A stretch of 64,000 nt of DNA from Ruminiclostridium sp. (GTDB lineage Bacteria; Bacillota; Clostridia; Oscillospirales; Ruminococcaceae). A model generated the notes under the pieces. That model did not search any database, was not told where the DNA came from, and saw nothing but the letters and a program-made list of their open reading frames with translations. The position numbers and the translations under genes are program-made. Location: the NCBI GenBank assembly GCA_045579625.1, contig JAZNMN010000017.1, positions 163,002 to 227,001 on the forward strand, read 5' to 3'. Positions 1 to 64,000 of this stretch are shown here, piece after piece. The stretch's first letter is position 1, and each line of letters begins with the position of its first letter.

Positions 1-1
1 G

Positions 2-301
2 TATTCAGAGGAGATTATTGATATATTTAAAGAGCTTCGCAGTCTGATTTTCGAAAGCGTATCGGCTGACCTTACAGAAACAATGTGGGCTAAGCTTCCC
101 AGCTATTATAACGGTGAGAAGCTTGTAAGGCTGATACCCTTCAAGGATCACATAAATATAGAAGCGACAGCAATAACACCGCACAAAAGCGAACTGCAGG
201 GTTACAAAATCACCCCGAAGGGAATGCTTCAGATTTATATAGGGCAGGAACTGCCGAAAGAAGCTTTACAGCGGATTTTTACCGAAACGTTAGGAGAATA
301 G
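2..301 (+). CDS. DUF1801/YdhG-like protein, 5' truncated by window edge
   Basis: Frame is open from base 2 (YSEEIIDIFKELRSLIFESVSADLTETMWAKLPSYY...), so the track ATG at 83 is probably internal. The 'LR.LI...W..PSY' pattern fits DUF1801. Confidence 0.6.
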   Translation, partial: YSEEIIDIFKELRSLIFESVSADLTETMWAKLPSYYNGEKLVRLIPFKDHINIEATAITPHKSELQGYKITPKGMLQIYIGQELPKEALQRIFTETLGE

Positions 302-302
302 T

Positions 303-620
303 ATGTCAACCACGATGGAATATCTCGGCTTTATACTTGAACAGCTTTCATCTGTCGACGGAATTACTCACCGACAGATGATGGGGGAGTATATAATTTA
401 CCATAACGGTAAAATTGCGGCTTATATTTGCGACGACCGCTTGCTTGTAAAGCCTGTGCCGAGCGCAGTAAGACTTATGCCGAATGCTGTTTACGAGCCT
501 CCCTACGAAGGCGCAAAGGATATGCTGCTTGTTGAGAATGTAGATGACAGGGAGTTTCTTAAAAAGCTATTTGAAGAAATGTACGAAGAATTACCCGAAC
601 CGAAAAGGAAGAAAAAATGA
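303..620 (+). CDS. TfoX N-terminal domain protein
   Basis: MSTTMEYLGFILEQLS...RQMMGEYIIY...DDRLLVKP...PYEGAKDML is the typical TfoX/Sxy-N pattern. Confidence 0.85.
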   Translation: MSTTMEYLGFILEQLSSVDGITHRQMMGEYIIYHNGKIAAYICDDRLLVKPVPSAVRLMPNAVYEPPYEGAKDMLLVENVDDREFLKKLFEEMYEELPEPKRKKK

Positions 621-982
621 TGAATGATTTAATTTATGAGCTTGAAAACAGAATGTGGCAGGCGGCTAAAAGCGGCAATAAAGCCGATTTTTCCGAGATT
701 GTTTCCGCTGATGCGGTAATGGTCTGCGGCGGATATCGCTGTACAGGTGCGGAATATGCCGAATTTATCGGAGGTTTCGGAATATCGGAATATTCGATAT
801 CAGATTTTGAAATTGTACATAAAACCGATAAAGCTGTACAAGTCCACTATATTGTTAAAACTACTGCAGATTCTCCCAAAAATGCCGATCTTGCAGGCAT
901 ATTCCACGTTACCTCAACCTGGGAAAACAGCGGGAATGAATGGAAGCTTGTGTTCAATATGGATTCGAGAATTATGGAGTGA
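617..982 (+). CDS. DUF4440 / NTF2-like (SnoaL-fold) protein
   Basis: 121 aa; LE..MW.A...G N-terminus and STW....EWKLVF C-terminus typical of DUF4440. Overlaps the upstream stop. Confidence 0.75.
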   Translation: MMNDLIYELENRMWQAAKSGNKADFSEIVSADAVMVCGGYRCTGAEYAEFIGGFGISEYSISDFEIVHKTDKAVQVHYIVKTTADSPKNADLAGIFHVTSTWENSGNEWKLVFNMDSRIME

Positions 983-985
983 AAT

Positions 986-1864
986 ATGGAGTACAGATTT
1001 TGCAATTTTAATGATTCCTGTTACGAAGAAATACGTCAGTTCTTAATCGGGTTATCCAACGAAAGCCGAACTCATATAAACTGGAATTGGGCAAGATGGG
1101 AGTGGATGTATTTTCATCCCGATTTTGACAGCAGTATTTCAGAGAAAATCGGAATGTGGTATTGTAATGATAAGATAATCGGTACTGCGATATACGATCA
1201 TTACCTGGGAGAAGCGTTTTTTGCCGTAAGAAAAGGTTATGAAGAGCTGAAAAAAGAAATTATATACTATATGATCGAGAACTTTGCGGATGAAAACGGA
1301 TTAGGTATTGCAGTAAATGATGACGATAATGAAACTGTTGACCTGATGTTATCCTTCGGTTTTTCACCCTGTGAACAGTCAGAGAACATACTTGCTCTGC
1401 CGCTTGATGAAGCGGATTTCAGCTTTAATATTAGCGATAATATAAAGCTTTGCTGTCTTGATGTGAAAAACGACCTGAACAGGCATCACAGGCTTCTTTG
1501 GAAGGGCTTCGACCATAATGGCGAGCCGCCTATGGATAAGGAAACGCTCGAAAAACAAAGCAGGATGCTGTCAGCTTACAATCTTAATACACAGCTTCAT
1601 ATTATCGCAGAAAACGAAGACTCGGAATACGTTGCATACTGTGGTCTATGGTATGATAATACAACAGATTATGTCTACGTTGAACCTGTTTGTACTATTC
1701 CTGAATATCGCGGTAAAGGACTTGCAAAGACTGTTCTTAAAGAAGCTCTTAGGAGAGCGTATAATATGGGAGCGAAAACCGCTTATGTAATATCAGATTC
1801 TGAGTTTTATAAGCGTTTAGGCTTCAGACGACATTCTCACTATACATTTTATTGGAAGAAATAA
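986..1864 (+). CDS. GNAT family N-acetyltransferase
   Basis: C-terminal acetyl-CoA motif A VCTIPEYRGKGLAK and motif B FYKRLGF; GGAG RBS. Confidence 0.85.
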   Translation: MEYRFCNFNDSCYEEIRQFLIGLSNESRTHINWNWARWEWMYFHPDFDSSISEKIGMWYCNDKIIGTAIYDHYLGEAFFAVRKGYEELKKEIIYYMIENFADENGLGIAVNDDDNETVDLMLSFGFSPCEQSENILALPLDEADFSFNISDNIKLCCLDVKNDLNRHHRLLWKGFDHNGEPPMDKETLEKQSRMLSAYNLNTQLHIIAENEDSEYVAYCGLWYDNTTDYVYVEPVCTIPEYRGKGLAKTVLKEALRRAYNMGAKTAYVISDSEFYKRLGFRRHSHYTFYWKK

Positions 1865-1889
1865 TTATTTGCTTCGGAAGGAGTGAAAT

Positions 1890-2189
1890 ATGAAAGAAAT
1901 ACTTAAAAACTTTCTTGATTCGGAGGGCAGGCTTACTGCCTATCCGTCGAAAAGAAAAATGAAGCTTTGCGCTTTGATTTATATTGCGGAGAAAATCGAA
2001 AAGGACAGAACTTTTACCGAAAAGGAGATAAATGCGGTTCTGAACAGCCTTCACACCTTTAATGACCCTGCAACGCTCAGGCGAGAGCTTTATACCCACA
2101 GATTCCTTGACCGTGATTCCTACGGAAAGGAGTACAGAATGGAAGAAAATCAGCCTACTTTGGAGGAGCTTGAAAAAAGATACGGCTGA
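1890..2189 (+). CDS. DUF2087 domain protein
   Basis: FLD.EGRL..YPSKRK...F.EKEIN..L...DPATLRRELY...FLDR pattern. Confidence 0.85.
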   Translation: MKEILKNFLDSEGRLTAYPSKRKMKLCALIYIAEKIEKDRTFTEKEINAVLNSLHTFNDPATLRRELYTHRFLDRDSYGKEYRMEENQPTLEELEKRYG

Positions 2190-2233
2190 GAAAAATTTGC
2201 TCAGCAAATATAAACGCTGAAAGGAGTGATTTT

Positions 2234-3025
2234 TTGAAGCGGCTTTATATTGTGGAAGGCTTGCCCTGTTCGGGGAAAAGCACTGTTTCTGCGTTTTTGG
2301 CCGAGGAGCTTAATAAGAGTTACGATGTCTGCTTTGTTGACGAGGGAACAGGAGAACACCCAGCAGACTATGAATTTCATTCATTTATATCCGAATCGGA
2401 TTTATCCTCCTTCGGCAGAACTGAACAAGCGGAAATTATTTCGGTCTCAGAAAAGCTTTACGGCGGATATATAATCCCGTTAAAATGCTTCAGCGGTAAT
2501 ATGTTTGATAGATTACTCCCACATAAAATATATGATTTTCTGCCTTGGGAAACGGAAAAGCCTATTATGCTCGAGAAATGGGAAAGTTTTGCAGAATATT
2601 CTGTTACAAATACAGTTTATGTATTCAACTGCGTTTTTCTGCAGAATCCTATGTGCGAAACTATGATGCGCTTTGGTTTTTCACAAGAAAAATCAAAGGA
2701 ATACATATCCCGTATTGCCGAAATAATAAAGCCCCTTAACCCCGTTATAATCTATCTTAAAAATAATGATATCCGAAGCTCGGTTGAAAAGACTTCAATG
2801 GAGCGTGAGGGCTGGCTCGACGCAGTTATTGATTATCATATAAACGGAGCCTACGGAAAAAGTATAAATGCAGAAGGCTTACAGGGGTATATATCCTGCC
2901 TTCAGGAAAGACAGAAAAGAGAGCTCGATATTCTTTCGGCTCTCGATATCGAAAGCGTTGTGCTCGATAATCCTCAGAGGGACTGGAATAGCGCTTATGA
3001 GGATATAAGGAAGCTCTTATTTTAA
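2234..3025 (+). CDS. P-loop NTPase / kinase-like protein of unknown substrate
   Basis: TTG start after AAGGAG; N-terminal Walker A EGLPCSGKST. Confidence 0.65.
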   Translation: MKRLYIVEGLPCSGKSTVSAFLAEELNKSYDVCFVDEGTGEHPADYEFHSFISESDLSSFGRTEQAEIISVSEKLYGGYIIPLKCFSGNMFDRLLPHKIYDFLPWETEKPIMLEKWESFAEYSVTNTVYVFNCVFLQNPMCETMMRFGFSQEKSKEYISRIAEIIKPLNPVIIYLKNNDIRSSVEKTSMEREGWLDAVIDYHINGAYGKSINAEGLQGYISCLQERQKRELDILSALDIESVVLDNPQRDWNSAYEDIRKLLF

Positions 3026-3040
3026 AAAGGAGGAACAATT

Positions 3041-3442
3041 ATGAGATTAGACGGTTTTGGCTTAATGGTAAATGATATGGCGGCTATGATACGCTTTTAC
3101 CGCGATGTGCTTGGCTTTGAAATAAAAGAGGGCGAGGATACCTCGAACGTGTATCTTATAAAGGATGGTACGCTTTTCCTTTTATACGGCAGAAATGATT
3201 TTGAAAAAATGACAAGCCGTAAATACGAATATGTAAAGGGGCTTAACGGCCATTTTGAAATAGCGCTTTATGTAGATACCTTCGATGAGGTAGATAAGAC
3301 CTATGATGAGGTAATTTCCAAGGGCGCCGTTTCAGTTCTTGCGCCCGAAACAGAACCCTGGGGTCAGAGAACCTGTTACATAGCCGACCCCGAAGGAAAT
3401 CTTATAGAAATAGGCTCGTTCAACAAGCCATTTGAAAGATAA
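3041..3442 (+). CDS. VOC / glyoxalase-bleomycin resistance family protein
   Basis: V.DM.....FYRDVLGF and PWGQRTCYIADPEGNLIEI motifs. Confidence 0.9.
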   Translation: MRLDGFGLMVNDMAAMIRFYRDVLGFEIKEGEDTSNVYLIKDGTLFLLYGRNDFEKMTSRKYEYVKGLNGHFEIALYVDTFDEVDKTYDEVISKGAVSVLAPETEPWGQRTCYIADPEGNLIEIGSFNKPFER

Positions 3443-3456
3443 AGGAGTTATTATAA

Positions 3457-3894
3457 ATGATAAGAAAAATGCAGAAGGCTGATATTTCAGCCTGTGCGGA
3501 AATTCTCTGTGCAGTATACAACAACGAAATGTGGCAGTGCCGTTGGACTATCGAAACAGGCGCAGCATATTTGAAGGATTACTATGAGGCAGGAAAATTC
3601 GTTGGATTTGTACTGGAAGAAGTGGGAAGGGTAGAAGGCGCTTTATTCGCTCACGAAAAAATCTGGTGGAACAACAGTGAGCTGTTCATTGATGAAATGT
3701 TCGTAAAGCCCGAAAACCAAAGGAAGGGTTACGGCAGTATGCTTATAAGAGCAGCCGAAGAATATGTAAAGGAGCATAAGCTCGCAGGCCTTACGCTTTC
3801 TACAAACAAGTATGCTCCTGCACCTAATTTCTACCGTAAAAACGGATTTAACGACAATGAGGTCATTATGTTTATGTATAAGGAGAATTTATGA
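3457..3894 (+). CDS. GNAT family N-acetyltransferase
   Basis: VKPENQRKGYGSMLI (motif A) and FYRKNGF. Confidence 0.9.
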   Translation: MIRKMQKADISACAEILCAVYNNEMWQCRWTIETGAAYLKDYYEAGKFVGFVLEEVGRVEGALFAHEKIWWNNSELFIDEMFVKPENQRKGYGSMLIRAAEEYVKEHKLAGLTLSTNKYAPAPNFYRKNGFNDNEVIMFMYKENL

Positions 3895-4457
3895 GAAGCG
3901 ATATTACAATAAGACCCGAGACGACCAAGGATTATAAAGAGATTATTTCGCTTGTTTTACGCTCCTTCAGCGAAGGAACAGACTATTCCGACGGAAGCGA
4001 CATTATCGCTCTTATAGAGGAAATAAGGATGTCGGAGTATTATATTCCCGAGCTTTCCTTTGTTGCTGAGCTTGAGGGGAAAATAGTAGGACACTTCCTT
4101 TTTTCGAAATTTCCTCTTTCCGAAAAGCCCGAGGGCGGACATATAAACGACGGAAGTATAGCTATGCTTGCGCCCGTTTCGGTGCACGCCGATTATTTTC
4201 ACAAGCATATAGGCATAACAATGCTTAAGCTCGGAATCGAAGAGGTTAAAAAATACGGCTTCAAGGGTATAAATGTTGAGGGCGATTATCACTTTTACAA
4301 CCGCGTAGGCTTTAAAACCTCTTCGGAATACAATATCCTTCCTACAAGCGGTTTTCCTATGAAGGAGCCGAGATGTATGATGTGTATGGAGACCTCGGAA
4401 GGCTCCCTTAAGGATATAAGCGGATATGTGGTTTACGATATGTATTATAATGCTTAA
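3891..4457 (+). CDS. GNAT family N-acetyltransferase (YhbS-like)
   Basis: IRPET..DY, PELSFVAE..GKIVGH, LAPVSV, GD..FYNRVGF; ATGA overlap with upstream gene. Confidence 0.85.
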   Translation: MRSDITIRPETTKDYKEIISLVLRSFSEGTDYSDGSDIIALIEEIRMSEYYIPELSFVAELEGKIVGHFLFSKFPLSEKPEGGHINDGSIAMLAPVSVHADYFHKHIGITMLKLGIEEVKKYGFKGINVEGDYHFYNRVGFKTSSEYNILPTSGFPMKEPRCMMCMETSEGSLKDISGYVVYDMYYNA

Positions 4458-4472
4458 GCGAAAGGTGAAAAT

Positions 4473-4817
4473 ATGAAGGCAGTAAATTTACTTAACGAAG
4501 TTAATGCAGTAGAAAAGCTTTATGTCTATGAGAAAATCGGAAGACTCAACGGAAATGTTCTAAGCGTTGTTAATGTTGAAAACAGGACTCTTGATTTTCA
4601 CGTACACGAGAATTCCGATGAGCTTTTCTATGTAATCGAAGGAGAATTCAATCTCGAAACGGAAGAGGGGCTTATTCCCGTAAAAAGCGGTGAATTCATT
4701 ATTGTACCTAAGGGAACGAGACACCGCCCTGTAGTAACCGCCCTCACAAAGTTTCTGATGATTGAAATGGACGGTACGCTGAATAAGGAAAACAGCGGCG
4801 ATTTATATGAGGACTAA
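4473..4817 (+). CDS. Cupin domain protein
   Basis: FHVHENSDELFYVIEG and GEFIIVPKGTRHRP cupin motifs. Confidence 0.9.
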   Translation: MKAVNLLNEVNAVEKLYVYEKIGRLNGNVLSVVNVENRTLDFHVHENSDELFYVIEGEFNLETEEGLIPVKSGEFIIVPKGTRHRPVVTALTKFLMIEMDGTLNKENSGDLYED

Positions 4818-4826
4818 ATAATACCA

Positions 4827-5879
4827 ATGAATGAAGTTATGAAAAAATATGGTCTTAACGACCGATTCTATGCTCTTTCAACTATGTATGAAGGCTTGTC
4901 GGTGGGCAGGGTAATTCTCCAGGAAAAGGGCATATATAAGATAGTAACGGAAGAGTGCGAAAAGCTTGCCGAGGTATCGGGAAAATTCCGATACAACGCA
5001 AAAACAGTATCAGATTTTCCGACTGTAGGAGATTTTGTAATGGTTGATGCGAATGAAACAGGCGGAAATGCGGTAATTCATCATATTCTTAACCGAAAAA
5101 GCAGCTTCATCCGCAAGGCGGCCGGCACAGAAAGACAGGAACAGATTGTAGCGGCAAATATAGACACGCTCTTTTTATGTATGGCTCTTAACAACGATTA
5201 TAATTTACGTAGAATGGAGCGTTATCTTTCTATCGCCTGGGACAGCGGCGCAAAACCTGTAATAGTACTTACAAAATCCGATTTATGCGAGAATTTGAGC
5301 AAGAAGGTCAATGAGCTCGAATCAATTACGATCGGCGTAGATATTATCGTAACAACAGCTATGGAAACGGAGGGCTGTAAAAAGCTTACTCAATACCTCA
5401 AGGATGGCGAAACCGTAGCTTTTATAGGCTCTTCGGGCGTCGGAAAATCCACCCTTATAAATCGGCTTATCGGAGAAGATTTACTTGAAACGAACGGGCT
5501 TCGAAATGATGATAAGGGTCGCCATACCACAACCCACAGGGAATTGCTTCTGCTTCCCGGGGGCGGAGCGGTAATCGATACGCCCGGAATGCGTGAGCTG
5601 GGAATGTGGGATTCATCAGAGGGCGTTAATCGTACCTTTTCCGATATCGAAGTCCTTACTTCTCTTTGTAAATTCAGTAACTGCACTCACGGAAATGAAA
5701 AGGGATGTGCAGTAAGGGCGGCGATAGAAAGTGGCGAGCTTTCCGAAGAACGTCTTATTTCTTACAATAAGCTGAAAAATGAGCTTTCCTACGCTGAAGA
5801 CAGCGAGAGCTATCTTACTGCCAAAAGGCAGAAATTCAAGGAAATAGCCAAGTATAATAAAAACAATCGAAAAAGATAA
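4827..5879 (+). CDS. rsgA: Ribosome small subunit-dependent GTPase A (long, accessory-type copy)
   Basis: Circularly permuted GTPase motifs TKSD, GSSGVGKSTL, GRHTTT, DTPG, and Zn-finger CKFSNCTHGNEKGC. Confidence 0.9.
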   Translation: MNEVMKKYGLNDRFYALSTMYEGLSVGRVILQEKGIYKIVTEECEKLAEVSGKFRYNAKTVSDFPTVGDFVMVDANETGGNAVIHHILNRKSSFIRKAAGTERQEQIVAANIDTLFLCMALNNDYNLRRMERYLSIAWDSGAKPVIVLTKSDLCENLSKKVNELESITIGVDIIVTTAMETEGCKKLTQYLKDGETVAFIGSSGVGKSTLINRLIGEDLLETNGLRNDDKGRHTTTHRELLLLPGGGAVIDTPGMRELGMWDSSEGVNRTFSDIEVLTSLCKFSNCTHGNEKGCAVRAAIESGELSEERLISYNKLKNELSYAEDSESYLTAKRQKFKEIAKYNKNNRKR

Positions 5880-5895
5880 AAGGCTTGAATACAGC

Positions 5896-5936
5896 AAAAA
5901 ACCCTGCTTTGGAACACAAAGCAGGGTAATTTTTTT
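5896..5936. terminator. Bidirectional intrinsic terminator
   Basis: Perfect 11-bp stem ACCCTGCTTTG/CAAAGCAGGGT with an A-tract before and a T-tract after, between convergent genes. Confidence 0.85.
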
Positions 5937-6013
5937 CAGTCTTTACTTATAAGCCCGATTTATTGCAGTCAAGACCCGACAGTCCTTTCACAGTATGTAC
6001 AAGGAGACGGTTA

Positions 6014-6226
6014 TCAGAAATCAATCTTATTGACGTCGGAATTAGCGAGAAGCACTTCCTTCTTAGGTATACGCATAAGGGGATTATAGGTAAATTTCTT
6101 GCAAGCGTCATAGGGCTTTACAGAGCCAAACTTGCTGCAGTCATATTTTTCGTTATCCAAAGGGGTACAAAGAAGGCAGTATTTGCACGCAGGCTTGATA
6201 TTGTTACCAAAAAGCTTCTTTTTCAT
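6014..6226 (-). CDS. Small Cys-rich hypothetical protein (70 aa)
   Basis: ATG at 6226 has an AGGAGG RBS, so the track start at 6268 is probably too long. Contains CKYCLLC...C...C. Confidence 0.7.
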   Translation of the reverse strand: MKKKLFGNNIKPACKYCLLCTPLDNEKYDCSKFGSVKPYDACKKFTYNPLMRIPKKEVLLANSDVNKIDF

Positions 6227-6284
6227 ATTATAACCTCCTGAAAGTATTACTTTTAATAAGTATATCATAAATTACAATAAATTT

Positions 6285-7319
6285 CTATAGTTTTTTTAAA
6301 ATTTTTTCACTTTTTAAAAAAATAATTGTACACATCACAATAAGAAGTATAACAACCGTCTTATCCTGATTAAGGGTATATATGTAATTCATTGAGCCCG
6401 AGGAGGTCTTTACGGTAATTTCCCAGAAGCTCATTATAATAACCGTTATAATGTAGCTTAAAACCGCACAGACGGCTCTGCCTGCAAAGAAATACTTAAG
6501 CGGAAAGCTTTTTCCCGAAACAGAAACGCATTGTAAAAGCACGCAGATACCGCCGAAAGAGGAAATTGAGGAAATAAGCGGCAGTATTTCAGGCGACGGC
6601 CCTTCAAGCCTTATAAGGTTACTTATCTCCGCCATCCCCTTTATAACAGGGGACAGAGTAATTCCGAATTCAAATAAAAGGCTCTCGCTTACCGATAAAG
6701 CCGAATTAAAGCAAATTATTATGGCTGAAATCATAAGAAGGGCTTTCGAAGCGCTGTTTATAGAATAGACCATTCCTTTATCCTGCAGGGGGAGCGGAGC
6801 GAGAGGTATTTCCTTTATTTTTCTTGAGCAGAATACTGCAGTAATAAAGCAAGCAAGCACATTAGATATATAGACTATAATTCCTGCGTCGGCACAGCCA
6901 TATATTCCATAGCCTATAATATTCACAGCGAAAACAGGGGATACGCAATATGAGAAAACAGACATAACTGCGCTTATTTCGGAATAATTTTTATTTTCCG
7001 CAGTTTTTTCCTGTAAAAGCTTGATTCCTGTAGGATATCCGCCTATAAGACTTAGAACGAAAATTGTAAACATCTCCTTATCAAGCTTTATTATCGGTCT
7101 TAACAGCTTATAAAGAGGTGTAATAAATACGTTATATATCTTCTTATATATGATATAGGAAGAAAGCACCATAAATACAAACATTGAAGGGATTATTACT
7201 GTCAGACATACGTTTATACTTGTGGATATACTTTCCGCCATAACCTTCGGGTATATTATAAACAGAACAAGCAGTATCAGAGTAAAAATAACTTTTATTG
7301 CGGCTTTTATTTTATTCAT
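6285..7319 (-). CDS. YlbJ-like sporulation integral membrane protein (nucleoside-recognition/Gate domain)
   Basis: Multi-TM; VIIPSMF.F and SLIGGYP.G motifs; divergent from yqfC-yqfD. Confidence 0.7.
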   Translation of the reverse strand: MNKIKAAIKVIFTLILLVLFIIYPKVMAESISTSINVCLTVIIPSMFVFMVLSSYIIYKKIYNVFITPLYKLLRPIIKLDKEMFTIFVLSLIGGYPTGIKLLQEKTAENKNYSEISAVMSVFSYCVSPVFAVNIIGYGIYGCADAGIIVYISNVLACFITAVFCSRKIKEIPLAPLPLQDKGMVYSINSASKALLMISAIIICFNSALSVSESLLFEFGITLSPVIKGMAEISNLIRLEGPSPEILPLISSISSFGGICVLLQCVSVSGKSFPLKYFFAGRAVCAVLSYIITVIIMSFWEITVKTSSGSMNYIYTLNQDKTVVILLIVMCTIIFLKSEKILKKL

Positions 7320-7385
7320 TATCTGTTCCTCGTTATGAATTTTTATTTTTTCCTTTTCATATTATATTAACGGGAGTGTGATAAA

Positions 7386-7661
7386 ATGAATTATTATGAC
7401 CTGGCGAACAAGTACGAGAAACTGAAAAAGGATATGAACAGGCATTCCTCCGTTGAAATAACCGACAACAGGACTATTAAGGTGGAGAACTGCCGTTCGG
7501 TGGATTTTTTCGACGAGAACAGAATTGTGCTTATGCTTTTCGACTGCAGTATTACAATTACAGGCCTTGATCTTGAAATGAGTAATTACAGCTACAGCAG
7601 TATTTACATAAAAGGGAAGCTTCATTCTATAGAATTTAACGAGGTGACAGAGAAAAAATGA
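7386..7661 (+). CDS. yqfC: YabP/YqfC family sporulation protein
   Basis: VEN....FDEN.I.L......ITG.DL...I.IKG....IEF pattern; directly upstream of yqfD. Confidence 0.75.
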   Translation: MNYYDLANKYEKLKKDMNRHSSVEITDNRTIKVENCRSVDFFDENRIVLMLFDCSITITGLDLEMSNYSYSSIYIKGKLHSIEFNEVTEKK

Positions 7662-8866
7662 TGACTTTTACAGGAAAGGTTGTAATAAGTATAATCGGAG
7701 CTTATTGTGAGGAATTTATAAACGAGCTTTTCAGAAGAAAACTACAGCTTCGTAGCATAAAGAAAATCGACGGAATAATTTACGCTACGGTAAGAAGGTC
7801 GGATTATAAGGCAATAGCTTCCTTAGCGGGAGATTACTGCGTAAGAGTAAGGGTATTCAAGAAAAAAGGACTTTATTTCAGGCTTTACAAATACAGGAAA
7901 AGAACAGGCGTCCTCGCAGGGCTTATTTTCACCTGTATTGCGATACTTATACTGCAGAAATATATCTGGCATATTGAAATACATAACAATAACAGGATTA
8001 CCGACGCACAGCTTCTTTCACAGCTGGAAAAAAACGGAATAACCCTGGGATGTCTTTCAGAGAATATGAATACTTCAAAGGCTGAGCTTAAGCTGAAAAG
8101 GGAATTTGACGATATCGGCTGGATAAATATTGAAATAAACGGAAGCAGGATTGACGTATATATGAGCGAAGCGCAGTTCGCCGAGGAGCCCGAGGTAGAC
8201 CTGAAAACGCCCTGTAATGTTATTTCGGAAAAGGACGCCGTTATAGTAGAAACCGAGGTATATTCGGGTAAGCTTCTTCATACGAAGGGAAGCGGTATAG
8301 CTAAGGGAAGCGTTATCGTGAGCGGAACTATCGACGACGGCTCGGGGAATATACTGCTTTCACATTCAAGCGGTAAGATTATAGGTGAATTTACCGAAAA
8401 GCTTGATATATATATGCCTTTTACGACAGTAGAAAAAGAGCTTACGGGAAATACCGAAACAGAAAAACAGCTTATGGTATTCGGCTTTAACTTCCGACTT
8501 TACGATGAGCCCGTTTCGAGAGAAAATAAGATATGCAGGGAAGAGATAGAGAATTTCAGCTTTTTCGGTATGCAGCTTCCCTGGAGAATAAAATCCTCTA
8601 CCTTTGACGAATACAGAGAAATAACCGTAACAAGAACAGATAAGGATGTGATAAGGCTTCTTGAGCAGCAGGTTGAATTATACTGCAACGATATATACCG
8701 TGATTATGAGCTTATCGATACCGAAAAAAGCTTTTTCAGAGACGAGTCGGGTATCAGGCTTAATGCAGAATTAAAATTCAGAGGAGATATCGGAAAACAG
8801 CAGATAATTTATACAAAACAGGGTTTGACAACCGAAGCTGATAGTAGTATAGTAGATAATAGTTAG
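7658..8866 (+). CDS. yqfD: Stage IV sporulation protein YqfD
   Basis: 402 aa, one TM after 'KKGLYF', PCNVISEKDAVI and V..G..IVSG motifs; follows yqfC. Confidence 0.8.
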   Translation: MMTFTGKVVISIIGAYCEEFINELFRRKLQLRSIKKIDGIIYATVRRSDYKAIASLAGDYCVRVRVFKKKGLYFRLYKYRKRTGVLAGLIFTCIAILILQKYIWHIEIHNNNRITDAQLLSQLEKNGITLGCLSENMNTSKAELKLKREFDDIGWINIEINGSRIDVYMSEAQFAEEPEVDLKTPCNVISEKDAVIVETEVYSGKLLHTKGSGIAKGSVIVSGTIDDGSGNILLSHSSGKIIGEFTEKLDIYMPFTTVEKELTGNTETEKQLMVFGFNFRLYDEPVSRENKICREEIENFSFFGMQLPWRIKSSTFDEYREITVTRTDKDVIRLLEQQVELYCNDIYRDYELIDTEKSFFRDESGIRLNAELKFRGDIGKQQIIYTKQGLTTEADSSIVDNS

Positions 8867-8888
8867 TCAAAAGGAGTTGGTTGTAGCT

Positions 8889-9794
8889 ATGAAAAAAATA
8901 CTGCCGGCTATTATCGCTTTGGCAGGCATATTCTCCGCAATAGCCGCTGTGCTGTACAGAGTCTTTCTTTATGCCGATATGGAGAAATTTCCCGGAAAAA
9001 TGGAGCCTGAGGATGAAAAATGGCTTAAAAATTGCGGTAAAAAGAACATTTATCTTACTTCCTCCGACGGCTTATTTCTTCACGGCTACGCAATTGAAAA
9101 TACAGTCAAAAATACAGCAAGCCCCGCTAAAAAATGGGTAATCGCCGTTCACGGATACGACGGGCGCTCCGATTATATGGCAGTATATGCCCGAAAATTC
9201 ACAGAAAAAGGTTATAACGTGCTTTTGCCCGACCTGAGAGGCTTCGGATTGAGCGAGGGGAAGGAAATAACTATGGGACATCGTGAAAAGGACGATATAA
9301 TCCTGTGGATAAATAAGCTGATTGATGATTACTCGGCAGAAGAAATAATTCTTTTCGGAATTTCAATGGGCGCCGCTACAGTTATGCTTGCTTCGGGAGA
9401 AAAGCTTCCCGATAATGTAAAATGCATTATCGAGGACGCAGGCTATAGCTCTGTAAAGGAAGAATTCGAGCATAACATCAGAAGAATTATTCATATTCCG
9501 CCGTATCCTGTGCTATGGTTTGTTGATGTGATATCACGGCTTAAAAAAGGATGGAGCGTATTAAAGGATGCGGACTGCATAGAAGCGGTAAAGCGTAATA
9601 AGCTCCCCATATTGTTTATACACGGAAGCTGTGATGATTTTGTGCCATTTGAAATGCACGACAAGCTTTATAATGCTTCAGCCTCCGAGAAAAAAGAAAA
9701 GCTTATAGTATACGGTGCAAGACATATCGAAAGCGTTAGAATTGACGAGGAATTATACTGGAATAAAATTTTCAGCTTTATTGATAAATACTGA
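8889..9794 (+). CDS. Alpha/beta hydrolase with N-terminal TM/signal anchor
   Basis: HGY, PDLRGFGLSEG, GISMGAA nucleophile elbow, HGSCDDFVP, GARH. Start uncertain (8877 or 8889). Confidence 0.85.
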   Translation: MKKILPAIIALAGIFSAIAAVLYRVFLYADMEKFPGKMEPEDEKWLKNCGKKNIYLTSSDGLFLHGYAIENTVKNTASPAKKWVIAVHGYDGRSDYMAVYARKFTEKGYNVLLPDLRGFGLSEGKEITMGHREKDDIILWINKLIDDYSAEEIILFGISMGAATVMLASGEKLPDNVKCIIEDAGYSSVKEEFEHNIRRIIHIPPYPVLWFVDVISRLKKGWSVLKDADCIEAVKRNKLPILFIHGSCDDFVPFEMHDKLYNASASEKKEKLIVYGARHIESVRIDEELYWNKIFSFIDKY

Positions 9795-9803
9795 GATATT
9801 TTT

Positions 9804-9838
9804 ATTAGTCGGCTCTTGATTGAGTCGGCTAATTTTTA
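9804..9838 (+). terminator. Intrinsic terminator of the hydrolase gene
   Basis: 12-bp stem ATTAGTCGGCTC/GAGTCGGCTAAT (two G-U pairs) followed by a T-tract. Confidence 0.7.
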
Positions 9839-9851
9839 TGTTATATTTCGA

Positions 9852-9879
9852 ATTGCGTAGTTTATACAGAACAAGCAAT
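9852..9879. other. Degenerate 28-bp 11-6-11 recombinase-type site (site A)
   Basis: ATTGCGTAGTT-TATACA-GAACAAGCAAT; shares AATTGCGTA with site B and has outer ATTGC...GCAAT symmetry over exactly 28 bp. Confidence 0.45.
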
Positions 9880-9880
9880 A

Positions 9881-9909
9881 TTGCAGAAAACAATGAAATA
9901 TGCTATAAT
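9881..9909 (+). promoter_or_regulatory. SigA-type promoter of the recombinase gene
   Basis: TTGCAG-17 nt-TATAAT with an extended -10 TG. Confidence 0.7.
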
Positions 9910-9952
9910 AAGGGGAAAGAGATAAGAAGCCCCTTATTTAAAAATATAGATA

Positions 9953-9980
9953 ATTGCGTAAAATAAAAATTTTACGAAAT
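9953..9980. other. Candidate dif-like tyrosine recombinase site (site B)
   Basis: ATTGCGTAAAA-TAAAAA-TTTTACGAAAT: 11-bp arms, 10/11 inverted identity, 6-bp spacer; 38 bp upstream of the recombinase ATG. Confidence 0.6.
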
Positions 9981-10018
9981 AAAGGGAAGCGTTAAAACCT
10001 GAATGGAGGCAAACAATT

Positions 10019-11008
10019 ATGAAATTTAACGATTGTCCTGGATATCTTCAGGAATACCTCAATTATATCGAAACAATTAAAATGCGCTCAGCATTAACAG
10101 TAAAAAATTATTATTCGGATTTAAAGCTGTTTCTGAGGTTTCTTAAGATTGGAAACAAATCAGTTTCCGAAGAAGAATTTTCTAAGATTACAATTTCAGA
10201 TGTTTCTGAACAAGCTGTCAGAAATGTTACTCTCAATGATTTGTTGTCGTTTCTTTCTTATACAGCCTCTGAGCGCGAGAATCATTCAAAGGCACGTGCT
10301 CGTAAGGCTGTTGCATTAAGACAATTTTTCAAGTATCTTACTGTAAAAAAAATGTGGTTTGATGTAAGTCCTGCACAGTATCTTGAGCTTCCGTCGCCGA
10401 AAACCTCTCTTCCTAAGTACCTTACTATTGAACAGGCCTCCGCCTTACTTAAAACCTGCGCTGATTTTAAAAGCTGGGCCGATTACCGTGATTACTGCAT
10501 TATTACCTTTTTTCTTAATTGCGGAATGAGACTTTCGGAATTGGTGCAGATTAACGTAAACGATTACATAGAGACTGTAGCAGGGGGAGTTCAGACGCGT
10601 TTTATAAAAGTTCTCGGTAAAGGCAGTAAGGAGCGTATAATATACCTGAATAATGCCTGTACAGACGCATATCACAGCTATATAAGCGTAAGACCCGATA
10701 CAAGCGATAAAGCGCTATTTATAAGCTCGAGAGGTACACGCATATCCAACCGCCGTGTAGAACAGATTATCGAAGAAAAGCTTAAGCTTTCAGGCCTTAG
10801 CGGAATGGGCTTTTCCGTTCATAAGCTCCGCCATACGGCAGCCACGCTTATGTATCAGAACGGCGTCGATGTGCGAGTTCTTAAGGAGGTTCTCGGTCAC
10901 GAAAATCTCGATACAACACAAATTTATACACACGTCGCCAACGAACAGCTTCGTACAGCCATAGAACAGAATCCCCTTTCAGATATTACTGCGAAAAAAG
11001 TAAAATAA
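10019..11008 (+). CDS. xerC: Tyrosine recombinase, XerC/XerS-like chromosomal type
   Basis: 329 aa with SAM-like N-terminal domain and intact catalytic set GMRLSEL (R), GKGSKER (K), HKLRH (HxxR), LGHENLDTTQIY (H, Y). No mobile-element cargo nearby. Symbol is family-level. Confidence 0.85.
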   Translation: MKFNDCPGYLQEYLNYIETIKMRSALTVKNYYSDLKLFLRFLKIGNKSVSEEEFSKITISDVSEQAVRNVTLNDLLSFLSYTASERENHSKARARKAVALRQFFKYLTVKKMWFDVSPAQYLELPSPKTSLPKYLTIEQASALLKTCADFKSWADYRDYCIITFFLNCGMRLSELVQINVNDYIETVAGGVQTRFIKVLGKGSKERIIYLNNACTDAYHSYISVRPDTSDKALFISSRGTRISNRRVEQIIEEKLKLSGLSGMGFSVHKLRHTAATLMYQNGVDVRVLKEVLGHENLDTTQIYTHVANEQLRTAIEQNPLSDITAKKVK

Positions 11009-11021
11009 TAGTAAAAACTAC

Positions 11022-11050
11022 TTGATTTTTATTCGTTAATGTATTATAAT
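11022..11050 (+). promoter_or_regulatory. SigA-type promoter of tyrA
   Basis: TTGATT-17 nt-TATAAT. Confidence 0.6.
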
Positions 11051-11101
11051 ATAAATACACTTTACTCTTTAAAGCGATAAAATTTTAAGGATGGTTTTTA
11101 T

Positions 11102-11953
11102 ATGAATATTGCAGTAATCGGTTTAGGTCTTATCGGAGGTTCCTTCTGTAAAGCTATAAAGAAGAATACCTTCCACCACGTTTTCGGAATCGATAATAAC
11201 AAGGAAACTATAAAAAAAGCTCTTGAATGCGGAGCTATAGATGAAGAAATAGGCGTTGAAAGGCTTAATGAAGCCAATCTTACCATAATCTGCCTTTATC
11301 CCGAGGCTATCGTTGACTTTGTAAAAGCAAATGCCGACTGCTTCAAAAAAGGCTCTATTGTTATTGATTCCTGCGGTGTAAAGGAGTATATAGTAAACGA
11401 ATGTACACCCGTTCTTGATGAAAAAGGCGTAATCTTCGTCGGTACCCACCCTATGGCAGGTCGTGAATTTTCGGGCTTTGATTATTCTATGGATAATCTC
11501 TTTGACGGCGCAAGCTTTATTATCACACCTTCGGAGAATACTCCCGAAATTGCTGTAGATCTTCTCCAGACTCTTGCAGGAAGCATAAAATTTGGCAAGG
11601 CTGTTGTATCTACGCCTAAAAAACACGACGAGGTTATCGCTTATACCTCACAGCTTGCCCACGTAGTTTCAAACGCTTATGTAAAGAGTCCCGTTATGCT
11701 GAATTACGACGGCTTTTCCGCAGGAAGCTTCCAGGACCTTACACGAGTTGCCAAGCTTAACGAATATATGTGGTCATCCTTATTTATGTGCAATAAGGAG
11801 GCTCTCTTAAGAGAAATCGACTGCATTTTAAACAGTATTACAGAGTACCGTGACGCACTTATAGAAAACGACAACGAAAAGCTTATTTCAATCCTTCGCG
11901 ACGGTCGTGTTCTTAAGGAAAAGAGTCTGCTTTTATATAACAGCGAAAAATAA
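11102..11953 (+). CDS. tyrA: Prephenate dehydrogenase
   Basis: GLGLIGGS Rossmann motif, HPMAGRE, HD..IAYTSQLAH, GSF.DLTRVA. Confidence 0.9.
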   Translation: MNIAVIGLGLIGGSFCKAIKKNTFHHVFGIDNNKETIKKALECGAIDEEIGVERLNEANLTIICLYPEAIVDFVKANADCFKKGSIVIDSCGVKEYIVNECTPVLDEKGVIFVGTHPMAGREFSGFDYSMDNLFDGASFIITPSENTPEIAVDLLQTLAGSIKFGKAVVSTPKKHDEVIAYTSQLAHVVSNAYVKSPVMLNYDGFSAGSFQDLTRVAKLNEYMWSSLFMCNKEALLREIDCILNSITEYRDALIENDNEKLISILRDGRVLKEKSLLLYNSEK

Positions 11954-11965
11954 TCAAGGAGATAT

Positions 11966-12517
11966 ATGAGTAAAAAAAAGAATAATATTGCCTTTAATGT
12001 AGCTTTCTGCGGCATAATTTCGGCTATGGCTGTGATTATAATGTTCGGAAGCCTTATCCCTTCCCTCGCCTACGCAGTCCCTGCTGTAGCGGGGATTCTT
12101 ATCTGGACTGTATGCGAGCAGATAAATTACAAATGGGCCCTGCTTTCCTACGGAGCCGTATCGCTCCTTTCCTTTATGCTTATACCCGAAATGGAAGCTA
12201 ATCTTTTCCTTATCTTCTTTTTCGGCTATTACCCTACCCTGCGTTTCGTTCTCGAAAAGATTAAGAATAAGGTACTGCGCTTTATAATTAAGCTTTCTGT
12301 TTTTAATGTGGCAGTAGTTATAGCTTATAATATCCTTGTTGTTCTCCTTTCGGCGGAACAGATGCTCGAAGGCCTTGAGGATTTCGGGCAGTATGCGGTA
12401 TATGTATTCTGGGGTGTGGGAAATATAGCCTTTGTTGTATATGAATTTTGTCTTTCCGCAATAAAGGAATTTTACGTTAAAATTCTTAAGCCTAAGCTTA
12501 ACCGTAAGCTGAAATAA
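11966..12517 (+). CDS. Hypothetical multi-pass membrane protein
   Basis: 183 aa with about 5-6 hydrophobic segments; AAGGAG RBS; 12 nt after tyrA. Confidence 0.75.
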   Translation: MSKKKNNIAFNVAFCGIISAMAVIIMFGSLIPSLAYAVPAVAGILIWTVCEQINYKWALLSYGAVSLLSFMLIPEMEANLFLIFFFGYYPTLRFVLEKIKNKVLRFIIKLSVFNVAVVIAYNILVVLLSAEQMLEGLEDFGQYAVYVFWGVGNIAFVVYEFCLSAIKEFYVKILKPKLNRKLK

Positions 12518-12533
12518 AATTACATTTATAGAA

Positions 12534-12571
12534 AAGTAATCCCGTCATTTTGTATGACGGGTTTATTACTT
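12534..12571. terminator. Bidirectional terminator
   Basis: CCCGTCAT/ATGACGGG stem extended by AAGTAAT/ATTACTT, between convergent genes. Confidence 0.75.
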
Positions 12572-13049
12572 ATCTTTCATCAGTTATTATGTGCTCAATA
12601 TCACTGTGCTCCTTACTAAGATATTCCTTTAAAAAGCTTGGGAAAACCTTATATTTATCCAGCTCCTTTATCGGAATCCAATGCATATTCTCCTTTACTC
12701 CTACAGTATAACTGTCGCTGTTCAGCTGTTTTGTTCCTCTCGGCTTCATAAGGTAATAAAAGCATATTTCGTGACAATTAAGGCCCTTTAATACTCCCTC
12801 TGTTTCATAGAAAAAGTTTTCGTGAATAACCGCAAGACGGTCAATCTCATAATTTACGCCCGTTTCTTCGTAAACCTCACGCAGTACAGCCGCTTCCGCA
12901 GTTTCTCCTATATGAACACCGCCGCCTATTGAATAATAATAGCTGACAGTTTCATTTCCCGCCGCAAGAACACATCCGTCTTCAACGATTATAGCGGCCG
13001 CACGATATCTGAACCAATTTTTATCCTCTGTGAAACAACAATCAATCAT
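12570..13049 (-). CDS. NUDIX hydrolase
   Basis: Nudix box GGGVHIGETAEAAVLREVYEETG. Confidence 0.92.
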   Translation of the reverse strand: MIDCCFTEDKNWFRYRAAAIIVEDGCVLAAGNETVSYYYSIGGGVHIGETAEAAVLREVYEETGVNYEIDRLAVIHENFFYETEGVLKGLNCHEICFYYLMKPRGTKQLNSDSYTVGVKENMHWIPIKELDKYKVFPSFLKEYLSKEHSDIEHIITDER

Positions 13050-13082
13050 AATAATTAACCTTTCTCAATTTCATAACAGTCA

Positions 13083-13106
13083 AAGGCGGCTTGTAAAAGC
13101 CGCCTT
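13083..13106 (-). terminator. Terminator-like hairpin after the GH2 gene
   Basis: Perfect 10-bp stem AAGGCGGCTT/AAGCCGCCTT, 4-nt loop; T-tract is short. Confidence 0.65.
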
Positions 13107-13116
13107 AACCGTTATT

Positions 13117-16100
13117 TTATTCAAATCTGAACCATTCGAAATCAAACTTACTTCCGGGCATAAATACAAAGGAAATATCGCATTTTCCATCTATCCTGTC
13201 AAGGTCAAAATTCTGCTCCGAATAATCTTCGGTACAGAAGAATTCGATAAGCTGAGTCTGCTGAACTCCGTCCTCGCCGGTATATCTGAGCTGGATTGAA
13301 TTTACGTCGTTTGAAGTCCTGCCGTAAACGGAAATTCTTGTAGCGCCTTCACTGAAATTCATATCAGTGAAATTGATAAGGACATTATTACCGATATCGG
13401 TAATTCGTTTTCCGTCCTCCTTGAAGTCGTCGCCGTAAATTCCGTCATTATCGGAAGCGTACAGAGTCTCGTAAGCCTTGTTGGTTTCCTTGAATTCGAA
13501 ACCGCCTACGATAATTCCTGCGGAAAGTACAAAAGCGATAGATTTAGTTCCGCTTAACTTTTCGGACAGCAGGAATTCCTGGGGCTTGAAGCTGTCCCAG
13601 CAGCCGTTGTAAGCAAACCTTACTGTATCGATAAGGCGGCCGTTATCGTCGGGATTACCCTCCCATACCTCGATATCCACAGGCTCATTATCGCCGCAGT
13701 GGCCGCAATGAAGAATAAGCTTATCAGTACCTGTTTTACCGAAATCAACATCATCAAAGCCGATTACAGTTCTCTCTCTTATTCCGCTTACAGCACCTCT
13801 CTGAACGATATTGAGCGTCTTGTTGCTGAAGGTATAAAGGCTCGAAGAAATGAACTTATAGGGATTAAGGGAAGCGGAGCCGAAGCCTTCGTTCACCATA
13901 GCCACATCAGAAATAATCTGCGGGATACTGCCGCCGTTACAGCAGAATGCACGGATAAAATAATTACCATCGCCCTTCGCCGTTACCTTAACGCCGTTTT
14001 CCGTCTTTTCAAGCTCCGAAAGATTAACCTCAACACCGTTAACAAGGACACATTTATATTCAATATCCTTATAATCGGAATTATCGGGAAGAAGCTTAAC
14101 GGTTATTGCCGTATCGGGATTATCGGGAGTAAGGGTTGTAGCTCCTGTAAAAAGCTCAAGCTTTCTCGTAGGAATTTCGGGAATATATTCCTTAGCTGTG
14201 AAGGGATAATACTGCTCAACGACGGAAACACCCTCGGGACGTTCACAGGATAATGAGGTAAGAGTGATTTCTCTTGCAGTAAGTCCCTTACCTTCGATTT
14301 TAACGTTTATTTCGCCGCACATAAAGGTGGACTGGATAATAGCCACAAGCTTTCCGCTGAAAAGCCTTCTGTTGTCGCCCTTATAGCTGTCATAGTCGGT
14401 GCTGTCGCCGTTGTCAAGACCTACAAGGCGCGCAGGGCCGTTTACCGTTACCTTAACTCTGTTTCTTGCGTTAGCTACGAAATATCCGTTCATATCGAGA
14501 GCGGAAATCTCTATGAAAATAAGGTCTCTGCCGTCTGCCGTCATAATATATTTATCAGGAACAGCGTCAAGCTTAACTGCATTACCGTAAGAAGAAATGC
14601 TGTCCTTTACAACGGAATTACCCTCGTCATCAAAAGCCTCGGCGACAAGAGTACCCCTCTTGAAGGGTATTTTCCATTCGCAATGGAGCGAATCACCCTT
14701 TTCGAAATCAACAGTCTTTCTTCCGAGAGAAACGCCGTTAAAGGAAAGCTCAACCTCCTTAAGATTCGAATAGGTATATACTGTTATTTCCTGGCCGATA
14801 TTGAAATCCCAGCAAGGAAGAATATGAACGAAGGGATCCTCCTCGGGAGAAACCCAGTAGGATTTATAAAGATAATATGCTTCCTTCGGTAAGCCTGCCG
14901 TATCAACAATACCGAAATAGGAATTTTTCGTGCTGTAAGGGGTCGGCTCGCCTATATAGTCGAATCCCGTCCATACAAACTGACCGCCGCAGTAAGGCCT
15001 GTCGCGATCCTCGATAAGAGCCTTTTCCTGATTTTTTCCCCAGCCTACAACGCTGTTGCCCATATCTGAACACTGCATATCATCGTGGGTAAGGATAGAG
15101 CTTTCTGCAGGAAGGTGATAAATGCCTCTCGAACGGACTGTGGAAGCGGTTTCGCTTCCGTATATGAACCAGTCGGGATGCTCCTCGTGGTGAGCGTCGT
15201 ACATATCCTCGGTATAATTATAACCCGAAAGCTTAATATAGTCGGCTACCTTCTGTGCATTCTCCCATCTCATATAATTTGAGCCGATTGTGCAGAAGGC
15301 ATTCTGATATTTATCGTGAATACGAACCTCGTCGCATAGCATTTTTGCCACTTCGAGACCGCGTTCGCTTTTATGAGTATCGAGAATTTCGTTACCTATA
15401 CTCCACATAATCACACAGGGAGCGTTTCTGTCACGCTGAATCCAGCTTTTTACGTCATCCTTGTATTTTTCGGGGAAAAATCTTGCATAGTCATACTCGG
15501 TCTTGGGAAGCTCCCACATATCGAAGGCTTCGCTTACGATAAGAATACCCATTTCATTACATAAGTCGATAAGCTCACGTGCAGGCATATTATGAGAGGT
15601 TCTTATAGCGTTGACGCCGAAGCTTTTAAGAATCTTGAGCTGTCTTTTTATAGCGTATTTATTTACGGCAGCACCTAAAGCGCCAAGGTCGTGATGCATA
15701 CAAACGCCCTTGAGCTTTGTTCTTTCGTTATTGAGCAGGAAGCCTTCGTCGGGACTGAATTCAACAGTTCTGAAGCCGAAGGTATCCTCTGTTCTGTCCT
15801 TAACCTCGCCGCCGACTATAACCTCGGAAACGATTCTGTAGCATACGGGAGACTTAACGTCCCAGAGCTTCGGATTCTTCGCATAAAACTGCGCTCTTGT
15901 ACGGTTGTTCTTTATTTCTGCGGTTACTTCGGCAACAGAGCTTCCTGCCGAAGTAAGTACAGTATGCTTTACTGTTCCTTCGTTAACCGAGGTCTCCGCT
16001 TCTACCGTAACAAGCCACTTTTCTCCGTCAAATTTCGGAGATACATATACGCCGTTTTCAAGAATATGCTTCTTGTCGGTCTGTCTGAGCCATACATTTC

Positions 16101-16506
16101 TGTATATACCCGCCCCCGAATACCAACGTGAATTAGGTGCCTCATAGCGTACTCTTACGTAAATTTCGTTATTGTCGTCCTGAAGATACGGGGTAATATC
16201 TATACTGAAGCAGGAATATCCGTATTCCCTGTTTCCTGCCTCAATACCGTTTACGTATACGGTACTGTTCATATATACACCGTCAAAACGAAGATAATAC
16301 ACGTCGTTATCGGTAAGACTGTTTATGTAGAATTCCTTTCTGTACCAACCGTCTCCCGACTTATAAAGATTATTCGTATCTCCGATAAGCCAGTCGTGGG
16401 GTACTTCAACATCATACCAGTTATTTTCCAGCAGTACATCGGAAAGCTCCGAGCCGTTATCCTTAAGTAAAAACTTCCAGTTATCGTTAAAAAGTAATTC
16501 AGACAT
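13117..16506 (-). CDS. Glycoside hydrolase family 2 (beta-galactosidase-like) with DUF4982/Ig and C-terminal CBM6-like modules
   Basis: FDGVYMNSTVYVNG, SRWYSGAGIYR, GVCMHHDLGALG, IRTSHN, WSIGNE (acid/base), YGSET (nucleophile). No signal peptide. Confidence 0.92.
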   Translation of the reverse strand: MSELLFNDNWKFLLKDNGSELSDVLLENNWYDVEVPHDWLIGDTNNLYKSGDGWYRKEFYINSLTDNDVYYLRFDGVYMNSTVYVNGIEAGNREYGYSCFSIDITPYLQDDNNEIYVRVRYEAPNSRWYSGAGIYRNVWLRQTDKKHILENGVYVSPKFDGEKWLVTVEAETSVNEGTVKHTVLTSAGSSVAEVTAEIKNNRTRAQFYAKNPKLWDVKSPVCYRIVSEVIVGGEVKDRTEDTFGFRTVEFSPDEGFLLNNERTKLKGVCMHHDLGALGAAVNKYAIKRQLKILKSFGVNAIRTSHNMPARELIDLCNEMGILIVSEAFDMWELPKTEYDYARFFPEKYKDDVKSWIQRDRNAPCVIMWSIGNEILDTHKSERGLEVAKMLCDEVRIHDKYQNAFCTIGSNYMRWENAQKVADYIKLSGYNYTEDMYDAHHEEHPDWFIYGSETASTVRSRGIYHLPAESSILTHDDMQCSDMGNSVVGWGKNQEKALIEDRDRPYCGGQFVWTGFDYIGEPTPYSTKNSYFGIVDTAGLPKEAYYLYKSYWVSPEEDPFVHILPCWDFNIGQEITVYTYSNLKEVELSFNGVSLGRKTVDFEKGDSLHCEWKIPFKRGTLVAEAFDDEGNSVVKDSISSYGNAVKLDAVPDKYIMTADGRDLIFIEISALDMNGYFVANARNRVKVTVNGPARLVGLDNGDSTDYDSYKGDNRRLFSGKLVAIIQSTFMCGEINVKIEGKGLTAREITLTSLSCERPEGVSVVEQYYPFTAKEYIPEIPTRKLELFTGATTLTPDNPDTAITVKLLPDNSDYKDIEYKCVLVNGVEVNLSELEKTENGVKVTAKGDGNYFIRAFCCNGGSIPQIISDVAMVNEGFGSASLNPYKFISSSLYTFSNKTLNIVQRGAVSGIRERTVIGFDDVDFGKTGTDKLILHCGHCGDNEPVDIEVWEGNPDDNGRLIDTVRFAYNGCWDSFKPQEFLLSEKLSGTKSIAFVLSAGIIVGGFEFKETNKAYETLYASDNDGIYGDDFKEDGKRITDIGNNVLINFTDMNFSEGATRISVYGRTSNDVNSIQLRYTGEDGVQQTQLIEFFCTEDYSEQNFDLDRIDGKCDISFVFMPGSKFDFEWFRFE

Positions 16507-17071
16507 ATAAAACTCCTTGATCGTTTCCGTGAATCAGTTCTCTTCTGGTAAAATCCGTAGGATTCAATACAATAATCGTCCGTCCCTGCTTCATTGCATA
16601 ATTTACAGTTGACATAGTACCGCCCTTTTTGCCATCGTATACTGCAAGAATATACTGAGCGGTCTCAACAAGGAATCGGTTTCTTTTAGCCATACAGCCT
16701 GTTTTATATTCTTCGTCGGTAATATTCGTAATTCCCGAGCAGGATTTAAGAATACGTTCGTAGGTTATCTTATCCTCGGCACTCCAGCCGTTGGTCTGAT
16801 TTATGCAGGGTATTGCCGCAAAAAGATGGATATTATATTTAAGCTGAAGCTCGATTACGATTTCGGCGCATAAAAGATCTATTCCCTGCGCCATACCTGT
16901 CTGAAAATAGCATACGCCCTTTTCAATAAGCTCCTCCATCTCTTCCTTTAAGCAATTATAAAGCCATTTATAGCCCTCGGAGGTCTTATCGTTAAGAACA
17001 GGCAGCTTCGAAGGTCTGTAACCTGTAAAGGAGCAGGTATTACATATATCGGGAATACTGTCCAGTTCCAA
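16499..17071 (-). CDS. SLOG-superfamily protein, DUF1273/YspA-like
   Basis: FTGYRP (G.RP motif), GMAQGIDL, AAIPC..Q, RNRFLV, AVYDG..GGT..TV.YA. Confidence 0.85.
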   Translation of the reverse strand: MELDSIPDICNTCSFTGYRPSKLPVLNDKTSEGYKWLYNCLKEEMEELIEKGVCYFQTGMAQGIDLLCAEIVIELQLKYNIHLFAAIPCINQTNGWSAEDKITYERILKSCSGITNITDEEYKTGCMAKRNRFLVETAQYILAVYDGKKGGTMSTVNYAMKQGRTIIVLNPTDFTRRELIHGNDQGVLYV

Positions 17072-17096
17072 AATAATACCGCCTTTCCGTGAATAA

Positions 17097-18092
17097 TCAA
17101 TCCCCTGTGGTTTCTCTTAAGATAAGGCTATGAGGAAGCTTATAAAGAGACATATCGGGAACGTCAGCCTTCATATTTTCAATAAGCTTCTCAACTACAA
17201 GCTTACCCTGAAGGAAACAGGGTTGCTGCACAGTAGAAAGATGAGGTACGAAAATATGGGAGTAGAGAATATCGTCGAAGCCGAAGAATAACAGCTCCTT
17301 ACCGATATCTATATTTTTTGAAAGCGCATAATTCATAGCGCCGATAGCTATCATATCCGAAATGGAGAAAATTGCGTCGGGAGGATTATCGAGATTTAAC
17401 AGGTATTCACAGCCCTTAGTGCCCGATTCAGCTTCATAGGTACCGTAATATACGAGACTTTCGTCGTACTCGATGCCGTTTTCTTCGAGAGCCTCCTTAT
17501 AGCCCAGCTCTCTGTCAATTGAGGACTGGCTTCTCTGCTCTGTGGTAATAAGGCCGATACGTTTTCTTCCCTTTGCAATAAGATAGTTTACGGCGTCTCT
17601 TCCTGCCTTTACATTATCTATCGTAACCGTAAGAACATTGCAGTTTTCGAGTCTTTCGAGACACATAGCTATATTATGATTCTTCGCGAGGCTCGAAATA
17701 GTCTCGGCGTCAAGCTTCGGGCCGAGAAGAACTGCGCCGTCAACAGAGCGCGAGAAAAGCATTCCGAGAAGATGAAGCTCGTGCTTCGGGTCGTCTCTTG
17801 TTGTAGCGATAAGTACGTCGTAGCCCTTCGCCGAAGCTGTTTCCTCCATACCTCGAAGAACTTCGGAATAGAAGGTCTGCTCCGTTGAGGCTATTATTGC
17901 AAGAATACGTCTTGTCTCGCTTTTTCTTAAGTCCCTTCCGAGGAAGTTCGGACTGTAGCCGAGCGTTTCGACAGCCTTATTTACAGCTTCGATAGCTTCT
18001 TCCGAAACATTTGATTTCTTATTCAGTACTCTTGATACGGTAGCAACGGAAACATTTGCTGCTCTCGCAACATCTTTAATCGTAACGCTCAT
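17097..18092 (-). CDS. LacI-family transcriptional regulator
   Basis: TIKDVARAANVSVATVSRVLN HTH plus periplasmic-binding-type effector domain. Confidence 0.95.
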   Translation of the reverse strand: MSVTIKDVARAANVSVATVSRVLNKKSNVSEEAIEAVNKAVETLGYSPNFLGRDLRKSETRRILAIIASTEQTFYSEVLRGMEETASAKGYDVLIATTRDDPKHELHLLGMLFSRSVDGAVLLGPKLDAETISSLAKNHNIAMCLERLENCNVLTVTIDNVKAGRDAVNYLIAKGRKRIGLITTEQRSQSSIDRELGYKEALEENGIEYDESLVYYGTYEAESGTKGCEYLLNLDNPPDAIFSISDMIAIGAMNYALSKNIDIGKELLFFGFDDILYSHIFVPHLSTVQQPCFLQGKLVVEKLIENMKADVPDMSLYKLPHSLILRETTGD

Positions 18093-18144
18093 ATCCTTCT
18101 CCTTAATAAATTAAATTTGCACACAAAATTTGCTATTATATATC

Positions 18145-18173
18145 ATTATAACACATAATGTAACGGTTTACAA
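18145..18173 (-). promoter_or_regulatory. SigA promoter of the lacI-SLOG-GH2 unit with an overlapping LacI-type operator (18159-18172)
   Basis: Minus strand TTGTAA-17 nt-TATAAT with extended TG; imperfect palindrome TGTAACGGTTTACA overlaps the -35. Confidence 0.65.
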
Positions 18174-18385
18174 TATACACAATGTACAAAAATAAGGTTG
18201 CTTCTTTTATTTAAGTAAATAAGAGAAAATTAAGTAACTTTTTCGCTTGTTAAACAAACTGCACAATTTATAGCTTAATTATTGTTGATTATGTTTATTT
18301 ACAAATATGAGCTAATAACTTAAAATAGTATATATAGCTTACATTTAGTTTAAATTTAGCTAACGTATAGAAAGGAATTTTAGCT

Positions 18386-19396
18386 ATGATCAAGAAATCG
18401 GTTACTATGAGCGATATCGCCAATGAAATCGGTGTAAGTACCGTTACTGTTTCTAAAGCCCTGGGCGATAAAGAAGGAGTCGGAGAAGAGCTCCGTGAAA
18501 AGATCAAGCAGAAAGCCAATGAAATGGGTTATCGCTTCAGCAGTTCATCAAAATCCGTCAAGGATAACCTTACATACAGTATAAGCGTGGTTGTAGCGAA
18601 GCATTTCATTCACGACGCAAGCGCTTTCTACTGGGTGGTTTACAGGTATATCGTCGAGCTTCTCCAGAAGCAGAGCTATTACGGTATTCTCGAGGTAGTT
18701 TCCGACAGCGACGAACAGCTTTGCGAAATGCCTAATTCAATAACGGACAAGAAGGTTGACGGTATTATAGTCCTCGGTCAGTTCAGACAGAGCTATGTAA
18801 ACGCGCTTATCTCTATGAACGTTCCTACTGTTTTCCTTGATTTCTACAGCGGTAAGAACGACGTTGAAGCGGTTCTTGCGGACAATTTCTTCGGTGCCTA
18901 TACAATAACCAATTACCTTATAAATAACGGACACAGAAAAATCGGCTTTGTTGGTACTATCCACTCCACATCAAGTATTCAGGACAGATATCTCGGATAT
19001 TATAAATCCCATATCGAAAACAGAATCCGTGTTAATCCCGCGTGGATACTCGACGACAGGAACAGCGACGGAGTAGCCTTTAATGAATTCAATCTTCCCG
19101 ATGAGATGCCTACCGCCTTCGTGTGCAACTGTGACGAAGCGGCGTATGCCCTTATAAACCAGCTTAAGGAGCTGGGCTACAATGTGCCCGAGGATATATC
19201 GGTAGTAGGCTACGATAACCATATATACTCGACGATTTCAAGTCCGAGAATAACCACAATCGACGTAAACAGCTATCGTATGTCCCACGAAGCCGTTGAA
19301 ATCATAATCAAGAAAATCCGTGACAGCAACTATAAATGCGGACGTGTTCTTGTAACGGGAAAACTTATAGAAAGGGATAGTGTGAAAAAGATATAA
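18386..19396 (+). CDS. LacI-family transcriptional regulator
   Basis: TMSDIANEIGVSTVTVSKAL HTH; ISVVGYDN effector-domain motif. Confidence 0.93.
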   Translation: MIKKSVTMSDIANEIGVSTVTVSKALGDKEGVGEELREKIKQKANEMGYRFSSSSKSVKDNLTYSISVVVAKHFIHDASAFYWVVYRYIVELLQKQSYYGILEVVSDSDEQLCEMPNSITDKKVDGIIVLGQFRQSYVNALISMNVPTVFLDFYSGKNDVEAVLADNFFGAYTITNYLINNGHRKIGFVGTIHSTSSIQDRYLGYYKSHIENRIRVNPAWILDDRNSDGVAFNEFNLPDEMPTAFVCNCDEAAYALINQLKELGYNVPEDISVVGYDNHIYSTISSPRITTIDVNSYRMSHEAVEIIIKKIRDSNYKCGRVLVTGKLIERDSVKKI

Positions 19397-20166
19397 TGAA
19401 TCCTAAAGTTATCGACACACACGCTCATTACGACGACGAAGCCTTCGACGAGGACAGAGACAGCCTTATTAAGGGAATGCTGTCCGATTCCGTCGAAAAG
19501 ATTATTACGATAGGCTGTAGCCTTGAAAGAAGCCGTATGGCGCTTGAGCTGGCGGAAAAATACGATAATATTTACTGTGCAGTAGGAATACATCCCGAGG
19601 ATTGCTATGATTTACCGGAAAACTATCTTTCGGAAATCGAAAAAATGGCAAGAAGCAGTAAAAAGGTAGTTGCTATAGGTGAAATCGGACTGGATTACCA
19701 CTGGGAGGGCTACAAGAAAAAGAAGCAGGCAGAGGTTTTCAGAGAACAGCTTGCCTTAGCGAAGGAGCTTTCTCTTCCTGTAGTCATTCATTCCCGTGAC
19801 GCTACACAGGATACAATGGAAATACTGAGAGAATACCGTCCTAAGGGCGTTATGCATTGCTTTTCGGGAAGCGCCGAAACAGCACGAGAAATAATCGACC
19901 TTGGAATGATGATAAGCTTTACGGGAGTTATCACCTTTAAAAATGCACGTAAAGCGGTAGAGGCCTGCTCGGTTATACCGCTTGAAAGGCTTATGCTGGA
20001 AACGGACTGCCCCTATATGGCGCCCGTTCCTCATCGCGGACAGCGCTGTAACAGCAGTATGGTTCATTTCACAGCCGAAAAGGTTGCCGAAATAAAAGGG
20101 CTTTCCGTAAAAGAAACAATTGAAATATGTAACGAAAATGCAGTCCGCTTCTTCGGACTCAATTAA
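19396..20166 (+). CDS. tatD: TatD-family metal-dependent hydrolase/DNase
   Basis: IDTHAH, GIHP, AIGEIGLDYH, HSRDA, HCFSG, LETDCPY; TAATG overlap with upstream lacI. Confidence 0.93.
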   Translation: MNPKVIDTHAHYDDEAFDEDRDSLIKGMLSDSVEKIITIGCSLERSRMALELAEKYDNIYCAVGIHPEDCYDLPENYLSEIEKMARSSKKVVAIGEIGLDYHWEGYKKKKQAEVFREQLALAKELSLPVVIHSRDATQDTMEILREYRPKGVMHCFSGSAETAREIIDLGMMISFTGVITFKNARKAVEACSVIPLERLMLETDCPYMAPVPHRGQRCNSSMVHFTAEKVAEIKGLSVKETIEICNENAVRFFGLN

Positions 20167-20186
20167 ACATTGAAAGGAAATACAAT

Positions 20187-21113
20187 ATGGATACCGACGG
20201 GCGAAAACAGAAGAAAAAAGCAGCAGAAATTCTCCTCTTCCCTCTCATAATGCTTAATAAAGGAATTACTGCCCTATTAAGAAAGGCGATAGGAGAAAGC
20301 TACGGAAAGGAAGTTACAGAGGACGCTATACTTTCTATGGTTGACGCAGGAAACGAAAGCGGAACAATAGAAGATACCTCTGTAGAGATGATAAATAACG
20401 TATTCGACTATAACGACCTTTGCGTTTCCGACGTAATGACTCATAGAGTCAATATAGTTGCTATAGATATCTGCTCATCTCTTGATGATATAATTTATAT
20501 TGCTCTCGATAAGGGCTTTTCGAGGCTTCCTGTCTTTGAAAATTCGATAGATAAGATAGTAGGCACTATAATAGTGAAAGACCTTCTTTGTCTTATCGGC
20601 GATAAGAATTTAGAGGATTTCGAGCTTAAAAAGTTTATTCGTGAGCTTATATATATTCCCGAAACCTGTACCTGCAGTAACGCTTTCAAATTTATGACCA
20701 ACGTTAAAACAGGTATGGCAGTAGTTGTGGATGAGTACGGCGGTACTGCGGGAATAGTAACTCTCGAGGATATAATAGAGTCCGTTATGGGCAATATTCA
20801 GGACGAATACGACGCAGAAAGTGCAGAAATAAAGAAAATCGGTGAAGAAAAATATGAAATAAACGGCGAAGCCGATCCCGAAGAGGTTCTTGAATTATTC
20901 GGCTATTCCCTTCCCGAGGATCACGAGTATGAAACAATCTCGGGCTTCGTTATCGATATTCTCGGTTATCTTCCCGAGAGCTTCGATAATCCTCCTCACG
21001 GCGATTACGAGGACGTACGCTTCGTAATTCTCGAGGTTTGTGATAACTGTATAGAAAAGCTTATCGTATTCAGAAATAAGGATAAAAGTAATCAGAAAAA
21101 GGAACATATATGA
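20187..21113 (+). CDS. HlyC/CorC-family CBS-pair + CorC_HlyC protein, lacking most of the N-terminal DUF21/CNNM membrane domain
   Basis: VMTHR, FSRLPV, VVDEYGGTAGIVTLEDIIE.V.GNIQDEYD, ETISGF motifs; only 308 aa. Confidence 0.85.
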   Translation: MDTDGRKQKKKAAEILLFPLIMLNKGITALLRKAIGESYGKEVTEDAILSMVDAGNESGTIEDTSVEMINNVFDYNDLCVSDVMTHRVNIVAIDICSSLDDIIYIALDKGFSRLPVFENSIDKIVGTIIVKDLLCLIGDKNLEDFELKKFIRELIYIPETCTCSNAFKFMTNVKTGMAVVVDEYGGTAGIVTLEDIIESVMGNIQDEYDAESAEIKKIGEEKYEINGEADPEEVLELFGYSLPEDHEYETISGFVIDILGYLPESFDNPPHGDYEDVRFVILEVCDNCIEKLIVFRNKDKSNQKKEHI

Positions 21114-22204
21114 AAGTAATAAATTCAACGCCCAAAAAAGATGGGTTTTATATGCCTGCGGAGTTTTCCGAGCATTACGGCTGTATACTTATTTTCCCCG
21201 AACGCTCCGACTCCTGGCAGTACGGCGCTTATGCCGCAAGAAAGGCTTTCGTGAAGATATGTACTGCGATAGCCGAAAGCGAAAAGGTAACGGTATGCGC
21301 TTCGGAAAAGCAGTATGAAAATGCGAGAAGAATGCTCCCCGAGCACATAAGAGTAGTAGAAATGTCATCGAACGATTCCTGGGCAAGGGATTACGCCCCA
21401 ACCTTCGTCACAGACGGTAATGAAATAAGAGGCGTAAACTGGACCTTTAATGCCTGGGGCGGTCTTTATGACGGTCTCTACTTCCCCTGGGACAAGGACG
21501 ATAAAATGGCACGAAAGCTTTGCGACCTGTACGAAAAGGATATGTATGACGCAGGAGCTTTTGTCCTCGAAGGCGGCTCTATTCACGTAGACGGCGAAGG
21601 AACCTGCATTACTACGGAAGCCTGTCTTTTAAGCGGCGGAAGAAACCCCGATATGACGAAGGAAGAAATCGAGGATAAGCTTAAGGAATATCTTGGCGTT
21701 CAGAAGGTAATATGGCTTAAAAGCGGAATATATAACGACGAAACCAACGAACACGTAGATAATATATGCGCTTTTACAGGCCCTGCCGAGGTTGTACTGG
21801 CCTGGACAGACGACGAAAACGACCCTCAGTATGAAATGAGTAAGTCCTGTTACGATATTCTCTCGGAAAATACCGACGCAAAGGGCAGAAAATTCAAAAT
21901 CCACAAGCTTTATCAGCCAAAGCCCGTAACAATTACCGCAGAGGAATGCGAAGGGCTCGATACTATGGATTTTGAGCCTACAAGAACACCCGGAGAACGA
22001 CTTGCGGCTTCCTACGTTAATTTCTATATTTCCAACAAGGCTGTGGTAATGCCCTATTTTAACGACCCTGCCGATGAAAAAGCAAAGGAAACGCTTCAGA
22101 AGCTGTTCCCCGATAGGAAAATTGTTCCTATTTACGCAAGAGATGTACTTATCGGCGGCGGTAATATTCACTGTATCACCCAGCAGATACCAAAATTCAG
22201 ATAA
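21110..22204 (+). CDS. aguA: Agmatine deiminase
   Basis: MPAEF, DSWARD, LEGGSIHVDGEGT, HVDN, ASYVNFY, GGGNIHCITQQ (catalytic Cys). Confidence 0.95.
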   Translation: MKVINSTPKKDGFYMPAEFSEHYGCILIFPERSDSWQYGAYAARKAFVKICTAIAESEKVTVCASEKQYENARRMLPEHIRVVEMSSNDSWARDYAPTFVTDGNEIRGVNWTFNAWGGLYDGLYFPWDKDDKMARKLCDLYEKDMYDAGAFVLEGGSIHVDGEGTCITTEACLLSGGRNPDMTKEEIEDKLKEYLGVQKVIWLKSGIYNDETNEHVDNICAFTGPAEVVLAWTDDENDPQYEMSKSCYDILSENTDAKGRKFKIHKLYQPKPVTITAEECEGLDTMDFEPTRTPGERLAASYVNFYISNKAVVMPYFNDPADEKAKETLQKLFPDRKIVPIYARDVLIGGGNIHCITQQIPKFR

Positions 22205-22215
22205 AGAGGTAAAAT

Positions 22216-23094
22216 ATGAGAAAAATTAAAGTTGCGGCAGTACAGATGTCCGTCCCCGAAACTGCCGAAAAGTCAATTGAAAAGGCTGAAAGGCTTGTAC
22301 GGGAAGCGGCAGAAAAGGGCGCGCAGGTAATATTACTGCCCGAGCTTTTCGAAAATCCCTATTTTTGTCAGGAGCGTAAATATGAAAGCTACGCTTTAGC
22401 AAGCTCCGTTAGCGAAAATAAAGCGGTAAATCATTTTAAAGCTGTAGCTAAGGAATTAGGCGTTGTTCTTCCTATAAGCTTTTATGAACGGGACGTAAAC
22501 GCCTTATATAACAGCCTTGCTATGATTGACGCCGACGGCTCTCTTCTCGGAGTTTACAGAAAAACCCATATTCCCGACGACCATTTTTATCAGGAAAAAT
22601 TCTATTTTACCCCCGGAGATACGGGCTTTATGGTTTTCGATACGAGGTTCGGAAAAATCGGCGCAGGAATATGCTGGGACCAGTGGTTCCCCGAGGCGGC
22701 GAGATGTATGGCTTTAATGGGAGCCGAAATCCTCCTCTACCCTACAGCCATAGGCTCGGAGCCACTTCTCGAATGTGACAGTATGCCTCATTGGAGAAGG
22801 TGTATGCAGGGTCATTCGGCGGCGAATGTTATGCCCGTAATCGCCGCAAACAGAACAGGCGAGGAAATAGTGTCTCCCTGTAAGGAAAATCAGAATCAGA
22901 GCTCTTCCCTCACCTTCTACGGAAGCTCCTTTATTACCGATTGCACAGGTGAAATAATCGAATCCGCCGACAGAACATCAGATTGCGTTCTCGTTCACGA
23001 ATTCGACCTTGATGAAATTGATGAAATGAGACTTAGCTGGGGAGTTTTCAGAGACAGACGCCCCGAAATGTATAAAAAAATCTGCAATATATGA
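22216..23094 (+). CDS. aguB: N-carbamoylputrescine amidase
   Basis: Nitrilase-fold E-K-C triad (LPELF, YRKTHIPD, GICWDQWFPE); follows aguA. Confidence 0.93.
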   Translation: MRKIKVAAVQMSVPETAEKSIEKAERLVREAAEKGAQVILLPELFENPYFCQERKYESYALASSVSENKAVNHFKAVAKELGVVLPISFYERDVNALYNSLAMIDADGSLLGVYRKTHIPDDHFYQEKFYFTPGDTGFMVFDTRFGKIGAGICWDQWFPEAARCMALMGAEILLYPTAIGSEPLLECDSMPHWRRCMQGHSAANVMPVIAANRTGEEIVSPCKENQNQSSSLTFYGSSFITDCTGEIIESADRTSDCVLVHEFDLDEIDEMRLSWGVFRDRRPEMYKKICNI

Positions 23095-23099
23095 ACAAT

Positions 23100-23128
23100 C
23101 CCCGTTTACAGTAGTACTGCAAACGGGG
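23100..23128. terminator. Hairpin terminator between convergent aguB and anti-sigma genes
   Basis: CCCCGTTT(A)CAGT / ACTG(C)AAACGGGG stem. Confidence 0.7.
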
Positions 23129-23135
23129 TAATTCT

Positions 23136-24338
23136 TTAGAATTTATAGGTTTTTCCCGATATTTCGAAGTAATCTACTTCGTTTAAGTCGATAGGCTCGG
23201 GAAGCATATAGGTTATTTCATAGGAAACGTAATACCTCATTATTTTTCCGTTAAAAGGGTCGTAGCCGTCCCCTCTTATAGCATTGTAATAGGAAGGCAG
23301 TGAACTGTCGTTGTGGCCTATCGGGTATGAGGTTCCGTCCTTCATATAAAGCCTGCCTATTCCTCCATCTTTCTTTGTTTGAAGATATCTTATTACCTCA
23401 TCCTGCTTATAACCGATATTAAGCTTTATAGAAAGGCTTGTAACCGAAATCCTATTAAGCTTTAAGTCAACCTCCTCAACCTTAAGCTCACTCGCCTTAT
23501 CAGTATCATTACACATAGGAAGCTTTATTTCGTCTTCCACGGATAAGGTCTTATCCTTTACATTCTTATAGTCGAAGGTTGCTCTCGCATACCATTTTCC
23601 TGCAATATGGTCTGTTACCTTGTGGTAATATGCGCCATCCTTATCATAAGGAGCAAGCTTCCAGGTATTGATTCCGTAGAAAAGGATTGAAACCTCTATC
23701 CTGCTTTCGGAATCAAGGATATGGTCATATATGTCGTTATGATTGGCAAGTATGGCGGCTATCGTAATCTTGTTATCGCTTTTAACCTCATCATTTACTG
23801 TATATTCAATAAGGTCAGAGGTTATATGATAATTGAATTTAGGGCTGAAAATCGTTATTCCGCCGTCAAACTCAATTTTCGGCACATCATAAACAGGCTC
23901 GCCGTTTTCCTTTAATATGGGATTTCCGAAGTAATCCGTTCTTATTGCAGGCTCTTCGTCGAAAACCTTTCCGTCTGTCCTTTCGATATCGAAGAAAATC
24001 GTTGTTACGCCGTTATCGCATACCGCACCTCTTATTGATATATCGGCATTCTCCATTTCATCTACGGAATTTTCAATTTTTACCTCAGTAAAGCAATCCT
24101 CGATAAGCTCCGCCTTTTTTCCCAGCCAGCTTTCAACTATTGCGTCAAAGTCCCAGTTAAATGCTGCCGCATAGGCGGTAACGGAAATTCCCAACGCCAT
24201 AAATACTGCCGCAAAGGCTACCGTCGTTCTTTTATAGACAGACGGTCTTTTTTTACGATGTGACGTTACCCCTTCGATAATTTCATTATCATTCCTTTCG
24301 GAATTTATGCTGTCAAAATAATCCTTATAAATACTCAT
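23136..24338 (-). CDS. Putative membrane-anchored anti-sigma factor (DUF4179-like)
   Basis: Short cytoplasmic N-terminus, one TM (VAFAAVFMALGISVTAYAAAF), large extracellular region; abuts the ECF sigma gene. Confidence 0.65.
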   Translation of the reverse strand: MSIYKDYFDSINSERNDNEIIEGVTSHRKKRPSVYKRTTVAFAAVFMALGISVTAYAAAFNWDFDAIVESWLGKKAELIEDCFTEVKIENSVDEMENADISIRGAVCDNGVTTIFFDIERTDGKVFDEEPAIRTDYFGNPILKENGEPVYDVPKIEFDGGITIFSPKFNYHITSDLIEYTVNDEVKSDNKITIAAILANHNDIYDHILDSESRIEVSILFYGINTWKLAPYDKDGAYYHKVTDHIAGKWYARATFDYKNVKDKTLSVEDEIKLPMCNDTDKASELKVEEVDLKLNRISVTSLSIKLNIGYKQDEVIRYLQTKKDGGIGRLYMKDGTSYPIGHNDSSLPSYYNAIRGDGYDPFNGKIMRYYVSYEITYMLPEPIDLNEVDYFEISGKTYKF

Positions 24339-24809
24339 TCAGTCCTCCGTTAAATATTCCTTAAGTATACCTCTCGCTCTATGAAGCTTTGTTGTAACCG
24401 AGGTTACGCTTATTCCGAGTATGGCAGAAATCTCTTTAACCTGATACCCCTCGTAATAATGTAGGAATACTATATTCCTGTAGTCGGGTTTAAGCTTCGA
24501 AAGCGCATTCCTGAGCGAAATAACAGAGTCACGGTCAGAATCCTTGAACTCAGCGTAATCAGGTAAATCTGTTCGTTTCGCCCTCCACCAGGATTTTGTA
24601 TAATTCCGTGATTTATTTATCGTAACCCTTATAAGCCACGCTTTAAGCTGTTCCTTATTCTCGAAGTTCTTACCCGAGTTGTATAGTGCAAGAAAGGTTT
24701 CCTGTACTATATCGTCGCATACCGATAAATCACAGGTATTATTGTACGCAAGCTTATAAATCAGATTTTTAAACTCACCTATATTTTCTTCAAGCTCATT
24801 GTCAGACAC
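24339..24809 (-). CDS. ECF-type RNA polymerase sigma factor
   Basis: DDIVQETFL, WLIRVTINKS, LHYYEGYQVKEISAILG...V...LHRAR. Confidence 0.92.
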   Translation of the reverse strand: MSDNELEENIGEFKNLIYKLAYNNTCDLSVCDDIVQETFLALYNSGKNFENKEQLKAWLIRVTINKSRNYTKSWWRAKRTDLPDYAEFKDSDRDSVISLRNALSKLKPDYRNIVFLHYYEGYQVKEISAILGISVTSVTTKLHRARGILKEYLTED

Positions 24810-24852
24810 TTAACCACCTCTTTTTCTTCAAAAAGGATATCCTCTATATATA

Positions 24853-24878
24853 AAACAATCCTACCTGCTATTTTGTCA
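24853..24878 (-). promoter_or_regulatory. Possible ECF autoregulatory promoter
   Basis: Minus strand TGACAA-16 nt-GTTT between the mgsA terminator and the sigma gene; resembles ECF -35/-10 layout. Confidence 0.3.
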
Positions 24879-24881
24879 CAT

Positions 24882-24909
24882 AAAAAAAGACAGCATTTCT
24901 GCTGTCTTT
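24882..24909 (-). terminator. Intrinsic terminator after mgsA
   Basis: AAAGACAGCA/TGCTGTCTTT perfect stem with a minus-strand T-tract. Confidence 0.8.
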
Positions 24910-24925
24910 CTGAAAAATATCAAAA

Positions 24926-25336
24926 TTAAACTCTTACAATATCTCTCCAGTCGAGATCGCCTCGTTCAAGAGCGTGGATAAGAGCTTCGCCTGTAGCAAT
25001 ATTTGTTGCTACGGGAATATTATGTACGTCGCTAAGTCTTAAGAGATTCATTTCGTTAGGCTCGTGAGCCTTAGCGTTAAGGGGGTCACGGAAAAAGAAT
25101 AAAACGTCGATCTCGTTACAGGAAATTCTTGCTCCGATCTGCTGGTCACCGCCCTGGGAGCCGCTTAAATAACGCTGTATATTAAGACCTGTAGCTTCAG
25201 CAACAAGCTTACCTGTCGTACCTGTGGCACATAAATTATGTCTGCTTAAAATACCGCAGTAAGCAATGCAGAACTGAACCATAAGCTCTTTCTTCGAATC
25301 GTGAGCAATTAACGCTATATTCATAATTTTTGACAC
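24926..25336 (-). CDS. mgsA: Methylglyoxal synthase
   Basis: [27 protein letters not shown]-like [13 protein letters not shown]. Confidence 0.95.
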
Positions 25337-25350
25337 CCGCCTTTTTCAAA

Positions 25351-26088
25351 TTAGTCAATATTTATCGAGAGAGGTACATTATTACCGAGAATACGCTTAG
25401 AAATAGAATCGTAAGCCTTAAAGCCTGCGCTGTTTTTAGGAAGAGGCTGTCCCTTTGCGCCGCAGATTCTTATATCGCTGTCCTCGGGGACAACGCCGAT
25501 AAGAGGAATACCTACTGTATCCATAACCTCGTCAAGGTCGAAGAGAATTTCCTCGTCCTTAAAACGTACAGGAACCTTGTTTATAATTAAACGCTGGTTA
25601 ACGCAGTTCTTTACATATAAGAAGTCGGAAAGAATTGCGCCGTCTCTTACGCATACTGTATCGGGAGTTGTAACCATAAGAATTAAATCAGCAGCCTTGA
25701 TAACGCTGAAAACCGAGCTTCCAACACCGGCTGTATCAATAATGATATAGTCGAAGAATTCTCTCATTTCATCGCAAACGCCGATAATTTTCTCGGGATT
25801 TATATCCATAAAGGGGTTTCTCGTAGCACATACAAGAGAAAGATTTTCACTTCTGTCCACCTTTGTGGTAGCTGTAAGAATATCAATCTTTCCTTCAAGA
25901 TATTCACCGATATCGTGCTTTACCTTATCCTTAATTCCAAGCATAATATCTAAACATCTTAAACCGAAGTCAAGCTCTACAAGAAGAGTCTTATTGCCCT
26001 GATATGCAAGGCAGGAAGCTATATTGGCAGAGGTGGTAGACTTACCCGTACCGCCCTTTCCGGCAGTAACTGCAATAATCTTTGACAT
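25351..26088 (-). CDS. minD: MinD-family septum site-determining ATPase
   Basis: GKGGTGKST deviant Walker A, GLRCLD, IIDTAG; located after mreBCD-pbp2. Confidence 0.8.
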   Translation of the reverse strand: MSKIIAVTAGKGGTGKSTTSANIASCLAYQGNKTLLVELDFGLRCLDIMLGIKDKVKHDIGEYLEGKIDILTATTKVDRSENLSLVCATRNPFMDINPEKIIGVCDEMREFFDYIIIDTAGVGSSVFSVIKAADLILMVTTPDTVCVRDGAILSDFLYVKNCVNQRLIINKVPVRFKDEEILFDLDEVMDTVGIPLIGVVPEDSDIRICGAKGQPLPKNSAGFKAYDSISKRILGNNVPLSINID

Positions 26089-26218
26089 CAGAATACCTCC
26101 TTGTAATCTTAATACATACTAATAATAACATATTTTAGGCCAATTTAAAAGAGTTTTTTAAAATAATTATTTTTTTCGTGAAAATTGTATCGAATTTAAC
26201 ACTATATTTTGTGCAATA

Positions 26219-28291
26219 TTACTCTGTTCCTGCACTATTTACGTTACATTCCCACCTTTTCCAGGGAGAAATAACAACTCCGTTTTCATCCAGGTCAGGT
26301 TCGTACCTGTCGTACATATAAATATCGATAATATTTCTGACCATATATCTTGAATATTCGCCCTTTTCAAAGATGATTCCGAAGGCTATTTCGGGATCTT
26401 CGGCAGGATAATATCCCATAACGGTAGAGGTATAGTATCCGTCTCCCGTTTCGGCAGTACCTGTCTTTATAGCGACGCCCCCGGGAAGCCCTTCGAAATT
26501 CCATAAGGCTGAGCTTGTTGGCCAGTTTACAAGAGTAGATACCGCAATCATTCCCTCTCGTACCGTTCCGAATGCATTGTTGTTATCCTCTATAACCTCT
26601 TCAACCTGAGGCGCTGTTGAATATATTTTTTCGCTAAGGTCGTAATTCCATACCGAATCAACAAGATAAGGCTTATATCTTACGCCGTCATTGGCAAGTG
26701 TAAGCGCCTGCACAGCGAGATGAAGGGGCGTAACGAGCGTATCCATCTGACCGATAGCCGCCTGGAGCGTATTTCCCTCAGTCCAGGGCTCGCCTCTCAG
26801 CTCCTCATAAAGCTCGGGAGAGGACATCTGTCCCGAAAGGCCGCCTATTTCAAGCCCGAGATTTTTTCCGTAGCCGAACTGACCTGCGAAGGAGCTGAGC
26901 TGGTCAATACCGAGTCTCCTGCCCAAGTCGTAGAAAAAGATATTACAGGACCACTTAAGACAGTCCACCACGTCATATCCAAGATGAAAGCCCGTGCATT
27001 TAGGACGGTAATCCGAGGCCGAATAGAAGGTATAAACCCCCGTACAGGTACATCTTGTAGAAGTATCGATATAGCCGTTTATAAGTCCGTCTGTGGCAGT
27101 TATCGTCTTAAAAGCCGAGCCGGGGCGGTAAAGACCGTTGGTACAGCGGTTAAACATCGGATTTCCTTCCCTGTTCAGTACTGCCCCGTAATTTTCAACA
27201 GATTCGGTAAGATTATAGGTAGGATATGACGCCATTCCGAGTACAGCGCCGTTTTTTGCGTCAAGAACAACTACTGCGCCTGCGTCGCAGTCGTTTCCTC
27301 TGTCCGCCGAATTATTGAGCCAGTTCACGTGATCGGCGAGAGCGTTCTGGAGCATATCCTGTTTCTTTCCTTCGAAGGTAAGCTTAACGCTGTTTCCCGC
27401 TATAACCTCTTTTGTAATTTCATCGGAAAGAGCGTTTCCCTTTGAGTCACGTGTTATTGTACGCTCTCCGTTTTCCCCTCTTAAAACGCTCTCCATAGCG
27501 CTTTCTATGCCGTATTTTCCTATAATATCGTTGTAGCCGTAGCCGTCGGCCTTAAGCTCCTTGTATTCTTCGGCTGAAATTGCTCCGACGGTACCGAGGA
27601 CGTGTGGAGCGGTTGAGCCTCCGATATAATCTCTCGCGCTTTCTTCAACAATATCAATTCCGCCGAGAACGAATTTCTGTTCTTTTAATGCAGTCAGCGA
27701 TTTTAAGGAAATACTGTCGGAAAGTACAAAACGATTATCATAAGAAAAATCCTTAAGAGTCATTTCATAGCGTACACCTGCTATTATACGAAGCTCCTCT
27801 TCGGAATATTTCGAAATATCTATATTATATTTCTTCACGAGGGCAGAAATACAGTTTTCCGCCGTAGCCTCCGCAATTACACCCGCTCTCCTTCTGAAGG
27901 CCTCCAGCTCGCTTTCCTCCACGTCGGTAAATCTGAAGGGCGTCGTCATAGTAACAGGCATAGAATCGTTCCATTCATCGCCGTTTTTTCTAAGTATCTC
28001 TACTGCCCTAAGTATTATTTCATTCTGTTCCTCGTAGCTAAGATACGCTTTTTGAATAACAGCCCTGTAAACAGTTCTGTTTGAGGTAAGCACCACGCCC
28101 TCCGAGTCAAAAATCTGTCCTCTTGTGGCTGTAACAAGCTGTGAAGAAGAATAGCTCGTTTCAGTAAGCGCAAGATAGGTTTTTCCGTCTACAATCTGCA
28201 TACGAAGAAGCTGGAGAATACAGAGGAACAGCGATATTAGAAGAATTATCACAAGAACAAGCGTTCGTATAAGCTTTGCGGTTTTATTCAT
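26219..28291 (-). CDS. mrdA: Class B penicillin-binding protein 2 (elongasome transpeptidase)
   Basis: N-terminal TM, RGQI dimerisation domain, SAFK (SxxK), SCN (SxN), KTGTAE; follows mreD. Confidence 0.85.
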   Translation of the reverse strand: MNKTAKLIRTLVLVIILLISLFLCILQLLRMQIVDGKTYLALTETSYSSSQLVTATRGQIFDSEGVVLTSNRTVYRAVIQKAYLSYEEQNEIILRAVEILRKNGDEWNDSMPVTMTTPFRFTDVEESELEAFRRRAGVIAEATAENCISALVKKYNIDISKYSEEELRIIAGVRYEMTLKDFSYDNRFVLSDSISLKSLTALKEQKFVLGGIDIVEESARDYIGGSTAPHVLGTVGAISAEEYKELKADGYGYNDIIGKYGIESAMESVLRGENGERTITRDSKGNALSDEITKEVIAGNSVKLTFEGKKQDMLQNALADHVNWLNNSADRGNDCDAGAVVVLDAKNGAVLGMASYPTYNLTESVENYGAVLNREGNPMFNRCTNGLYRPGSAFKTITATDGLINGYIDTSTRCTCTGVYTFYSASDYRPKCTGFHLGYDVVDCLKWSCNIFFYDLGRRLGIDQLSSFAGQFGYGKNLGLEIGGLSGQMSSPELYEELRGEPWTEGNTLQAAIGQMDTLVTPLHLAVQALTLANDGVRYKPYLVDSVWNYDLSEKIYSTAPQVEEVIEDNNNAFGTVREGMIAVSTLVNWPTSSALWNFEGLPGGVAIKTGTAETGDGYYTSTVMGYYPAEDPEIAFGIIFEKGEYSRYMVRNIIDIYMYDRYEPDLDENGVVISPWKRWECNVNSAGTE

Positions 28292-28315
28292 TTATATGAA
28301 CGCTCCCTTCTGTAT

Positions 28316-28912
28316 TTATTCCGTCTTTTCTTCGTCCTTATTCTCGGGAACATCAGGCGTATATCCCGAATTTATTCCCGAAACGGAAAGTTTCCTGTTT
28401 ATAAACTTTATGAAATAGTATACGAGCGGTGAAAGTACAAATGTTGAAACCGCCGTAGGAATGATAGAAGAGGTAAGAATTATCTCTCCCCCCTGAATAT
28501 TCCAGATAGCTACGTTGAACAGATAATCCATCGAAAATTCAAGAAAAACAGCCACCGCAGTAACTGCACAATAATTGAAAAGATTAAGCCTTATGAGGTT
28601 TCTTATAAGAAGGCTTGCGGCTATAGCGACAGGCATAAGCCACACAACGCTGAAGCCGAAGATAAAGCCGTAGGCAATATCAATCATATAGCCGCAGAAT
28701 AATGCGAATATTCCTGCAGGAAGCTCTGTTTCGTGCATAGCCACAGCTACAGCAAGAGGTATAATGAGAACAGGCTGCCATATATCGAATATTCCACACC
28801 TCATTATCACATAAAACAGCAGTAACGAGGAAGCGTATATGACCCATTTTATAAATCTCCGTCTTTTTTCCTCACGGCTAAAGACTTCGTTTACAAGAAT
28901 TCTGTATTTCAT
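28316..28912 (-). CDS. mreD: Rod shape-determining protein MreD
   Basis: Multi-TM protein in the mreB-mreC-X-pbp2 position; G...G..ID motif. Confidence 0.75.
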   Translation of the reverse strand: MKYRILVNEVFSREEKRRRFIKWVIYASSLLLFYVIMRCGIFDIWQPVLIIPLAVAVAMHETELPAGIFALFCGYMIDIAYGFIFGFSVVWLMPVAIAASLLIRNLIRLNLFNYCAVTAVAVFLEFSMDYLFNVAIWNIQGGEIILTSSIIPTAVSTFVLSPLVYYFIKFINRKLSVSGINSGYTPDVPENKDEEKTE

Positions 28913-28917
28913 ATTTA

Positions 28918-29757
28918 TTATTCCTGTCCGTAAAAGTCGGTAATAACGAAAACGCTCGTAACGTTAAAAACATCCTCGGTAGGCTGGACAACTGCGTGAA
29001 GAGTAAGACCGTTAGCGTCGGTATAAACGCTTTTTACAAGACCTATTACAAGGTCGGGCGGAAAGCTTGAGCTTCCCGAGGTAATAACGAGGTCTCCCTC
29101 TTTTATGTTGCTGTCCTTGGAAATATAACTCATAAGACAACAGCCGTCAGAGGAATATACTGCATTATTCTCAATAATCCCCACCACACTTTCATCGGCA
29201 GTCATAACGCCTATATTGACTTCCGGGGAAAGAATTGTTGAAACTACGCAGTAGTGAGAGGAAATATCGGTAACTACGCCTACGAGACCTACCGAAGTAA
29301 AAACAGGGTCGTAAAGGCTTATTCCGTCAGCCGAGCCTTTATCGATTGTAAAGCCGCCGAATATATCGTTTGTGTTTCTTGCGATTACCTTACAGGGAGA
29401 CGAAAACTCATAATCGGGATTATCTCCCGCTATTCCGAGAATAGCCCTTAGCTTTTCGTTTTCCTCGTCGGTTCGGTTTTTATCCAGAATGTCGCTGTAC
29501 ATTTCTGTAAGCATTTCCTTAAGCTCTTCGTTCTCTTTTTTATATTTTTCGGCATTAACCAAAGTATCTATGGTATCCTCCGCCCAGCTCGTCAAAGAGC
29601 TTCCGAGGGTAACGAAGGGCTGTGACACGGTTTCGAGGATACTCTTAGGGAAAATTATATTGTTACCCGATATAGCGGCATAAATCATAAAACCGAACAC
29701 AAGAGCGAAGATACATATTATTATCTTGAATTTTATGCTCTGAAAAAAGTCTTTCAT
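28918..29757 (-). CDS. mreC: Rod shape-determining protein MreC
   Basis: TM, coiled coil, IDKGS.DGI....V....GLVG.V, GDLVITSG...FPP. Confidence 0.92.
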   Translation of the reverse strand: MKDFFQSIKFKIIICIFALVFGFMIYAAISGNNIIFPKSILETVSQPFVTLGSSLTSWAEDTIDTLVNAEKYKKENEELKEMLTEMYSDILDKNRTDEENEKLRAILGIAGDNPDYEFSSPCKVIARNTNDIFGGFTIDKGSADGISLYDPVFTSVGLVGVVTDISSHYCVVSTILSPEVNIGVMTADESVVGIIENNAVYSSDGCCLMSYISKDSNIKEGDLVITSGSSSFPPDLVIGLVKSVYTDANGLTLHAVVQPTEDVFNVTSVFVITDFYGQE

Positions 29758-29780
29758 ATCTACTCCGTAAAAATTAAGAG

Positions 29781-29813
29781 AAAAAGCGTCCCAAAATATC
29801 TTTGGGAACGCTT
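29781..29813 (-). terminator. Terminator-like hairpin between mreB and mreC
   Basis: Minus strand AAGCGT(T)CCCAAA/TTTGGGACGCTT followed by T residues. Confidence 0.6.
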
Positions 29814-29817
29814 AATT

Positions 29818-30837
29818 TTAATAACGTGAATCGTCGTCGCTCAGTACGTCAACAAGCTTATCAATATTTTCGAGAACCTTACCTGTTCCGTCGGCAACGC
29901 AGTCAAGGGGGCTTTCGGCTATTTTTACAGGCATACCTGTTTCCCTGTTGATAAGCTTATCGAGGCCTTTAAGGAGGGCTCCGCCACCTGCAAGCATAAT
30001 ACCCTGGTCAATGATATCAGCGGCAAGCTCGGGAGGAGTTTTCTCGAGAGTGATCTTTATTGCCTCGATAACGTGGCTTAAGGGCTCTGCTAAGGCTTCA
30101 CGGATTTCCTCGCTTGTAATAGTGATATTCTCGGGGAGACCGTTAAGAAGGTTTCTACCCTTTATATCCATAACAGGCTCATTTTCCGAATAAGGGAAAG
30201 CCGAGCCGATAGCGATTTTAATATTTTCTGCAGTACGCTCACCTATCAGAAGATTATACTTTTTCTTAATATAGTTTATGATTGAATTATCGAATTCGTC
30301 TCCTGCAACTCTCACAGAACGGGACGTTACGATACCTCCGAGGGAGATAACGGCAACCTCGCTTGTTCCGCCGCCGATATCAACAATCATACTTCCTGTA
30401 GGCTCGGCAACGGGAAGACCTGCGCCTATAGCGGCGGCCATAGGCTCTTCAATTATAGAAACACGCTTGGCGCCTGCGCTCTGAGCCGCTTCCTTAACAG
30501 CACGACGCTCAACTGCAGTAACACCCGAAGGAATGCAGATAATTACACGGGTCTTAACGAATTTTCTTCCCTTTTTAGCCTTGTTTATGAACTCCTGGAG
30601 CATACTTGTAGTCATATCAAAGTCGGCTATAACACCGTCCTTTAAGGGTCTTACGGCTACAATCGAGCCGGGAGTACGGCCAATAACATCCTTAGCCTCC
30701 TGACCCACGTATCTTACACGCTCATATTTTACATCAACGGCAACAACGCTCGGCTCGCGGATAATAATACCCTTTCCTCTCATATATACAAGGCAGTTGG
30801 CTGTGCCTAAATCTATACCGATATCTTTAGTAAACAT
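29818..30837 (-). CDS. mreB: Actin-like rod shape protein MreB
   Basis: [43 protein letters not shown]. Confidence 0.97.
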
Positions 30838-30871
30838 TTCTCCTCCGTAAAAAATTTATTTTTCTTTAATT

Positions 30872-30900
30872 ATTATAACACGATTTCTATAATGTTACAA
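30872..30900 (-). promoter_or_regulatory. SigA promoter of mreB
   Basis: Minus strand TTGTAA-17 nt-TATAAT with extended TG. Confidence 0.65.
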
Positions 30901-30960
30901 CAGTAAATAAATAAAAATTTACATAACAAAACACTTTATTATAGTAAATTTTTTACAATA

Positions 30961-31401
30961 CTATTTTCCTGTAGAGCCGAAGCCGCCCTCGCCCCGCTCT
31001 GTAGCGTCGAGTTGTTCAGCTTCAACAAAATCAGGAACAATAACAGGCATAATTACAAGCTGTGCAATTCTATCCCCGTCGTTTACAGTAAAAGGCTCGT
31101 CGGAATGGTTAATAAGCGGAACCTTTATTTCTCCCCTGTAATCGCTGTCTACCACGCCTACGCAGTTAGCAAGAGAAATTCCGAACTTGCTCGATAAGGA
31201 GCTTCTCGGAAAAATAAAAGCACCGTGATTCTTATCGGGAACGGAAATTGCGAGCCCTGTAGGAACAAGCATACGCTCATTAGGCATTATGGTCACGCTT
31301 CCGCCCTCGAGACAAGCGAATAAATCTGCTCCTGCGCTTCCTTCGGTAGCTCTGTAGGGTAGCTTTGCATTACTGTTCATTTTTTTAATATTTATGTTCA
31401 T
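30961..31401 (-). CDS. dut: dUTP diphosphatase
   Basis: AGADL, RSSLS, GVVDSDYRGE, AQLV, RGEGGFGSTG motifs. Confidence 0.97.
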   Translation of the reverse strand: MNINIKKMNSNAKLPYRATEGSAGADLFACLEGGSVTIMPNERMLVPTGLAISVPDKNHGAFIFPRSSLSSKFGISLANCVGVVDSDYRGEIKVPLINHSDEPFTVNDGDRIAQLVIMPVIVPDFVEAEQLDATERGEGGFGSTGK

Positions 31402-32151
31402 TTATTCCACGCCCCTGTAATAAAGACCTCTTGTTATTTTTTTGAAATTTAATTTACTGCCGTTTTTATAAGCTTCTATTATCGAATTTATTTCAGTCTC
31501 AACCGTAAACCGAAGTACGAAAAAATCAACCGTGAAATCCTTAAGCTTGTCGCTTAAAATGAGAACATCGCTGTTAAGAATTTCAACTGTATTTTCGTTA
31601 CATATAAGGCTAAGCTCGTTTCCGAGACGGTCTCTCAGCTTCCTTCCGCAATTCTTCCCGTTACAAGGCTTTCCGTTGTTTATGGGACATCTTCTGTTAA
31701 TCATCAGCGGTAAATGGCCGTAGGCGATAATCCCCGTCCTCGAATCGCATTTAATACTGCCAATCTGATTAAAGGTAAGCTCGGGAGAAAGAATGATATC
31801 TTTAAGCCCTTCCCTGTCAAGGAAATCGGCAGTCCTACTGTTTACGCAGTTCAGCCTGTTTCCGCCAAAAACAGTAAAGCCCATCTTCTTTAAAAGCTCA
31901 ATATGACCTACAGTGTGTGCTGCTGCACAGCGAAATCCCTCGTTATAAAGCTCTTTAAGCTCATTCTTTACCTTCTCCTCGACGTCCGCAAGATATTCGG
32001 GCGGAAGAATAATTATTCTGTCCTTATAGCTATGTAAGGATTTATCGATAAGTTTAATCGGGCAGTATACATAGCTTACGCTTTCGTTTCCGAGAGCGTC
32101 GGAAAGCTGTTTTCTTGTATATACCCAGGCTCTGATTTCTATTTTATTCAC
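31402..32151 (-). CDS. C-terminal half of a U32 family (RlhA-like) protein
   Basis: LN..NS, LSPEL, IAYGHLPLM....CP, LRDR, EILNS, TRGLYYRGV resemble the U32 C-terminal region; no N-terminal catalytic domain; GTG start 1 nt after the recN stop. Confidence 0.65.
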   Translation of the reverse strand: MNKIEIRAWVYTRKQLSDALGNESVSYVYCPIKLIDKSLHSYKDRIIILPPEYLADVEEKVKNELKELYNEGFRCAAAHTVGHIELLKKMGFTVFGGNRLNCVNSRTADFLDREGLKDIILSPELTFNQIGSIKCDSRTGIIAYGHLPLMINRRCPINNGKPCNGKNCGRKLRDRLGNELSLICNENTVEILNSDVLILSDKLKDFTVDFFVLRFTVETEINSIIEAYKNGSKLNFKKITRGLYYRGVE

Positions 32152-32152
32152 C

Positions 32153-33811
32153 TCAGGCTTTATTCTTAATCAATTCCTCTGCATTCTTGAGAGAAGCCTC
32201 GCTGTCGCTGTCGCCTGAAATAATTCTTGCGATTTCGTGAAGCTTTTCATCATAATCGAGGGAATGTACGGTTGTATAGGTTCTCGAATTATCGGTATTT
32301 TTCTTGATAAGAAGGTGGTTATCGGATAAAGCAGCTATCTGCGCAAGATGCGTAACACATACAACCTGACGCTTTTTCGAAATGTCAGAAAGCTTTTTCC
32401 CAACCTTCTGAGCCGCTCTTCCGCTTATTCCCGTATCAATTTCATCGAAAATCATTGTAGGAGTATCATCATTTTCCGCCGAAACGCTTTTTACTGCAAG
32501 CATAATACGTGAAAGCTCGCCGCCCGACGCAACCTTTCCTATAGGCTTAAGCTCCTCGCCCTTATTAACGGAAATCATCATTTCAACATTATCCATTCCG
32601 TTCACGGTTATCTTTCCGTGCGTTATATGAAATTCGAGACGTACATCTGGCATATCAAGGAATCTGAGCTGTTCTGAGATAGCCTCGGTAAGCTTCTTCG
32701 CCGCATCCTTTCTAAGCTCGGAAAGCTCTATTGCGGCGGCTTTTACCTCATCTCCGAGCCTGTGTCGTTCCTCGTTAAGCGCAGTAATCGTGTTATCGGC
32801 CTCAGATAATTCCTTAAGCTCATTTTTCCATTCATCACACATATCGAGAATTTCATCAAGCTCTTTATTATACTTACGCTTAAGCCACAAAATTCCGCTC
32901 ATTTTCTCCTCGAGAAGAGTAAGGGATAATTCCTCTTCATCGTCGGGAACAAGTCTCGATATCTCTCCTCCTATATCATCAAGCTCGATAATAAGAGCCG
33001 AAATACGTTCGGAGAGCTGACTGCAATCGGGGATAAATTCACTTATTCCGTTAAGCTTTTCAACAGCCAGCGAAAGAGTATCGGTAATGCCCGACGCTTC
33101 ATCGTCGCCGCTGAATGCGGATAAGGTTCCTAAGAGAGCCTTATTTATCTCCTCGGAATTTCTCGCACGGTTAAGCTTTTCCGAAACAGTAGCTTCATCG
33201 CCCTTTCTGAGCTTTAATTTTTCAACCTCATCTATATCATTCTTAAGCTTTTCTATGCGCTCATCCTTTTCGGCAGCCTCTTCTTCGAGACGCTTTATTT
33301 TTCTTGAAAGGGCGGAAAACTCTCTGAAAAGTACACCGTATGAGGTAAGCTTTTCGGATAAGCCGCCATAACTGTCTATAAGCTCTCTCTGATTTGTATT
33401 ATCGGTAAGGATTCTGTTGTCGTGCTGACCGTGAATATCTATTAAGCCGCCGGCTACCTCCTTAAGTATAGCCGCAGTAGCAGGCTTTCCGCAGATTCTC
33501 ACGCTTCCCTTTCCGTCAGCGGAAAGCTCACGCTTTATAAGAAGCTCTCCGTCGCTTTCATAGCCGTATTCGGAAAGCTTTTTCTCCACCATAGCGGGAA
33601 TGTAGTCAAAAACCGCAGTAACAACCGCTTTATCAGCGCCTGTCCTTATTATATCCTTATACATTCTTGTTCCGAGGACAGCATTTATAGCGCCGATAAG
33701 AATACTCTTGCCGGCGCCTGTTTCACCTGAAAAGATATTAAATTTTCCGTCGAAAAAAATGTCAGCCTTTTCTATGACTGCAAGATTTTCTATATAAAGC
33801 TCTTTTAACAT
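32153..33811 (-). CDS. recN: DNA repair protein RecN
   Basis: GETGAGKS Walker A, IHGQH, ASGGELSRIML signature, FDEIDTG, VTHLAQIA. Confidence 0.96.
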   Translation of the reverse strand: MLKELYIENLAVIEKADIFFDGKFNIFSGETGAGKSILIGAINAVLGTRMYKDIIRTGADKAVVTAVFDYIPAMVEKKLSEYGYESDGELLIKRELSADGKGSVRICGKPATAAILKEVAGGLIDIHGQHDNRILTDNTNQRELIDSYGGLSEKLTSYGVLFREFSALSRKIKRLEEEAAEKDERIEKLKNDIDEVEKLKLRKGDEATVSEKLNRARNSEEINKALLGTLSAFSGDDEASGITDTLSLAVEKLNGISEFIPDCSQLSERISALIIELDDIGGEISRLVPDDEEELSLTLLEEKMSGILWLKRKYNKELDEILDMCDEWKNELKELSEADNTITALNEERHRLGDEVKAAAIELSELRKDAAKKLTEAISEQLRFLDMPDVRLEFHITHGKITVNGMDNVEMMISVNKGEELKPIGKVASGGELSRIMLAVKSVSAENDDTPTMIFDEIDTGISGRAAQKVGKKLSDISKKRQVVCVTHLAQIAALSDNHLLIKKNTDNSRTYTTVHSLDYDEKLHEIARIISGDSDSEASLKNAEELIKNKA

Positions 33812-33820
33812 CCTTATACC

Positions 33821-34258
33821 TCAGATCATTTTTTTAAGATATGCAATAAGCGTTTTTGCGTCATTTTCGGTTCTTACGAGAATAAATATCGTATCGTCTC
33901 CCGAAATTGTACCTACGATATAATCTATGTTCATAGCGTCGAGGGTTGCGCAGGCAGCATTCGCAAGACCTGAATGACATTTTACGCAGACGATATTCCC
34001 CGCACAATCAATTTTTATTACAGACTGCTGAAATATATTTTCAAAATGAATATGATTAGCCTTCTGTGCCTTCATATAACAGCTTACGCCGTTTTTCGAT
34101 ATAGCTTTTTCGAGGTTTATCTCGTTTATGTCACGGGACACGGTAGCCTGTGTAACATTATAGCCTCTTTTTAATAGCTCTTTTCTGAGCATATCCTGGT
34201 TTTCTATTTCGTTTTCGGAAATGATTGAAATTATCTCAGCCTGTCTTTTTCTTTTCAT
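33821..34258 (-). CDS. argR: Arginine repressor
   Basis: VTQATVSRDI, GTISGDDTI. Confidence 0.95.
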   Translation of the reverse strand: MKRKRQAEIISIISENEIENQDMLRKELLKRGYNVTQATVSRDINEINLEKAISKNGVSCYMKAQKANHIHFENIFQQSVIKIDCAGNIVCVKCHSGLANAACATLDAMNIDYIVGTISGDDTIFILVRTENDAKTLIAYLKKMI

Positions 34259-34284
34259 TTAAGCTTTCCTTTCGAAAATGCCAA

Positions 34285-35139
34285 CTATTTTATCGGGGTC
34301 ATAAGCTTACTGCTTACTGCTTCATAAAAGCCGTTTCCGTCAATATCTATAAGCTTAAGGGTTTTTCCTGATTTTTTCAGTATAAGCTCGTCGCCCTCGT
34401 TAAAAGGAATGCCGGGATTTCCGTCAATGCTTATATTGGCCTGGCTTCCGTCGTACTGCCTACAGCTTACGCTTATAACATCGCTTCCGCTGAAAATCAT
34501 AGGACGGTTGAATAATGAATGGGCGCAAAGCGGAGTAAGCTGGATACATTCCACAGTAGGCTCGATAATAGTACCGCCTGCCGAAAGAGCATAGGCGGTA
34601 GAACCTGTAGGTGTGCTGAAAATAAGGCCGTCAGCCCTTATCTTGGAAACTATCGTACCGTTTATTCTTACGATATATTCGGGAAGCTTCGAATTTATAT
34701 CCTTAAAAAGTACTATATCATTTAATGCGGTATCGTCGGACTTTTCTCCGCCCTTATTTATCTCCGCATTTATCATCATACGCTTGCTGATGGAATAATT
34801 GCCTGTTGTAAGGACGGAAAGCTTATGAAGCTCCGTACATTCGAAGGCGGTCATAAAACCGAGACGGCCTGTATTTATACCGATAAGGGGCTTATCGTAT
34901 TCCGCCGCCTTTTTTCCCCATTTCAAAATGGTACCGTCTCCGCCTACAGTAAGAATAATATCACATTCAGCTATTATTCCGTCGTCATCGCTGAAAGAAA
35001 CTCTTTCATCCGAATAAAACTCATAGATATCCGAGAGCATAGAAACTCCGATACCGTTTTTTATTAGAGTATCAACCACCTCAGGCAGAACATCAAGACT
35101 TTTCTGTTTTTTTGTACTTGTACTGATTAAAACCTTCAT
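34285..35139 (-). CDS. nadK: NAD kinase
   Basis: GGDGT, GRLGF, ALND, DGLIFSTPTGSTAYALSAGG. Confidence 0.95.
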   Translation of the reverse strand: MKVLISTSTKKQKSLDVLPEVVDTLIKNGIGVSMLSDIYEFYSDERVSFSDDDGIIAECDIILTVGGDGTILKWGKKAAEYDKPLIGINTGRLGFMTAFECTELHKLSVLTTGNYSISKRMMINAEINKGGEKSDDTALNDIVLFKDINSKLPEYIVRINGTIVSKIRADGLIFSTPTGSTAYALSAGGTIIEPTVECIQLTPLCAHSLFNRPMIFSGSDVISVSCRQYDGSQANISIDGNPGIPFNEGDELILKKSGKTLKLIDIDGNGFYEAVSSKLMTPIK

Positions 35140-35142
35140 ATT

Positions 35143-35883
35143 TTATCCCTTTATTTCAAAATACATAAGAAATTCCTTGTTACCGTCGCCGCCGAGTATG
35201 GAGGAAGGAACTGTTCTTATACCCGTGAAGCCGAGACCTTCGGAAAACAGGCATATTTCCTCAACAACTCTTTTATGAATCTTAGGGTCCTTTATAACTC
35301 CATTCTTTCCGTTTTTTACTTTTCCGTTTTCGAACTGCGGCTTTATAAGGGCAACACCGAAAGCGTTTTCGGAAGAAAAGCGCCTGAGCTCGGGCAGTAT
35401 ATGCTTCAAGGAAATAAAAGATACGTCTATACCGATAAAATCCACCTTTTCCGAAATCTCATCCGTCGCCCTTCTTATATCGAGCTGTTCAAGAGAAATT
35501 ACCCTGCTGTCGTTTCTGAGCTTTTCGGCAAGCTGATTTGTACCCACATCAACGGCGAAAACTCTTTCAGCTCCGTTTTTCAGCATACAATCTGTAAAGC
35601 CGCCTGTTGACGCACCTATATCGAGGCAAACCTTTCCGCTAAGATCGATACCGAACTCATTTATCGCTGTCTCAAGCTTAAAGCCGCCTCTTCCCACATA
35701 TTTCATCACAGCGGATTCCTCGGATACGACAATCACATCAATTTTCGGGTCAACCTTTTCGGAAGCCTTTAAGATAACCTTACCGTTTACGGTAACTGAG
35801 CCTTCCTTTATCATATCATTGGCCGCAGTACGGCTTTTTGCAAGATTTTTTGCAGTAAGAATTACGTCAAGTCTTTCTTTCAT
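35143..35883 (-). CDS. tlyA: TlyA family rRNA methyltransferase / hemolysin A
   Basis: S4 domain, GRGGFKL, DIGASTGGFTDC, DVSFISL, KPQFE, GN.EFL. Confidence 0.95.
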   Translation of the reverse strand: MKERLDVILTAKNLAKSRTAANDMIKEGSVTVNGKVILKASEKVDPKIDVIVVSEESAVMKYVGRGGFKLETAINEFGIDLSGKVCLDIGASTGGFTDCMLKNGAERVFAVDVGTNQLAEKLRNDSRVISLEQLDIRRATDEISEKVDFIGIDVSFISLKHILPELRRFSSENAFGVALIKPQFENGKVKNGKNGVIKDPKIHKRVVEEICLFSEGLGFTGIRTVPSSILGGDGNKEFLMYFEIKG

Positions 35884-37670
35884 AAGGATACCCTGTCAAT
35901 AATTGATTTTCTGTCAAGCCCTGCTTCGGAAAGCTGGTATTCAACATCGGCATTTTCCACGAAATGCCCGTCGATAGCTATAATTTCGAAATCACCTCTG
36001 AAGCCCGAGGAATAGCCTTCACATAAAAGCTTTTCTCCGATACCGCCCTGTTTCATTCCTTCTTCAAAGAAGAAAATACGGTCATAATGCTTAATAATTT
36101 CTGTTATCTCGCTGCTTATCGGATAGATTTTATTCATAATGAGATAATCTGTATTATCTATATCCTTTATATTATTTCCGACTCTGCCGTAGGATATAAG
36201 GAGAGTCTTACTATTATAACCCGAATAGAAATAATCGCAATACGTCTCGCTTTTACCTGAAAGACAATAGCCTCTCGGATATCTTACCGCTACTACGCCG
36301 GTATCCTCCTTAACCGCTTTTTTAAGGCAGGCCTTCAGATTTACCGAATCCGACGGAGAATAAACAGTAATACCCGGTACCGTAGTAAGCATAGCCACAT
36401 CAAACAAGCCCTGATGAGTTTCGCCGTCCTCGCCTACGAGCCCTGCTCTGTCAACACAGAGAACGATATGCTTTTTTTCAATAGAAGCGTCGTGAATAAT
36501 CTGGTCATAGCAACGCTGCAAAAATGTCGAGTATACTGCAAAAACAGGTATAAACCCTTCTGAGGCAAGACCGCAGGAGAAGGTAAGCCCGTGCTGTTCG
36601 GCGATACCCACATCGAAAAATCTCTCGGGGTATTTTTTTGCGAAATGCTGGAGGCCTGTTGCGTATTTCATCGCCGCAGTAACTGCACAAATACGATTAT
36701 CCTCCTCCGCAAGCTTAACAAGCTCACGCCCCATAACCTCGGAATAGGTAAGATAATGATGATGAACAGGGATTTTCTTGGAAATACCGTGATATTCCCC
36801 CGAATTTTCCTCGGCAGGAACATAGCCCTTTCCCTTTTTCGTCTTAATATGAACGATACAGGGCTCATCTGTAAGCTTCGCCACCTCGAATATCTCGATA
36901 AGCTTTTCTATATCGTGGCCGTTAACAGGCCCATAGTATTTAAGACCGAGGCTTTCAAATATATTACTCTGATAAATTGCAAATTTAATAAGGTCTTTAG
37001 TTCCGCTTATTGATTTCGAAATATCGTTTCCTATGGACGTGTGGGAAAGGAAATCCTTTACCGACTCCTTCTTTTCGAAATAGGATTTCGAGGAGCGCAT
37101 TTTTGTAAGATAATCCGCAACTATCCCCTTATTCTTGGAAATTGACATTTCATTATCGTTAAGAACAATGATAAGATTTCCCGAATGCTTGCTTACGTTG
37201 TTGAGACCTTCGTAGGCCTGTCCTCCCGTAAGAGCGCCGTCGCCAATAACGGCTATAACGTTTCCTTCTTTTTTATTCAGCTCGATTCCCTTTGCGATTC
37301 CGAGAGCCGCAGAAACGGAAATACTGCTGTGTCCGCCGATAAAGGCGTCGTGTTCGCTTTCGTTTGAACGAGGAAAGCCCGAAATTCCGCCTTGCGTGCG
37401 TAATTTCGGAAAATCCTTATATCTGCCTGTAATAATCTTGTGGGTATAGGACTGGTGACCTACATCAAAGATTATCTTATCTTCGGGAGTTGTAAAAACA
37501 GTATGAAGCGCAACGGTAAGCTCCACAGAACCAAGGTTCGAAGCTAAATGTCCGCCTGTTTTATGAATATTTTCAATTAAAAAGGTTCTTATTTCTGAAC
37601 AGAGCTGTTTTCTTTCGGAGGCGCTCAGACTCTTTATAAATTCAGATGAAATATTTTCATTAAGAAGCAA
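35880..37670 (-). CDS. dxs: 1-deoxy-D-xylulose-5-phosphate synthase
   Basis: GGHLASNLG, DVGHQSY.HK, GDGALTGG, LNDNEMSI, DVGIAEQH, DRAGLVGEDGETHQG. Confidence 0.96.
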   Translation of the reverse strand: MLLNENISSEFIKSLSASERKQLCSEIRTFLIENIHKTGGHLASNLGSVELTVALHTVFTTPEDKIIFDVGHQSYTHKIITGRYKDFPKLRTQGGISGFPRSNESEHDAFIGGHSSISVSAALGIAKGIELNKKEGNVIAVIGDGALTGGQAYEGLNNVSKHSGNLIIVLNDNEMSISKNKGIVADYLTKMRSSKSYFEKKESVKDFLSHTSIGNDISKSISGTKDLIKFAIYQSNIFESLGLKYYGPVNGHDIEKLIEIFEVAKLTDEPCIVHIKTKKGKGYVPAEENSGEYHGISKKIPVHHHYLTYSEVMGRELVKLAEEDNRICAVTAAMKYATGLQHFAKKYPERFFDVGIAEQHGLTFSCGLASEGFIPVFAVYSTFLQRCYDQIIHDASIEKKHIVLCVDRAGLVGEDGETHQGLFDVAMLTTVPGITVYSPSDSVNLKACLKKAVKEDTGVVAVRYPRGYCLSGKSETYCDYFYSGYNSKTLLISYGRVGNNIKDIDNTDYLIMNKIYPISSEITEIIKHYDRIFFFEEGMKQGGIGEKLLCEGYSSGFRGDFEIIAIDGHFVENADVEYQLSEAGLDRKSIIDRVSL

Positions 37671-37696
37671 GTCTATACCTCCTCATAGCTTAAATC

Positions 37697-38197
37697 TTAA
37701 ACCAAAACAATCGGAAACGCCATAGCAATAAGAATACCGAGAAGCGCACCGCATATAACCTGAAAGGGAGTATGTCCGAGAAATTCCTTAAGATCCTTCT
37801 GGAGACCCGATTCCTGTTCGGTTTCGATATCAATTTCTTCATCAAGCTCTTCAATAATCTCATCGTCAAGCTTTCCGACGATTTTCCTTAATCTGTTAAT
37901 TTCTCTTGCGTGGCGTCCTGCCTCGTGGCGTACGCCGCAGGCGTCATACATTACAACAAGCGCAAAAGCCATTGCAAGGGCGAATTCGGTAGAAGCTACG
38001 CCCTCGGTACGGGCAGTAGCGATAGCAAGCGCCGAAACAAGAGCCGAATGCGACGACGGCATACCTCCTGCACCCCAGATTCTTTCGGGGTTAAAGGTCT
38101 TATATTTTATCGCATAAAAAATTGTCTTTAATATCTGTGCGGCAAGCCAGCCAATAAGCGCCACCAATAAAACCACAGGAAACTGGTCTGTTCTCAT
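37697..38197 (-). CDS. Divergent PAP2 family protein (DUF212)
   Basis: GGMPSSHSA, VVMYDACGVR, GHTPFQV. Confidence 0.93.
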   Translation of the reverse strand: MRTDQFPVVLLVALIGWLAAQILKTIFYAIKYKTFNPERIWGAGGMPSSHSALVSALAIATARTEGVASTEFALAMAFALVVMYDACGVRHEAGRHAREINRLRKIVGKLDDEIIEELDEEIDIETEQESGLQKDLKEFLGHTPFQVICGALLGILIAMAFPIVLV

Positions 38198-38214
38198 TTA
38201 GTTGAATATCCTTC

Positions 38215-39099
38215 CTATTTTTTTCTGTCAAGAAGCATTTCAGTCAGCCTCAGGACACTTCCGTTATTTTCAAAAGCATTAAGAGCCTCTATAGCCTTGC
38301 TTGTATATTCTGCGGCAGCCAGCCTTGAATTATCAATTCCGTTCAAAGAAACGTATGTAAACTTCTCTGATTCGCTGTCGCTTCCTACAGGCTTACCGAG
38401 AACCTCATCTGTACTCGTTACGTCAAGTATATCATCGGTAATCTGAAAGGCGAGACCGAGATTTTCCGCATATTCTGAGGCTTTTTCAAGATAATATGCC
38501 TCGTTTCCGCTTTCTGCACAAAGCACACCGCAGCAGCAGGCCGCCTTAAGGAGAGCCGAGGTCTTCATCATATACATTGAAAGAAGCGTCTTATTATCGG
38601 TTCGCTTTCCTTCCGTCTCAATATCAATCTGCTGTCCCCCGATCATACCGTTTATACAAACGCAATCACAGAGAAGCTTCGATATTTTCGCCGCCGTTTC
38701 ATATTTAATCTTACCCCCGAGAGCCGACTGGGCTATGATACCGAAGGGCATTACAGCAAGAGCGTCACCTGCAAGAAGCGCCGTAGGCTCGTCAAAGGCC
38801 TTATGACAGCTCGGCTTACCTCGACGGAGATCGTCGTCGTCCATACAGGGCAGATCATCGTGAATTAACGAAAAGGTATGGATATATTCTATCGCACAGG
38901 CAATATCAAGAGCTTTCTTCCTGTCCCCTCCGCACATTTCGCAGAACATAAGCGTAAGAACGGGTCTTATACGTTTTCCGCCTGCATTAAGACTATGAAA
39001 GGAAGCTCTTGAAGCTCGTCCCTGAGGCAGGTCGAAATCGGGTAAAAAGCTATAGAGCCGTTCCTCTGTCAGTTTTATATATTCTTCCAAAAAATTCAT
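38215..39099 (-). CDS. ispA: Polyprenyl (geranyl/farnesyl) diphosphate synthase
   Basis: GGKRIRP, DDLPCMDDDDLRRG, KTSALL, FQITDDILD. Start moved to ATG 39099 because xseB occupies 39107-39283. Confidence 0.93.
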   Translation of the reverse strand: MNFLEEYIKLTEERLYSFLPDFDLPQGRASRASFHSLNAGGKRIRPVLTLMFCEMCGGDRKKALDIACAIEYIHTFSLIHDDLPCMDDDDLRRGKPSCHKAFDEPTALLAGDALAVMPFGIIAQSALGGKIKYETAAKISKLLCDCVCINGMIGGQQIDIETEGKRTDNKTLLSMYMMKTSALLKAACCCGVLCAESGNEAYYLEKASEYAENLGLAFQITDDILDVTSTDEVLGKPVGSDSESEKFTYVSLNGIDNSRLAAAEYTSKAIEALNAFENNGSVLRLTEMLLDRKK

Positions 39100-39106
39100 A
39101 TACGTC

Positions 39107-39283
39107 CTATTTATTATCAATTTTTTCTACTTCGAGTCTTGCTTCCTCGATACTTTTCTTACATACACCCACAAGCGCGGCCGCTTCGGAATAAAGCTCC
39201 ACTGCTTTTTCGAGGGGTAAATCCTTCTTTTCCATTTCCGATGAAATCTCGGTCAGTCTTTTATATGCTTCTTCGAAATTCAT
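39107..39283 (-). CDS. xseB: Exodeoxyribonuclease VII small subunit (absent from the ORF track)
   Basis: Translated by hand: MNFEEAYKRLTEISSEMEKKDLPLEKAVELYSEAAALVGVCKKSIEEARLEVEKIDNK (58 aa); TAATG overlap with xseA; canonical xseA-xseB-ispA order. Confidence 0.92.
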   Translation of the reverse strand: MNFEEAYKRLTEISSEMEKKDLPLEKAVELYSEAAALVGVCKKSIEEARLEVEKIDNK

Positions 39284-40485
39284 TATTTCTCCTTCTCCGT
39301 CTTATCGACAGTTGCAGTAAATTCTCCGTCGTGAAGCTTTATTCTAACCTTATCGCCCTTAGCGAGCTCGTCCGACGAAAAAATAACATTATTGTCCTTG
39401 TATGTTATTGAATAACCTCTCATCAGGACAGAAAGAGGGTTAAGAGCCCCTATAAGCTCAGCCTTCGAAAGATAAAGGCTTTCCTTATATTCGATAAGCT
39501 TCTTTAAGGAAAGAGCTATGGAAGCGTAAATACCGTCCAATCGCTCCGAATTCATTTTAAGCTTATTATAAGGGCTTTTCTTCTGAATATCCGAATTTAT
39601 AAGCCTTAGAATAACCGATTTATCGTTTATTATATCAGAAGTCTTTTTATAAAGATATTCCCTGTAGCCTTCGAGAGTGCTTTCTATCTCCTTAATATCG
39701 GGAACAGCCAGCTCAGCTGCCGCACTCGGCGTCGGCGCCCTGAGATCCGCTACAAAATCAGCTATTGTAAAATCCGTCTCGTGTCCTACCGCCGAAATAG
39801 TGGGAATACTGCTGTTAAACACGGCTCTCGCTACCTTTTCGGTGTTGAAAGCGGATAAATCCTCCGAGGAACCGCCGCCTCTTCCGAAGATAATGAGATC
39901 TCCTCCCTGACTTTCCGCCTTCTTAAAGGCAGAAGCAATAGAATCGGGAGCGTATTCACCCTGTACACAGGCAGGTATAAGCGCAACCTTAACAAGAGGA
40001 TATCTTCGGTTAAGAATATTCAGAATATCCTGTATCGCCGCACCTGTATCGGAGGTAATCACAATTATTTTACTGACGCTGACAGGAAGAGGTCGTTTCT
40101 GCTTGAAAAGGCCTTCTTCTTCAAGCTTTTTCTTCAGCGCTTCAAACTCGTTTGCAAGCTGACCCTCTCCGGCTTCTGTCATCTCTATGGCGTAAAGCTG
40201 GTAAACGCCGTCACGTTCATAGCACTGAATACTGCCTCTTACCACAACGGACATACCGTTTTCAGGCATAAACTTCAGATTCTCCGCATTAGAACGGAAC
40301 ATCACAGCCTTTAATGAGCAGGCGTCATCCTTAAGGGTAAAATATATATGCCCCGACTTATTATGATATACAAAGTTCGAAATTTCGCCCCTTACCGATA
40401 TGTCCGAAAACGCCGCCTCAGACCTCAGCATAAGGGCAACACGCCTGTTAAGCTGTGAAACCGTGACTGTAAAGGGCTTATTCAA
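39283..40485 (-). CDS. xseA: Exodeoxyribonuclease VII large subunit
   Basis: GEISNF, SGHIYFTLKD, GRGGGS.EDL.AFN, SAVGHETD, APTPSAAAE. Confidence 0.96.
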   Translation of the reverse strand: MNKPFTVTVSQLNRRVALMLRSEAAFSDISVRGEISNFVYHNKSGHIYFTLKDDACSLKAVMFRSNAENLKFMPENGMSVVVRGSIQCYERDGVYQLYAIEMTEAGEGQLANEFEALKKKLEEEGLFKQKRPLPVSVSKIIVITSDTGAAIQDILNILNRRYPLVKVALIPACVQGEYAPDSIASAFKKAESQGGDLIIFGRGGGSSEDLSAFNTEKVARAVFNSSIPTISAVGHETDFTIADFVADLRAPTPSAAAELAVPDIKEIESTLEGYREYLYKKTSDIINDKSVILRLINSDIQKKSPYNKLKMNSERLDGIYASIALSLKKLIEYKESLYLSKAELIGALNPLSVLMRGYSITYKDNNVIFSSDELAKGDKVRIKLHDGEFTATVDKTEKEK

Positions 40486-40897
40486 TGTTTTTTCCCATAT
40501 CCTTTATATAATTACCGAGAACTCCGTTTATAAAGGAGGAATCCTGTTTTTCCGCATACTTTTTCGAAAGCTCTATAGCCTCGTTCACCGAAACCTTCTC
40601 GGGAATATTACTGCAATAGAGAATCTCATATAAAGCAAGACGAAGGATAGCCTTATTTACCTTGGAAATACGTGAAACCTCACGCTTTTCGCTGTATCTT
40701 CCGATAATTCCGTCAAGCTCCTCATACTTTTCAACAACCTTCGAGGCAGTATTCTTTATCTCGTTGTTTACTGCCATATCGTAAGCCTCGACGCAAGCCT
40801 CGGCCGCCTCGGAAATATCGTTTCCCGAAAGCTCATTCTGGAATAAAAGAAGGAAAACCGCTTCTCTTGTGTCTCTTCTTGTCAATTTTTCACTCAT
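40478..40897 (-). CDS. nusB: Transcription antitermination factor NusB
   Basis: R...RE....LLFQ, ILRLALYE, NEAIELSKKY, FINGVLG. Start may be 40903. Confidence 0.95.
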   Translation of the reverse strand: MSEKLTRRDTREAVFLLLFQNELSGNDISEAAEACVEAYDMAVNNEIKNTASKVVEKYEELDGIIGRYSEKREVSRISKVNKAILRLALYEILYCSNIPEKVSVNEAIELSKKYAEKQDSSFINGVLGNYIKDMGKNIE

Positions 40898-40967
40898 AAT
40901 CACAATTCCTAACTTTTTTATGTAATGCCAAGCAGCCCCCCGAAGGCTTCGGAGGGTACTTGAATAT

Positions 40968-41315
40968 TTACTGCTTTATTCCGATAATTCTTACGTTTAC
41001 CTTGGATACCGCTATACCTGTCATATTCTGTACGGCGGATTTTACATTCTGCTGTACAAGCTTCGCAACCTCGTAGGCTTTATAACCTGCCTCGGTAACA
41101 ACAGAAACATCAATAGCCACAGCGTCCGAGGACACACGAACTCTTACGGGAGAAAAAATACTTCCGATAAAGGGGATATCATCAGACGTTTCAAGTCTGT
41201 TTTCCTCCGTTACCGAAACGCCTTTTATTTCAGCAGCGGCAGATTCAGCAATATCGGCAATAACTCTTCCTGAAATCTTTAAAGATCCGCTTGTTTTTCC
41301 TGCTAAACCGTTCAT
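40968..41315 (-). CDS. Asp23/Gls24 family protein
   Basis: LKIS..VIADIA, VQQNVKSAVQNMTG..V..VNV.I; canonical position before nusB. Confidence 0.9.
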   Translation of the reverse strand: MNGLAGKTSGSLKISGRVIADIAESAAAEIKGVSVTEENRLETSDDIPFIGSIFSPVRVRVSSDAVAIDVSVVTEAGYKAYEVAKLVQQNVKSAVQNMTGIAVSKVNVRIIGIKQ

Positions 41316-41410
41316 ATAAGAAATACCTCCGAATTATGTAGATAATACTTATTTTCAGCTTTAAAAATACATTTCAGCCTTTTTATCGGCATTCGTGCAT
41401 TCTTATCAGT

Positions 41411-41439
41411 ATTATACCACAAAAATTCAAAATGTACAA
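41411..41439 (-). promoter_or_regulatory. SigA promoter of the asp23-nusB operon
   Basis: Minus strand TTGTAC-17 nt-TATAAT with extended TG. Confidence 0.65.
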
Positions 41440-42006
41440 CTATTTTATTTCAACTATTGTAATATTTTCTGCCGGTATAGCAATTTCACCTAAAAGAGTA
41501 CTCTTAATTTGTGCAGCCTGACCATTATCGAGACCTTCAGTCTTTACAATTACATTAGCGCTGTTATTCGAAAGATAACATAATGCCTCGGCAAAGCCCT
41601 GTGCCTTAAGAAGATTTTCCACTTTCGTCTCCGTCTCGATATATCCGCTTACGGAAAGTACGTCCTGTGCAATTACAGCCAGCTCCTCGCTTGTACTGTC
41701 TCCGCCGTAATAGAAGCTCTGGAGAACCTCGATTGATTCATCCCTGCTCTGCTGTTTATCGAGACGAGCCTTAGCGAAATATTCATCCGAAGAAAGAACA
41801 GTATCCTTCTCCGCAGAAAACTCTGAGGAAACGAACTGTACCTCGCCATAGTTGGCTACCTCGGTATTCTGAACGTTATCCGCAGTTTTTATATCCTGTG
41901 ACGAGGAGTTCAGATAGTTTATGTAAACCGCCGCCCCCAGCAGTACTGTAAGTCCAGCCAGGATAATCTGTTTTCTTCCGATAATTAGGTTTATTCTTCT
42001 TTTCAT
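41440..42006 (-). CDS. spoIIIAH: Stage III sporulation protein AH
   Basis: N-terminal TM (GAAVYINY), YFAKARL, E.LLKAQGF; last gene of the spoIIIA operon. Confidence 0.88.
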   Translation of the reverse strand: MKRRINLIIGRKQIILAGLTVLLGAAVYINYLNSSSQDIKTADNVQNTEVANYGEVQFVSSEFSAEKDTVLSSDEYFAKARLDKQQSRDESIEVLQSFYYGGDSTSEELAVIAQDVLSVSGYIETETKVENLLKAQGFAEALCYLSNNSANVIVKTEGLDNGQAAQIKSTLLGEIAIPAENITIVEIK

Positions 42007-42026
42007 TGGTTATTACCAATCCTTTC

Positions 42027-42467
42027 TTAATTTATTACACTTACTCGTGTGGTACTTATTCCGAATACGCCCGATACAGCCTGGGTTATTTTCTCCTTGA
42101 CTATAACGCTGTTCCCGCCGTCACAGACAACGATAACGCCTCTTACACAGGGCGCTCTTACAGATAAAAGCATATCCTTCGTTTTTCCGTATTCGTTTTC
42201 CTCCGCTGTATCAAGCGTTACCATAACATTGATATTACCGGCTCCGTCTATTCCCGAAAGTATATCCACAAGCCTTTCCTCAAGCTTTTTTTCATATTCC
42301 GAAAGCTCGTATCCGGTAACGGCAGCCGAGGCCTTCTTATCGCTTCCTCCTAATCCGCTTAAAGCAATAAGGAGTATTATTATGCCTCCTGCAATAAGAA
42401 TAAGCTTAACCTGTTTTTCGCCTTTAAATAAATCCTTAAGCTTTCCGATACTAAATATCCATTTCAT
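42027..42467 (-). CDS. spoIIIAG: Stage III sporulation protein AG
   Basis: LE.RL..ILS.I.GAG...VMVTL, P.VRGVIVVC.GG. Confidence 0.88.
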   Translation of the reverse strand: MKWIFSIGKLKDLFKGEKQVKLILIAGGIIILLIALSGLGGSDKKASAAVTGYELSEYEKKLEERLVDILSGIDGAGNINVMVTLDTAEENEYGKTKDMLLSVRAPCVRGVIVVCDGGNSVIVKEKITQAVSGVFGISTTRVSVIN

Positions 42468-42471
42468 TTAT

Positions 42472-42936
42472 TCAGCCTTCCTCAAGTGTCACATCCGTAT
42501 TGTATCCTACCAGGGACTTTGTAAGCTTCACCGCCTTCCCTCCGTCGATTTCGGCTATTTTTCTGAATATAAGCTTTACTTCAATAATAGATATGCTGTC
42601 ATTGTCCGAAATATTAGTATCAATATATATTTTTTCGGGATAAATTCCCTCTTTGGCGAGAACTTCTTTTATGTTGCCTTTAAGTATTTTCGCTGTTTCC
42701 TGTGCAGTAAGCTCATCAACCTGAACCGAGTAATCTCTGTAGCCTGTGCTGATATTGCCGATTTCATCAACAAAGCTGAGGTCAAAGCCCTTACCGAAGA
42801 AGATGACGCACGCAACAAGGAAAAATACCGATATAAGAAGCCTCATCTGTTTTTCGTATTTTCCGTCGGGTACGAGAGCTTTTATTATGCCTGTAAGGAT
42901 AGCGGTCATACTTATATTAAAAAGCATATCGTTCAT
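42472..42936 (-). CDS. spoIIIAF: Stage III sporulation protein AF
   Basis: Two N-terminal TMs, LVP.GKYEK; operon position. Confidence 0.75.
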   Translation of the reverse strand: MNDMLFNISMTAILTGIIKALVPDGKYEKQMRLLISVFFLVACVIFFGKGFDLSFVDEIGNISTGYRDYSVQVDELTAQETAKILKGNIKEVLAKEGIYPEKIYIDTNISDNDSISIIEVKLIFRKIAEIDGGKAVKLTKSLVGYNTDVTLEEG

Positions 42937-42939
42937 ATT

Positions 42940-44052
42940 TCAACTCCTGCAGATAATAAGCATAAGGGCGGTAGAAACCGTTACAAATACAAAGAAACAG
43001 GAAATAATCGCAAGAATTATCGACATTACATTTTCCCCTGCCTTTATCATTCCCGAGGTTCTTTCGTTTCCGAAAATATCGCCCACAATTCCAGCTACAA
43101 AAAGAAAAAATTTATATATAAGGGTATTTATGAGAGTAGGAAGAAGAATTGTCGCTCCCGCCACAATTCCGAAGCTTCCTATTCCCGATTTTAAAAGCTG
43201 TATGCTTGTTTTTACAGTAGCTAAGGCGTCGGAAACCGCCCCTCCCACAATAGGTACAGAGGAGGACACGGCAAAACGAGCCGCTTTAAGAGCTATGCTG
43301 TCCGTAGAGGCGGAAATAGAGCTCTGAAGAGAAAGTACACCGATAAAAAGCGTCATTATAAGACCGAGAGCCCACGTAACCGCCTTTTTAATACCGTCGG
43401 TAAGCCTTTCAAGCTTAAGGTCGGGGTTTAAGCCTCCTGCCGCCGATATACCGAGAAGGGAGCTTAAAAACGGAAGTAACAATCCTGTTGTCGCCTGCGC
43501 CATAAGCTGTATCGCCACTATCATAACAGAACTGAAAACCGTAGCCGAAGAAGCCTGTCCCTCCGCCGCCATTACGCCGCCGAGAATAGGTATATATGTA
43601 AGCATAAAGCCCGATGAGGTGGAAAGTACTGCCGCTGTTGCAGTAAGACTTTCACTGAGATATACCGATATAATTACAGTTATGCATAAGGAAGAAAGAA
43701 GCGTAAGCGCCTTATCGTAGCTTTTATTCGTTCCGTCGGCACGGAGCGCTGAAAAAAGCGAGGAAATAAGTATTACCCCGATAAGTGAAATGAACATTTT
43801 TGACGGCTTTTCTATGTTCTCCGCCGCTATATTTATAATGTCCCCAATAATATCGGTTACCGAAATATTGCTGAATCCGTTGTTTTCGGGAGTTATATTG
43901 TTTTCCTCCATATAAGTGCGGCTTTCCTCAGGGAGTGCGTCAATAAGCTCGTCCGTACCGAAATCCGCCGAATATATTACAGGCGAAAAACATAACACAG
44001 CTATAATTGCTGTAAAAACCGATACCGCCCATTTTACTTTTTTCAACATCAC
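42940..44052 (-). CDS. spoIIIAE: Stage III sporulation protein AE
   Basis: Multi-TM; VPIVGGAVSDA, K...G..G motif. Confidence 0.9.
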   Translation of the reverse strand: MMLKKVKWAVSVFTAIIAVLCFSPVIYSADFGTDELIDALPEESRTYMEENNITPENNGFSNISVTDIIGDIINIAAENIEKPSKMFISLIGVILISSLFSALRADGTNKSYDKALTLLSSLCITVIISVYLSESLTATAAVLSTSSGFMLTYIPILGGVMAAEGQASSATVFSSVMIVAIQLMAQATTGLLLPFLSSLLGISAAGGLNPDLKLERLTDGIKKAVTWALGLIMTLFIGVLSLQSSISASTDSIALKAARFAVSSSVPIVGGAVSDALATVKTSIQLLKSGIGSFGIVAGATILLPTLINTLIYKFFLFVAGIVGDIFGNERTSGMIKAGENVMSIILAIISCFFVFVTVSTALMLIICRS

Positions 44053-44435
44053 AGCATAAGCCCCTTTATAATCTCTATAAGCTTTTCGAAAAGCGGAACT
44101 GAAATAAGAAGTACCGCTATCTTTCCCGCAAAATCAACCTTACCCGCTATTGCGGTTTCTCCGCTGTCACGACAGCAGTCAGACGCAAGCTGGGTAACAT
44201 AGCATACTGCAAGAGCCTTCATAAGTATAGCGGTATATTCCGCGTCGGTATCTATTATATCCGTAAGCTCGCTAATAAGGTTTATAAGCGGATAAACCGC
44301 AGTAAGCACTCCCCCCATAATAAGCAGGGACGCTCCGAGAGATATAAAAAGACTGAATTCGCCGTTATACTTTTTTATTACTGCCGATAAAGCCGCCGCC
44401 GTAATTCCGAGAGCGGCTATTGCCATAACATTCAT
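44049..44435 (-). CDS. spoIIIAD: Stage III sporulation protein AD
   Basis: KAL...Y.TQLASD.CRDSGETAIAGKV..AGK. Confidence 0.92.
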   Translation of the reverse strand: MNVMAIAALGITAAALSAVIKKYNGEFSLFISLGASLLIMGGVLTAVYPLINLISELTDIIDTDAEYTAILMKALAVCYVTQLASDCCRDSGETAIAGKVDFAGKIAVLLISVPLFEKLIEIIKGLML

Positions 44436-44629
44436 TACAGATTAAATACTTCCCTTATCGTCTGAAAAAGCGTACCAATTTCGCCTATCAGCATCATCAG
44501 CACGACCACAAGTCCTGCTATCGTCGTCATCATAGCCTGTTCGTCACGTCCCGAACGCTGGAGCAGGAGATTAAGTACGGCTACCACAATACCTATCCCC
44601 GCAATTCTGAATATAAGCTCAACATCCAT
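44435..44629 (-). CDS. spoIIIAC: Stage III sporulation protein AC
   Basis: MDVELIFRIAGIGIVVAVLN.LL..SGRDEQA. Confidence 0.95.
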   Translation of the reverse strand: MDVELIFRIAGIGIVVAVLNLLLQRSGRDEQAMMTTIAGLVVVLMMLIGEIGTLFQTIREVFNL

Positions 44630-44648
44630 AGCTTTTTACCTTTCATAG

Positions 44649-45161
44649 CTATATTACCATTATTCCGATACCTATACCCGTAAACATCCACATACTAAGT
44701 ACGAGCTTCTCACTTTTCAGCTTTTCGGATACGGCTGTATCAAGATTCTTTCCGATAAGCTCCGAAGCCATCGTAAGCATAGAAAGCTGACCCTCGGTAT
44801 CGGTATCCCCAAGGTTATTCCCGACAGAAAGTATTATTTCTTTATCATCCGTGTTAAGATAAACCGTTTCCTCGAGAGCCTTACCCCATATATTCTTAAT
44901 TTGGATATTTTCGCCCTCGAAGCCTTCCTTAAGCTTATGCAGAAACATTGATTTTTCGTATCTGTCCTTGCTTAAAAGAGAGGATAAAAGCTCTCCGACA
45001 GGAACAGCCCTGAACCTTATCATAACCGATATCTCCTCCAGAGCCTCCCTTATCAGCATCAGCTCCGAGCATCGCTTTCTATACCGAGACGAGTGAATTA
45101 CTCCTATTGATATAAAGATTATTACAATCGCTAAGGCTATCAGCGGCTTTACCATTTTCAA
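44649..45161 (-). CDS. spoIIIAB: Stage III sporulation protein AB
   Basis: G.NLG.TD.EGQ motif; operon position. Confidence 0.85.
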   Translation of the reverse strand: MKMVKPLIALAIVIIFISIGVIHSSRYRKRCSELMLIREALEEISVMIRFRAVPVGELLSSLLSKDRYEKSMFLHKLKEGFEGENIQIKNIWGKALEETVYLNTDDKEIILSVGNNLGDTDTEGQLSMLTMASELIGKNLDTAVSEKLKSEKLVLSMWMFTGIGIGIMVI

Positions 45162-46035
45162 TTCTCCAGAGTCCCTTTATTTTCCCGATTTTTCTTCCCT
45201 TTTCGAGACAGCATATATAATTTACCGTCCCTGAGGAAAGAATCCTCTTTATACCGTCGTTCTCATTTATTTCGCTGACATTTCCGCAGTGCATCGTAAG
45301 AATAAGCTTTATTCCGAGCCCCGAACAGTCCGAAAGCTCATCATACTGCCCCGTAACCTCATCGCAGAAGAGATATTCGGGAGATAATGTCTTAACCGAA
45401 TGAAGTAAAGCGTCCTTTTTCGGAAATCCCGTAAGAACATCACAGTTAAGACCTATATCATTCTGCGGTATCCCCTTAAAGGAAGCGGCAATCTCTCCCC
45501 TTTCGTCAATAAGAGCTGTCTTTCGGAAGGCGGAAAGAAGGCGGCAGTAATCTCTTAAAAACGTAGTTTTTGCGGATAAGGGTGGCCCGATTATAAGAAG
45601 GCCCTTGAAATCCTGCTCAAAGGCGGTAAGGCTGAAAAGTCTTTCGGAACAGCCTGTATGCTCATTGGAAATCCTTATATTTAGAGAGGATATATCCTTG
45701 ATTGTACGTATTTCCCCTGCTTTTACAAGCGCAGTTCCCGTAAAGCCCGCACGGTGACCGCCCTTAAGGGTAAAAACGCCCTCGGCCAGCTCTTTTTCAC
45801 AGCTATAGAGCGAGTAATCGCAGAAATACTTTATACATTCGTATATATCGCCTGTTGAAGCTATAGCGCTGTTGCAGATATACCTTTCATCGGGGGTTTC
45901 TATTATAAGCGGTCGCCCTGCTCTTACCCTTATTTCAAGAGCCTTTTCCTTGATTTCGTCGGGTACTGATGAAAGCGGAGAGTAAAAAGGCGGAAGCATT
46001 TTAATTACATAATTGAATTTGTCCGTTTTTTTCAT
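45079..46035 (-). CDS. spoIIIAA: Stage III sporulation protein AA (ATPase)
   Basis: EIRVRAGRP, GHRAG, SLNIRI, GPPLSAKTTFLRD, DERGEIA. ATG 46035 has a GAAAGGA RBS (track start 46059). Confidence 0.92.
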   Translation of the reverse strand: MKKTDKFNYVIKMLPPFYSPLSSVPDEIKEKALEIRVRAGRPLIIETPDERYICNSAIASTGDIYECIKYFCDYSLYSCEKELAEGVFTLKGGHRAGFTGTALVKAGEIRTIKDISSLNIRISNEHTGCSERLFSLTAFEQDFKGLLIIGPPLSAKTTFLRDYCRLLSAFRKTALIDERGEIAASFKGIPQNDIGLNCDVLTGFPKKDALLHSVKTLSPEYLFCDEVTGQYDELSDCSGLGIKLILTMHCGNVSEINENDGIKRILSSGTVNYICCLEKGRKIGKIKGLWRIENGKAADSLSDCNNLYINRSNSLVSV

Positions 46036-46088
46036 AATCTTGTCCTTTCGTTTTTTCAAGTTTATGCGTACCCGACGTAATATAGAAC

Positions 46089-46127
46089 AAAAAATCCGCC
46101 TGACGCATTATCTGCGCCAAACGGATT
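46089..46127 (-). terminator. Intrinsic terminator after cysK
   Basis: Minus strand AATCCGTTTGGCGCA/TGCGTCAGGCGGATT stem (G-U pairs) followed by a T-tract. Confidence 0.75.
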
Positions 46128-46145
46128 CTTACATATCATATTAAA

Positions 46146-47078
46146 TTATAAATCCGAAAGCATCTCGGAGGACAGGTAGCGTTCTCCTGTATCGGTAAGA
46201 AGTACAACGATATTCTTCCCCTCGTTTTCAGTCTTCTTCGCCTCGCTTATCGCCGCAAAAACCGCCGCACCCGAGGAAATACCAGTAAGTATACCTTCGA
46301 GTCTCGGAATTTCTCTTCCTGTATTAAAGGCGTCCTCATCGCTTACCGCAATAACCTCGTCATATACGGAAGTGTTAAGATTTTCGGGAATAAAGCCTGC
46401 GCCGATACCCTGTATCTTATGAGCGCCCGCCCTTCCTTCGGAAAGCACAGGCGAACCGAGCGGTTCTACTGCAACTATTTTTATATCAGGCCTTTTCGAT
46501 TTAAGATATTCGCCTGTTCCGCTTATAGTACCGCCGCTTCCGACGCAGCATACAAAAACATCAACCTCGCCGTCGGTATCCGACCATATTTCGGGGCCTG
46601 TATTCTCTCTGTGTGCAGCAGGATTGGCGCTGTTTTTAAACTGCGAGGGGATAAAGCTTCCGTGATTAGCCTTCGAAATCTCCTCTGCCTTCTCTATAGC
46701 CGCCTTCATACCGTATTTTCCGTCGGTAAGTACCACCTCTGCGCCATAAGCCTTAATAAGCTTTATTCTTTCAACGCTCATTGTATCGGGCATTACAATC
46801 ACAGCCTTATAACCCTTAGATGAAGCGATAGCCGCAAGAGCTATACCTGTATTACCGCTTGTAGGCTCTATAATCATTCCGCCGGGCTTAAGGATTCCGT
46901 CCTTTTCAGCCTGCTCTATCATAGATTTTCCTATTCTGTCCTTTGCGCTTCCTGCAGGATTAAAGAATTCAAGCTTAGCGAAAAGCTTAGCCTTAAGACC
47001 ATACTTTTTCTCAAAGCCGTTAAGCCTCAGTAGCGGTGTTCTTCCGATAAGCTCGGTAACATTATTATAGATTTTCAT
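46146..47078 (-). CDS. cysK: Cysteine synthase A
   Basis: NPAGSAKDR (PLP Lys), EPTSGNTG, GSGGT, HKIQGIG, DTGERYLS. Confidence 0.96.
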   Translation of the reverse strand: MKIYNNVTELIGRTPLLRLNGFEKKYGLKAKLFAKLEFFNPAGSAKDRIGKSMIEQAEKDGILKPGGMIIEPTSGNTGIALAAIASSKGYKAVIVMPDTMSVERIKLIKAYGAEVVLTDGKYGMKAAIEKAEEISKANHGSFIPSQFKNSANPAAHRENTGPEIWSDTDGEVDVFVCCVGSGGTISGTGEYLKSKRPDIKIVAVEPLGSPVLSEGRAGAHKIQGIGAGFIPENLNTSVYDEVIAVSDEDAFNTGREIPRLEGILTGISSGAAVFAAISEAKKTENEGKNIVVLLTDTGERYLSSEMLSDL

Positions 47079-47135
47079 ATTTGTTTCCTTTCTGTATAAT
47101 GTATCGTTATTCCTTCCTTTTGTTGTATCTGCCTG

Positions 47136-47164
47136 TCATATTAGCCGACTCGGTATCATAAGAT
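47136..47164 (+). promoter_or_regulatory. SigE-type (mother-cell) promoter of the S1-domain gene
   Basis: TCATATT-14 nt-CATAAGAT, close to the B. subtilis SigE consensus TCATATT-14-CATACAAT as I recall it. Confidence 0.6.
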
Positions 47165-47207
47165 TGAAAGACAAGAAAAACCGAAAAGGAAAGGAACGGT
47201 ATAAACA

Positions 47208-48137
47208 ATGAATCGCTATTTACCCGAAGGCGAGCTTACATCGCTCGGTCAAGATGTTTTAAATATCGCGTCAGACATCTCAGCTCTTGAGGACTGCATA
47301 AAAAAGGGAGTAATAACCGAGGGACGCTGTATTCTCTGTGACAGCGGTCATAATCTTATAATAGATATGGGCTTTATTAAGGGAATTATTCCGAGATGTG
47401 AGGGCGCTATCGGAATCGAAAACGGTACTACAAGAGATATTGCGCTTATTTCAAGAGTAAATAAGCCCGTTTCCTTCAGAATCACAGGTATTACACGGGA
47501 TGAATCGGGCAGACAGGTTGCGCTTCTTTCGAGAAGACTCGCCCAGGAGGAATGTGTTTCCGAATATATATGCCGCCTTCGTACAGGAACAATCATCGAC
47601 GCAAAAATTACTCATATGGAGCAGTTCGGCGCCTTTGTTGATATAGGCTGCGGAATATCCTCCCTCATTCCCATCGACCTTATCTCGGTTTCGAGAATTT
47701 CCCATCCCTCCGACAGATTTACTGTGGGACAGAATGTAAAGGCTGTGGTTAAGGCGATAGAAAACGATAAAATAACCCTTAGCCATAAGGAATTGCTTGG
47801 AACCTGGCAGGAAAATGCCGATTTATTCAGCGTAGGCGAAACCGTTACGGGAATAGTACGCTCCGTAGAAAGCTACGGTATTTTCGTAGAGCTTATGCCT
47901 AATCTTGCGGGACTCGCGGAGCTTAAGGAAAATATAAAGGTGAACAGCCGCGTCAGCGTATACATAAAAGCAATAATTCCCGATAAGATGAAGGTTAAAC
48001 TGATAATAGTAGACAGCTTCAACGAGGATATTACCGAAAGCCCCTACAGCTACAACTATACAATTTCATCGGGAAGCATCACAAGCTGGAAATATTCCAC
48101 AGAAACAGCCGAAAAGCTGGTTATGACTTGTTTTTAA
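47208..48137 (+). CDS. Multi-S1 RNA-binding domain protein
   Basis: S1 repeats (FGAFVDIGCG.SSLIP...IS, YGIFVEL.P.LAGL); GAAAGGAA RBS. Confidence 0.85.
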   Translation: MNRYLPEGELTSLGQDVLNIASDISALEDCIKKGVITEGRCILCDSGHNLIIDMGFIKGIIPRCEGAIGIENGTTRDIALISRVNKPVSFRITGITRDESGRQVALLSRRLAQEECVSEYICRLRTGTIIDAKITHMEQFGAFVDIGCGISSLIPIDLISVSRISHPSDRFTVGQNVKAVVKAIENDKITLSHKELLGTWQENADLFSVGETVTGIVRSVESYGIFVELMPNLAGLAELKENIKVNSRVSVYIKAIIPDKMKVKLIIVDSFNEDITESPYSYNYTISSGSITSWKYSTETAEKLVMTCF

Positions 48138-49371
48138 GCTTCTTTCTGTATTCGAGAGCCGCCTGCTCAAGCTTATTATCGCCGAATTCGTAATAAATTC
48201 GATCCTTTATATTATCGGGCAGGTACTGCTGTTCCACATAATGATTCGGAAAATCGTGAGGATAAAGATAGTGCTGTCCCTTAACGGCGGCACCCTCCCC
48301 GTCGTAATGAACATTCTGGAGATGTCTCGGAAAATCGCCTGTATTCCCTGCTTCAACATCACGCATAGCCTTATCGAGCGCAAGATAGGCGCTGTTCGAT
48401 TTAGGCGCAGTAGCCAACAAGATAGTAGCTTCGGCAAGAGGAAGTCTTGCCTCGGGAAAGCCTAACTGAAGCGCACTGTCAACGCAGGCCTTTACTATCG
48501 GAACTGCCATAGGATATGCAAGTCCCACATCCTCGGAGGCAATACAGAGAAGCCTTCTGCAGATAGAGGCCATATCTCCTGCGGTTATAAGTCTTGCGAG
48601 ATAATGAAGAGCGGCGTTTTCGTCGGAGCCTCTTACGGATTTATGGAAGGCGGAAAGGATATCGTAATGCTGGTCGCCGCCTCGGTCGTATTTCATAGCG
48701 CTTTTCTGAGTAAGCTGGCTTGCCAGTTCAATATCTATTTTCCCATTATTGGCGGAAAGCATACATAATTCTACAGTATTTATGCCTTTTCTTACATCTC
48801 CGCCGCAGCCCGAGGCTATATGAAGAAAAGCTTCCTCGTCGAAGGTATATTTAAGTCCCATTTCTTCACAGGCTATCGTAAACGCTCGTTTAAGTGCAGG
48901 AAGTATATCCTCCTTCTCTACGGGCTTGAACTCGAAAACCGTAGAACGGGAAAGAATCGCATTATATACGTAAAAATACGGATTTTCCGTTGTCGAAGCA
49001 ATAAGAGTAATATCTCCGTTTTCGATATATTCGAGAAGGCTCTGCTGCTGTTTTTTATTAAGATACTGGATCTCGTCAAGATATAAAAGAGTACCCTTTC
49101 CGAAATTGAAAGAGCCTCTCGTCGCAATAATCTCCTTTATATCAGCAGTAGAACAGGAAGTTCCGTTAAGCTTATAAAGATTCATATCGGCGGAATCGGC
49201 AATTATATTTGCTACCGTAGTCTTACCAATACCCGAGGAACCGTAAAATATCATATTCGGGATATTACCGCCCTCGATAATATTTCTGAGAGGTCTACCC
49301 TTACCTAAAATATGCTTCTGACCTACTACCTCGTCAAGAGTCTTAGGTCTTATACTATCCGCTAACGGCAT
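48121..49371 (-). CDS. rarA: Replication-associated recombination protein A (MgsA/RarA AAA+ ATPase)
   Basis: PLAD.IRP, VVGQ.H, GSSGIGKTT, LDEI, ASTTENP, HKSVRGSD, ASEDVG; 3' end overlaps the S1 gene. Confidence 0.95.
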   Translation of the reverse strand: MPLADSIRPKTLDEVVGQKHILGKGRPLRNIIEGGNIPNMIFYGSSGIGKTTVANIIADSADMNLYKLNGTSCSTADIKEIIATRGSFNFGKGTLLYLDEIQYLNKKQQQSLLEYIENGDITLIASTTENPYFYVYNAILSRSTVFEFKPVEKEDILPALKRAFTIACEEMGLKYTFDEEAFLHIASGCGGDVRKGINTVELCMLSANNGKIDIELASQLTQKSAMKYDRGGDQHYDILSAFHKSVRGSDENAALHYLARLITAGDMASICRRLLCIASEDVGLAYPMAVPIVKACVDSALQLGFPEARLPLAEATILLATAPKSNSAYLALDKAMRDVEAGNTGDFPRHLQNVHYDGEGAAVKGQHYLYPHDFPNHYVEQQYLPDNIKDRIYYEFGDNKLEQAALEYRKKLKNKS

Positions 49372-49401
49372 AACTTCGGAATTCCTTTCTTATCAATAAT
49401 T

Positions 49402-49460
49402 AAAAAGCCGCATATAAGATATACTGTTATACTGTACATCTTATCCGTGCGGCTTTTTTT
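49402..49460 (-). terminator. Long hairpin/terminator between prs and rarA
   Basis: AAAAAGCCGCA...TGCGGCTTTTT outer stem, TAAGAT/ATCTTA inner stem, T-tracts on both strands. Confidence 0.7.
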
Positions 49461-49466
49461 ACTTGA

Positions 49467-50627
49467 TTATTCCCTTTCGGCACCCTTTACATTGTACTTT
49501 TTGAGTAATGCCTTGATCTTGCTGTGAGGATCAATGAGTGCGCTTATAGAAACATCGTGGTTAAGTGCTGCAATAAAATAAGCGATATACTTGGACACGT
49601 CAACCTCATTGAACCAGGGTCTCGCTAACAGCTCGGGTGTACGGTAAGTAAGGTTTGTACCGAACACATAGTCAATAATACCGTCCTTATACGCACGGTC
49701 AAACTTTTCAAGACCGTTGGTAAAGATAGGATATGTAGCGTAAGCGATAATTCTCTTCGCATTTCTCTTCTTAAGCTCATAAGCTATATCGAGCATAGAT
49801 TCGCCGGAAGAAATAATGTCGTCGGAGATAAATACGTCCTTACCTTCAACAGAGTTACCGATATATTCGTGAGCTACGATAGGATTTCTGCCGTTTACGA
49901 TTCTCGAATAGTCACGTCTCTTATAGAACATACTAAGGTCTACTCCCAGTACGGAAGCGTAATACATATTACGGTTGATTGCGCCTTCGTCGGGGCTTAC
50001 TACCATAAATGTATCCTTAGATACGTTAAGGTCGGTTACCTTCTTGAACATAGCCTTAAGAACCTGATAGGTAGGCATAACATTATCGAAGCCTGTGAGA
50101 GGAATAGCGTTGCATACTCTCGGGTCGTGAGCGTCAAAGCAAACAATGTTGGAAACGGACATTGCGGTAAGCTCCTGTAATGCTACTGCACAGTCGAGAG
50201 ATTCTCTGTAATTTCTTCTGTGCTGTCTACCGCCGTAAAGAATAGGCATAATAACGTTAATTCTGTGGGCCTTACCGCTCATAGCCTGAATTGTACGCTT
50301 AAGATCCTGGAAATGGTCGTCAGGAGACATAAGATTCTCTCTTCCGAACATCTGATATGTACAGCTATAGTTACCTACGTCAACAAGAATGTACATATCA
50401 TCGCCTCGGATAGACTTCTTTATAAGAGCCTTACCGTCGCCGGAAGAAAATCTCGGGCACTGTGTCTCAACGAGGAAGGAATCTATATTTATACCGCCTT
50501 CGTTTGCCCACTGAACAAGATAATTATTGATTTTCGTACCAAGCTCCTGTGTACCGTTCATAGCAATAATTCCGATAGGTGCAACAGAATCCTGTGTGTT
50601 AAGAACAATCTGACTTGCTTTATCCAT
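49467..50627 (-). CDS. prs: Ribose-phosphate pyrophosphokinase (long clostridial type)
   Basis: RFSSGDGK, YGGRQH, FDAHD, VSPDEG, DDIISSGES. Confidence 0.93.
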   Translation of the reverse strand: MDKASQIVLNTQDSVAPIGIIAMNGTQELGTKINNYLVQWANEGGINIDSFLVETQCPRFSSGDGKALIKKSIRGDDMYILVDVGNYSCTYQMFGRENLMSPDDHFQDLKRTIQAMSGKAHRINVIMPILYGGRQHRRNYRESLDCAVALQELTAMSVSNIVCFDAHDPRVCNAIPLTGFDNVMPTYQVLKAMFKKVTDLNVSKDTFMVVSPDEGAINRNMYYASVLGVDLSMFYKRRDYSRIVNGRNPIVAHEYIGNSVEGKDVFISDDIISSGESMLDIAYELKKRNAKRIIAYATYPIFTNGLEKFDRAYKDGIIDYVFGTNLTYRTPELLARPWFNEVDVSKYIAYFIAALNHDVSISALIDPHSKIKALLKKYNVKGAERE

Positions 50628-50656
50628 TGTAGTTCTCCCTCTTTAATTCTTTTCTT

Positions 50657-51913
50657 TTATTCGTATAAAGGATACTTCTTACAGATTCCGTTTACCATCT
50701 CTCTTATCTTATCCTTGGAGTTATCGAAATCCTTAGCTGTAAGATAGATACATTCGCCGATTACCTTCATATCCTCTTCAACAAGTCCTCTTGTTGTTAC
50801 TGCAGGAGTACCGATACGTACGCCGCTTGTGATGAAGGGACTCTGGGGATCGTTGGGAATAGCGTTCTTGTTAACTGTGATATATACTTCGTCAAGCTTC
50901 TTTTCGAGATCCTTACCTGTAATGCTGAAGGGCTGAAGATCTACGAGCATAAGGTGGTTGTCCGTACCGCCGGAAACAAGATTGAAGCCCTTTTCGAGAA
51001 GTGTGTCGGCTAAAACGGAAGCATTCTTTACAATCTGCTTGCCGTATGCCTTGAATTCAGGCTTTAAAGCTTCTGCAAAGCATACTGCCTTACCTGCGAT
51101 AACGTGCATTAAGGGGCCGCCCTGTGTTCCGGGGAATACAGCCTTATTTATCTTCTTCGCAAGCTCTTCGTCGTTAGTCATAATCATACCGCCTCTGGGA
51201 CCGCGTAAGGTCTTATGAGTGGTTGTTGTAACGATATCGGCATAAGGAACGGGAGACATATGCTCGCCTGCGGCAACAAGACCTGCAATATGAGCCATAT
51301 CAACCATAAGGTAAGCGCCTACGCTCTTAGCGATTTCAGAAAGCTTTTCGAAATCAATCTTTCTGGGATATGCACTTGCACCTGCCACAATCATCTTGGG
51401 CTTGCTTTCTTCGGCAAGCTTCTGAACGGTTTCGTAGTTTATCATTCCTGTCTCGTCGTCAAGACCGTAGGAAACGAAGTTGAAATACTTACCAGAAATA
51501 TTTACGGGAGAACCGTGTGTAAGATGTCCGCCATGAGCAAGACTCATACCGAGAACGGTATCGCCGGGCTCTAAAAGCGCAAAATACACAGCTGTGTTTG
51601 CCTGTGCGCCGGAATGAGGCTGAACATTTGCGAACTGACAGCCGAAAAGCTTCTTAGCTCTTTCGATTGCTATTGTTTCAACAACGTCAACACATTCACA
51701 GCCGCCGTAGTATCTCTTAGCGGGATAACCTTCAGCATACTTATTGGTGAGTACGCTTCCCATAGCCGCCATAACTGCGGGAGAAACGATATTCTCGCTG
51801 GCAATAAGCTCAAGGTTACGCTGCTGGCGCTTTAATTCACCTGCCATTGCTTCGGAAACCTCGCTGTCGTACTTGCCGAGGAAGCCGATAGAATCAATTA
51901 AATCGTTGTACAT
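50657..51913 (-). CDS. glyA: Serine hydroxymethyltransferase
   Basis: [45 protein letters not shown]. Confidence 0.98.
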
Positions 51914-51949
51914 AGGTTGATACGCTCACTTTCTGAAAAATATATTTTA

Positions 51950-51978
51950 ATTATACCTAAAAACGTAGAAAAATGCAA
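51950..51978 (-). promoter_or_regulatory. SigA promoter of glyA
   Basis: Minus strand TTGCAT-17 nt-TATAAT. Confidence 0.65.
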
Positions 51979-52045
51979 TTGCTTTTCCTACAAATTTTAA
52001 CAAAAATGATGAAACTTTTTCATAACATTACATAGGACAACGTTT

Positions 52046-53092
52046 TCATACTACCGCATTGTCAAAAAATGCAATGATTTTTTCCGAAACGGTCGGGTCA
52101 GTTTCACAAATTCCGAAGCCCATATATTCTGTTACGATTTCCTTTACCTTATCTATGGGAGGGTTGTTGTTGTATTCGGAATAAAGCGCATTTATCTTAT
52201 CCTCGTATTCCTTATTGAGAGCCATAGCGCTGTCTGAATAGAGAGTATTGTTGTGTCCTCTTCCCTCAACACCGAGGTATACTGCCCCGGAATTGGTTAT
52301 TCTTTCGTTGTAGTTTATAAGTGCAGCCCCATCGTACTTTACGGTTTTATCATCCTTACCGTGAATAATCATCACAGGAGAGGCGGAGCCGTTTATTCCG
52401 CTTACAGCGTCATTGGATACAGCATTTCCGAAAACGAGAAGATTGTATACTGCAGTAATCGGGTATTCGATAGCCCCGAAAACACTCATACCCGTCACAG
52501 AGTATTCAAGAAGCATATCTGCCGAATTTCCGTAGGCAGAAACGCTTACAACCGCCTTAACCTCGGGATAATCGTCCATCACCGCACAAGCGCCGTAGCC
52601 GCCCATACCCTGTCCGAAGAGTAAAATCGGAAGCTCGTTTACAGCGGGATTTCCCGAAGCATATTCAATAGCCGCCGCCATATCTTCAGCAGGACGGCAA
52701 AGTCCGACCTGTGAATCTCCGTCGCTCATAGCGTGTCCCGTAAGGTCAAACATAAACACGGAATAATTCGCTTCAAGAAGCGTCTTGGCAATACCCATAA
52801 GGTTTCTCGAGGATGCGTCCTTATTATGGCTCATAATTACCAGCCCTTTTGGAGAAGCATTCTTATAAAGCTTACCCGAAAGGTTTGTACCCTTCGAAGC
52901 GAAGGTTATATCCTCCATACTGTAGGAGGCCGCAAGAGTCTCGTATTCTGGAAAAACCGTATACATTTCAGCTCGATAAGCCTTAAATACAGACTCATAG
53001 GTAAACATTACAAAAATAGCCGAAAGTATAATAAATATGCTTAAAAATACTACTACAGTACGAATTATACCTCTTATTTTTTTCTTCTTCAT
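52046..53092 (-). CDS. Alpha/beta-fold hydrolase with N-terminal TM, degenerate nucleophile elbow
   Basis: FDLTGHAMSDG, GQGMGG (Gly where Ser is expected in GxSxG), IIHGKDD. Start set at ATG 53092 (ATGA overlap with the GGDEF gene). Confidence 0.75.
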   Translation of the reverse strand: MKKKKIRGIIRTVVVFLSIFIILSAIFVMFTYESVFKAYRAEMYTVFPEYETLAASYSMEDITFASKGTNLSGKLYKNASPKGLVIMSHNKDASSRNLMGIAKTLLEANYSVFMFDLTGHAMSDGDSQVGLCRPAEDMAAAIEYASGNPAVNELPILLFGQGMGGYGACAVMDDYPEVKAVVSVSAYGNSADMLLEYSVTGMSVFGAIEYPITAVYNLLVFGNAVSNDAVSGINGSASPVMIIHGKDDKTVKYDGAALINYNERITNSGAVYLGVEGRGHNNTLYSDSAMALNKEYEDKINALYSEYNNNPPIDKVKEIVTEYMGFGICETDPTVSEKIIAFFDNAVV

Positions 53093-54255
53093 TTTACTGC
53101 CTTTCTGTTTTCGTGAATAAAAGGACGTCCCATATAGCCTATGCAGTTCTTTCCGCATTTCTTGGCTATCATAAGCTGGTCGTCCGCCTCATTAAGGAGC
53201 GAGGAATAGGTTTCGGTATCCTTAAGCTTCTTTATTCCCGAAACTCCTATACTGATTGTTACAATTCCCTCTCCGAAAGGAAGTGCCATTGTCTCTATAC
53301 CCTGTCTTAACTGTTCGGCAAGCTTTACTATTTCATACTGTTCCATATTTTCGAGAATAAGAACAAAGTCATCTCCGCCGAATCTTGAAATAATATCCGT
53401 ATAAGGCTTCGCAATAATCTTTATATAGTTACAGATATTGTAAAGACAGGTATCGCTTTTATCAAAACCATACATATGGTTGTAGCCGCGAAAATTGTCT
53501 ATATCGATAAGGATTACTGCAATATTACGCTCATTCTTATCGAGGGACAGCTCGCGGAATTTTGCAGTAAGACCTGTCTTGTTGAGAAGTCCCGTAAGAC
53601 TGTCCTTCCGAAGCACCTGAATGCATCTGTCTTCCGCCGTTTCAAGCCGTCTCTTCCCTATCCAGAGATTTGAATAACAGCAATATATAATCGAAGAAAG
53701 CCAGTTAAAGGCAAAAACGCATACAACATATCCTACGTAATAAAGCACACCCATCTTTTCGTTAATACCGTAAATAAGTGCGGGAACCGCTACGGTACAG
53801 GTAAGAATGAGACTCTCGAAGGGCTCGGAGACAGGTATTATAAGTATACAAAGCGTCAGCAACAGGAACGAAAAAGGCCGCCCGTTATTCAGGTATTCCG
53901 AAAGGGATACAACTATTCCGCCTGCCGAAAAAAGAATCCAGTATAAGTAAAGAAAAACCTTCATCAGCTTATAATCAGGACTGTTTTTTATAATCTCACG
54001 ATAGAGCAGATAAAACAGTATTACCGCCGAGGCAACAAAAATTACCCCTCCCACGAAGCGCAGGGTTGACGACTGGCTTATTTCGCCGCAGGTTACAATA
54101 TAAAATATACCTACAGCAAGCTCTATTACGGAGAATGCTATTGCACGCCGCACATTTTTCAGAGTTATATGATTAAGCATAAGCCGATAGGAATAACCGT
54201 CCTCGCTCTCTATCTCTCTGATGTATCTGCCGCTTACAATAAATATTACGTTCAT
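53089..54255 (-). CDS. Membrane-bound GGDEF-domain protein (GGDDF variant)
   Basis: About 6 TMs, then DSLTGLLN, IDIDNFRGYN, RFGGDDF, TISIGV, ADDQLMIAK. Start codon uncertain (no clear RBS). Confidence 0.88.
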   Translation of the reverse strand: MNVIFIVSGRYIREIESEDGYSYRLMLNHITLKNVRRAIAFSVIELAVGIFYIVTCGEISQSSTLRFVGGVIFVASAVILFYLLYREIIKNSPDYKLMKVFLYLYWILFSAGGIVVSLSEYLNNGRPFSFLLLTLCILIIPVSEPFESLILTCTVAVPALIYGINEKMGVLYYVGYVVCVFAFNWLSSIIYCCYSNLWIGKRRLETAEDRCIQVLRKDSLTGLLNKTGLTAKFRELSLDKNERNIAVILIDIDNFRGYNHMYGFDKSDTCLYNICNYIKIIAKPYTDIISRFGGDDFVLILENMEQYEIVKLAEQLRQGIETMALPFGEGIVTISIGVSGIKKLKDTETYSSLLNEADDQLMIAKKCGKNCIGYMGRPFIHENRKAVK

Positions 54256-54309
54256 AATTATAGATTTAATGAACGATATTGTCTTTTTCAGAACTACACC
54301 CCATTTATT

Positions 54310-55110
54310 TTATTTACACTGGCTAAGTCCCGTTATACAATGCATAGGGCATACATTTGCACATATACCGCAGTCGGTACATAGGTCGGGATTTATTTCA
54401 GCGTGATTGTTCGTTATTACAACAGCGTCTCTCGGACACTTCTTAACGCATATTCCACAGCCGATACAGCCGTTTTTACATACGCCTCTTGTAACCTTAC
54501 CTGTGTCGGCGGAGCTGCACTGTACAATAAAACGCTTACTCTCCTTAACGAGGGTTATAAGATTATTTGGACAGGCCTTTACGCATTTTCCGCAGCCTAT
54601 ACATTCCGCAGGCTTTACTACCGCAATACCGTTTACTATTGATATGCAGTTATTATCGCATACTGCCGCACAGTCGCCGAAGCCGTGACAGCCTGATTGA
54701 CACTTGCCTTTTCCGTTGTAGAATTTTTCTACGGCAGCACAGCTTCTTGTACCGATATAGGAAAATTTATCCTCAGTCGCCTCACAGTCGCCGCTACAGC
54801 GTACAAATGCAATTTCACGCTCGGTTTCTACGGCCTCAACGCCCATTATCTCGCTTACCTTACGGACAACCTCCATACCGCCGGGCTTACAGAGATTTGT
54901 GGGAGCTATTCCCTTCGCTACAGCCTCGGCATAACCGTCACAGCCCGAATAACCGCAGCCGCCGCAGTTTGCGCCGGGGAGAGCTTCGGAAATTTTCTCT
55001 ACGGTTTCATCAGTCTTTACAAAAAAGAATTTTGATGCTATCGTAAGAAGTATTCCTATTACCGTTCCGAGGATAAGAAAGAAAAGTATAGGATATAAAT
55101 ACTGTTCCAT
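54310..55110 (-). CDS. rnfB: Rnf electron transport complex subunit B
   Basis: LPGANCGGCGYSGC and several CxxCxxC...CP ferredoxin motifs. ATG 55110 has a GAAAGGA RBS. Confidence 0.93.
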   Translation of the reverse strand: MEQYLYPILFFLILGTVIGILLTIASKFFFVKTDETVEKISEALPGANCGGCGYSGCDGYAEAVAKGIAPTNLCKPGGMEVVRKVSEIMGVEAVETEREIAFVRCSGDCEATEDKFSYIGTRSCAAVEKFYNGKGKCQSGCHGFGDCAAVCDNNCISIVNGIAVVKPAECIGCGKCVKACPNNLITLVKESKRFIVQCSSADTGKVTRGVCKNGCIGCGICVKKCPRDAVVITNNHAEINPDLCTDCGICANVCPMHCITGLSQCK

Positions 55111-55135
55111 TAAATTAGTTCCTTTCAAAAGGATT

Positions 55136-55738
55136 TTATGCGCCGAAAATTCCCTCAACTATACCGCCGAAGCCTACGAAGGAAAGAGATGTAATAGACG
55201 CCGCTATAAGCGTAATCGGAGTCCCTTCGAGAGCCTTCGGAACGTTACACTTGCCTATTCTTTCACGTACTCCCGAAAAAATTACCATTACAAGAAGGAA
55301 GCCGAGACCGCCCGCGAGAGCGTTCACAAGAGCTTCAAGGAAGCTGTATTCATTGTCGATATTGAGAATTGTTACGCCGAGAACCGCACAGTTTGTTGTA
55401 ATAAGAGGGAGATACACGCCCAGAGACTTATAAAGAGGCGGAACGTACTTTTTCAGCACCATTTCAACAATCTGTACAAGAGCCGCAATAATAAGAATAA
55501 AGCATATCGTATTAAGATAGGAAATGCCGAGGGGTACGAGTATTCCGTGATATATCGGATATGTAACGGCGCTTGAAGCTACCATTACGAAAGTAACCGC
55601 AAGTCCCATTCCCACAGCTCCCGATGTTGTCTTGGAAACGCCGAGAAAGGGACAGATTCCGTAAAACTTAGATAAGATAAAGTTTTCGGTAAGAATACCC
55701 GTAAGGAGAATAATCATAAGATTTTTTACAATTTCCAT
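55136..55738 (-). CDS. rnfA: Rnf complex subunit A
   Basis: ENFILSKFYGICPFLGVS, YLPLITTNCAVLG. Confidence 0.95.
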   Translation of the reverse strand: MEIVKNLMIILLTGILTENFILSKFYGICPFLGVSKTTSGAVGMGLAVTFVMVASSAVTYPIYHGILVPLGISYLNTICFILIIAALVQIVEMVLKKYVPPLYKSLGVYLPLITTNCAVLGVTILNIDNEYSFLEALVNALAGGLGFLLVMVIFSGVRERIGKCNVPKALEGTPITLIAASITSLSFVGFGGIVEGIFGA

Positions 55739-56397
55739 TACTTCTCCTCCTTTACTGCAAGACTACAGCTTTCACGACTGGGACAAGTACTGCAGCTTAT
55801 CTTCTTGGGCTTCTTTCCTGTAAGCTTTCCGACTATAGCGATAACACAGCCTAAGGTAAAGAATCCTCCTGCAGGAAGAATAAATATCGTCATAGGCTCA
55901 ACTATTTCGGGCATTACGGTGATACCGAACCATTCGCCCGTACCGAGGATTTCGCGGATAGAGCCCACAATAAACAGCGACGCCGTAAAGCCGAGTCCCA
56001 TACCGAGTCCGTCAAGAACGGAGGGTAAAACCTTGTTTTTACAAGCAAACATCTCGGCTCTTCCGAGAATGATGCAGTTTACCGTGATAAGGCTCAGAAA
56101 TACGCCGAGCGATTCCGCAAGACTGGGCAAAAATGCGTCAAGCATTATACTTACAAAGGTTACAAAGCCCGCTATAACAACGATAAAGCAAGGCAGTCTT
56201 ACTGTATTCGGAATAACTTTCTTAAGAAGAGAAATAACGAGATTCGAGCATACAAGTACAAATGTAGTAGCGAAGCCCATTCCGAGTCCGTTCTCCGCCA
56301 TAGTTGTAACGGCAAGAGTCGGACACATACCGAGAAGCATAACGAGGTTGGGGTTTTCCTTGATTAACCCCTTGGTAAATTCCTTCATATAGCTCAT
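55738..56397 (-). CDS. rnfE: Rnf complex subunit E
   Basis: ENP.LV.LLGMCPTLAVT, LITVNCIILGRAE, ILPAGGF. Confidence 0.95.
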   Translation of the reverse strand: MSYMKEFTKGLIKENPNLVMLLGMCPTLAVTTMAENGLGMGFATTFVLVCSNLVISLLKKVIPNTVRLPCFIVVIAGFVTFVSIMLDAFLPSLAESLGVFLSLITVNCIILGRAEMFACKNKVLPSVLDGLGMGLGFTASLFIVGSIREILGTGEWFGITVMPEIVEPMTIFILPAGGFFTLGCVIAIVGKLTGKKPKKISCSTCPSRESCSLAVKEEK

Positions 56398-56987
56398 TAT
56401 TCAGCCTCGCCTCCTTCTTCTGCGCCTTTTGTATTTGCAAAAGTCTCAATAGCGATATTTACTGCATTAGCTATTCCCTTTGAGGAATAGGTTGCGCTGG
56501 TAACGCCCTGAATCTCATTTTCCGATACGGGAGCAGTCTTTACAATTGTAACGGAGCTGTTCTTACCGGCAAACTTACCGAGAAAGGCTTCATCGTTTAC
56601 TTTCGTTCCGAGACCGGGAGTTTCGGTAATCGAAATAACGGAAATGCCCTTAACGCTTCCGTCGCCGTTCATTGCTATAAGGAGATCGAGGCCGTCCTTG
56701 GTGTAGCCGTTCACTACCACTTCATAAGCTACAGAGCCGTCGTTCTTTAATATTACTTTTTCTATTTCTTCGGGCTTTTCAAAGCTATAACCCTCATTCT
56801 TCCACATTTCATCAGTCATTATGGAAAATTCGCCCTCTCCCATAAGAGATACGCATTTTTCCCTGAGCTTTTCCGTAATGATACCCGATGTATCAACATA
56901 GGTGAGGTTATGAGCTACTATAAGTAAAGCCGAAATCAGCGTAGTTATTACAGCAAGAACCAATGCAGGCTTAATTTTACTCATCAT
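56397..56987 (-). CDS. rnfG: Rnf complex subunit G
   Basis: TM, ETPGLG and flavinylation motif GVTSATYSS. Confidence 0.93.
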   Translation of the reverse strand: MMSKIKPALVLAVITTLISALLIVAHNLTYVDTSGIITEKLREKCVSLMGEGEFSIMTDEMWKNEGYSFEKPEEIEKVILKNDGSVAYEVVVNGYTKDGLDLLIAMNGDGSVKGISVISITETPGLGTKVNDEAFLGKFAGKNSSVTIVKTAPVSENEIQGVTSATYSSKGIANAVNIAIETFANTKGAEEGGEAE

Positions 56988-57916
56988 TTCGCCTTTACCT
57001 CCTTCTTGAAGCCGAAGGGTCTGGGCTTAACGTACCTGTCAATAAGAGGAGATAAAATGTTCATAATAAGTATAGAATATGAAACACCCTCTGGTAATGT
57101 ACCGAAATCTCTTATTACTACGGTTATAAGACCACAGCCTACCGCAAAAATAAGCTTTCCTGCGGTGGTTATGGGAGTTGTCGCATAGTCGGTAGCCATA
57201 AATACTGCGCCGAAAACAAGACCGCCTGACATAATCTCTATAAGCACATCTCCGCCGCTTATAAAGGTGCATAACGCTACCGTTCCGATAAAAGCGACAG
57301 GTGTAACGGGATTTATAATTCCTAAGGAAACAAGATAAATTCCGCCCAGTAATATAGCGGCTATACAGGTTTCACCGATACAGCCTCCCCTGTTACCGAG
57401 GAACATATCGAGATACGAGGGTAGCTCTTCCGCCACAAGGGGGGTAGCCGAAGCTGTTGCGTCAGTACCGTTGGCATAAGCAAAAGGATCCGACCAGGTA
57501 GTCATATAGGACGTAAAGGAAAGCATAAGTATTATTCTCGCAATTATTGCGGGATTGGCGAAATTCTGCCCGAGACCGCCGAAGAACTGCTTTACTACAA
57601 CAATAGCCGCTACACATCCTATAAATGCCATATATACGGGAAGCTCGGGAGGTAAATTAAGTCCGAGGATTACGCCTGTAACCGCTGCAGAAAGATCCGA
57701 TACGGTCTGTTCCCTTTTAATTATCTTATTGTATACAAATTCCGTCAGTACCGAAAATGTCGCACAAAGAACTACCAGAAGAAGCGCACGGAGTCCGAAT
57801 ATTACCGTTCCCGCAACAACCGATGGGAACAGCGCAATAAGGACGTGAAGCATAATCTTCTGAGTTGTCATCGAACTTCTTATATGGGGTGACGGCTCGA
57901 TTAGAAGCTTACTCAT
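56984..57916 (-). CDS. rnfD: Rnf complex subunit D
   Basis: SPHI, KQFFGGLGQNFANPA, ASATPL (FMN-Thr), GCIGET, FMATD..T.P. Confidence 0.95.
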   Translation of the reverse strand: MSKLLIEPSPHIRSSMTTQKIMLHVLIALFPSVVAGTVIFGLRALLLVVLCATFSVLTEFVYNKIIKREQTVSDLSAAVTGVILGLNLPPELPVYMAFIGCVAAIVVVKQFFGGLGQNFANPAIIARIILMLSFTSYMTTWSDPFAYANGTDATASATPLVAEELPSYLDMFLGNRGGCIGETCIAAILLGGIYLVSLGIINPVTPVAFIGTVALCTFISGGDVLIEIMSGGLVFGAVFMATDYATTPITTAGKLIFAVGCGLITVVIRDFGTLPEGVSYSILIMNILSPLIDRYVKPRPFGFKKEVKAK

Positions 57917-57937
57917 CTGTTCTTTTATCCTTTCAGC

Positions 57938-59230
57938 TTAGGATTTATTCGCCATATCTCTGAGAAAAGCTTTGGCAAGCTGATTCTTCTCCGAGATATT
58001 TCTTTTTGCGGGACATACGTATGTGCAGGCTCCGCAGTTCATACAGGTATTAAGGCTCAGCTTTTTAAGCTTTTCAGCATCACGTGAATCATAGGCCTTT
58101 TCAAGCTCGGTAGGCATAAGCCCCATCGAACAAGCTCTTATACACCTTCCGCAGCGTATGCAGGAGGTAGAAAGCTGTTCCTTCGTATCGCCAAAAAGAA
58201 GAACAGCATTATTGGTTTTGGAAACGGGGGTTGACGTATCATAAATTGTCGTACCCATCATAGGTCCGCCTAAAAGCACCCTGTCGGGCTTTTTATACAC
58301 ATTTGCGGCGGCAAGTATATCGTCAATCGGCGTTCCTACGGGAACAATAAGATTCATAGGCTTATTAACGATATTTCCGTCTACTGTAAGCCTTCTTTTT
58401 ATAAGGGGAATACCCGTCTTGATATAATCGTATATGAAAGCTATTGTGGAACAGTTCATCACTATACAGCCTGCCGACAGAGGAAGCTCCCCCGCCATTA
58501 CGGTTCTTCCCGTAGTGTTATATATAAGCACCTTTTCTGCGCCCTGGGGATAGACAGAGCTAAGGGTCTTAACGGTTATTGCCTCATCCTTAGCGGTAAG
58601 CTTTTCCATTTTTTCAATAGCCTTCGCCTTGTCTGCTTCAATTCCGATTACTGCCCTCTTAAGGCCGAGATATTTCAGAATAAGAAGTATACCGCTTCTT
58701 ACCTTTTCGCCCTCCTCCATAAATGTACGGTAGTCCGAGGTAATATAAGGCTCACATTCCGCACCGTTTACCACAAGCGTATCCACGTCAGCCTTTGAAG
58801 GGTCAAAATTAAGCTTTACATAAGTAGGAAAGCCTGCGCCGCCGAGACCTACCGAGCCGCTCATTTTAACGGCATTTATAAAATCCTCTCGGCTGTTTAT
58901 TACGGGAGGCTTTATTTCGTCGCTCATAACCTGACGGAGCTCGGTTTCAATTACAACAGCGTCATTGAGCTTTCCGAAAACATTCATTATTTTTATTATC
59001 TCTTTTACCGTGCCTGTAACACTGGAATGTACAGGAGAAGAGATAACCGCGTCATTTCTTCCGATAAGCTGTCCCGTATTTACGTGGTCTCCGGGAGAAA
59101 CTATCGGAGTACAAGGCACGCCGCCGTGCTGGGACATACTTATAATGACCTTACCGGGAAGTGTTATATTCGTGGAACCTGCTTCTGCCGCATTGTTGAA
59201 ATGAGGCAGTCTTATAGAGTTTAGCTTCAA
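57938..59230 (-). CDS. rnfC: Rnf complex subunit C
   Basis: QHGG, GLGGAGFPT, NGAECEPY, YPQGAEK, GGPMMG, two CxxCxxCxxxCP-type motifs. TTG 59230 follows a GAAAGG RBS; the track start 59305 lies inside the upstream gene. Confidence 0.93.
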   Translation of the reverse strand: MKLNSIRLPHFNNAAEAGSTNITLPGKVIISMSQHGGVPCTPIVSPGDHVNTGQLIGRNDAVISSPVHSSVTGTVKEIIKIMNVFGKLNDAVVIETELRQVMSDEIKPPVINSREDFINAVKMSGSVGLGGAGFPTYVKLNFDPSKADVDTLVVNGAECEPYITSDYRTFMEEGEKVRSGILLILKYLGLKRAVIGIEADKAKAIEKMEKLTAKDEAITVKTLSSVYPQGAEKVLIYNTTGRTVMAGELPLSAGCIVMNCSTIAFIYDYIKTGIPLIKRRLTVDGNIVNKPMNLIVPVGTPIDDILAAANVYKKPDRVLLGGPMMGTTIYDTSTPVSKTNNAVLLFGDTKEQLSTSCIRCGRCIRACSMGLMPTELEKAYDSRDAEKLKKLSLNTCMNCGACTYVCPAKRNISEKNQLAKAFLRDMANKS

Positions 59231-59247
59231 TTTTGTCACGCCTTTCG

Positions 59248-60171
59248 TTAGCTCTCGATATCTCTGAGAAGTCCGATAAGCTCGCTTATCCGACCTGTTG
59301 GACACTCAAAATATGAATTATCAATACTTATTATATTTCCGTTTTTATATGCGCCGAGCTGGCTTAAAACCTCGTCGGAAGCTAAGTCGTCAGCAGTAAA
59401 CCTACTATTCAGGATAATCACATCAGGCTCATTTTCAAGAAGAAATTCCTTTTCGAAGGCATATCCGAAGATATCTCCTGCCGCATTATCGCCGAAAAGG
59501 GATAATACAGAATCCTCAAGAGTCCACCTTCCCGATACGTTAAGGCATTCCGTGACATATATGTAGCTTCCTAAGTTTTTTTCTGCAGGAATACTGTCAG
59601 CAATAACCTTGTATGCCTTTTCGGCAGTACTTTCCGCATCAAAGGCCCCCTCAAAAGCAAGAGCTACACCGTAATACACCCCTTTAAGCTCTTCAAGAGA
59701 ACGGGGAGCGGAAAAATATACGGTTTTTATACCGCTGTCATTAAGAAGGATTATATCCTTATTCGGAATTGTCGTCGAAGTAAACACAATATCGGGAGAA
59801 AGCTCCTTTATTGCGGAAATATCGGGCTGTGAGGGCTTTCCTACCTGTGGTACGGAAAAAATCTCCTCGGGATAGTTACAGTAACTGCACTTCCCTTTAA
59901 GCTTATCACCGTAACCCATTTCACATATTATTTCGGTAAGCCAGGGCGAAAGAGAAACAACCTTTTCGGGAGCCTTATCAATCTCTGTTTCGTTTATATA
60001 AACAGGATATTCGGAGGGCTCCTCGGTTTCCTTAGCCTCGCCTAATGCAAAAACAGGCATCGTCGCTTCCGTATCGGAGGAAACAGCTTCCCCTACGGAA
60101 CAGCCTGCCGCAAAAAGACAAACCATAAACAAAAGGATAAATTTCAGCGTTTTATCAAACTTAAATTTCAT
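59248..60171 (-). CDS. BtuF-like (cobalamin/iron-chelate) substrate-binding lipoprotein
   Basis: Lipobox FAAGC; KVVSLSP..TEI...MG, CNYP, PDI..I.EL.PDIV pattern. No permease in the window. Confidence 0.75.
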   Translation of the reverse strand: MKFKFDKTLKFILLFMVCLFAAGCSVGEAVSSDTEATMPVFALGEAKETEEPSEYPVYINETEIDKAPEKVVSLSPWLTEIICEMGYGDKLKGKCSYCNYPEEIFSVPQVGKPSQPDISAIKELSPDIVFTSTTIPNKDIILLNDSGIKTVYFSAPRSLEELKGVYYGVALAFEGAFDAESTAEKAYKVIADSIPAEKNLGSYIYVTECLNVSGRWTLEDSVLSLFGDNAAGDIFGYAFEKEFLLENEPDVIILNSRFTADDLASDEVLSQLGAYKNGNIISIDNSYFECPTGRISELIGLLRDIES

Positions 60172-61348
60172 TTATATCAAGTCCTAACTCTAACCGTGAT
60201 TCAAGTATTTCTACGAATTGCTTTGCAGTACGGGGAGAACGCCCGTTTTTCTTAAGAGCGTAACGCTCGGCAAGAAGAAAAAGCTTTTCCTCGGAAATAT
60301 CAAGCTTCCTGTCCGAAGCGATTTTCTTTACTATATCAAGATAACAGGCCTTATCGGGAGTCATAAAGGTTATGTATAACCCGAACCTGTCGTAAAGGGA
60401 CATATTTTCATCCCTTGCGTCGGCGGCGTGAAGCTCGTCGCCGCTTCGCTCGGAGGATGTCTCCTTTATTATGTGACGTCTGTTTGTTGTAGCGTAGATA
60501 ACGCAGTTTTCGGGTATTACCTGTACTGAGCCCTCAAGAAGCTGTTTCAGCACAGAATAGCCCTCGTCCGCTTCGCCGAAGCTTATATCATCAATAAAAA
60601 GTATAAATTTAAGCGGTACAGAGGATATTTTTCCGAAAATACCGTAAATACTGTTAATCGAAGATTTCGGTACAAAAATAATACGAAGCTCGGGATATTC
60701 GTTTACTATAGCCTTAACAGTACTGGATTTTCCCGTACCCCTGTCCCCGTAAAGAAGTGCATTCTGTCTCCCGAGACCGTTTATAAAGCTAAGCGTGTTG
60801 TCTGTTACCTGTTTACGCTGTCTCTCGTAGTTCTTAAGGTCGCAAAGACGCACCCTATCGAAATGAGCCACAGGAACAAGCTTGTTTTCTTCCAGCCTGA
60901 AGGCCTTATTCTCAGCGAAAAATGAACCGCCGTAAAGAGAAACGTAGGAAATTACAACCTCAGTCGAGATAATGGTATCCCCTGTTTCAAAGGCAGGAAA
61001 ATCATAGTCGGAAAGACCGAATTTTTCCTTCAGATAATTTACGGTAATATGGGGGCTGAGCTTCGAAAAAGCGGAAAGTATACCGATATCATTTTTTATT
61101 GTATTAAAAATGTACTGTGTATTATTACTGAGATATTTTCTTATAATCTCTCCTTTATCGACGGCAAGAAAAAAGATATAATCGCTAAGCGTCCTGCCCG
61201 AAAGGATAAGAAGCTCACAAAGCCTTGAATAGCTGTTTAAGGCAGTATTTTCATCCTCTGAGGAAAGCTCTGAAATCAAAGCTATAATCTCGTCATTCTT
61301 ATATTCCGAACAGCAAAGCAGCGCCGAGAGTCTTTTAAAATTTTCCAT
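60161..61348 (-). CDS. DUF815 family AAA+ ATP-binding protein
   Basis: L..YERQR, NALLYGDRGTGKSS, FIDDISF, YATTNRRH, SL.DRFG, GRSPRTA.QF. Confidence 0.9.
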   Translation of the reverse strand: MENFKRLSALLCCSEYKNDEIIALISELSSEDENTALNSYSRLCELLILSGRTLSDYIFFLAVDKGEIIRKYLSNNTQYIFNTIKNDIGILSAFSKLSPHITVNYLKEKFGLSDYDFPAFETGDTIISTEVVISYVSLYGGSFFAENKAFRLEENKLVPVAHFDRVRLCDLKNYERQRKQVTDNTLSFINGLGRQNALLYGDRGTGKSSTVKAIVNEYPELRIIFVPKSSINSIYGIFGKISSVPLKFILFIDDISFGEADEGYSVLKQLLEGSVQVIPENCVIYATTNRRHIIKETSSERSGDELHAADARDENMSLYDRFGLYITFMTPDKACYLDIVKKIASDRKLDISEEKLFLLAERYALKKNGRSPRTAKQFVEILESRLELGLDINEI

Positions 61349-61487
61349 ATTTATACCGTATCTTTATGTAAAAATCTAAGTAAATTTTCTTTCAGCAATA
61401 TGCCGAATTTGAAAATACACACTAAATATTATATCATAAACACGCTTGAATATCAATACTTTATACAATAAATAATAATTTAACAAA

Positions 61488-62198
61488 TTATGACAAATAT
61501 TCATTTTTGTCAAATTCACTTTTAAGCTTATCAATCGCTTTTTTCTCTATCCGAGAAACGTAGGAACGCGATATTTTAAGCTCGGAAGCCACTTCCCTCT
61601 GCGTAAGAGGCTTATGTACAATGCCGTCAAGATTAAGACCGTATCTTTTGGAAATTATAAGCTTTTCCCTGTCGTTAAGAGCCCTGTTTATATACCTGTA
61701 AAGCTTCTCCATATTTATTCTAAGGTCTACCTCGTCATCCACGCATACATCATCGCTGAAAATGTCGGCGATAGTAATCTCATTACCGTTTTTATCCGTT
61801 TCAACAGGCTCATTCATATATACCTCCGCATACCTGTGCTTATTCTTACGGAAGTACATTTTTATCTGATTCTGTATACAGGTGCTGGCGTATGTGGAAA
61901 AGCTTATATCCTTATTTATGTCGAAGGTTTCGGCAGCCTTTATAAGCCCGATAGTACCGATTGAAATAAGATCCTCCTGTTCTCTCGAATCGCTGAAATG
62001 CTTAGAAACGATATAGGCCACAAGTCTTAGATTATGCTCAATAAGCTTATTCCGTGCTTCACAATCTCCCTCCGACATTTTTTTAAGGCAGTCCTGCTCC
62101 TCCGCCTTTGTAAGCTGTCGGGGATACGCATTACCGTCAAGATGAAGAGCGAAGAAAAGAAAATTTCTGAACGCAAGCTCGAATATTTCGGAAAACAT
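61488..62198 (-). CDS. sigK: Sporulation sigma factor SigK (pro-sigK-like), uninterrupted
   Basis: Hydrophobic pro-peptide, P..L...EE, ARNKLIEHNLRLVA, EDLISIGTIGLIKA, TQREVA..L.ISRSYVSRIEKKA; GGAGGG RBS. Confidence 0.85.
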   Translation of the reverse strand: MFSEIFELAFRNFLFFALHLDGNAYPRQLTKAEEQDCLKKMSEGDCEARNKLIEHNLRLVAYIVSKHFSDSREQEDLISIGTIGLIKAAETFDINKDISFSTYASTCIQNQIKMYFRKNKHRYAEVYMNEPVETDKNGNEITIADIFSDDVCVDDEVDLRINMEKLYRYINRALNDREKLIISKRYGLNLDGIVHKPLTQREVASELKISRSYVSRIEKKAIDKLKSEFDKNEYLS

Positions 62199-62226
62199 AA
62201 CAAACCCTCCTTAGAAAACTTGTTAT

Positions 62227-62254
62227 ATCCTATGAAAAACAGCTTGAACAGTAT
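62227..62254 (-). promoter_or_regulatory. SigE-type promoter of sigK
   Basis: Minus strand ATAC-16 nt-CATAGGAT; sigK is SigE-transcribed in B. subtilis. Confidence 0.45.
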
Positions 62255-62273
62255 ACAATTTTTTACTTTCAGC

Positions 62274-62302
62274 TTGATAAAAAATCCGATATATGATATC
62301 AT
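62274..62302 (+). promoter_or_regulatory. SigA promoter of dprA
   Basis: TTGATA-17 nt-TATCAT with extended TG. Confidence 0.55.
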
Positions 62303-62354
62303 TGTATCAGTAAAGGCATAATGCATAATATAACAAAAAAGGCAGACAGAAGCT

Positions 62355-63224
62355 ATGAACAAGTACTATGTATGGCTTATCCAGCTTTTAAAACCCGCAA
62401 ACCCCATTATCCACGATATACTCAGAAAATACGGAAATGCCGAAAACGCATATAAGGCTATTATGGAGGGAGAAAGGGATTTTCTCGATAATAAACAGAA
62501 AAACAGCCTCGGATATGTAACGCTCGACCGTGCCGAAAAGGCTCTTGAGCTTGCATACAAAAGAGATAATTCGGTTATCACGATAGATAGCCCCGAATAT
62601 CCGAAGCTTCTTAAGGAAATATATAATCCGCCCGCAATACTTTTCTACAGAGGTAATCTCGGCTGTCTCGACAAGCTTTGTATAACTGCCGTCGGAGCGA
62701 GAGAGGTAACTCCCTACATTAAAAAATTAGCCTTTCGTATATGCAGGGATCTTGCAAGAAAGGATATAACTATCGTAAGCGGAATGGCTAACGGCGTCGA
62801 TAACTGCGCTCATAGCGCTTGTGTCAGTGAGGGGCTTCCTACTGTTGGAGTTCCGGGCTGCGGACTTGATTTTGATTATCCGAGGGGCAGTAAGATACTC
62901 CGTGAAAAAATAGTTATGTGCGGCGGCTGTATTCTATCCGAGCTCATTCCTACAACAGCTCCCGAGCCCGAATATTTCAAGGCGAGAAACCGCATTCTTG
63001 CAGGACTTTCCAGAGGTACTGCCGTTTTTCAGGCCGATATGGACAGCGGTTCTCTTATAACTGCCGCCTTCGCGGTAAACGAAAGCCGAGATGTATTCTG
63101 TATACCTCCTCCCGATTTATTCGATCCCAGGTACGCAGGAGTTGTAAGCTACCTCAGAGACGGAGCGATACCGCTTTTCAATCACGATGATATAATCAAG
63201 CAATATAAAGGACTTTACATTTAG
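62355..63224 (+). CDS. dprA: DNA-processing protein DprA (SAM + Rossmann/SLOG, no C-terminal winged helix)
   Basis: EYP.LLKEIYNPP.ILFYRG, AVGAR, VSGMANGVD, GCGLD..YP, RNRILAGLS, SGSLITA. Confidence 0.92.
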   Translation: MNKYYVWLIQLLKPANPIIHDILRKYGNAENAYKAIMEGERDFLDNKQKNSLGYVTLDRAEKALELAYKRDNSVITIDSPEYPKLLKEIYNPPAILFYRGNLGCLDKLCITAVGAREVTPYIKKLAFRICRDLARKDITIVSGMANGVDNCAHSACVSEGLPTVGVPGCGLDFDYPRGSKILREKIVMCGGCILSELIPTTAPEPEYFKARNRILAGLSRGTAVFQADMDSGSLITAAFAVNESRDVFCIPPPDLFDPRYAGVVSYLRDGAIPLFNHDDIIKQYKGLYI

Positions 63225-63239
63225 AAAGGGGTTATTATT

Positions 63240-63644
63240 ATGACATTCTATGAAATTACCGAAAAGGACAGAGAACTTATTACCGCCGCATTGGATCCGC
63301 TTAAAAACGACTACGGTGACAAGGCTCATTACCACATTGTAGGCGCCGCGCTTCTTACAAAAAGCGGAAAGGTTTATATAGGCGTAAACTGTGACGGAAT
63401 TCACGGCTCCTGCGCCGAATTTATAGCTATGGGCGCCGCAAAGGTAGCGGGAGAAAACGACTTCGATACTATCGTAGCAGTACATAAGGACGCTAAGAAT
63501 TATGTTGTTTCGCCTTGCGGAAACTGCAGGCAGACATTGTTCGAGTACTGTCCCGATGTAAAGGTTATCGTTAATAATGATGAAGGAGAGCTTGTTAAGG
63601 TTGGAATAAGAGACCTTCTTCCCTTCGCTTATGTGGAGCTTTGA
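63240..63644 (+). CDS. Cytidine deaminase family protein, blasticidin-S deaminase (Bsr)-like
   Basis: Zn motifs CAE and SPCGNCRQ; VGAA..TKSG and DFDTIVAV segments. Confidence 0.85.
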   Translation: MTFYEITEKDRELITAALDPLKNDYGDKAHYHIVGAALLTKSGKVYIGVNCDGIHGSCAEFIAMGAAKVAGENDFDTIVAVHKDAKNYVVSPCGNCRQTLFEYCPDVKVIVNNDEGELVKVGIRDLLPFAYVEL

Positions 63645-63684
63645 TAAACACAGATAAATAATGCGGATATCTTTGATTAAGCAC

Positions 63685-63719
63685 AAAACTGCCCGAGATA
63701 TAAAATCTCAGGCAGTTTT
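63685..63719. terminator. Bidirectional terminator
   Basis: AAAACTGCC(C)GAGAT/ATCTC(A)GGCAGTTTT stem between convergent genes. Confidence 0.8.
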
Positions 63720-64000
63720 CTATTTAACTATCTCCATAACTATACATTTCCAGGCTTCGCCGTTTATCTGATAAGTTTCAGAAACACCGCTTTCCTTAAA
63801 GCCTACTGCCTTATAACAGTAATATGCGCTTTCGTTATTTTCAAATACACCCAGTGAAACCTTTTTCACTCCATATTTTTCAAAAGCAAATTTAAGTCCC
63901 AGCTCCAGCATCTTCTTGCCGTAGCCCTTCCCTCTTATTTCAGGAGAAACAATGATAAAACCAAATCTTAATTCATCGGGCTCATCTTCAGGCTTACGGA
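63720..64000 (-). CDS. GNAT family N-acetyltransferase, 5' truncated by window edge
   Basis: Frame is open to the edge: ...LRFGFIIVSPEIRGKGYGKKMLELGLKFAFE...SLGVFENNESAYYCYKAVGF. Confidence 0.85.
   Translation of the reverse strand, partial: RKPEDEPDELRFGFIIVSPEIRGKGYGKKMLELGLKFAFEKYGVKKVSLGVFENNESAYYCYKAVGFKESGVSETYQINGEAWKCIVMEIVK

Follow-up and report, generated by a model that had tools for sequence, protein, structure and literature searches.

The locus described here raises a simple question: is the palindrome that lies directly in front of a tyrosine recombinase gene the site at which chromosome dimers are resolved in this gut bacterium, and does one enzyme suffice to act on it? Within the window, i.e. 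the whole 64-kb stretch of DNA that was analysed, the initial annotation had pointed to a 28-base sequence 38 bp before an intact Xer-type recombinase gene without flanking mobile cargo, and had interpreted the two as the dimer resolution module of "this Clostridia lineage", in which a single recombinase binds both halves of a nearly symmetric site. Judging from sequence comparisons, we consider it highly likely that this sequence (positions 9953-9980) functions as dif, the chromosome dimer resolution site, and that the gene 38 nt downstream encodes the only Xer-type recombinase of the genome. The module as a whole very probably represents an Xer system in which a single recombinase is linked to a palindromic dif, and hence a variant of the known Xer/dif systems.

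The palindrome, the recombinase and the leader

The 28-base site was recognized by reading of the sequence, as ATTGCGTAAAA-TAAAAA-TTTTACGAAAT. This putative dif core site, to which no strand is assigned, comprises a left arm (9953-9963), a 6-bp core (9964-9969) and a right arm (9970-9980), and its arms are inverted-identical at 10 of 11 positions, the sole mismatch being G vs T at position 4; sequence, coordinates and symmetry are exactly those originally reported. The 28-mer occurs once in the window and is unique in the assembly of the same genome (2.17 Mb in 79 contigs), even if six mismatches are allowed. However, the window contains three 11-6-11 palindromes with at least 10/11 matching positions, compared to a mean of 0.65 in block shuffles, which is close to chance expectation, and the geometry by itself is therefore weak evidence. 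It is for this reason that the case is carried by conservation, by the position at the terminus and by the insertion of mobile elements, and it is the conservation that led us to reject a palindrome arisen by chance.

The gene downstream of the site (10019-11008, forward strand) starts with an ATG at 10019, which leaves the gap of 38 nt given in the initial annotation, and has an open frame of 329 codons. Its product was assigned as a dif-linked Xer-type tyrosine recombinase by profile searches and an alignment of 17 orthologs. It matches the Phage_integrase family PF00589 (8.1e-40) and the N-terminal SAM-like domain PF02899, two matches that together indicate a simple CB + CAT architecture, and the catalytic residues R171, K201, H268, R271, H294 and Y303 are invariant in the alignment. 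Among the NCBIfam models the protein remains below the cut-offs for XerC (TIGR02224, 213.4 bits vs 335.15), XerD (TIGR02225, 194 bits vs 329.6), XerA (NF040815, 186.8 bits vs 220) and XerS (NF003462, 126 bits vs 267, with only residues 155-317 aligned). The nearest solved structures are those of XerA (5hxy, 3.2e-26), XerD (1a0p) and again XerA (4a8e). In sequence the recombinase thus appears to be nearer to XerC, XerD and XerA than to XerS, and its likeness to the XerS/difSL system appears to be a matter of architecture and not of family membership. The module is surrounded by housekeeping genes, with YlbJ, YqfD and an alpha/beta hydrolase upstream and prephenate dehydrogenase and a GH2 glycosidase downstream according to the profile and domain searches, in agreement with the claim that the gene has no mobile cargo at its flanks.

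The intergenic region is limited at its 5' side by a terminator-like hairpin of the upstream hydrolase gene (9804-9833, forward strand). It is followed by what is likely to be the promoter of the recombinase gene (9881-9909, forward strand), recognized by reading of the sequence and composed of TTGCAG (9881-9886), a 17-nt spacer and an extended -10 element TGcTATAAT (9901-9909). This promoter is not among the calls of a consensus promoter scanner, because its -35 element matches the consensus in only three of six positions; the orthologous loci exhibit clear TTGACA-17-TATAAT promoters just 5' of their palindromes. A Shine-Dalgarno sequence GGAGG (10005-10009, forward strand) was read 9 nt before the ATG. 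Since the promoter precedes the site and GGAGG comes after it, the palindrome would be situated within the 5' leader of its own gene, at about +35 to +65.

Two further features of the leader deserve mention. Directly after the right arm there is a G-rich box, AAAGGGAAG (9981-9989, forward strand), which became apparent in an oriented alignment of 22 sites with their flanks; relatives have AGGGGAG in this position, even where more than 100 nt separate it from the start codon or where the site is inverted with respect to the gene. A fixed polarity of core and G-rich box with respect to the replichores was considered and rejected, as it holds in three of five contigs and is reversed in two (genomes G023 and G005). 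The other feature, termed "site A" (9851-9879, forward strand), shares the sequence AATTGCGTA (9851-9859) with the true site (9952-9960). Since AATTGCGTA has 14 occurrences genome-wide on both strands, a second copy only 101 bp away is unlikely to be due to chance. However, "site A" was rejected as a second full recombination site: it shares just one outer half-arm, its arms are symmetric at 7/11 positions and it is absent from a relative of the same genus. It is possibly a lone half-site or a scar.

Conservation and chromosomal position

Conservation of the module was analysed in the family to which the window belongs (Oscillospiraceae as defined by NCBI), for which 61 genomes were used. One clear ortholog of the recombinase is present in 47 of them (38 of the 44 genomes of good quality), and a second match at E < 1e-20 was almost never found. 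For the 44 family genomes with a full-length ortholog, the distance between site and gene was tabulated: a related 11-6-11 palindrome is present within 400 bp upstream of the gene in 32, at 0.6-2.2 kb upstream in four, at 10.8 kb in one (G046) and at 89 kb in one (G023), while in two (G005 and G033) site and gene are on different contigs. In the remaining four (G004, G007, G026 and G053) the strict pattern has no match, and diverged sites may exist there. In the unlinked cases there is no palindrome in front of the gene and the site persists alone, in a perfect or near-perfect form. In 42 of the 61 family genomes, a degenerate version of the pattern (RYTNCRNNAAAN6TTTNNYGNARY) has about one match each; its reversed control almost never matches. 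A second good palindrome among housekeeping genes was seen in G021, G027 and G030; in the former two we considered a mobile element as its carrier and discarded this idea, as the neighbours are cobalamin and glycerol-3-phosphate genes, none of them mobile. A motif conserved upstream of orthologs and present in a single copy per genome is what had been anticipated from the window alone, and both expectations are borne out.

The 11-6-11 geometry recurs in the 22 aligned orthologous sites, and the family consensus, ATTTCGCTAAA-Tnnnnn-TTTAGCGAAAT, has arms that are symmetric at all 11 positions. The arms co-vary between genomes, as in the pairs ACTGCACAAAA/TTTTGTGCAGT, GTTTCACCAAA/TTTGGTGAAAC and ATTGCACTAAA/TTTAGTGCAAT, and the 6-bp core varies freely. 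Co-varying arms around a variable core are the pattern that would be expected if the arms were bound by protein and the central region, where strands are exchanged, were not recognized. Co-variation could also reflect base pairing, if the inverted repeat formed a hairpin in the untranslated 5' part of the mRNA and influenced stability or attenuation of the transcript; use of the proposed promoter would include the repeat in this transcript, and an 11-bp stem is present in the predicted fold of the leader. However, this fold is not significantly more stable than those of shuffled sequences (z = -1.69), a scan of the region 9700-10150 at a permissive threshold revealed no Rfam family and nothing above noise, and all eight arm asymmetries observed in the 22 sites are of non-pairing types (G.A, T.T, T.C and C.A), with no G.U among them. 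Moreover, the unlinked copies of the site are found outside any xer leader, and in three loci (L004, L007 and L021) the unit has the opposite orientation to the gene. We therefore regard an RNA hairpin as very improbable, and arms recognized by the recombinase as the preferred explanation of the co-variation.

Judged by GC skew, the site marks the chromosome terminus. In the window's own 230-kb contig, GC skew changes from positive on the left to negative on the right, and the cumulative maximum (174,274) is 1.3 kb away from the site (172,954), where a dif had been predicted to lie; this is a contig-level placement, derived from the skew of one draft contig. In relatives the corresponding values are 453,756 for the maximum and 452,097 for the site in G008 (over 400 kb), and 90,903 and about 90,866 in G009 (over 200 kb). 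In G023, where the site and the gene have been separated, the maximum is at 117,700, the site at 113,675 and the xer gene at 24,706, i.e. the terminus is marked by the site and not by the gene. Altogether, the distance between site and cumulative skew maximum amounts to 0.04-4 kb in all four of the contigs tested, which cover 200-400 kb. In addition, in six complete single-contig genomes from five families of Clostridia, in which dnaA is at base ~1, the ortholog is found at 45.5-50.8% of the chromosome.

Two polar G-rich octamers, GGGAAGGG and GGGGAGGG, point toward the site with biases of 10:1, 53:10 and 8:1, and the Bacillus motif GAGAAGGG is weakly skewed around it. We considered the octamers as sequences that orient FtsK and rejected this interpretation, since ribosome-binding sites and the co-orientation of genes with replication would give the same bias; because of this confounding they are not counted as independent evidence.

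A location at the switch of GC skew would also suit a Ter-like site, at which a fork-arrest protein terminates replication and next to which the recombinase gene lies by coincidence. The Bacillus Ter sites that bind RTP are imperfect inverted repeats of about 30 bp. However, the known Ter systems comprise several polar sites in two opposed groups, while here there is one near-symmetric site per genome, and its tight linkage to an Xer-type gene, together with the insertions described below, is the hallmark of a recombination site. We assign this alternative a minimal probability and retain the reading of the palindrome as dif.

Orthologs preceded by palindromes were found in many families across the class Clostridia, and the ortholog is a single-copy gene in about 95% of the good-quality Clostridia genomes sampled. 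Hence, the initial annotation appears to have been right about dimer resolution and too narrow about its range, as the module is not confined to one lineage.

Mobile elements at the site

Two insertions at the site were identified in relatives, outside the window. In G046, a degenerate site with one perfect arm is located before xer, and a perfect site follows 10.7 kb further; the two share about 35 bp of flanking sequence as a direct repeat. The 10.7-kb interval encodes a rolling-circle replication protein of the Rep_trans family (3.5e-33), a Zot-like ATPase, two MucBP proteins and a NERD nuclease, and no integrase was found in it. The second case is a 7.1-kb contig from IMG/VR (L175), in which a degenerate site, a 5.8-kb element and a perfect site are followed by an ortholog of xer. 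This element encodes a rolling-circle Rep (1.4e-18) and a protein with a weak Zot-like match, and a duplication covers about 115 bp of the promoter region. By analogy, both layouts correspond to the arrangement known for the integrase-less elements (IMEX) that exploit the Xer recombination of their host.

These elements bear directly on the possibility that the palindrome is only a transcriptional operator, bound by the recombinase or by another dimeric regulator with no recombination involved. Palindromic operators of this size are common, and the position between promoter and ribosome-binding site, here and in most orthologous loci, is where one would look for them. An operator, however, would not be expected to survive as a single perfect palindrome unlinked from the gene, as it does at a distance of 89 kb in G023 and on other contigs in G005 and G033, nor to stay at the skew maximum as in G023 (the only unlinked case in which skew can be measured across the site), nor to be the exact point at which integrase-less elements insert, leaving one perfect and one degenerate copy. 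Autoregulation can be compatible with a dif function, and it is the unlinked copies and the insertions that it does not explain. We therefore consider an operator alone unlikely, with only a slim chance of being correct, and a recombination site that may double as an operator as the better description.

Mobile elements could also be the source of the module itself, if gene and site were a relic of an integration module or a plasmid-type dimer resolution cassette with no function for the host. A gene next to its site is the layout typical of integration modules (Le Bourgeois 2007, PMC1914069), and complete phages of 57-59 kb carry an exact copy of the family palindrome along with their own integrase of 415 aa. 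On the other hand, in the window the module is found without flanking mobile genes, and in the class at large its gene has the single-copy distribution described above and lies opposite dnaA in the six complete genomes; the neighbouring genes change from one genome to another, while the module keeps to the terminus. Because the gene is single-copy, vertically distributed and located at the terminus across the class, such an origin has in our opinion a very slim chance, and we favour a host dif that mobile elements have learned to use.

One enzyme or two, and the relation to known Xer systems

The own genome has four matches to PF00589, one of which is the Xer-like gene considered here; the rest comprise two integrases of the arm type, with open frames of 372-378 aa, and a fragment of 106 aa. 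A look for a separate XerC/XerD pair and a canonical dif elsewhere, suggested with the original proposal, revealed neither in the own assembly, although a second Xer gene or site could be missing from it, as it is a draft of 79 contigs and 93.8% complete. No canonical Firmicutes dif is present in this genome at up to six mismatches from three sequences taken from Kono 2011, nor does a degenerate form of the canonical pattern match anywhere. FtsK with the FtsK_alpha, FtsK_SpoIIIE motor and FtsK_gamma domains is encoded in one ORF (G000:C17, ~5.8-7.5 kb).

The situation is different in many other families of Clostridia, which encode the ortholog and, in addition, a second protein of ~300 aa. The latter is a genuine XerD, with 374 bits on TIGR02225 vs the cut-off of 329.6. 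When a clostridial XerD was used as a query against the window's family, the best match was nearly always the dif-linked enzyme, at 29-35% identity, and an XerD-like gene was found only in G039, G004 and G032. Since the XerD query retrieves only the dif-linked enzyme in nearly all of these genomes, the window's family appears to be truly single-enzyme and to have lost XerD. In the families that keep XerD, the reaction at the palindromic site may involve two enzymes. The proposal of a single recombinase thus holds for the window's genome and its family, but it does not extend to the other Clostridia families, where a bona fide XerD is encoded as well.

From the chemistry of tyrosine recombinases we infer that one protomer would bind each of the near-identical 11-bp arms, and that a homotetramer would synapse two sites on a dimeric chromosome, cleave them and exchange strands across the 6-bp core, whose sequence may vary by species but must match between the sister copies. 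Pairing of the sites at the septum is probably the task of the FtsK translocase, which may also activate recombination. Since the site sits between the promoter of the gene and its ribosome-binding site, recombinase bound there probably restricts transcription of the gene as well. If the site is symmetric, two different enzymes could not determine in which order and direction the strands are exchanged; this information would have to reside in the core or in flanking elements, for instance the conserved G-rich box, or be supplied by FtsK.

To our knowledge, only a handful of one-enzyme Xer systems have been recognized, namely XerS, XerH, XerA and XerL. The closest of them in function and layout is XerS/difSL of Streptococcus and Lactococcus (Le Bourgeois 2007, PMC1914069; Nolivos 2010, PMC2965235), which also combines one recombinase, a site immediately upstream of its gene, a location at the terminus and a Firmicutes host with FtsK. 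Le Bourgeois 2007 (PMC1914069) speculated that difSL is situated between promoter and gene, with autoregulation and a barrier to insertions as possible consequences; the promoter-site-gene layout of that speculation is visible at the window's locus. However, by NF003462 the window's enzyme is not an XerS (its match covers the catalytic domain only), and difSL is described in the literature as an atypical site of 31 bp, whereas the site described here has 28 bp and is nearly symmetric.

The XerC/XerD-dif system of E. coli, Bacillus (CodV/RipX) and most bacteria has in common with the window's module a single-copy 28-bp site of 11-6-11 geometry, the terminus and FtsK, and its models give the best HMM scores (213 and 194 bits), yet below both equivalog cut-offs. 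It differs by two enzymes, as opposed to one in the own genome and family, and by the linkage of gene and site seen here. The site is identical to the Firmicutes dif sequences printed by Kono 2011 at 14-17 of 28 positions, and the arms of canonical dif are symmetric at 4-8/11 positions, compared to 10-11/11 in the window's site and the family consensus.

Archaeal XerA/dif (Cortez 2010, PMC2958812) also comprises a single recombinase and a 28-bp dif-like site, and XerA is the best structural match of the window's enzyme. The latter nevertheless misses the NF040815 cut-off and belongs to a bacterial host with FtsK. We do not know of tight gene-site linkage and a position in the leader as features of XerA. 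XerH/difH of Helicobacter and Campylobacter (Debowski 2012, PMC3325230; Bebel 2016, PMC5241119) resembles the module in its single recombinase and largely palindromic arms, but its sequence is distant (5jjv, 8.2e-16, catalytic domain only) and it comes from another phylum. XerL of Legionellales (PMC9765430) is again a single recombinase with a palindromic, AT-rich, terminus-located site, and an integrated mobile element led to the discovery of its dif, following the same logic of evidence as applied here. We set XerL apart by its description, as it is longer (its catalytic mutant is Y387F, PMC9765430), belongs to another lineage and has a gene that is not generally linked to the site.

In a full-text search of the openly accessible literature that included the motif sequences, we found no published description of a clostridial one-enzyme module with the gene next to its site, and the searchable literature contains no experimentally defined clostridial dif. 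The dif prediction of Kono 2011 was unsuccessful for C. perfringens and C. beijerinckii, and in the C. botulinum rows of its supplement, the columns of which are unlabelled, the predicted sites are apparently about 174-175 degrees from the skew shift point.

Taken jointly, the data favour, with moderate confidence, an undescribed Xer family that extends across Clostridia, in which a single recombinase is encoded behind a fully palindromic 28-bp dif placed in its own leader, and which, after the loss of XerD, serves as the sole dimer-resolution machinery in the window's family and as a target of integrase-less filamentous-type prophages. Genome comparisons suggest that the one-enzyme arrangement with the gene next to the site is common in Clostridia. 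The module would lend itself to testing how strand exchange is ordered at a symmetric site and controlled by FtsK, and a homomeric pair of recombinase and site could be developed into genetic tools for anaerobes that are hard to engineer. A defined site would allow the terminus to be marked precisely in draft genomes and in estimates of growth rate from metagenomes, and the site together with its enzyme would indicate how integrase-less filamentous phages enter such genomes. Chromosome dimer resolution is a core function of the cell cycle, and Clostridia include many abundant gut commensals and important pathogens; if the joint reading is true, this family may explain why canonical dif predictions in Clostridium fail or fall near the origin.

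Immediate surroundings of the putative dif site

The putative dif site, a 28-bp 11-6-11 palindrome (window 9953-9980), is located between the predicted promoter of the Xer-type recombinase gene and its start codon, in a leader that contains further sequence elements. A hairpin of the form AGGGG...CCCCT (9911-9934) follows the -10 box and precedes the site, at the position where the transcript is predicted to begin; no such GGGG/CCCC hairpin was seen in the same-genus relative. Directly after the right arm of the site there is a G-rich, AGGGGAG-like box (9981-9989), which recurs 2-4 nt past the site arm in most genomes (flanks of loci L002-L030) and is kept even where more than 100 nt separate the site from the start codon. 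In three of the retrieved loci (L004, L007 and L021) both the box and the A-rich strand of the core are inverted relative to the xer gene. On both counts the box seems to be a part of the site unit and not of the xer ribosome-binding site.

The true site is preceded, at a distance of 101 bp, by an extra copy of AATTGCGTA (9851-9879), which has just the outer half-arm in common with it; the stretch ends 1 nt short of the predicted -35 hexamer (9881-9886), and the arm symmetry of the 28 bp around it is 7/11. Since the 9-mer occurs 14 times in the entire genome, such proximity of two copies is unlikely to have arisen by chance. The upstream copy, which was not found in the same-genus relative, may represent a solitary half-site for binding or a scar from an earlier element insertion.

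Mobile elements and phages that carry the palindrome

Two elements at the site lack an integrase. The first, an insertion of 10.7 kb, has a degenerate site next to xer at one end and a perfect site at the other (locus L045, G046:C20, 3500-14223); it encodes Rep_trans, a Zot-like ATPase, two MucBP-domain proteins and a NERD nuclease, and the two sites share about 35 bp of flank as a direct repeat. The second, a filamentous-phage-like element of 5.8 kb, adjoins a xer ortholog on an IMG/VR contig (L175, 3300010280_000110, 1-7103) and is likewise bordered by a degenerate site on one side and a perfect site on the other. It carries a second copy of some 115 bp from the promoter region that precedes dif, a duplication that might maintain the expression of xer after insertion.

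Five related, essentially complete phage genomes of 57-59 kb from IMG/VR (L167, L170, L174, L176 and L177), four of which have direct terminal repeats, also contain the family palindrome as an exact copy. The core TTAGAC is common to three of them, and the cores of L174 and L177 are GTTGAG and its reverse complement CTCAAC. Each phage encodes its own tyrosine recombinase of 415 or 400 aa, and in L167 this gene may be a near neighbour of the palindrome, provided that the locus begins at the first base of the contig. The phage integrase may be directed at the dif of the host, or the phages may use the palindrome for resolving their own dimers.

Chromosomal polarity, a contig end and second palindromes

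The G-rich octamers GGGAAGGG and GGGGAGGG strongly point to the site from both sides in the window's own contig and in two others (G000:C17, G008:C2 and G009:C1; orientation counts, as listed, 10:1; 53:10 and 54:10; 8:1 and 11:0). They resemble FtsK-orienting motifs, with a signal that is confounded by ribosome-binding sites and gene orientation. In G005:C11 the GC skew climbs all the way to the end of the 106,553-bp contig, which stops 35 bp beyond the palindrome (106491-106518); the assembly may have broken at dif because strains differ there, or because part of the population carries an inserted element.

Second good family palindromes have been identified at G021:C35:1310, G027:C15:11249 and G030:C15:21965, surrounded by ordinary genes (cobalamin synthesis, gpsA), and no mobile genes were found among their neighbours. 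They could be relics, belong to a second replicon or stem from a related strain that contaminates the bin.

Canonical dif and XerD in Clostridia

Prediction of dif was unsuccessful in C. perfringens and C. beijerinckii, and in C. botulinum E3 and B Eklund the predicted dif and the GC-skew shift point are apparently some 174-175 degrees apart, if the unlabelled columns of the supplement are so read (Kono 2011, PMC3025954); these results are consistent with the absence of a canonical dif from Clostridium. Other families of Clostridia possess, besides the dif-linked enzyme, a bona fide XerD (genomes G183, G078, G199 and G113; loci L205-L208), which scores 374 bits on TIGR02225. The window's family, Oscillospiraceae in the NCBI sense, is without XerD, with the exception of three genomes: G004, G032 and G039, in the last of which the XerD-like gene and the dif site are about 1 kb apart (G039:C27). 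Apart from these three, XerD is lost in the family.
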